This document shows positions 1 to 36,666 of a stretch of DNA of 36,666 bases, in pieces. The stretch's first letter is position 1. Every line of letters starts with the position of its first letter. Under the pieces are notes generated by a model. That model saw only the letters and a program-made list of their open reading frames with translations, had not been told where the DNA came from and ran no database searches. This stretch comes from Klebsormidium nitens (taxonomy: Eukaryota; Plantae; Klebsormidiophyceae). Where the stretch lies: contig DF237378.1 in assembly GCA_000708835.1 (NCBI GenBank), positions 1-36,666 of the forward strand, read 5' to 3'. The position numbers and the translations under genes are program-made.

Positions 1-493
1 AACGTATCACGCACAAACGCGCGCTATGTTGGGTAGACCCGGAAGCTTTTTTTTACAATTGAGGACGACCTCGGCCGAGAGCCCATAAGGAGTACCCTTA
101 GTTCAACTCCAAACATTTGAAGACTAACCCACACTGGTCACCGAGCTTTTCAAGAGCTGAGCTGTCAAACGAAAGCATCAACTCGACGATACAGGAGCTG
201 CTCCTTCAGTCTCAAAGAGGCTTCGGCAGACCCGTCTCTATTTCCAAATTTTCCGAACATGTGACGATTTTCTGACCGAGGCTGGAACCAGATTTTGACG
301 GGCGCCCTACATATCAAAGACCAAGTCTCCTTAAGCTTTGACGACCCAGAGTTACGATGCTCTTTAGACGACGCCTGAAGCTAACCTCTCAAGACGCGTG
401 AATGCTGGCAGATTTATCACTTGTTGGGAGAAGTGCGCATTCGATCCGGGTTCAAAGCGGGACACTGTAAAGGGCGGGTGGCTTTGAGCTCAC

Positions 494-2355
494 CCCAGTA
501 TTTGCGGGATCGAGGAGGGTGGTGCCTGTAGGGAGTGTGAATTGACCTCCTTTCGCAGCGCAATCAACGGTGACGCATGCCTGGCCCAGAGCACTGTAGC
601 GGGTGACCACATAGCCGCTGACGTTCAGCCCCAGGGGCCCAAAAATCTCAATGGCTTCGCCTGAGAAGAAGCGGATTGGGTGGCTTGTAAATATTGATCT
701 TGAAATAGTCACAGGCCTAACAGTCACGATGGCTTCATCTGAGAAGAAGAAGCACATTGGGGGGCTTGTAAAAGCTCATCTTGAAATGGTCAAAAGTCTT
801 TTGAAATTGCTTCAAAGTTAAATTTGAGAAAAGCGCTTTTACTCGGAGCACAGGCCTGCCAAGACTGATAGAGGGGGTTCTAGAAACTCGGAGCTCATTT
901 TGGAGACAATGACAGCAGGCGGAGAAGTACCATTCGGTACGTTTTGCGAAAGCTGCTGAGATCTGTGCTTGTTCTCAAATCTGCACCGCCAGGTATAGAA
1001 GATTCCTGCTCTACTGCTTACACAGAGTGGGTGTCGATGAGATTGATCTTGCAAGGTTCGGTGGGCTTCACAAGATTGCGAAGAAGGGGGAGGCAAATCA
1101 CAAGGCATCCGCCCGTTTCTAGCAATGCCAGTGTAATATTCACTGCTCACCAAAATCGAGCGCCAAGTTGTCCCAGTGGATCTCATCGATGAAGACGGCT
1201 GTGGCACCGGTCTGGGTTAAGCGACGCCGCGCCGGCAGATCCCTGCTGTCAGCAACTTCAGCGAGTCAGGGCTGAGCGACTAAATCTGCTTAAATAAATG
1301 ATAGTAGCTCCTGAGGAGATGGCTAGAACCAGTTCTTGTGAGGCGCGATACTTCGGAACCGAGCGTGAGCGGGGAGCCCAAGAGTCACAGTGCATTGAGA
1401 CTCTGTGTTCTTATTGTTCGTCGTCAGCGAGTGAGAAAATTGGATAATCGGTTGACTTAGACGTGAGCGGTGAAAAGATTGGAGCTTGTAGCGGTCTCCA
1501 ATAGCCCCTGCCAATCCGTCTTCATTCGGATTGGCATGTGTCCGTTTAAGTAAAAGCTCGACATTTAGTTTGGCCGGAGAGGATACACTCTCATGTATGG
1601 GACAGTGCTCAAGAAGGTAGGATAAGCGTGCCCCATTGGAGCAAGGAAGCTGCAGTAGAGGAAAAATGACACAAACGTCTGTGCTTACACCCACTACTTT
1701 CCCAGCTCAACCATGCTTCTTCGTTAGGAAAGCCTTGGCCCTCAAACCGTCATGGGCTCTCGACAAGAACCAATTTGGTGTGACGTGGGCAGGTAGTGCT
1801 CCTCTGCCACCCCATTTGCTATCCCCTCTACTCGTTTTTCAAAGCCTTTTCTTGGCCTAAATGCGCCAAGGAATTGACGTCTGCAAGTACCATGCTTGGT
1901 CCGTGACAATGACGAGAAGCGACTTCTCAGCGCAAGTAGCATGTCCGTGAAGTGGACGTTCATCGACATTGACCTCTATTAAAGAAGAACGAGCAGAAGT
2001 GCCAAAGTTTAAACACCAATCTTGTAAGTCGTCTTATCAGAAGGACAGATCTGATTGTGTGGCCCTCGAATCCGCTCCCTCGACCAGTTGCGCCGTCACG
2101 GGAATTCGATCATATATGAAAGGAACTTTGCGGCACTGGATCAACCAGCATTTGAAAGTTCTACAGTATGGTCCACAGTCCAGGAACAAAAGCATACTCC
2201 GACAGCCTTGATCTACTATGTCGCAATGGGCAGTAAAGTGAGTTGTTTCCAACTTCACAGACGTCAGAAGCGCGCATTCTAGACGCTTACCTGCCATCCA
2301 CTGCGCTTGTCGCAACAACGATCAGCAACACGACAAAGGTTGCCCATGAACCCAT
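494..2355 (-). CDS. Spliced gene, secreted LTD (lamin-tail-domain)-like protein; 3' part lies beyond the window start
   Basis: Hand-spliced exons 2355-2291 (ATG; donor AG|GTAAGC), 1242-1151 (acceptor CAG; donor G|GTGAGC) and 660-494 (acceptor TTCTTCTCAG; donor G|GTGAGC) join in phase. Product: MGSWATFVVLLIVVATSAVDG-RDLPARRRLTQTGATAVFIDEIHWDNLALDFG-EAIEIFGPLGLNVSGYVVTRYSALGQACVTVDCAAKGGQFTLPTGTTLLDPANTG. It has a hydrophobic signal peptide, then a motif resembling VFINEIHYDN..xDxGEAIEIAGPAGTDLSG of bacterial LTD domains (recognised from memory, not searched). Confidence 0.8.
651..792. repeat. Imperfect tandem duplication (78-bp period) covering a 3' splice site
   Basis: 651-712 and 729-792 share ATGGCTTC..CTGAGAAGAAG...TTGGG.GGCTTGTAAA....ATCTTGAAAT.GTCA. 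Each copy contains the minus-strand acceptor TTCTTCTCAG. Confidence 0.8.
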
Positions 2356-3127
2356 TGCTTCCAGATTTTCAACTCTCCCTGAAGCCAGTTTCTGCAGGGT
2401 TCAAACTCTCTCAGAACCCTCTATGCAGGCTGGATCGCGTTCCTCATTCACACACACAGTGACTGAAGCATTCTGCTTCTTGTGGGCCGTTGTGTGGCAG
2501 TGGCACTGGGAAGATAAGGAATTAGGAACCCAGAGTCAGATGTGTCGGCTCTTGGCAAGGCTCGTATGAATTAGAAAAATGAAGAGTTTTTCAGTGCTCA
2601 CGAGTAGCTTGCAGAAAAGCGGCCACTTGCTCCAAGCCTGGAATGCCACGTCTGTGTTTGTAGAACAGAGCAGGCTCCTATGGAAAGCCAGGCTGAGCAA
2701 TTGCAATCTTTGATATCTTCCATGAATTAAGCCAAGTGAGATTGGTTCTCCAGCTTGTCACGTGCACGGGTGGGCCTATAGCTATATTATACGCCGCTCT
2801 AATGTCTATACAAAGAAAGACGGGTACAATTGTTTTGGGCTGTCTGACAGGCTGGAACATTCGACCCGAATTCACAGTGGGCCCTTCTAAAGCACGTGAA
2901 CGCTGATCCTGAATTGCCCCTGAATTGTTCCAGCCTGTTGTACCATATCTGAGTCAATCGGCCCGCCAGCCATTCTAGGCAGCTCAGATCCGTTCTCAGG
3001 GATCCGGTCAGCTGACGTATACATCCAGCTCGTGATCATGCCAAGCTGTATAGGGATCAGAGAGACCCTGGTTATGTCAGCCCAGTCAGCCCAGTTCACA
3101 CATGTACAGCATAGTACTATAACTTAC

Positions 3128-3230
3128 CTGACGCGCTGCGAATTTTCCAGTCTCTCTAGCTACATGGATTCAATGCTTGAGCTTGGCTCATTTCATCGAT
3201 CCGCGGACTCTAGCTGGTAGGCTTGGATTA
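3128..3230 (-). other. Probable 5' UTR exon of the LTD-like gene (5' boundary approximate)
   Basis: Perfect donor CAG|GTAAGT on the minus strand at 3128/3127. A candidate acceptor (CCCTGCAG) lies at 2394-2392, upstream of the ATG at 2355. Confidence 0.45.
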
Positions 3231-3233
3231 GTA

Positions 3234-3271
3234 TAGTATGTGGTATGTAGTATGTAGTATGTAGTATGTAG
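3234..3271. repeat. (TAGTATG)n minisatellite, about 5.4 copies
   Basis: TAGTATG TGGTATG TAGTATG TAGTATG TAGTATG TAG read directly. Confidence 0.9.
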
Positions 3272-3364
3272 ACGGTTACGGTTTTTTGGAATAGTATAGT
3301 TGCCCCAAACTGCTAGAAACCCTGACAAGTTCCGCGGGATATTAAGGGCGTGCCGACCCCCCGG

Positions 3365-3454
3365 GCCCGCGTTTAGTCGATTCCGTACGGTACGGAACGA
3401 TTTCCGTACCGTACGGAATCGTTCCGTACCGTACGGAATCGACTAAACGCGGGC
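3365..3454. repeat. Near-perfect 90-bp palindrome (perfect 38-bp arms)
   Basis: 3365-3402 GCCCGCGTTTAGTCGATTCCGTACGGTACGGAACGATT is the exact reverse complement of 3417-3454. The loop (T-CCGTAC-C-GTACGG) is itself self-complementary. Confidence 0.95.
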
Positions 3455-6009
3455 AGAGTTCTGGGTGGTACTAACGTAACATAAGTCACATACGTCAAGC
3501 ATTCACAGTTTACGGCACGCGCGCACAACGGTCGCTGGCAAGATTGGATTGGCGGTGGATGGCCGGCATGTGGTATCAGATAACGCCGGAACCCTTTCCC
3601 TGTCGATAACCCTTGCCGTCGTCGGCAGCTAGCCGCCTGGCGGCCGCGTTCACTAGCACGACGCGCTGTCGCGCGACGACGCCCAACTCGCCGGCAGAAT
3701 CTGCGCGAGCTTCAAACAACTTATCGCGCGAAAAATGTTTGACCCGACACCCGCGCGTTAGAATGTCGCGCGATCTCAACCTTCGTTACTCGCGCCGAAA
3801 CCGACCGCTATAACAAGCTCTCTGCGGTCGGCCGACTCAATCAACAGAACGCGCTTCCTGGCACGAGTCATTGAAGTTCGTCCGCAAAACAGTAACAGAA
3901 CACCAAAGAGACTAGGCGTTTGTTCAACAAAGCATAAGACACGAGATAGAAGAGTGAAAGAAGAGAAGACCGCGACAAAGAGGACCGGGCCTGGGGTATT
4001 TTTGTTGTTTGGCAATCGGAGGGTCCTAAGTAATTGCTTTACTTCAACGTGCCCTGCTTCTCAATCCCGCCCAAGCCTACACTGCCGACAAGAGTGACAA
4101 CAATTTCTCTGCCTTCCCTTGTACACTGGTATGAAATCGAAAGGTGCCAATATCGTTTGGATCAACTATGAGGCTATGAAAACTGCAGGGAAAGCATGAT
4201 TAGACTCGATTCTTTTCAATGAAGTCGTCATTAGTCTGGTGGTTTTTATCATTTGAGATTATCTTCTCTGATTGTCCTGCGAGTCGAGGTGAGTTCCTTT
4301 GCATGTGGATTCATTCATCCCCAGGCCCGGTACTTGGTCTCCAAAGGGCCGATTGCAGTCGTTACATTGACCGCATACAAACATAGCTCAATAGGCAGTA
4401 GTCACGAGATCAACCCCAAGGACTGAGCAGCAAGAGAAAGAGACCAATAAAAACCTGAGATGATACAGCACCTTGTCCAGACAATCTCCGTTATTGCATG
4501 TATAGGAGATAGTAAATGAGGGATTTACATGGCCTTTTTTGCTCTAGAAAGCTCTATTATTACTTGGATGGTCTCAGTTATCCAGTCCCTCATTGTTTCG
4601 AATGCTAGCTGCTAGCTTCCAACATGCTCCATGTATGATATGAATATGAAGTTGCTAGGGGCTAAGGATGCGGAAAAGGTCCTCAGGCTCGTGCCTTGAC
4701 TCGAGAGGCAAGGCTGATCATGCATCTCGGCTTGGGTGCATTTTCAATCTTGTCGACTTTGTCACTTTATAGTCCGCTCGGCCGGGAACTCCGGTTGAAG
4801 TGTCCAGCACACGGCATGCTGGCCGAAGGAACCTCGGTCCTCGACCCTCCGGCCCGTTTTGTCGCCGGCCCCGGCGGCTCCGATTTTGGTGGGCAACCAG
4901 CGGCCGGCGGGCGGCCGACGGCAACTTGCAACGTTTCTACGGTGTCCCGGGAATCTTGCAATATCACCGACCGACCGCTCTCTGGCTCTCGCGCGAGCCG
5001 GTTGACCGCGTCGGATGAGGTTCATTAGTAAGGGCTAACAACCACCGGATGTATTGCATGCACGTACCAATCGGTCTTGGTGACATTGTGCTAGCTAGCT
5101 GTACTGTTTGCCGTCAGGCGGCGAGTGCCGCATGAAGCTAGGAGCGCGCTCGAGCCGTACTCTTAGCTGGACATCTCTGTGGGTGCGGGTCAATGTGTCA
5201 CGGTAGTGCACAATCAGCGGGCGGCGCTTCAGAAAGCCTGCAACGGGGGCATCTCCTTATGAATAGTAAATAAGTGGTAGATATTACGTGTGTTGACTCA
5301 CTGAGCACGCGGGCGATTTGGCTTGACGCCGCAAATGCGCCCTTATCAATCAAAAGAGTCTGAAAAACAGTTGTTCAGTACTATGATTATGTCGGAAAAG
5401 CAATCATGAGAAAAAAACTTATATAACAAGTGTGTTTGAACTTGTGAACTTGACAGAGAAACGCGGCCTGTCTTAGCATCCACTGCTCGATCAAATTCGA
5501 TAAATCTATGCTCACAGCCCCGTCATAATATCATGATATAGATTGATCAAAGTAGAAACGTTCTGTGGCCTGCTCCGGCCGGCGGGCTGCCATATTGCCG
5601 CGATCGCGAACAGGATATATGTGCGACGCATGAGCGAGTTCAGAGCTAAAATGTGCACACTCAGGGCCGTTGATTTCAAACAGAATGAGCCGCAGCCTGC
5701 TCGGGTTGAGTCCACTGTATTGCAGCGAGCTCGTGACGACAAAAACGAAGCTGACTTGGATTCCACATCTGCTAGCGCACGGCGCAGAGTCGTGTGAGAC
5801 AACCCGCGGCCGCACGAGCGAATGCTTAACCTCTGAGACGGCCCAGCAGCCACCTTCGGGCACGTCATAGAAGGCCGGCGAAGGCCAAATCAGGCGGGTG
5901 CAGCGAGAGTGTCGCTGTTGGGCGAAGGCTCGACGAGCCCGCTTTATACGTCGCGCGTGTGCAAGTGGACAGCGCAGGCCCACAGAAGGCTCTAGCTTCT
6001 AACCAGGCG

Positions 6010-6142
6010 GGTTACCAGCCTGAGTCTGTGGTCCATGGACAAATAACCCGGCTTCAGCCCGGTTCCGGGGCTGGTTACCGCCCAAGTCTGTCCATAGGAC
6101 ATATAACCATTCTCTACCAGCCCATAAGCAGCCCATAACCAT
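6010..6142. repeat. Imperfect direct repeats
   Basis: GGTTACC.GCC..AGTCTG..GTCCAT.GGACA.ATAACC-like unit at 6010-6048 and 6073-6108, followed by CAGCCCATAA twice (6118-6142). Confidence 0.6.
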
Positions 6143-9100
6143 ATCGTTAAGGGCCAAACATTCGTCTGAGCTAGCTAGGCGGCCGCAGCTGCGCGCACGT
6201 CTCAAGCTGACGGTCAGGACAAACTTGAAGTATGTCTTGAACGTCGTCGTTCAAAAGGAATGGACACTGTCGCTCATCAACTTTCCGTATACGCACTAAG
6301 CAGTGACGAACGGTTCCGAGCAGCTCGCTTGCTGCTCAACTGGCGTATTTCGTGCACCGCATAAGCTTACTGATCGCTGTGGGAAGCAACTCAAACTGGC
6401 CCCTTTTTGGAGCTCCCGGTTAGCGTTCTCAGTATGCGCTCTTAGTAGGAAAACGTTACGTCGCGTGTTGTTTTTGTGAAATACCAGACCGCAGGGCGGC
6501 CCTTCGGCAAGAATTTCGGCCCCACTCTCGCCTTCGAACGTTGAATGTGGCTACCCAGATGAAACAACACCGGCCAGAAACTGGCCACTGGACATTGAAC
6601 CATTTGCCGGCATTGCCGGAGGATGTCCCTTAGTTCTTTAATTGCAATTACCGGTGTGCAGCTGGAACGACTGAACGACGCTCAATTGGCCAACTCGCGA
6701 CCAGATAGAGCTGCTAGGTGACCTGATTCACGTGCCAGCCAGACGGGCGGGGCGAGCGCGCGTCCACGAGACGCACGAAGGTGACGCCCGGGGCTTATAA
6801 TCGCCCAAGTGAGCCCCGTGCTCAGATTAAAGATCTGTGCAGCGCGCAAATTAGGCAGACCGTAAGTTTCTTAAACACGGATGTGGATTGATAATCTAAA
6901 GCCCGGGGATTGACCAGTTTGTGGGGTAGAATTTTTGCGCAGCTCTCCCGTTGATTCTGATCCGTTCCAAGCTGAAGGTCGAAGTGGAAGTGATTATATT
7001 GGTTTCAGGAGTTAGGGTCTCGAAATCAACTGTGATCGACCCCGCCGAAGCATTCTCCGTCATGGTAAGAACGGACGCTCGACCACCATGGCGAAGGCCC
7101 CACCTGAAGCCCAGGCGGACGCAGGCGGTCGAGGCAATGGCCGTTCCTTTCGCTCCGCGCGCTGCGCTCACTCAACCGACAGGATTGCAACAGACGTTGA
7201 TCTAAATGTTGACTGTCAGTATGTGCTCCGCCTTACTACCATTTCAATAGTGTGCACGTGACGCCAGGCGCTTTCTCTCCCGGCCACGGAGACATACTTC
7301 AAGCCCGTCCTAGCCTGGTTGCTCGGCCGTCGTGGGTCCAATGCGAAGCCGCAATTCATGGCGAAAAAAATGGATGAATGTTTACTACGTGTCAAGGACA
7401 TGGAAGTGCGGTTTGTCAATATAGTGGGTTCAATCCTGAAGTGCTCAACTGAGAAGAAGAGGAGTTTTGATTCTTCACGCAGGCAGGCTGTACCGGTCGT
7501 ACATTCCCCCGATTCTTTCACTCAACATGTTTAAGTGGCAAAAGAACTTCAAAAGATTATGGGTGGACCATCAAGGAGCTACCAGTGTCCGGAAGCAGGT
7601 CTCATGTCAAACATTCATTCGCAGTTTTTCAAACGGCATCCGTGACGTCCCCAAACGCGCTGGCCTTTTGCCATGCATCAGCTTTTCGTCATGGCCTTTC
7701 CAGGTGTCGCTAAAAGTCATATTGTAGCAGGATCACTGACTAATGAAACAACTGAAGCAAATGTAGCTGATCAACGTAAAATATTCCGCGAAAGCACTTG
7801 GTGACGAAAGAAGTCGAACCGTTCACATTCAACCTGGCCGAACGGCTGGCAGCCAGCGACACAAAGCTGAAAGTTCTTCGCCCAGTCAGAAGTCAAACCC
7901 AAAATGTTTATCCAGAAAGCTGTTAACCTGACGAGTGGAAGTACTGCGCGGTGGCGCCACAGCTGTATCGACAAGCTGCATCGACGTCGCGGCCGCCAGG
8001 TTCGCCGCGCAAGGCTCGTCCAGCGGCCCATGCCGAGTGCAGTCAGGGCGTAAAGCGAGTCTGATCGCCGGCGATCCTTTGCACCAAGCGCAACTATAGT
8101 AGCTCCAGCCATGGATGAGTTGCCGCCAGCACGCGCGGCGGCCGGCTGCCGCACGGCGCGGAGTCGCGCGCGCAGATTACGCGCAACCGGGGGAGCCGCA
8201 GCTTGCGGCGGCCGCAAGGACCAGCCGCCGCCGGCTTCAAGGGCCGGGGCGACCAAGACGAATGCAGTAGCGGGATTGCCACGCTTTCCTGTGCTGCTAT
8301 TCAAAGTGCCTAAGAATGACGGTCCACCGGCGAAGAAGGGCAGGGCCTTTTGTTCGGCCAATGAACAGAGACTGGGAGATCCTACGTATCTTTTAAGGTT
8401 TGCAACGAAAAGCTGGTATACATTATCAGCCAGGTTCCGGCCATCAAATGCAGGTAAGTCTAGATTGATGGGCGAAGTTAGGCGCGCGCGTGCAATCGGC
8501 GGCCAGCGCGGGCCGCGCGCGATGGCAGCCCCAGCTGGACTTACGTCAACTCGTTCAAAAGTACAATTTGGATGTGCCTATATCGCTTTGTTCGACACGA
8601 TTGTAAAGAGCAGGTTCGGGCAGCGCTTCTTGAGAAAACGGTCTCTCGTAGTGCAAGATTCTATCAGGCGCTGTAAGGAGACCAGGTCTTTTGCCGAAGT
8701 GAGCGCTCGGTTGTCCCAACCAAGAGAGGCCAGGGTCACATTGGGAAGCAGGCTAGTTGAAGGGCTACAAGGGGACCACAAGTCAAGTTTCACCATTCGG
8801 ATCGCAGAACCGGCAGTCTCCTACACGCAACCTGACTACAGCGCGAGTTGTAAAAGTAACTTTGCACACAACTCTCGAAAAGGCTTCTGGACGACCACGT
8901 TGACAGGAGGTACGTCCGAATTTGGCGCAAACGGGTTCCTCCAGACGGCCTGGCTGAATATTGCCGGAAAGAGTGCTGAGGACACATTCGAGGGCACGTG
9001 CCGTGATCTGACGTGACCCTCTATCTTCCATCCGTCATGTATCTTTGCCAAGCTGCATTAACTGCGGGCACAAAGAACTTAACAAAATGCTAAGTGGCGA

Positions 9101-9218
9101 AACTGTGAAATCCTTGAATGGTCATCGGTAGCTGCCAGAGGCATCATTTTGCTTCGGGAGAGGGATTAGATGAGCCACGAGCCCACACATATCAAATGAG
9201 TAGATTTCGCTCAAATTC

Positions 9219-9365
9219 ATGAAGGGTAAGGTCCATGGAGGGTAACTGGGACGGGTGGGGTTAGCTTGGAGGTTAGGGTGGGTACGGGTGCGGAGCGTGT
9301 AGATATAATTGGTATATGATTTCAGTTAGGTGTTGCCGTTACCCTTCATGGCGCTTACCCTTCAT
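9219..9365. mobile_element. MITE-like inverted-repeat element with G-rich core
   Basis: Left arm ATGAAGGGTAAGGTCCATGGAGGGTAAC (9219-9246) versus reverse complement of the right arm ATGAAGGGTAAGCGCCATGAAGGGTAAC (9338-9365): 25/28 match. Each arm has two ATG(A/G)AGGGTAA units. No TSD identified. Confidence 0.55.
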
Positions 9366-10371
9366 AAAATCGAGAATTTCAATGAGTATAACATCTCTCT
9401 TCTGAAAGAGGCCTGAGGGACCGTTGAATAGGAACGGTATTAATGTACGAAGAAACCCTTCCATTGCTAATGCTGAAGAACAGGAAGGCGCGTCCAACGC
9501 TTTTAACGGACGGACTACCTAGCTGAATTTGGAAGGATCATTCTGGCGCGAAATGAAACAGTACCGTATCTCGAAGAGTAGTTCAAGCGACATGGGCCTT
9601 TGTAAGCTTGCACTTGATGAAGTCGTGGCTTACGTTTTTTCATTTTAATATATGAACTGACCAGTGATAGAACATTGGCTGGAGAGGACATCCTGCTTGC
9701 CCGCCGTATCTTATTTCTTCGATCACTCTTTCGCTTAAAAGATAGAGCGATCATGAAAGATATGATGATCAATCACAGACAACCTTCATTTCAGTACCGC
9801 TTCAGGCGAGTTTATGAACGACTCCACAATCTGCGCCGCATTCTTCGATCTTCATGGCCGCTATGACATGTCTGCCGTTCAAAGAAAAGCTGAGAGTCTT
9901 CTGCCAGCGAATCTCACAGCGTATCTGCAAAGTACGTGTCTGCGGAGGGCCGTCATTCATTTCGGAAGGCATGGGTGATTCAATTAACGCTTGAGCAGTG
10001 TGGGTGCGAATCGTTCGCTGATCTCAGAGAACAGAGCGACGTCGTGACTTCGATGCGAAGGATGAGACGTTGAAGTCACGAAGCTCTGCATACTCGAGAC
10101 GGTTGCCTCCTTTTAGCAAAGACAGACGGGAATCTCCTGACACCCTCCGTCGCTCACGAATCAGCACACAGTGGTGTAAAGAGGGCAGTCAGAAGTACCC
10201 GGTAGGAGCGTTCTGGCGGAAACCGCTGATTCAGGCTCGGAGCGGGAGGCCGGGAAATTTTCCGAATCGAAAGAACGGCCAGAAATCTCGACGCAGCGGC
10301 AAGGTAATGCAAAAGCTATTCAAACGAAGAGAGGATGCGAAACCAGGCATGGCAACATTACTGAGTCACCG

Positions 10372-11296
10372 CTGCTTCGGCTGCCGGCGTTCTTCAGCCG
10401 TGAAAGCTGCCTCCCTTAATCTGGCTTCAACGAAACCTCCGAATCTCAATGGTAACAAACCAACTCTTGTTGATCGCGAATTTTTGAAGCTTGGCTCGTT
10501 GACAAATTTCGAGATAGAAGAGGGCGACGACTCGCGGCCCGGCTCGGCTCTCTGGCAGCCGCCAACGTGAAACTCGCGCTCCGCGCGCTTACAAGTAGCC
10601 CGAGGTTTAATTTTCTCTAGGTTCAATCCAACCACGCGAATGTGCGGGCGCGTCGCAAGGGCCTCGGACCAGCCCGCGCGCGCGGCAAGCCGCGGGCCCA
10701 CTCCGCGGCAAAGTTTCGCTGCCGCCCCGAATGAAGTTGGTGCGGAGCCATACGAGAAGCGCGCTCGCGCATGAGCGCGCGAGCGCAATAGCGTGAACAC
10801 GCGAGCGCTCAAGCGCGCGAGCCTTAAGCGCGCAAGCGCTAGCGCAAGAGCGCGAGAGCTAGTGAGCCGCCGGTCCGATCGCAACAGCTACTTCGTCATA
10901 GCCGTGTCTGTTGAGGGGATTGGTCCCCTAGCTTTTGGCAAGGGAACCTTATCAACGACCAGAACGTTAGAGTTTCTTTGAATCCCGGCCAGTTTCAAGT
11001 CTAACAGCATCGAATCCCGACTGAAATTCTGAAGTTCCCCCATTCGAGTTGCAAGTTTCATCTTCGCACAAAGCTTGTTTCGAGTTTCAGGCGGCGTCAC
11101 TTTGATTCGCAATTCGAAGCGATATTTGGCGCAAACGCCATCCAGCCGTTCGCTCCCAGCCGGCTAAAGGACGTAGCCAGACCCGCGGAGATCTCCTCTT
11201 GAGACTACTTGACATATGAAAGCAGGAAGAACGCATGAAAAACGGCACAGCAATCCAAGCGGTTGCGATTAAGCAGGCCAAGTCGTAGAATTCTAA
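10372..11296 (+). repeat. 925-bp direct duplication, copy 1
   Basis: Begins CTGCTTCGGCTG and ends GTAGAATTCTAA; matches 14629-15553 (offset 4257). The ORF-track translations inside both copies are identical. Confidence 0.95.
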
Positions 11297-11606
11297 CACT
11301 ACTACCGTCCGGTGTCCTCAATTAGGGACAATGTACTCAATCGAGGACATAAAAAATGCAAACTTTGCCACGTCATTATCTCCGGCGCGGCCGCGGGTTT
11401 CAGGCGGTTTTAGGGCTTCAGTGGTAAGGGTTGGACCTCAGGACCTCGGCAAAAATCTAACTTCGGTCAAATTCGAAAGAAAACTTATTCTAGTTGCTGA
11501 GGTGTCCGGTGTGCTCATTTATCCTACAAACCTGCTCTTCTTTCGTCATTCAATTGTGTTCTTCACGTCCAAAAAGGCGCATAGGGGCAGAATGTTGTAG
11601 AGAACT

Positions 11607-11800
11607 ATGGCGTCTACATCTGGTCCATGCTTAGGTGATGTATTTCTGGTGAAGGCTGCCCATTTTGGTGAGGAGTGGGCTCAGTCTGAGTATGGGACTG
11701 CCTGGCCCTGGGTAACTTTAGCAGGCACTGTAACCAAGCAGAGGCCTGCAAAAGGGAAAACCCCAGAGAATGGGGGTTACTTTTTGAAGGAGATGAGACA
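11607..11800 (+). CDS. Probable frameshifted N-terminal extension of the transposase
   Basis: ORF MASTSGPCLGDVFLVKAAHFGEEWAQSEYGTAWPWVTLAGTVTKQRPAKGKTPE overlaps an open -1 frame reading WGLLFEGDET directly into MYWFSKLQ (11801). A single base restored near 11755-11775 fuses them. Confidence 0.5.
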
Positions 11801-13990
11801 ATGTACTGGTTTAGTAAGCTGCAACTGGCACAATATGTAAAGTCTCCCGAGCATAGGGTGTCGCCCGAGCTGCCTCAGTCTGAAGGGGGCAGCATGCATG
11901 CAGAGGCTGCCACAGAATTAGATCTGCGCACACCTGCGAGGAAGGGGAAGGAAAAAGTCACGGGGTTTGATGCTGCGGGCAGCCTCCCACCAGCCAGGCA
12001 GCTCCGCAGAAGCTCTGCAAACAAACCTTGGGGATACCGGGGTGAAGAAGATTCAGCAGGGGAGGAAGACGCTGTGTCAGAAGAGGTGGAAGAGGGCAGC
12101 CAGTCTGACGGGCAGGGCAGCCAGTCAGATGGCGACCCTGACAGCCAATCTGACAGTGAAGAGGAGGCTGCAGGGCCTGCCACAGCAGGGCCTGCCACAG
12201 GACAGAATCGGGGGCGTCCACCGGGCAAGCGAACCGTGGTTTTCCAGAAGCGGGCGGTGAAGCCCGCAGGGAGGAAGCGTGTGTCAAAGAAGCTGCTGGA
12301 AGGGGCGTCCAGCGGCAGCGAAGAGGAGGGGGAGAGCGATGAGGAGCTTGAGAAAGAGGGCGAGGGTCCGTTGGACAAGGGTTTGGAGGCGGGGCCCTCG
12401 GGGCCCATGCATTGGGAGCCGGTCGCGGAGGGGGATGTGCTGGAAGACGTGCAGCCCCCAGCATTCACGGGGCCCTCGCAGCGAGTAAGAAACCTTCCAG
12501 GTTTGCCCTCACTAACGCCGCTGCAGGTCTTCCTGTACCTTGTGCCTTTGGAATGGTTCAAGGATGTGGTGTTCCAGACCAATTTGTATGCGGCCGCGTG
12601 TCGGGAGGAGGCGGGGCTGCCTGGGAACAAGGGAAGGGTTTGGGTGAACGTGACGCTCCAGGAAGTGATGCGGTGGTTTGGGTTAGTGTTTGCTATGGCC
12701 CTGCATCCGTTGCCTGCTCTTGCCCACTATTGGAGGATCGGAGTTCAAGGGGCTGTCCGTTTACCGGGGTTTGGGGAGTTCATGTCCCTGAAGCGGTTTG
12801 AGCAAATCAAGCGGTACCTGCATACAAATGACAATGCCCAGAGACCCCCAGACAGAGCAACCCGGGAGTACAGGCTGTGGCACTTGATGCCGTTGCTAAA
12901 CCACATGGAAGAAACCTTCCCCCGGTTCTACAACCCAACTCAGTTTGTCACGTTCGATGAGCGGATGATCCCTTTGAGGAATCGGGGTTGTCCAGTCCGG
13001 GTCTACAACCCGAAGAAGCCCCACAAGTTTGGGGTGGAGCTTTTCTGTGCCGTTGATTCGGTCACATTCTATTGCTACTTCCAATGGGTTTACGACAAGG
13101 TCAAGGTCGAGGGGGACGGGTTGCACGACATGATCGTGCGAAAGCTGGGGGACCGTGTCCCCAAACACAGGGGGCACGTGATCATCCTAGATCGGGGGTT
13201 CACAGGCCCCCTGCCTGTTCGCGCTTTGAAGGAGGCGAACCTCCTTGCTACTGGCACGTGTCTCCCTAACCGGAAAATGTTTCCCAAAGAGTTGCTGCAG
13301 CTGGGAAGCAAGGCAGAACGGGGATCCATGAGGGCGGCAGTCTGTGAGGAGGACGGGATGGTGGCGGTGGCGTGGCAGGACAAGAAGCCGGTCTTCTTCC
13401 TGTCCACGTGTCACGGGTTGAGCCTCGGGGAGACGGGGCGGAGGGTTGCAGGCACGAGGGAGGAAGTGACCTGTCCGGAAATTGCGTACGAGTACAACAA
13501 GTTCAAGGACGGTGTCGATCAGTTCGACAAATCGTGCTTGATGGTGGGGTACGGTGGCGAGATGGAGCTCGTCTCCCGGAAGTGGTGGGTGCGGGTGATG
13601 TTCGGGTTACTGGACGGGGCGATGCACAACGCGTATGTGCTGTACCATGAGGCGCATCCGGAGGTGAGCCGCTGGGACTTCCTCCTCGCGCTGCAGCAGC
13701 AACTCGTGGAGAACACGTACGACAACCTCCCGGGGGCGAGGAAGCGGGGCCGGTCGGAGGGGGCCGGAACCGCAACAACGGGGTCGGATGACCGTGACGG
13801 GCACACCCTGGAGCGGGTGAAAGGGGCTTCCAACCGGTGCCGGGTTTGCTACGCTATGGACGGGAAGGCGGGCAGGAAGGTGAACATGAAGTGCGGGGCG
13901 TGCGGGGTGTTCCTGTGTCCGGGCGCGTGTGACCGGGATTGGCACACCCTCCCGGAGTTTGCGGGAACGAGAAAGAACTTGAGGGGCTAA
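11801..13990 (+). CDS. piggyBac-family DDD transposase (PGBD-like, DDE_Tnp_1_7) with C-terminal cysteine-rich domain
   Basis: 729-aa ORF with an acidic low-complexity N-terminus. Motifs: VTFDERMIP, YNPKKPHKFGVELFCAVD, IILDRGF, YNKFKDGVDQFD, RKWWVRVMFGLLDGAMHNAYVLY. C-terminal CRVC..CGACGVFLC..C...H zinc finger. Confidence 0.93.
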   Translation: MYWFSKLQLAQYVKSPEHRVSPELPQSEGGSMHAEAATELDLRTPARKGKEKVTGFDAAGSLPPARQLRRSSANKPWGYRGEEDSAGEEDAVSEEVEEGSQSDGQGSQSDGDPDSQSDSEEEAAGPATAGPATGQNRGRPPGKRTVVFQKRAVKPAGRKRVSKKLLEGASSGSEEEGESDEELEKEGEGPLDKGLEAGPSGPMHWEPVAEGDVLEDVQPPAFTGPSQRVRNLPGLPSLTPLQVFLYLVPLEWFKDVVFQTNLYAAACREEAGLPGNKGRVWVNVTLQEVMRWFGLVFAMALHPLPALAHYWRIGVQGAVRLPGFGEFMSLKRFEQIKRYLHTNDNAQRPPDRATREYRLWHLMPLLNHMEETFPRFYNPTQFVTFDERMIPLRNRGCPVRVYNPKKPHKFGVELFCAVDSVTFYCYFQWVYDKVKVEGDGLHDMIVRKLGDRVPKHRGHVIILDRGFTGPLPVRALKEANLLATGTCLPNRKMFPKELLQLGSKAERGSMRAAVCEEDGMVAVAWQDKKPVFFLSTCHGLSLGETGRRVAGTREEVTCPEIAYEYNKFKDGVDQFDKSCLMVGYGGEMELVSRKWWVRVMFGLLDGAMHNAYVLYHEAHPEVSRWDFLLALQQQLVENTYDNLPGARKRGRSEGAGTATTGSDDRDGHTLERVKGASNRCRVCYAMDGKAGRKVNMKCGACGVFLCPGACDRDWHTLPEFAGTRKNLRG

Positions 13991-14628
13991 TTGAGTTGGT
14001 AGAGCAAAATAGGCAGGAGAGAAGAGATCTGCGTAATTGGTCCAAGCCGAGCTTGTGTTGTATTTATTGCAACGCATCTGAGAGTTTGCGGCCGAAATTG
14101 AAGTATTGTGCTCGCAACTATGTGTCTTAAATAGGGTGTGCTTCATTGGCCGTACTTTGGATGTGTCGAGCATGTGTCAACGATGGAATTTGGGTCAACT
14201 GGCAAAACTGCGCAAAACTGGCAAACAGTGGCCCCGTGCACGCGTGACGTAAGACACACGATTTCTCGAATGTGGTGGCTACGTTCATATATAGTGTTCA
14301 TAAATCATGTTTAGGATGCCCGCCAATTTGCACGGCCATCTAAGTTGATTAGCTATTTAATGGAAGCCGATATATACAAAATGTCCTCGATTGAGGACAT
14401 TTCGCTGCTCCACGCATTTCCAGAAATTGCAGTTCGTCACGAAATGGAGAGGGTTTTGGTATCTAAACTAATCGGGTATAATATACAAGCCTAGCACCCG
14501 GTAGAGAAATGATAAAGTAAGCTCGAAACGAAAATCGGATGTCAAAATCCATGGTTTGCTATGGTTGGCATGTAATGCCATCATGTCCTTAATTGAGGAC
14601 AAAACTGGGACGGTAGTAGTGATACTAA

Positions 14629-15553
14629 CTGCTTCGGCTGCCGGCGTTCTTCAGCCGTGAAAGCTGCCTCCCTTAATCTGGCTTCAACGAAACCTCCGAA
14701 TCTCAATGGTAACAAACCAACTCTTGTTGATCGCGAATTTTTGAAGCTTGGCTCGTTGACAAATTTCGAGATAGAAGAGGGCGACGACTCGCGGCCCGGC
14801 TCGGCTCTCTGGCAGCCGCCAACGTGAAACTCGCGCTCCGCGCGCTTACAAGTAGCCCGAGGTTTAATTTTCTCTAGGTTCAATCCAACCACGCGAATGT
14901 GCGGGCGCGTCGCAAGGGCCTCGGACCAGCCCGCGCGCGCGGCAAGCCGCGGGCCCACTCCGCGGCAAAGTTTCGCTGCCGCCCCGAATGAAGTTGGTGC
15001 GGAGCCATACGAGAAGCGCGCTCGCGCATGAGCGCGCGAGCGCAATAGCGTGAACACGCGAGCGCTCAAGCGCGCGAGCCTTAAGCGCGCAAGCGCTAGC
15101 GCAAGAGCGCGAGAGCTAGTGAGCCGCCGGTCCGATCGCAACAGCTACTTCGTCATAGCCGTGTCTGTTGAGGGGATTGGTCCCCTAGCTTTTGGCAAGG
15201 GAACCTTATCAACGACCAGAACGTTAGAGTTTCTTTGAATCCCGGCCAGTTTCAAGTCTAACAGCATCGAATCCCGACTGAAATTCTGAAGTTCCCCCAT
15301 TCGAGTTGCAAGTTTCATCTTCGCACAAAGCTTGTTTCGAGTTTCAGGCGGCGTCACTTTGATTCGCAATTCGAAGCGATATTTGGCGCAAACGCCATCC
15401 AGCCGTTCGCTCCCAGCCGGCTAAAGGACGTAGCCAGACCCGCGGAGATCTCCTCTTGAGACTACTTGACATATGAAAGCAGGAAGAACGCATGAAAAAC
15501 GGCACAGCAATCCAAGCGGTTGCGATTAAGCAGGCCAAGTCGTAGAATTCTAA
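14629..15553 (+). repeat. 925-bp direct duplication, copy 2
   Basis: Same start and end as copy 1; separated from the transposon right end by ATACTAA. Confidence 0.95.
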
Positions 15554-16769
15554 GCAGACCAAATGCAGAATGTGATGCAAGTACACATCTTCACACCAGG
15601 GGGAAGCTGTACTGTCCAGGGGCAAGCTGTACTGTTATATGACGTGGCGGTCGGCAACAGTCGCACCTCGTAACCTTGCCGAGCCAACTAGATATGATCT
15701 CGACCATGCAGCCTGACGGAGCGGCAGTCGAGGTTATCCGTGCTTGTTCAGAAAAGGCTTTGTATTGTAGCAAGAACGATCGTCTAAATTCAAATGATCG
15801 AGCCCCTCGAATTCGATGCACGAGAAGCTGGTTAGACTCTGATGACTACTGGGATCTGAAATCCCTGCCGGCCGTCGAAGCTAGCAGTCTCGATTGGCCA
15901 AACGGCGTAACTTTGACCTGCTTGGTTTTCTTTGAAAGAGTCCTGAGCATGCGCAATGTTGATCGGCTTAGATATTATGGGGGCCGTACGATGCCAGGTT
16001 CGTGACACAAGTCCCTGCTCATGTCAGCCCCAGCATTCTTTCCAGGAAAAGTCTGGATCCCGCAGCCAGATTGTCGAGAAACGCGGCAAGCGAAGCTCAC
16101 TCCAATCATCCACGTCGCGCCCGGCAATGGATCAGGACTGTCTTAAAGGCACCAAGCCTCCCAAGTTCCACCCATTGAGAGTCAGTAAAAGACGCCGATC
16201 GACCTGCCATGCACGGCGCTTGTCGTCAAAAGTAGTGGGAGCAGCATCGAAGCAAACACGTCTCCCCGTAAACCCAGTGCTAAAAGCTTTGTCGGGGCCG
16301 GAAATTGTGACTTTCGACTCCTCTAAACTCGGCCGCATAGACAAAGGCCTATGCGGCCGGTCGGATAAGGCGTCTCATATATATACGGGCAGGTATTGAT
16401 GGGCTCTTTCACAGGGGCCAGCAATCATAGAAGAATAGAACTTGCCTCATTTGGGGGGCGATAAGTGTGCCAATGGCATGGCAAATTAAGGTCAATAAAG
16501 AGTGTGTGGGAAGTGAAGTTGCTTGGGGCCGGACGAGTTTGATTTTATCTCTAAAACATACAAGTGTACGTTGGTGCCTGTAACTCTAGCTTGCAGGTAA
16601 GGCGGCCACTTGTTGGACTCGAATATCGCTCCTGCCCTTGGAACTAGCCATGTCTGATCACTCTCGCAACTCTGAGCAAGCTCTAATGCCAAACATCGTG
16701 TTGCCTCATCTGAGAACCTTCCATCAATTTAGAAGCTCGAGCGGATCTTACATTTTGGGGCGCATATAT

Positions 16770-16970
16770 ATTCCCCAGATAAACGACTCGGAGGGAAGGC
16801 CTCGTGCAATTCCGAACCGTTCTCTGCCAGGCTAGCAATTCTTGAACTCTACAGTGGCTCCGCTTGGAAAGCAGACTCATGGATAGACGGAACGATGGGT
16901 CCGAGTACTCAAGGAGTATGCAAGGAAGTTGTACCAGTTTTAAAGTATCCACGGCCATACACTAGTAGGT
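16770..16970 (-). pseudogene. Decayed P-loop sulfotransferase-like fragment
   Basis: Minus frame from 16980 reads DQLDLLVYGRGYFKTGTTSLHTP*VLG..SIH...*...ELHEAFPPSR. This resembles the G-x-G-x-x-KTGTTSL PAPS-binding loop and the ELDxxFPGSKFI motif of sulfotransferases. It has two in-frame stops and a likely frameshift. Confidence 0.35.
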
Positions 16971-17787
16971 CCAGCTGATCATCGGCGCTGGCTTCAGAGA
17001 GACCCGCACTATACAGCTAGAAAGCTAGCCCGGTCCAAATCATATAATTCATTTCAATAAATTAATACAGCCGCCTTCTAGAAACTGGCGCCTTCATTTT
17101 GGCACCTGTGCGCTCTACCTAAGTCAGGATGTTTGAGTGTTTGAGCGTGGTTGAGCTCAGCTTTCTACGGCCTCCGCCATTCCGCGGAGTCCCCGCAGAG
17201 TACCGTACCCGCGGCTCTGTTCCATGATTATGATCAGATATCCTCCAAGCCTGGTAGAGGCGGCCCTTGGGGGCCTTAAAAAGTGGCCGGCCAGCGTGGC
17301 CGAGCTGAGCCGACAGAATTTGACCTTGACAGCTGGGCGAGGGATGGCGTACCCCCGGCGCGGCGTACCCAGCCGGACGCGTTCTGCCGAAATCGGTACC
17401 AGTTGCTAGAACATGCCGTGTGCCCCGGGGCCGTGTGTAATTCTAGATTTAGGTATGCATTATGCTCGATCCGACGGCAAACAGCTGGTGGCATGTCTCT
17501 CAGATGTAACATGACTCTGATCGACAGATCGAATTGAAAAGTGTATGCCAGTCGGTACGGTAACAAGACCCGGTGCGCGCGCACAACGGTCGCGAATACG
17601 GTACCAGTAACTTAATTGAGATTAGTTAGTTAAATGAGATTTGTTGAGATCTCAGACTCATTGGATGACGTCATGTGGGACATTCTATTACGCCGCTCAA
17701 TAAATGTGACCGAGAATTGCGCGGCCACAGTACTCCGAAAACTCTGTGTGACCTTTTAGGGGCGTGTGACTGAAGATAGGCACCCGG

Positions 17788-17870
17788 GGGACGGGTCGGG
17801 TTGGTATGATACTATGATGGTTTAAGGCCGGGTGGGTTGGGGTGCGGAGAGGGTGATTATTTAGGTTAGG
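17788..17870 (+). repeat. G-rich repeat core related to 9248-9330
   Basis: Shares ordered blocks GGGACGGGT(C/G)GGG, GGGTGGG, GGGTGCGGAG and GTTAGG with the core of the 9219-9365 element. Confidence 0.45.
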
Positions 17871-18532
17871 TTTTTTATTTTGAAGTGCCCGGGTAACTCG
17901 TATCCTAGCCCGCTAGGTCACACCGTACACACACGAGAGTAGGTAATACCGGTATGGCCACATTTCGCCCCAGTAGTACGGTGTTACCGGTATCTGACGT
18001 AGAACGGGGCCCGTACGTGGAAGTACAGGAGCCTTGGAAGTGATCCTCGACGCTCGGGCGGTGGACTAAAGTAGGTATTGGAGTCTGGAAGTACACTGAT
18101 GATATGCCAGTGTGGGCCAGCTGGCAGCGCCCCTGCAGCAATTGGTGACACCGTATGTAACGGCCCTCTAATTAACGGTAGGCGGGGGCAATGTGGGTCA
18201 GTACCGCGGGAGGAGGTACCATGCGCATAGCACGCTCTCATGAGGCTCGTCTAGCTAGGACCCTGGGCCCACAGTGCATGCCACTGCACAGATTTGACAG
18301 ACTCTGATTGCTTGCTTCTGACTTCAGTGGGCTGACTTTGTGACTTGTGATGCAAGAAGGAAGCTGAGCCAGATGCAGCTCAGGTAGAAGAGAGGAAACT
18401 GATCAACATAAAACGGGATCAACAGGATCTGAAAGCATCCAAAGGAGCCACGTTTTTCTCAGTTCGTAGCTTGCTTGAACCCACAATCCCCCCAGATCGA
18501 CCCTCTCGAAATTTTCAGAGTCATTCAGAAGG

Positions 18533-18847
18533 ATGACTATCTATGTGGGCAACTTGTCGTCCCAGGTCAATCAGGAGTCCCTGAAACAAAGATTGGCTGA
18601 AGACGGGAGTGTCAAGAGTGTTCAACTCCCAACAGACAGAGAGTCGGGCCAACCTAGGGGGTTCGCTCTGGTGGAAATGAGCAGTGACGCCGAAGAAGCT
18701 GCTGCCATTGATGCATTGGACGGGGCGGAATGGATGGGCCGGAACCTCAAGGTGAACAAGGCAAGCTCGCACGGTGCTAGTGCTCACCCCAGTGGTGGGA
18801 TGGGATCTACCCCGAACACGGGGGCAGCAGGTGGAAGATGGAACTGA
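18533..18847 (+). CDS. Single-RRM RNA-binding protein, cyanobacterial RbpA-like, Gly-rich tail
   Basis: MTIYVGNLS (RNP2) ... VQLPTDRESGQPRGFALVEM (RNP1) ... AAIDALDGAEWMGRNLKVNKA closely follows the cyanobacterial Rbp pattern MSIYVGNLS..VQLPTDRETG..RGF.FVEM..AAIEALDGAEWMGRDLKVNKA. Probable 5' UTR intron 18384-18518 (CAG|GTAGAA ... TTTTCAG). Confidence 0.9.
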   Translation: MTIYVGNLSSQVNQESLKQRLAEDGSVKSVQLPTDRESGQPRGFALVEMSSDAEEAAAIDALDGAEWMGRNLKVNKASSHGASAHPSGGMGSTPNTGAAGGRWN

Positions 18848-21800
18848 GATGATCCTGATTCATTTGGCTTAGGGCACCTAGACATAACAGCGATGGGCGT
18901 GGCATGTGTATACTTGTGAGTGGATCTAAAACGGTGTTGCGGTCTCAGGTGCTTCATGCATGCCATGAGATAGCCAATGCAGTTTTGGAGCGCGGAACCG
19001 GGAAGCGCTAGTGGGGTGATGTACGCGCACCAGTAGGGGGCTCCATCGTTATTGGATATAAGATTGCATACAAAATAAAGTTCTAGTCCTAGCTACCTCT
19101 TGCAATCAAGTTTACATTTATGCATTCGCAAACTTCGCCGTCTCAGAAAAGATCCAATGTTCCAACTTGCATGTGAAGCAATGGCTGGGTTGTTGATGTT
19201 TCTCACGGTGCACATCATCAGATGATTCTGCTCATTCTAGGTTCCCTCATGTCTCTCGAGTCTTTGCCGTTGGGCTTCATTCTACTTCAGAGACTGGCCC
19301 CCGATCCTACTTCTAAAACCTTCTTCTCAGATTTGCTTGTGAGGAGGTCACATGCCAACCAGATTCTAGCTATTAATTTCAAATTTGCGATTGGGCGCGC
19401 GCGCACGGGTGCGCTGCTTTGGCTGGCATAATTGTGATGGCATCATCTGAATGTCTGACTTTCTGGAGTTGTATATATCATATTGCATGCTTGAGCACAA
19501 TTGTCTTGATAAGATGATTCGCAGGGTTGCAGAATTCCGATCAAACTTCAGGCACGTTTTTGCATCGGCGAAGCGCAAGTCATGTGTGGATAAGCAGGGG
19601 TTTGGTCATGCTGTGATATAGAGTAAGTTTTCATTTTAAACCATTGTGGATCTTGATAGCCTCTTGCCCCAATGGGCAAAGGCCCAGGGAGTAAAGCAAA
19701 TCGAGGTGGTAACTGGCACATTCGCCTTCACACTAGCTGTGGCCGTATAATGATCTATACGTACGTGGTAGCAAGGTCTGATATAAGTGCGACATGTTGT
19801 ATGAACTGCAAATGCACCATCCACAATGAGTCTTCCTATGATCTCACTTCTCTGATCCTTCCCGGTCTGCCATTCATTCCTTGAGCAAGCATCTCACTGG
19901 CAGTGGGTTCTCAGGTTACCATCACACGAGCTGATCCAATCCCCTTAGGATTTTGAGACCGGGATTTCAACACACTTTTCAGTAATATGGGCAGGGCAGA
20001 TTAAGCCAGTCCACCACCAGCCCGAAGAAGGGGACTTTTCAGACGACACTGTTCTCATGATCTGAAGTGTTTTTTCAGAGCGCATTGGTTTAAAAAAGGG
20101 GTATTTTCAGTCGGCAGCGTGCTTACAGTCGTTTGGGTCGTAATTTGGGTCCTGATTTATAGTGTAGATCGACGCGGTCGCCTCGCGTCGACGTCGCTGT
20201 GCTGACTGTCACGGCGGTCGAATTAACCAACAACACGAGAGACTGTGTACACGCCTTGATTGTGGGTTCCTTTTAGAATCAGGGTCGTCGATCACGAAAG
20301 CATGCTTGATCGGTGTATTCCCACAGAACCAAACACCCGGAAAAGTCATAGTGAAAGCGGCCTGAAATCGGCAATCAATTCACGGGTGTGGCATCGAGAT
20401 TTGGAACAGTTACAAGTGGCAGTGGAGCCAGCTTCTTTCTTCATAGCCACATGGAAACGTGCCCGTCCTAGGTTGCCCCTGGTAGGAGTCAAAGTAAGCC
20501 GTCAAGTTCTGATATCGATCGGATAAGTAGCTACCGCGTCATGACGAAGTAAAACGCCGGGAGGTCGGCCCAACGATCAAATGGAAGCTGAATGGAACTG
20601 GGCTTAGACAAAGGGAGAAGCAGGACTTCTACTACTTCGTGCTAGTTCGTACTGGGCCTCGCACGTATAAAGCGGCAAAACTTTACATGCACTGGCAACC
20701 GCTTCAAATGGAATTTTCGACGGAGTCTTGTCACGATACGAGGACCATATAATTTCAACGCTCATGTTACAAGCCGTTTTCAAGGCTTCCGTTTTGAACT
20801 ACCAAACACTCCGGCTTCTTGCGAAAGTAGATAAGCCGTCGACATAGCCAGTCTACCGTCAGATCCATCTGCAGCTAGGGTTCCATCTCTCTGAAAATGA
20901 GGGGAAGGGATTGAATCGATCAACTTCCGCAGGCGTCTCCACGTAGTACTCACATGATCATGAAGGACTCAGCGCCCGATACGTATACATACGCGACTGA
21001 ACGATGCGCAGCCAGCCCAAGCTCGGAATAAATGATTCCCAAAGCAGGTTCGGAAGCAGTTGCAGAATTACCAGACCCTTGCCAAAAAAAAGCTCCTTTT
21101 CGCCGACGGAAGTTGGCATTGAAGGGAAGACAGTTGGCACGTGAGTCACGTGGCAGAATCTTGGCATCAGGAACGTCGACACAGCTGCGGGCCGTGCATA
21201 CATAGCCGCCCGTGCCCCGCGCCGCGGCCCTACGCGGCCGCGCTAGGTCCTGCTTGGCAGCCTTGCGCGGCTGCTCTGCCGCGTGACGGCTCAGGCCTCA
21301 CTTTTGACTGCAGCTCAAGTGACTCTGCATATGCGCGTTTGGAGTCGCAAACCGTTGGGCACGGCTTCCGGTTGCGCGTGAGCGCACACAGGTGACGCGC
21401 GGCCGCGCGAGCGGCTGCACGACCTCAAGTTAGGGCAAGCCGCCGCCTCCGCGCAGGTCATTCAAGAAGCCAGGGGTGCAGCGGTCGATCGAATTACCGA
21501 GGATGGGCGAAAGCTAGACGGGCGCGCGTGAGTAGAGGCGCACGCGCTTGGAAGCGGCCAGCATGGGCGCCCGCGGCTGCGCGCGCTTTTCAACCTGAAG
21601 GTCAGGATATGCGTCTGGAGCGTCGCTCAAAGGGGATGGACAGTGTGGCTTATCAGTTTTTCGTACGCGCTTAAACGGTGACGAGCAGTTTCGTGCAGCG
21701 CTGTCAAATTGACGTAAGTTCGTGCAGCGTAAAAGGTTTCTACCGAGCAAGTCCGGAAAGCTTTTGGTTGGCCAGAAGAACAGGGGCAACGATAAAATTA

Positions 21801-24800
21801 GCACAAATGGAAGGCGTCAATCGAGACGGGCAATTGAGAACGCTTCTGGCACAACGGGGCTTCAATGGTCATAGGGCCTGGTAGCCTGCTGACGTCGTCC
21901 TCGAGTCCTTACAAGTCCTTCCACCATAGAGTGGTTCCAATCAGTACCAGCAGGTTCAAAGGAAGACAAAAGCGAATGAGGATCTGGCGAGACCAATGCA
22001 CTTGCCGCGCAACTCCTTTTGGTCCATCGTGTATACATATCACAGTCTTTTCGAGGCGTCATTCTTGCGAAAGTCTAAGCCGCGCAAAGATATTCTAGAA
22101 TGAGATAGTGGGACTCAGTAGGCAGCTATTGCGATTGCGAAGGGCGATCATCTCAGGGATCTCATTAAGATTGGATATTTCGACGCGAGCCGACATGACT
22201 GTGGCTTGTCCGCTGATCGACTTCACGAAGCGAGCGCTGTAAAGTGCAATACGGCTTCGACACGAAGCAAGGGAGGCTGAATCCATCAAGCATCACTTTC
22301 AGAGGAAGCCGGTCTTGAGGTGAGGACGCACTGATTCAAAAATTGGGAACTGTTGTGAAATCCGAGCTGCTTGGAAAAGGCAAAAGAGCGACGTCGTCGT
22401 AAGGCGGCACGGACGGCCGTTCTTGGCCCCGACTCCCCCCAGCAGCCAGCCCACGTATGCGTACAGGATCTGCCGGAACTTTTGCCGATGACTTCTGTCA
22501 GGTTGCGTCCAAAGCGGCCGCGTCGCAGCTCGCGGAGTCGCCTCCGAAGCCGCACGACGCGCGGTGCCGCCGCGGGTCTCGCGACCGCCTGACCTTCGCA
22601 GTTGTAAGGCAGTCTTTCAAGAGAGGCGGTTTATGCGCCCGAGAGCATAAACCGCGCAGCGCGCGAGCGCGAGAGACGCGGTCTGATAAAAACACTTCAC
22701 TCATCCGTCATACAATGGCAGCGCCACGGTATCTGGCCCCGTATCTGATTTAAGATAATGGATTGATCAGCAGCTCTTAAAGAAGTGTCCATTCAGAATT
22801 TGATGTAGCATCAAACCCAGCCCAGAATGCAGATTAAAGTGTACCGTTCGATGAGCCCTCAAGTTCGACCAGCCAGTACCAGCAGATTGGGTTTCCCAGT
22901 ATTTACTTTCGGTGCTTTCAGGTGGTTCTGAGTAAACAATACCGGCGCGATGGCCACCCAGCTGTCCTCATCGCCGGATTTCATCAGACGTATGCTACAT
23001 CGATCAGAAATATCCCTGATGCAAACATCAGCTGATCAACAAAGTTGAAAGACCGCCAACTTCAAATCTGCCTACGTCCACTCCCATGATCGGACCAATA
23101 CGTCGAAGGATGACAATGAAGCGATAATGCCGCGGATTTGCAAGCACCGCAGGCGCTTGATTAGCGGCACATGAAATTACTCCCAAAAAGGCCGGCCTCA
23201 TCCCAAGAGCATAGCGACTTCGATCACTTTCTGCCACCTGGACCCTTGGCCTCAGCATTCCAGGACGACCCATGACCGCCACGTGGGCCAGAAGTTAACA
23301 GGCGCATCCTTGCCGCATTCTGGGCAAACCGTCGGCGGATTTAATTGTGCACGTCGAAATTGATCTAGGCGTCGGATTTCCGCTGCATATTAGGTCGCGA
23401 TGGGGTGAACAGATTTGCTGGTTTGACTGATCCAGAGTGCAGAATGCTGTTGATTCTTGTAATCTGAAGGAGGAGGACATCCCGTCCCATGGCAATATCT
23501 GTCTCCCGCAATCGGCGCAGACTTCATAAAGCGGAGACGACTGCGATAGGGATAAGCCTTGAATATCAGCCTTTTCAATTGCAACGGAAAAACTTGAAGG
23601 CTCTCGACGGCCAGGTCATGTCGATGTGCGACAGTTCCACCCATCGAACATCCTTGCCAGAGTTTCCTTCTCCGAGATCTTTCAGATATTACCTTCCCTT
23701 AAACAGAATCCACAACCTGCCTTCTCTTTCTGATTATCTTCCACTCTTCTTGCACTTATCCCGAGAGAAGAGCATTCCCAAGGACGACGCATACGCGGCA
23801 AACTGCCGTGCATAATTCCCAGTTCTTCACAGACTTCGCTGTTATGCTCTGAATTCCAGATGCCAAAATATCGTGAGAAAAACTTTCTGCGATGTGATTT
23901 CAGTGTTTCCGTGAACACAATTTGATCTGGACGGCTCATAAAAGCCGGCACAAATGTGATCATGATATTCAAGTTTGTTGTCCTGGCAACAATCGCAAGC
24001 GGTGAAAGGAAGGGTGACAGAAGCACAAGGGAAAGCTAGCTAGGACGATGATCAAAGTACACGGAGCTCCGGCTGAAAGCGGAACGGAGGACGGAAGCGG
24101 AATGGTATTGGGAACGAGAAGGGCAAGCCGAGGATGTGCAAGGGACGCCCAATCGAAGCTGAACCGTACGGACAGCTGTTCGAGCACCGATCCGCACCGA
24201 TGGAGGCATTCGCAGAGTCTTAGAACTTTCAACTGTCCCAGAAATAGGTCAAGTCAAAATGGGCTGCGCCGCTACCACTTTGAAAAGATGGGCAGAATAC
24301 AGGCGACGGCGGGCCTGGTGTCGAAGGATTTTTGGTAAGATTTTCGTACGCGTTCATTCAATTATCCAACAACCCACAGTAAGCAAAGCGTTCCTAAAGA
24401 TCGTAGGGCAGCGTTCAAGATTGCCAGCTGGCATCATAACCCCTGCAGCGTGCGCGCGCGGCAGAACTGAAGGTTTTCGCCGCCGACTTCTGTGGCCCCC
24501 CCTTACAGCCGCCTGCGGCGCAGCCGCGTGGCGTGCTGCAAATTTGCGTTGCTGCAAAGCAACACGAAAGGAGGGAGAAAGCGTGGACAACCGCGCGCGC
24601 GCACAAGCGCTTCAGCGCGTAAGGCGACTAACGGCGACAGATAAAAGGATGCCCTCATGTGGGGCCGTATTTGATTTGGTGGAGACACTTTGGGGTAAGG
24701 AACGGGCTGATCACAGTCGGTCAAGCTTCTTTCACACCTAAATTGACCACAAAAACGGCTTTGGTTCATAAGCCCCAGACCTCCTCGACGCTTTTTGTCA

Positions 24801-25423
24801 TTGTGGAAACGTTTTTCTACTTTCCGAACCGAAAGGCTTCGGCGTCATTCGAAAGGGAGGAAAGTAGAGGTGGTCGTTATGGGCACCCAATAATTGTCCA
24901 TCACCACCGCGAGCGCGTGTCACTCCTTCTTTAGATCACCAAGACCAGAATCACGATCAGCGAGAAGAAGGGCGATGCATGGGGTGGATGAGCTAGTGGA
25001 GTGTCCAGTGATTATATATGTACCTTATCAATTTTGACTTCCACTATTGGGTCGCTAAAAACGGTGGCGGCCCGGGGTTGCTCTCGGGTTGCAAACAGAC
25101 CGTCTCGGATCTCACACGTGTTTGTTTATTATCATCGACAACCACTTTTCATTGAAGCAACGAGGTGGAGGGGGGCCAAAACAAGAGCATGAACGACTCT
25201 CTATCGATCAGTGGCCGCAGGATGCAGCCAGCCTTGATTCCTCTTTGCCACACTGGCTTGAAGCTTTGCTCCGGTGCTTGAGCCTTTCGAAGCCTCCTCG
25301 TAGATGAGATAAAGGTTCAACATTGAAGCGGTGCGGATTCGCAAGGACCAAGTAACACAGGGAGCCTTGGCTTCTAACAGGAGCAAAACCAGGGCCAAAC
25401 CGAGGCGTTCCGCCCTGGAGAAT

Positions 25424-25486
25424 TGGCGGGCGAACCGGAGCTGAAGTGGCGCGCCGGACGCCCGTTCAGCTCCGGTTCGTCCGCCA
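25424..25486. repeat. Inverted repeat / stable hairpin
   Basis: 22-bp stem (25424-25445 / 25465-25486) with one G-T pair and a 19-nt loop; pairing extends imperfectly for about 8 more bp. Confidence 0.75.
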
Positions 25487-25911
25487 CTTTTCCGGAGCGG
25501 AACCTCCGCTTTGGCCCTGCTTCGATTGCTCCTTTTCTAAGCCAACTTGAAGTGGCACTGTGTAACCGGCGCCGCGGCTGGGCGGCCTTCTGCCCGCATG
25601 GGCTACGAATCACATTGAAAAAATACAATTTGCCGTAGCCGAGATACGGGCGAGACCGCCCTGGGCTCATTCTTACTTTCGTTCCTTCATCGCGCGTGGC
25701 GCCTTCTAGTGTTCTTCTCTTTGAGTATAGCTTTCTATTACGAATCACAAACCGTGGGAAGCAGTAGCAAAGACAATGAACTTATTTGATTGAGTCATGG
25801 AAGCGGCATCATTCTAGAAACCCACAGTGTTACGTGGCTTCGGTTAAGAGCCACGGGGACAACTTGATGCTCGTCATTGCCAATTGACTCACTGCAGTTT
25901 CTGTTAGAAGT

Positions 25912-26023
25912 NNNNNNNNNNNNNNNNNNNNNNNNNNNNNNNNNNNNNNNNNNNNNNNNNNNNNNNNNNNNNNNNNNNNNNNNNNNNNNNNNNNNNNNNN
26001 NNNNNNNNNNNNNNNNNNNNNNN
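25912..26023. other. Assembly gap (under-sized; hides most of the 5' LTR and the PBS)
   Basis: 112 Ns, whereas the sister LTR is 377 bp. Confidence 0.9.
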
Positions 26024-26112
26024 AGGGAAGGAATGAAGGGAAACGTGGAAGAAAGGAGAGGGGAATAAGCCTCCTTTGGTGAGGGCTTGAGCAAACCCTA
26101 AAAGTGTGCTCA

Positions 26113-27807
26113 ATGGCGGGTGTTGACAAACTCTCCTCGGCGGTGCCAAAGTTGAAGGGAGAGAATTGGGGAGTATGGAAAGACAAGATCCAAGCCCTCT
26201 TAGAGTTCAATGGGCTGTTTGTGGCAATTGAAGAGCCCGACACGGAAGAAGGGCGGAAGGCTTCCACAAAAGCAAAGGCGTTGATCAAGTTGTCCGTTGA
26301 GGATGCATTTGTGAAGCTCATTGCGGGGGAGACCACAGCAGCCGGGGCATGGAAGAAACTGAAGCAGAACTTTGAGAAAACCAGCAATGCGAGAGTGGTC
26401 CAGCTCACGGGGAAGCTGACCAACATGAAGCTTGGTGAAAAGCAGAGCATTGCTGAGTATTTGGGGGAGTTTCGGGAGATCAAGGTAGATCTGGAGGCGG
26501 CAGGGCAGACCATCTCAGATCTGCAGCTGACGGTGCATGCCTTGAAGGGGCTGCCTAAGGAGTATGAGACTCTCAGAGAGATTCTAGAGGCGGGAGACGA
26601 TGAGCTGAGCTTGGACATGGCGCAGCCAAAACTGATGCAGCGGGAGCAGAGGCTGCAAGGTGAGAGCACGCCTGCGCTGGCGGAGAGTGCAGATGGGGGG
26701 CAGGCGTCGGCCTTTGTGGCCAAGCACAGGCACTATGGGAGCTCAGGAGGGGGCAGGGGCAGCTCACGGGAGCATGCGGGTAGCTCAGACTCGCGGGGTT
26801 GTTACGGATGTGGCGAGAAGGGCCACATCAAGATGTACTGCAAGCACCGAAATGAGGACTGCGAGAACTGCGGCAAGCGGGGACACACAAAGGCGGTGTG
26901 CAGGCAGCCGGCAGGAAAAGGCGAGCGGGCATATGCGGCCAGGGAGGGAGCAGACGTGCGCGGCGTGGCGTTCACAGCGTGGCAAGGCAGCGCTGGAGCA
27001 CAGACGGGGGTCTGGCTGGTAGATTCTGGCAGCACGCAGCACATCACAGGTGATCGGGGCAAGTTCGTGAGCTACAGGAAGCTCGAACAGCCGGAGGTGA
27101 TTGAAGGGATCGGGGGAGAGCCCTTGACAGCGGTCGGAGTTGGGGTGGTCGAGCTGCAGTGTAGGACCCCAAGCGGAGTGGGCACAGTGACGTTGTACGA
27201 GGTGAGACACGTGCCCAAGGCGAGGGCAAACTTGTTTGCTCTGAGGAGGTCGACAGACGCAGGGGCGAGGGTGACCATTGAGGGGCGGGTCGCTCAGTTT
27301 GAGCTGGGCGGAGTTGTGTGCATGGAGGCGGAGGAGAAGAACGGCCTATGGGAAATCGCAATGGCCGGAGCAAAGCCGGAAGAGGGGGTGTGGGTGTTTG
27401 ATGAAACCCCTCGGTATTCGATGGACGGAGCGAAGAAGGCGCCGGCGGCGGCGCAAAAGAAGGCGCAAGCGGAAAGCGTGAAGGAGAAACGGGAGGAGCT
27501 CGTGGAGATTGAGCTCGAGTTTGACGAGGCCGGGGTAGAGCCTCAAGCGGAGAAAGTGAAGAGCAGGGCAACGGGGGAGCCGGTAGGAGCAAAGACCCCG
27601 GCAAACAAGGAGACGGGAAAGAAGAGGGGAACCCGGGCGGCGGCAACGGAAGCCGTGGAGATTGAGGAGATTGACCTCCGGGGGAGCAACTCGGAGAACG
27701 AGAAGACACCGGAGAAGAACGAGAAGCGGCGCTATCCGGAAAGAGTCCGGAAGCCGGCAACATGGCTCGAGGCGGCCAAAGCGACAAGGAGTGCGGAGAA
27801 GGGCTAG
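26113..27807 (+). CDS. Copia Gag-aspartic protease polyprotein lacking integrase, RT and RNase H
   Basis: 564-aa open frame. Copia gag N-terminus (LKGENWGVWKDKIQALLEFNGL; ESIAEY-like QSIAEYL; ALKGLPKEYE), two CCHC knuckles (CYGCGEKGHIKMYC, CENCGKRGHTKAVC), protease WLVDSGSTQHIT, then a charged linker ending RRYPERVRKPATWLE. Confidence 0.9.
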   Translation: MAGVDKLSSAVPKLKGENWGVWKDKIQALLEFNGLFVAIEEPDTEEGRKASTKAKALIKLSVEDAFVKLIAGETTAAGAWKKLKQNFEKTSNARVVQLTGKLTNMKLGEKQSIAEYLGEFREIKVDLEAAGQTISDLQLTVHALKGLPKEYETLREILEAGDDELSLDMAQPKLMQREQRLQGESTPALAESADGGQASAFVAKHRHYGSSGGGRGSSREHAGSSDSRGCYGCGEKGHIKMYCKHRNEDCENCGKRGHTKAVCRQPAGKGERAYAAREGADVRGVAFTAWQGSAGAQTGVWLVDSGSTQHITGDRGKFVSYRKLEQPEVIEGIGGEPLTAVGVGVVELQCRTPSGVGTVTLYEVRHVPKARANLFALRRSTDAGARVTIEGRVAQFELGGVVCMEAEEKNGLWEIAMAGAKPEEGVWVFDETPRYSMDGAKKAPAAAQKKAQAESVKEKREELVEIELEFDEAGVEPQAEKVKSRATGEPVGAKTPANKETGKKRGTRAAATEAVEIEEIDLRGSNSENEKTPEKNEKRRYPERVRKPATWLEAAKATRSAEKG

Positions 27808-27829
27808 GAGCATGTCGGCTGAGGGGGAG

Positions 27830-28206
27830 TGTTAGAAGTCGTTGACTCATAATGAGTCAGCCGACAGCTTATCGACGGCCCAGATACGTAGGCTCTAAAG
27901 TTAGTTAGATCGGACGGTAAAGAAGAGCCTAGAGCCCAAAGGTGTTGAACTTGGAATAGACCCAGTAACGGTAGACTGGAGACTCACAACAGTGATCAGA
28001 TTTGATAGGCTGCTAGACTTGATAGAGGAGACGAACATGAAGATGATTGTATTCATTCTAAGAGAAGTGCTTAGGAGAGAAGGGGCGCTTCAGTGTAGGG
28101 CGTTCAGCCCCGTGAAACTCAGAATGTGTCGGCGTGTTCCACGGGCATGAGAAGCCTGCGGCGTTTGATGGCGTGCTTATGATGTGATGAAGGGTGATTC
28201 TCAACA
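27830..28206 (+). repeat. 3' LTR (377 bp)
   Basis: TG...CA termini with short inverted ends (TGTTAGA / TCTCAACA), directly after the PPT and followed by the TSD. Confidence 0.9.
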
Positions 28207-30024
28207 GTTTCCGTAAACTTCAAAGCGGGACTTCCGCAGCCCAGACCGTGCTCCTTCCATGCAACAGTATCCCTCCCAAATGAAACAGGGAGGCTGTAAC
28301 AGGTTCCTAAAAATTAATGGCACGCATATCGTTTTTCCCTGTGCTCCGAATGCTCGCCGTGAATCTTGTGCATTTTACCCGCGAAGCAAATCAATGTGAC
28401 ATCAACTGGGCAGGTTTGGTTTGCTTTTCGATTCAAGGACGTCTTCAGGAATGTTTGGCATGGGTACAAAAGTCGGATGATGTACTGCTGATGACTGGAG
28501 GAAACGAAGTTCTGAGATTTGACACCGATTCTTTTTGAGTCTCAGCCAGATTCCGTGCTCTTACGGCCATGAATGCTGGTCAAGAGCAGTAGACGCATAA
28601 ATTCAGGCGAACCAACAAGAGAGTTGAGTACATGGGGCATCAAAAGTCCTAACGACTGTTGACATAAACCCTAGTCGTTTCTCTTGTCAGCATGATTGCC
28701 AAGCACTGCCAGTGCATCAGGCTCAAAAAAAGACACCTATGCTAGCGGAGTCCAGCAAAGGAGATACGCAAACATTCTATCAAGCTAGGAAGGCTTGGCT
28801 GGACACCCCCTAGCTTGAAAGTATTTGCCCACAAATCGGACGAATCAAGTCGAGTCCATGTTGCGGCAATGATTTAGGGACATTTTGTTGCAAATGGTAG
28901 TATTCGGGCCCACAACAAAAGGATATACACTTTGATGTTGCTGAACAGGAACCCCCAACAAGCCAGGATTTTGGAATGCATGGATTAATCCCAAAATTCA
29001 AGCTCGGCTAGAATTGAAAGCCTGATCTTGGTATTCTTCACGGTGTTAATCACAAGCTCGTAATCGTTACTTACTCTTGAATATACGAGGCTTAAGTCCA
29101 CCAGACTACCGGCACACGGCGATCATAGATGGCCACAAGCGGCTGCTTGGACTTCGATCTTTGCCTGCCGTAGTTTCATTCGAAGCGTCGTCTCCTCCTT
29201 CTTTCTTGATTTCAAAAACAATAATGGAGGAGCACGGAACCCACATTCTACTGATATGCACCTCTCATCAGCGATATTTCACACCCTTCACCTTCGGCGC
29301 GGGGCGTCTCTTAAAAGCTCGGCGCAGAAACAAATGTAATGATGTTATGCCGACGTTGAGATTTTCGGAATGGAGAGCGAGACTCGGATTGGAAAGGCCT
29401 ATGTGCGGAGCCGTGCCATGAGTGAGAGCAGCCAGTATCATGAGGGCACTATAAAGTAGCCTGTCTTATGTAGATATCCCGCTGACTTCAAGAGTGTAAG
29501 TATTTGCGACTTCGAGGTGAACTATGCAGCACGACCGAAACGCTGATCTTCCGAGTCGCTGCCTCTATGCAGGCAACAACCACTCCGCGTAGTCTCACCT
29601 CCTCTCGATGAGCAGAAGCAACCTTTTCGGAAAATGGGCTTTAAGCTGAAACTTGTGAAGAGACTCAAAGGAGACAGGGCGACTGCGGATTGCGGCCTGC
29701 GGCCTTGCTCATCGGCAGCATCCCTGCTCCGTTGCCCTACGCTTTCAACATCTCGGTCCTACCGATTCTGCGGATCCGCTTGAATTCAGTTCATTCAGTC
29801 GCCCAACGAGTGGCCGCGTTGCAAGTCAAAAGCTGGCATCGAAGACATCTGGAGTAGCGCGCGCGCGCCCCGCTGGACGAACGAGCATGTGGCTTCGCAG
29901 TCCGGTCGCCACTGCGGCCAGCGAGCGCCATAAGGCTCCTCAAGCACATCGCGTCCGACATGTGCTGTAGATTCATACACTAAGCGGGGCACGAACGCAA
30001 GCGCGCGAGTACGCGGAGACAGCT

Positions 30025-30355
30025 GCATGACGTCAGCATGCCCAATCCATTCTCCCCTTCACTGGCTGCAGATCGCAGCCAGCTTTAGTTTCTCATCGCC
30101 TCAGCTTCAAAAATTTTGAGATCTTCACGTCCGCCCAGCTTTTCCAAGCAATTAGGAGTTGACGTCTACGTACAGCGGATTAGAACGGCGTAGCAAAGAT
30201 TCTGTTTCTGATTTTGAGCAAGCCAAAAGCTTCATCGAGCGATAACCAGATTAGCATGCAAAGCACGGCCCTTTTGGAATCGCGCGTGCGTCTATGAAAC
30301 GATGCCGCACCAGAATTCAGCATTTGATGAACCGTTTCCAATCAGGAACCTAAGT
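30025..30355 (+). repeat. Diverged direct repeat, copy 1 (paralog at 32825-33300)
   Basis: Collinear shared blocks: GC.TGACGTCAGCATG; TGGCTGC(A/G)GAT(C/T)GC(A/G)GCCAG; TAGTT.CTCAT; AGCAA.CCAAA.GCTTCATC.AGCG; CGTCTA..TGAAA; CAGAATT; CAGGAACCTA.GT. Confidence 0.65.
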
Positions 30356-32824
30356 TGCAAGAGTCTTGGATGCAGCAAACAGAGCCATGCAAGATCCCGA
30401 AAAACATTGCATCGAAGTTAAGGACTTGAGTAACCAAAACGAGTGTCGACAAGCTGGCATCACTCTGTCTTGAGAGGACTGTGACGTGGCGGATCTGTTG
30501 TTTTGTAAACAGAAACTTCAGATCATTGTCATGATTTTATCGCCCAAGTACGAGTTGCGTTGAGGCGTGGTATTAGAAGCGGAAGGTTCAGGTGTCAAAG
30601 GATCGAACAGCTTTCTCTGGGGTCAGCAGCACGGAGGGAACGATTTTCTGATCCACAAAGCCTCCGGATAACTTTCGACCGCTCCGGATGGGTCCCCACG
30701 GGCTCACACACTTGGGTCTCACATCCGGCAAGCGCAAGCGCGCGCGCGAAAGCCTGACTCGTGCCGCGCCCCGATTGGCCGGCCACCCTAAAGACTGAGA
30801 GTGCCAGGTGCGCGTGTGCGCGTCTGCGGGTGCACAGACGTGATCGCCACGGATTCGCCGTGGGTATTTCAAACCCAACCGCTTGTGGGCCTCTGAGAGA
30901 TCTGTTTCGAGTTATTCGCCCGTCCTAGGCCTCCTCAAAATCACGGCGCGGGGTTCGGAACCAAATGGGTTTCAATCCGGCGCGGAATTGAATCCGCTCC
31001 AAAATGGGAGGGAATGCCAAAAACATCTGCGGGTCTAACCGAGTTTTGCGGGCTCTCATTTCAAGCGAAGTTGGGCGGTACGTTAATCCAGACGTGGTGA
31101 CAGAGCGAGGCGGCGTTAGACGACATGCTCGTATAGATTTGAAACGCGCGCGTCACTGTGCGGCCGCGCGCGCGGGTCAAATCCAGGCCGACGCCCGGGC
31201 TCTTGAGGTTCTCTTTTTTTGGGAGACGAGCGCGGCACAAAACTGTGCCGCAAGCCGCGGCCTCGACGAAAGACAAGCAATTCAAAGGTCGGGAGTTGCA
31301 GACGTTAATAACATACTTCTCTTTTCGTAATGACGTTCGTATGAGGATTCTTAGAAACTTATCGAATGACAATTGTTGGGATATGCAGCCACCCGGAAGA
31401 GGGAAAAAGCGCTGCAAATGGTGCGAACGGAGTGAGAAGAGGGAAGGCGCTTGAGCTTGAGGTGAAAACGCGCCAATGCTCAAAAGTCAAATTCGTCACT
31501 GCCTCGTTGCGGCCGCTCTTTGCTTTGTCACATAACGAGCGCGAGTGGAAACCACTCAGCATACAGCCTGATACCGACTCGCAGCGGAAGAAACCGGGAG
31601 AAATCGACGAATCCCGGGTCTGAACAGACGTACAGCGTACGCGAGGGTGTTTGCCAGAAACGCACGGCTCATTGCGCTTCCCGTCAGGTAGACTTAACAC
31701 CAAAGAATTTAAACGGGTTTAAAAAGCAAACTAATACAGTGTCGCGCTGAGCGTGCCATATTGTCGATCTCGCACACTCCGCCTCAATTTCTCCGGGCGC
31801 CTGCAAGTGATCATGAGGGCATCAGCCATTGACCAGCATTTCGCGCTGAAAGATTTCCAAAATTCTCACCCCGCTAGATATTTTTACCCATAAGCGGCTT
31901 TTGATCAGACCGACCGGCCCAGTTCACTCCTCATCGCCAACGCTCGGGTCTTTGCTCCTCACCGAAATTGCACGTAGGTTTGCAAGCAAACAGCAGGCCA
32001 GTCGACAATTATAGAAGGACGCGGAGCGATCTAACTGCCCTGCGCCCCTTGCGCAGAAGCGCGCGAGCACAAATTGTCCCGTCATGCAGGGCCGTACTAC
32101 TAAGGCGGGACATATTTCCCCCGACCCGGTCCTCGTGAACGCGGCGTCAGATGACCACCAAAGAGGAAGATGGGTGCGATTCCCACCCAGTAGTCCATCA
32201 TCACCGGGGTTCCGTGCTTTTTTCCTCGATCACTGTTTCACCACCTTACGATTCGTGCAATGCTCGTTTCAATTCCAGTTGCAGCAACTCTCGTATAACC
32301 CAGGCGAAATCCAGAATTTTTTACTGCCTGTACCCGGAACGTCCGTAAGCGTTTTCAATATCCTTGTTTTATGTGAATACTTTCAGCATTCAGACTTTAA
32401 TTGCTGGCTGCGGACAGTTAAGACGGGTGTACTACATCATTCACAGAAGAGGGAGCCGGTGACGACCTGGAAAGGGGCCGGGAACAACAGCGTGACGTCA
32501 GCACACCCTCCCCCCATTCACCGCAAATTGCAGCCAGGCTATTAGATTCTCATTGCCACTGCTTGAATCTTTGCCCCTGACTCGTCGCATGTCTGAGTCG
32601 TCACTCGTGGACGATCGATATTTGATGCAGTGTTTGTTTTTCTTCGACAGAAAACCGCGTCCGGCAGCTCGAGTGGGCTGTTATTAATCACAAGGAGAAT
32701 TTGGTGGCAGCATAGCAAGCCGGTGTGACGGCGGGGCGCGCCCCCATGAATGGAGCAGGAAGGTAGCACCAGAAAGGGAGCTACCCATTATGCATGGCTA
32801 AACAGAAATAGGGCGGATAAATTT

Positions 32825-33300
32825 GCGTGACGTCAGCATGAATCACAATGCAGCCGTTGGCTGCGGATTGCGGCCAGGCCTAGTTCCTCATGATCGCCTG
32901 CACAGCTTGACATCTTTCCGCAGCCTTTCATCGACCATAAAGAGACCGCATCGTAAAGTAAGAGGGCTTGTAAACTAGAGCGTGGTTGACTCTCGAGGAT
33001 AACATTTACAGCCGGCCGCTAGCTTGCTTAGTAATCAACCGTAGCCAAAAAGCAGCAGCATTTGGACCCCGGCTTGGCGCGCGCGGCTTCACGACAGCTT
33101 TTTGTTAACACATAGCAGATTAAAGCAGGAAAGTCCGTGACAAAGAAACCATTTTATTCAGCAACCAAAGGCTTCATCTAGCGTAAAGTTACCACGCTAA
33201 GCACCTGCCCGTCCAAAACAACATGAGTCGTCTACATGAAATGAAAGCGCCCCAGCTCCTCAGAATTATGATAGACTTTTGAGCAAACAGGAACCTAGGT
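32825..33300 (+). repeat. Diverged direct repeat, copy 2
   Basis: Same collinear blocks as 30025-30355, with about 145 bp of extra internal sequence. Confidence 0.65.
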
Positions 33301-33439
33301 CGAACCTCAAAGTGGGGTCTGATCGACAGAATGAATGAGTCTGGAGACGACACCAACAGACGGCAGATTAAAACGCAGTGCCCACTTCATTGAACAAAAA
33401 ACTGATTCGATTAGCAGTCGACGGGCTCCTTCACCATCT

Positions 33440-34064
33440 TGTTAGAAGTATTTGCGCNNNNNNNNNNNNNNNNNNNNNNNNNNNNNNNNNNNNNNNNNNN
33501 NNNNNNNNNNNNNNNNNNNNNNNNNNNNNNNNNNNNNNNNNNNNNNNNNNNNNNNNNNNNNNNNNNNNNNNNNNNNNNNNNNNNNNNNNNNNNNNNNNNN
33601 NNNNNNNNNNNNNNNNNNNNNNNNNNNNNNNNNNNNNNNNNNNNNNNNNNNNNNNNNNNNNNNNNNNNNNNNNNNNNNNNNNNNNNNNNNNNNNNNNNNN
33701 NNNNNNNNNNNNNNNNNNNNNNNNNNNNNNNNNNNNNNNNNNNNNNNNNNNNNNNNNNNNNNNNNNNNNNNNNNNNNNNNNNNNNNNNNNNNNNNNNNNN
33801 NNNNNNNNNNNNNNNNNNNNNNNNNNNNNNNNNNNNNNNNNNNNNNNNNNNNNNNNNNNNNNNNNNNNNNNNNNNNNNNNNNNNNNNNNNNNNNNNNNNN
33901 NNNNNNNNNNNNNNNNNNNNNNNNNNNNNNNNNNNNNNNNNNNNNNNNNNNNNNNNNNNNNNNNNNNNNNNNNNNNNNNNNNNNNNNNNNNNNNNNNNNN
34001 NNNNNNNNNNNNNNNNNNNNNNNNNNNNNNNNNNNNNNNNNNNNNNNNNNNNNNACTTCTAACA
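33440..34064. mobile_element. Probable LTR-retrotransposon sequence collapsed in the assembly gap
   Basis: The gap is bounded by TGTTAGAAGT(ATTTGCGC) at 33440 and its exact reverse complement ACTTCTAACA at 34055-34064. This is the same 10-mer that starts the copia LTR at 25902/27830. Flanks CATCT and TAGCC do not form a TSD. Confidence 0.5.
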
Positions 34065-34794
34065 TAGCCCATACTCCTGAAGATTTTGATCCACAGCGCC
34101 CTTCAATGACGCCTTTTCACGAAAGCGGTGCACGAATGCAAGTCTTTTTGTAGTTTCCAATTTGTGTCGCAAGCATGCCTGGCGAATGTTGTGCTGCTTA
34201 TCATAAGCTCAAGCAAAGCCTTTTTGTGTCGGGCTAAGAATCCCTGCTCTCTCCTGGGTGAGGATCAGATTTGACTAACAGCCCATGCAGCGCAGAAACG
34301 TGGTTAACCTCCTCACCGAAACATGAGCCATTCTTCTCTTTGTCTTCGTCAAGCAGAAACAGAAGACAAGACCAAAGCGTCTTCGCAAACATAACTGGGC
34401 GGTACTGTATCATCCAAGCGGTCGGGTTTCTCTTGAGATCTCAACCTCTTGATTGGCCAGGGGCAGAATGAGCTGGGGGCCTTGTGTACGGGCCTCACGG
34501 GCCCGCGCACGCGCGCGCGTTTTTGGGCTCAAGGTGGTGGTCAGGCTATGGCTTCAATCCGACAAACGTGGCGTGGTTTCAGAGGGCGGCCGTCTCTTAA
34601 TGCGCGCGCGTAGCAAGCTTTCCGACGCCAGCCGTCGTCTCGGAGCGTTGCGTCCATCCTGTCCGGCTGCTTAAACGTCTCCGAAATCGAAATCACTGTG
34701 AAAGCCTGTAATGTTTTTGAGAGGGTCTGTTCGAGACGTCAGCATGAGAAGAGGGAGTGGGTCGCTTACAGAATAAAAGGAACCAACAGAGCCC

Positions 34795-35459
34795 TCAAGT
34801 CGAGGGGACTGGAGTTGGTACTTGATAGACGGAACTGTTGATCCCCGGACCAATGAAATGGATGGTCTCCTGAAAAAGGAGAATTCTGTTGACCTCTGTC
34901 ACGTGACAAAGGCTTGAGCGCCTGCGTTAACGATAGCAACCTAGCTCGACGTGGTCATTCTTTCGGCGTTTCAGAGGATTGGCAATGATTTATAGCCGTT
35001 AATCTGGGTGGTACACCCAGTGACGGTGACTGGACCCTTGGTGAAGATCGATGCCGCATCCGTCTTAGGCAGGTTCAAGTTGATCGTCTTACTTTTAAGC
35101 AGTTGCTGACGGGCGCCTTTTGGTACTTGGTCCCAGTTGCTGCGGTCAGAACCAGTCCGCCCTGCAGAACACAGGACCTTTTGGCCACTAACCATGGTTG
35201 GTTACGGTCTCATTATATTTCCAATAACTTGAAAAGAAGGTCTGGTAAAAGCCTGGTTATACTGGCTGAAACTTCCTGTGGAAACCGTAAGGTCATGATA
35301 CGCCTGTTGGAAGACGCTCGGGTTCATTCGCTTTCTAATCTGAGAGTTTAATTCAACCTGACGGGAAAAGTCTGACTTTCGTGGAGGGCACGTGAAGAGC
35401 TCGGGAATGCATGGCATCAAGAACGGTGGCTTTGTCCGGATTACACCCGGCAGCAAACC
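34795..35459 (-). CDS. Probable 3' exons of a spliced gene, product unknown
   Basis: Exons 35459-35377, 35161-35093 and 34869-34795 have AG/GT boundaries (TTAG, CTGCAG, TTTTTCAG; GTCAGA, GTAAGA) and join in phase: FAAGCNPDKATVLDAMHSRALHVPSTK-GGLVLTAATGTKYQKAPVSNCLK-ETIHFIGPGINSSVYQVPTPVPST*. No family recognised. Confidence 0.4.
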
Positions 35460-36666
35460 CTAACGCATAAGCGGATACGTGCCGGACACTGAGCATTAAC
35501 GGGCTGGAACGTCTCAATTGCATGTAATCTTCTTGCCGAGTTGAAAGCAGGATTCTGAGCTTCGTCCTCTCACTTGCGCTAGACTCGAAGCGTACGTCAA
35601 AGCAGCGGTGACTTGACTAACTCTAAAGGGCTTTCACACTCGAGCTGATGGTGCAGAACAGATATAACTGGAGAATACTTGAGAATATTATGGGTATGAT
35701 ATTAGAGCACGTCGAGTAACGTTTTCACACCACACAATTCGTCGAAGAAGTGCTTAGCAATCCTCCGACCAAACTCGAAGAGAAGAATCCGAATGAGACG
35801 TCCACCCCCCCCCAAAAGACGGGCTCTGGTGATACTCGCTTGATGCTCGGTGTGCTGTGACGCTCCAGCGAATAGAGGCGTAGAGGATCTGACGCCAATA
35901 ATCTTATAGAAGCGTTTTGGGGATCTTGCACCGTTGCCTCCAGAGCTTCAGTCTTGATGCACGTCGATTTTTCGTTCGAGAAACTTTAGCATAAATCTAG
36001 CCGAAGATAAAGTGGCCATGAGGTAGTTGACGGTCCTGGCATATTACGTGGCCGCGCAGCAGGCCACTGTTTCGATCTGCAGTGGACCATTTTTGATAAG
36101 CCACACGATTTGGAGAAGGTTGCGGAGACCTGGAAAGTTGATACAAGATGTGAAAACGTGCTTTCATTCCCAATTCAGCATCACAACGCTGTATGACCGT
36201 TTACTTAGACGTCGTATATGTTGGAATGTTAATAATGCATGTCCTAGCGGCTTCGAATGCAAAAATTTACAGTCACTCTTTGCTGAATCCGAGAAGGTCC
36301 GGGCTGGGGCTGCTTTAGAAAAGCGAGCCGCGTCGTAACGGCTGCTACAAGTTTCTCAAACTTCGCGCAGGCGCCTCTTCACGTCGTCTTTTCTCGGGTA
36401 TCCCTCTTGCCGCGGCACTTGAATCCACAGTCTGGAATGCAGTTTCGCCAGCTTGCATAAGGTAGAAGCACTTTGACTGGTGGCAACGAAGAGGAGAGTC
36501 CACGTGGCGCATACGTGAACCCACCCGCCCACTTTCGCTCTGATGCCGCTTTACAGGTGGCTTGCTGGAAAAGTCCGGTTCCAAGTTCTAGGTTTGTCAG
36601 ACACAGTGATTTTTACAACTTCAAATATCCAACATCCGCGCAGATCTCGTTCTTAAAGAGGAAGAT

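Follow-up and report, generated by a model that had tools for sequence, protein, structure and literature searches.

How did a single piggyBac-type transposon in Klebsormidium nitens, a green (streptophyte) alga, come to lie between two identical copies of a 925-bp host segment? The locus is in contig DF237378.1 of assembly GCA_000708835.1, a 454/Illumina Newbler draft of the K. nitens genome made from short reads, and the window, by which we mean the whole stretch of DNA that was analysed, is 36,666 nt (~36.7 kb) long. The answer to which the evidence leads, for one locus in a draft assembly and with the chances about evenly divided for and against, is a real and very recent tandem duplication with a piggyBac-type transposon at its joint, made by aberrant transposition.

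Anatomy of the duplication

In what follows, X is the DNA upstream of the repeat, A the repeat itself, B the DNA downstream of it and J2 the junction between the right end of the element and copy 2 of A. The overall order is X, A, element, 7-nt filler, A, B, and the features concerned are as follows (no strand is assigned unless given):

10363..10380: X/A junction, the upstream edge of A (...CACCG/CTGC...), by direct reading of the sequence
10372..11296: copy 1 of host segment A, 925 bp, non-coding, with a GC-rich core and GCGC-type short repeats
11293..11296: CTAA, 4 nt that end A and flank the element on its left, a TTAA-like variant target (from the sequence and PMC3064801, PMC3983033)
11297..14621, plus strand: piggyBac-superfamily transposon, 3325 bp, recognised by terminal inverted repeats (TIRs), Pfam and structure matches
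14622..14628: filler ATACTAA at J2, 7 nt, its last four equal to the left-flank CTAA and preceded by ATA
14629..15553: copy 2 of host segment A, with exact identity to copy 1
15550..15560: A/B junction (...CTAA/GCAGACC), with CTAA intact

Base-by-base match extension at an offset of 4257 gave identity at 925 of 925 positions between copies 10372-11296 and 14629-15553, with 0 mismatches and an abrupt stop at all four edges. An exact repeat of this length cannot have a chance origin and, judged from 0 differences in 925 bp, it would be a very recent tandem direct duplication of K. nitens host DNA. Copy 1 ends in ...TTCTAA, abutting the left TIR, and the whole A-element-A structure lies in one gap-free stretch, the nearest N runs being at 25912 and 33458. 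The outer flanks of the two copies are unique and unrelated to each other, and a BLAST search with A and with the element, run against all other parts of the window, returned no match longer than 14 nt, so that neither of these two recurs there; in the 31 kb of flank it likewise returned no further copy of A and no inverted repeat linking X with B.

The original prediction had described this layout as A (925 bp), a 3325-bp element, ATACTAA and A again, and both its coordinates and the complete lack of mismatches were confirmed, as were, base by base, the end of copy 1 at the left TIR and the beginning of copy 2 at 7 bp past the right TIR. Its description of the outer flanks as unique was confirmed too, and its very recent date for the duplication agrees with the 0 differences in 925 bp. 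It had also seen in A a CpG-island-like segment, possibly a promoter, and this part is not supported. The CpG observed/expected ratio is 1.35 in A vs 0.98 in the whole window, and A is enriched equally in GpC (observed/expected 1.49) because of its GCGC-type low-complexity tandem repeats; with these values, a CpG-island or promoter reading of A is uninformative. A yielded neither a gene nor an RNA, its ORFs being without a Pfam match and the Rfam and tRNA scans empty.

The transposon and its transposase

Within the element, the following features were recognised:

11297..11310, plus strand: left TIR, 14 bp, perfect, beginning CAC
11313..11349, no strand assigned: two 18-bp palindromes side by side, at positions 17-34 and 36-53 of the element, by motif count
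11607..11765, plus strand: conserved N-terminal transposase segment (~58 aa in relatives), by tblastn and three-frame translation
11801..13990, plus strand: main transposase ORF, 729 aa, with Pfam and structure matches
14382..14601, no strand assigned: two more copies of the 18-bp palindrome near the right end, at 14382-14399 and 14584-14601
14608..14621, minus strand: right TIR, 14 bp, perfect, ending GTG, with the terminal G conserved

The TIRs agree at 14 of 14 positions and occur nowhere else in the window, where 0.1 chance matches would be expected. In the piggyBac superfamily, TIRs are 12-19 bp long, start with C and end with G, and have C[C/A/T][C/A/T] as their first three bases (PMC5381638); the CAC of the left TIR obeys this rule, and both TIRs are as short as the superfamily requires. 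The 18-bp palindrome has 4 matches in the window vs 0.01 expected. T. ni piggyBac carries at bp 17-33 a palindrome that is bound by the cysteine-rich domain (CRD) of the transposase (PMC7351741), and by analogy the two left-end palindromes found here are probably CRD-binding sites as well.

The transposase bears out the assignment to piggyBac that had been predicted. Its core matches Pfam DDE_Tnp_1_7 (PF13843) with an E value of 1.2e-52 over the full 349-position profile, and its structure matches include piggyBat 9c0f at 2.3e-29 and piggyBac 6x67 at 1.5e-18. In the HMMER alignment D386, D464 and D573 fall in conserved catalytic motifs of 6x67 and 9c0f, and among 11 relatives D386 is invariant and the other two nearly invariant; by motif recognition they were assigned to D268, D346 and D447 of piggyBac (numbers from PMC5381638) and would make up the expected DDD triad. 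A C-terminal CRD is suggested by the alignment of its cysteines with those of the piggyBat CRD, the Pfam zf-Tnp_2 score of 16.9 bits being below the 24-bit cut-off.

The N-terminal segment, which is conserved in this lineage and has no Pfam match, is offset by one base from the reading frame of the main ORF: the tblastn matches of P0003, P0004 and P0006 pass from frame 2 to frame 1, with the switch in a homopolymer-rich stretch. A copy with this segment out of frame may not be fully autonomous, and a 454 homopolymer error could explain the break equally well. Among the proteins searched the element is single-copy, the sole protein with >90% identity being the NCBI model of this same locus. A metagenome scan with a profile of the 11 relatives gave 71 loci, all at <=35% identity and too distant to define termini or a target site.

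The junctions

A matching TTAA target-site duplication (TSD) of the piggyBac type is absent, with TTAA on neither side of the element and mismatched flanks, CTAA on the left and ATAC on the right; the lack of a matching 4-bp TSD had been noted in the prediction. Minor piggyBac targets on record include CTAA/TTAG (PMC3064801, PMC3983033). The mismatch is read as a rearranged right junction rather than as the sign of another transposon family: with the ends of the element fixed by the terminal C/G rule (PMC5381638), the right flank ATAC fails to match CTAA and therefore does not mark a normal insertion junction.

The filler has the composition that was predicted, 7 nt of which the last 4 (CTAA) repeat the left flank. 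No template for it was found nearby in the window, and its resemblance to the last 7 nt of A (6/7) and to the TIR (a 5-nt match) is within chance. The X/A edge (10363..10380) contains neither a TTAA-like tetranucleotide nor any TA, shows microhomology with neither the end of A nor the filler, and shares no tetranucleotide with the latter. The new junction looks like end joining and not strand transfer, since a TTAA-like site is missing at X/A and a 7-nt filler is present. The A/B junction after copy 2 has the sequence that a piggyBac site would show if it were unoccupied or had been vacated seamlessly; piggyBac excision is seamless, and the excised end carries the 4 nt of the target as a 5' overhang (PMC7351741).

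Origin of the duplication

The proposed route begins with an element that would have inserted normally at the TTAA-like CTAA between A and B. After replication, the transposase would have cleaved one sister chromatid at the right end of the element and, in a one-step version, the other sister at the left end as well, the vacated flanks then being re-ligated seamlessly to give A-CTAA-B. The freed right end would have been joined 925 bp upstream, at the X/A boundary of the other chromatid, by host end joining instead of orderly strand transfer, with the 7-nt filler left behind; the product would be X-A-element-filler-A-B, and the reciprocal chromatid, without A, would have been lost. That the event was of this type, with hybrid ends or a single end transposing aberrantly and end joining as the seal, we hold to be an evenly balanced proposition.

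The anatomy, the element family, the mismatched flanks and the intact CTAA at A/B are direct observations. One edge of the repeat falls exactly on the left terminus of the element and the other lies 7 nt from its right terminus, which favours aberrant transposition. The single-ended and bimolecular pseudo-transposition of piggyBac in cells, and the flanking duplications that P-element hybrid insertion and Ac alternative transposition produce, count for it too. Also in its favour are the intact TIRs, subterminal palindromes and predicted catalytic triad of a piggyBac-family element, a filler that ends in CTAA, the 4 nt found on an excised piggyBac end as its 5' overhang, and a CTAA at A/B as unscarred as after seamless rejoining. 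On the other side stand the ATA between terminus and CTAA, where a filled-in overhang would have put CTAA right after the terminus, a new junction that is not at TTAA, the out-of-frame N-terminal segment of the transposase, and the single locus in a 454/Illumina Newbler draft.

As for the interpretation put forward earlier, the piggyBac identity, the missing TSD, the recent date and the coincidence of repeat and element ends stand, and so does a role for the transposase, which is the most economical reading of a duplication boundary that coincides with the element ends. The two precise mechanisms offered with it fare less well. The reversed-end model known from maize Ac predicts two elements in the order element-A-element-A, and one element with two TIR matches was found in the 36.7 kb; hybrid-end (sister-chromatid) or single-end events, for which one element is enough, give a better fit. 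Unequal exchange between two nearby flanking insertions, followed by seamless excisions, is contradicted by an X/A edge without a TTAA-like site and does not predict the 7-nt filler, and was rejected; a second element at that edge is unlikely for the former reason. A template switch (FoSTeS/MMBIR) is also unlikely, because the duplication junction is without microhomology.

Of the rival explanations, an artefact of assembly or topology appears unlikely; the reads would then contain all four junctions, with a true genome order other than X-A-element-A-B. Its several variants are unlikely even when taken jointly: A and the element might form an extrachromosomal circle beside a plain X-A-B, the locus might be a longer (A-element)n array, the culture might be heterogeneous, or J2 might be chimeric. 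Such an artefact would fit short 454/Illumina reads assembled with Newbler, none of which could span the 925-bp exact repeat, and exact identity is also expected from a collapsed repeat placed twice; moreover, a protein search found no match to the ORF crossing J2 among the other assemblies in the protein database. However, J2 has a unique 7-nt filler and the start of A is otherwise featureless, so an ordinary overlap error would not make this junction; the region is gap-free, and a circle or an array would still require the same joining of the right end to A. We consider it quite unlikely that two independent events were involved, a host process first making A-A and the element later hitting by chance the CTAA that ends copy 1. 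With CTAA as TSD this predicts A-element-CTAA-A, which is near the observed arrangement, and coincidences are expected when very many windows are scanned, but an apparently single-copy element must then strike exactly the one junction site, and CTAA should follow straight after the terminal G, where ATA intervenes instead. Given that the terminal G is conserved across the superfamily (PMC5381638), the ATA probably lies outside the element.

The arrangement could also be imagined as a giant target-site duplication, with the element ends joined to opposite strands 925 bp apart and A duplicated by gap filling. Its polarity, with the left end at the downstream site and the right end at the upstream site, would be that of a normal 5'-staggered insertion, and the left end is at a legitimate CTAA site (PMC3064801, PMC3983033). 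This would, however, leave the agreement of the filler CTAA with the new left target to coincidence (~1 in 256), the upstream site does not resemble TTAA, and a precedent for such a piggyBac stagger was not found in the literature searched. We judge this origin improbable, and the low probability covers both routes to it, strand transfers that were not coupled and capture between a pair of staggered nicks that had been filled in. Finally, identical direct repeats around a coding core look superficially like LTRs, and A might be an LTR or multicopy repeat, with the whole 5.2 kb forming one composite mobile unit. This is highly improbable: A starts with CTGC and ends with CTAA instead of TG...CA, there is no flanking duplication around the 5.2 kb, neither reverse transcriptase nor integrase is present, the core has its own TIRs and DDE transposase, and the 31 kb of flank hold neither another copy of A nor an X/B inverted repeat. 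The reading was rejected on the termini of A, the unrelated outer flanks and the DDE transposase interior.

Significance

Duplication of flanking DNA driven by transposons is established for P elements and Ac/Ds and is one proposed route to new gene copies; a natural genomic duplication ascribed to a piggyBac-family element was not found in the literature searched. Tentatively, and with somewhat more doubt than belief, the locus may be taken as a trace, left in nature in a streptophyte alga, of a piggyBac-superfamily element that transposed by hybrid ends (from sister chromatids) or by a single end. If this is true, the supposedly seamless piggyBac chemistry can make segmental host duplications in nature, as P and Ac do; if verified, it would make piggyBac the third superfamily with alternative transposition and bring the process into the streptophyte lineage, and would be relevant to the safety of piggyBac vectors, which are prized for seamless excision. 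The present evidence is a single locus in a draft assembly, and the duplicated DNA is non-coding.

Comparison with known systems

The element resembles T. ni piggyBac and Myotis piggyBat in its DDE_Tnp_1_7 core, DDD triad and 14-bp TIRs of the form C...G, and may do so in a C-terminal cysteine-rich domain (cysteine alignment, with a Pfam score below the cut-off); it further shares with T. ni piggyBac a palindrome, here at left-end bp 17-34. Unlike the canonical piggyBac and piggyBat, it has no TTAA on either side, its flanks differ, and its lineage carries an additional N-terminal segment that is conserved. It comes from a streptophyte alga, whereas a 2017 survey recorded the superfamily in eukaryotes "except in plants" (PMC5381638).

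In cultured cells, T. ni piggyBac performs single-ended and bimolecular pseudo-transposition at ~8 times the frequency of Sleeping Beauty (Wang et al. 2014, PMC3952818). The superfamily is the same as here, and in such events one end comes off the donor and attacks nearby DNA with the other still attached, or the ends come from two molecules (PMC3952818). Those events, however, took place on plasmids and at TTAA targets, with no genomic duplication described, whereas the target at the present locus is not TTAA-like.

Alternative transposition of maize Ac/Ds, by reversed ends (RET) or between sister chromatids, is an established source of flanking duplications (Zhang, Zuo and Peterson 2013, PMC3744419). 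As there, the duplication in K. nitens is tandem and direct, with endpoints at transposon termini; the Ac/Ds events take place while the DNA replicates or afterwards, with the sister chromatid as the insertion target (PMC3744419). RET involves two nearby elements with reversed ends; an element begins each repeat, and an 8-bp TSD is held in common (PMC3744419). The K. nitens locus differs in having one element, no second terminus in the window and no TSD common to the junction and the duplication edge, so that neither hallmark of RET was found.

For the P element of Drosophila, hybrid element insertion (HEI) is a cited source of flanking rearrangements (PMC3744419). HEI combines ends that belong to two sister chromatids and should yield reciprocal products, one with a duplication and one with a deletion. 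Preston/Engels and Gray/Sved are said to have described in 1996 HEI duplications and deletions of flanking DNA beside a single retained P element. The K. nitens locus likewise keeps one element at its old junction with the adjoining host DNA duplicated in tandem, and what HEI leads one to expect, a single element at the joint of a tandem duplicate of its own flank with the left junction unchanged, is what was found. The superfamily and the chemistry are different, and an HEI makes its new junction with a regular 8-bp TSD, vs non-target sequence and a 7-nt filler here; regular strand transfer at a normal target site is not what the X/A edge displays. By analogy, the locus seems closer to P-element hybrid insertion than to reversed-end Ac transposition: strict membership of HEI does not stand, and the likeness in how it would work does.

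Structure of the duplication

The original prediction of a transposon lying between two copies of a host segment (A) proved exact to the base, and the parts of the locus are the following.

10372-11296, copy 1 of A, 925 bp
11297-14621, piggyBac-like element, 3325 bp
11297-11310, left terminal inverted repeat (TIR), 14 bp
11801-13990, transposase ORF, 729 aa, matching the full Pfam profile DDE_Tnp_1_7 (E 1.2e-52)
14608-14621, right TIR, perfect partner of the left
14622-14628, filler ATACTAA, 7 bases, between the right TIR and copy 2
14629-15553, copy 2 of A, 925 bp

When the match is extended at the 4257-base offset, the copies of A agree over 925 bp with 0 mismatches, which by the rule of three (0/925 differences) puts their divergence below about 0.3%, and the identity breaks off abruptly at all four edges. 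The outer flanks, namely the host DNA upstream of copy 1 (X, ending ...CACCG) and that downstream of copy 2 (B, beginning GCAGACC), bear no relation to each other. The left TIR abuts the end of copy 1 (...TTCTAA), and beyond the two ends the TIR does not recur in the window, where 0.1 chance matches are expected. Neither A nor the element has an additional copy in the other 31 kb of the window, and the duplication and element together lie within a gap-free stretch, the closest runs of N being at 25912 and 33458. With this anatomy, the locus cannot be an LTR or composite element.

The suggestion that A is a CpG island was not borne out: a CpG o/e of 0.98 over the whole window means that CpG is not depleted in this genome, and A is equally enriched in GpC through GCGC-type repeats. 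Within A, at 10758-10859 (and 15015-15116), a partly palindromic, GCGC-rich motif of 23 nt occurs three times at a spacing of 37-38 bp; this low-complexity sequence explains why A looks CpG-rich. Neither A nor the sequence next to it yielded any gene, Pfam domain, tRNA or Rfam family. Within 5 kb of the duplication, clear host-type coding sequence was seen in just one place, a 104-aa ORF at 18533-18847 (+), from the look of its sequence a putative single-RRM, glycine-rich RNA-binding protein.

The element and its transposase

Among solved structures the 729-aa ORF matches piggyBat (2.3e-29) and T. ni piggyBac (1.5e-18), and in structure-sequence alignments its residues D386, D464 and D573 fall within the catalytic motifs of both; its C-terminal cysteines align with the cysteine-rich domain of piggyBat, the Pfam zf-Tnp_2 score being under the cut-off. 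The element TIR has C as its first base and G as its last, and its opening triplet, CAC, fits the C[C/A/T][C/A/T] rule derived from a survey of 157 piggyBac-like elements, where the conserved terminal C/G is emphasised together with its role in the choice of cleavage site (PMC5381638). An 18-bp palindrome is present in four copies in the window, all subterminal, and the one at element positions 17-34 matches in position the palindrome that the cysteine-rich domain binds at bp 17-33 of T. ni piggyBac (PMC7351741). Because the terminal C/G and the placement of the palindrome are as in piggyBac-like elements, the limits of the element are 11297-14621, and the ATA following its terminal G is outside it.

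P0001 ("transposase [Klebsormidium nitens]"), the top match in the database, comes from the same locus and differs solely by a predicted 26-aa intron, which identifies the genome as that of K. nitens NIES-2285. No protein besides P0001 exceeded 90% identity in the protein database searched, the next K. nitens paralogue is at 52% identity, and a metagenome scan returned distant relatives only. Judged from the proteins searched, the element is apparently single-copy, and thus there are no sister copies for comparison.

The intron of the NCBI gene model (residues 229-254 of the ORF; approx. 12485-12562) is probably an annotation error, since the 26 residues align well to the K. nitens paralogue P0004 and stand where the Pfam domain begins. 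About 58 first residues, conserved in the related proteins P0003, P0004 and P0006 and with no Pfam match, are encoded at 11613-11765, one base off the frame of the main ORF, and the switch, near 11749-11765 in a homopolymer-rich stretch, reflects either a genuine frameshift of one base or a homopolymer miscall in the 454 reads. With the frame unbroken, the transposase would come close in length to its relatives (748-791 aa).

Once Klebsormidium-like sequences are set aside, the closest named relatives (P0012-P0014) come from two ferns, Adiantum capillus-veneris and A. nelumboides, at 32-33% identity. Since piggyBac elements were reported by a 2017 survey to occur in eukaryotes 'except in plants' (PMC5381638), a lineage of the superfamily in streptophytes may be worth examining.

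Other features of the window

The ORF at 26104-27807 (+), directly after the N gap 25912-26023 and in a strongly purine-skewed stretch, carries Copia-type gag and Pol beta-barrel domains (Pfam 7.7e-30 and 1.9e-17) and is, on these domain matches, a Ty1/Copia retrotransposon fragment. Two long inverted repeats of hairpin type lie at 3365-3454 and 25407-25503, one with 38-nt arms, 100% complementary, and a 14-nt loop, the other with 45-nt arms (84%) and a 7-nt loop. A 34-nt motif occurs three times (30005-30038, 32470-32503 and 32805-32838), terminating in the bZIP/CRE-like palindrome TGACGTCA.

Junctions and origin of the duplication

To the left the element is flanked by CTAA, one of the TTAA-like variants that make up a few per cent of T. 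ni piggyBac insertions (PMC3064801; PMC3983033), and to the right by ATAC; the two do not form a target-site duplication (TSD), and therefore the new junction J2 (element right end, filler, copy 2) is not an ordinary insertion junction. The last four bases of the filler are again CTAA. No template for the filler was found in the window, and the 6 of 7 bases that it shares with the final 7 nt of A amount to little beyond CTAA (estimated p about 0.16). At the X|A edge (...GAGTCACCG|CTGCTTCGG...) there is neither a TTAA-like site nor a TA, nor any microhomology to the filler or to the last bases of A. Past copy 2, the A|B junction reads ...CTAA|GCAGACC, just as a target site would if it were unoccupied or had been vacated seamlessly.

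The best reading of the locus, to which we would give about an even chance, is aberrant transposition involving sister chromatids or a single end. In piggyBac excision, which is independent of the particular flank, the nicked 3' end attacks the flank at a distance of four nucleotides and so closes a hairpin, whose reopening puts four flank bases on the element end as a 5' overhang, and the donor flanks keep complementary overhangs that allow scarless re-ligation (PMC7351741). Single-ended and two-molecule pseudo-transposition of piggyBac are known in cells and are commoner than with Sleeping Beauty (PMC3952818). At the start, the element would have been at CTAA, with A on one side and B on the other; after replication, the two sister chromatids would be cut at different ends of the element, one at the right end and the other at the left, the vacated flanks would re-ligate to A-CTAA-B, and the cut right end of X-A-element would be joined at X|A of the chromatid bearing the re-ligated A-CTAA-B. 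The outcome in one step would be X-A-element-A-B and a reciprocal chromatid without A; in a two-step variant, joining of the cut right end to the sister chromatid would be followed later by seamless excision of the second copy of the element, leaving the same final sequence. As the upstream site is not TTAA-like and filler is present, we take host end joining, not strand transfer, to have sealed J2. The ATA between the terminal G and CTAA is accounted for by no version of the model.

An artefact of assembly or topology is unlikely, though 925 identical bases exceed any read of the era of this assembly (454 and Illumina reads, Newbler; PMC4052687); as no such read spans them, the assembler resolved a graph loop, and the true form could be a circle made up of A and the element, or an array of greater length, with the identical four junctions. 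However, J2 with its unique filler must still be present in the reads, and a circle or array likewise needs the right end joined to the start of A. An ORF crossing J2, used as a protein-search query, gave no matches.

Had the duplication come first and the element second, CTAA would be expected immediately past the terminal G, and an apparently single-copy element would have had to strike the one junction site, an order of events that we find quite improbable. We have similarly little faith in an incoming element inserted with a 925-bp stagger, which has the correct polarity but turns the filler CTAA into a coincidence. Unequal exchange between two insertions, also named originally, predicts, with seamless excisions to follow, a TTAA-like X|A site and no filler, and neither holds.

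Comparison with known systems

The original interpretation is supported in part, what is kept being a candidate transposon-induced flanking duplication without the reversed-ends Ac, unequal-exchange and CpG-island components. Reversed-ends Ac transposition requires two elements and yields element-A-element-A with a shared 8-bp TSD (PMC3744419), whereas this locus has one element and no fractured second end, and the model therefore fits less well. The mechanism proposed here would work on the same principle as P-element hybrid element insertion and the sister-chromatid events of Ac (PMC3744419), and the locus is best filed as a candidate instance, in the piggyBac superfamily, of known transposon-induced flanking duplication.
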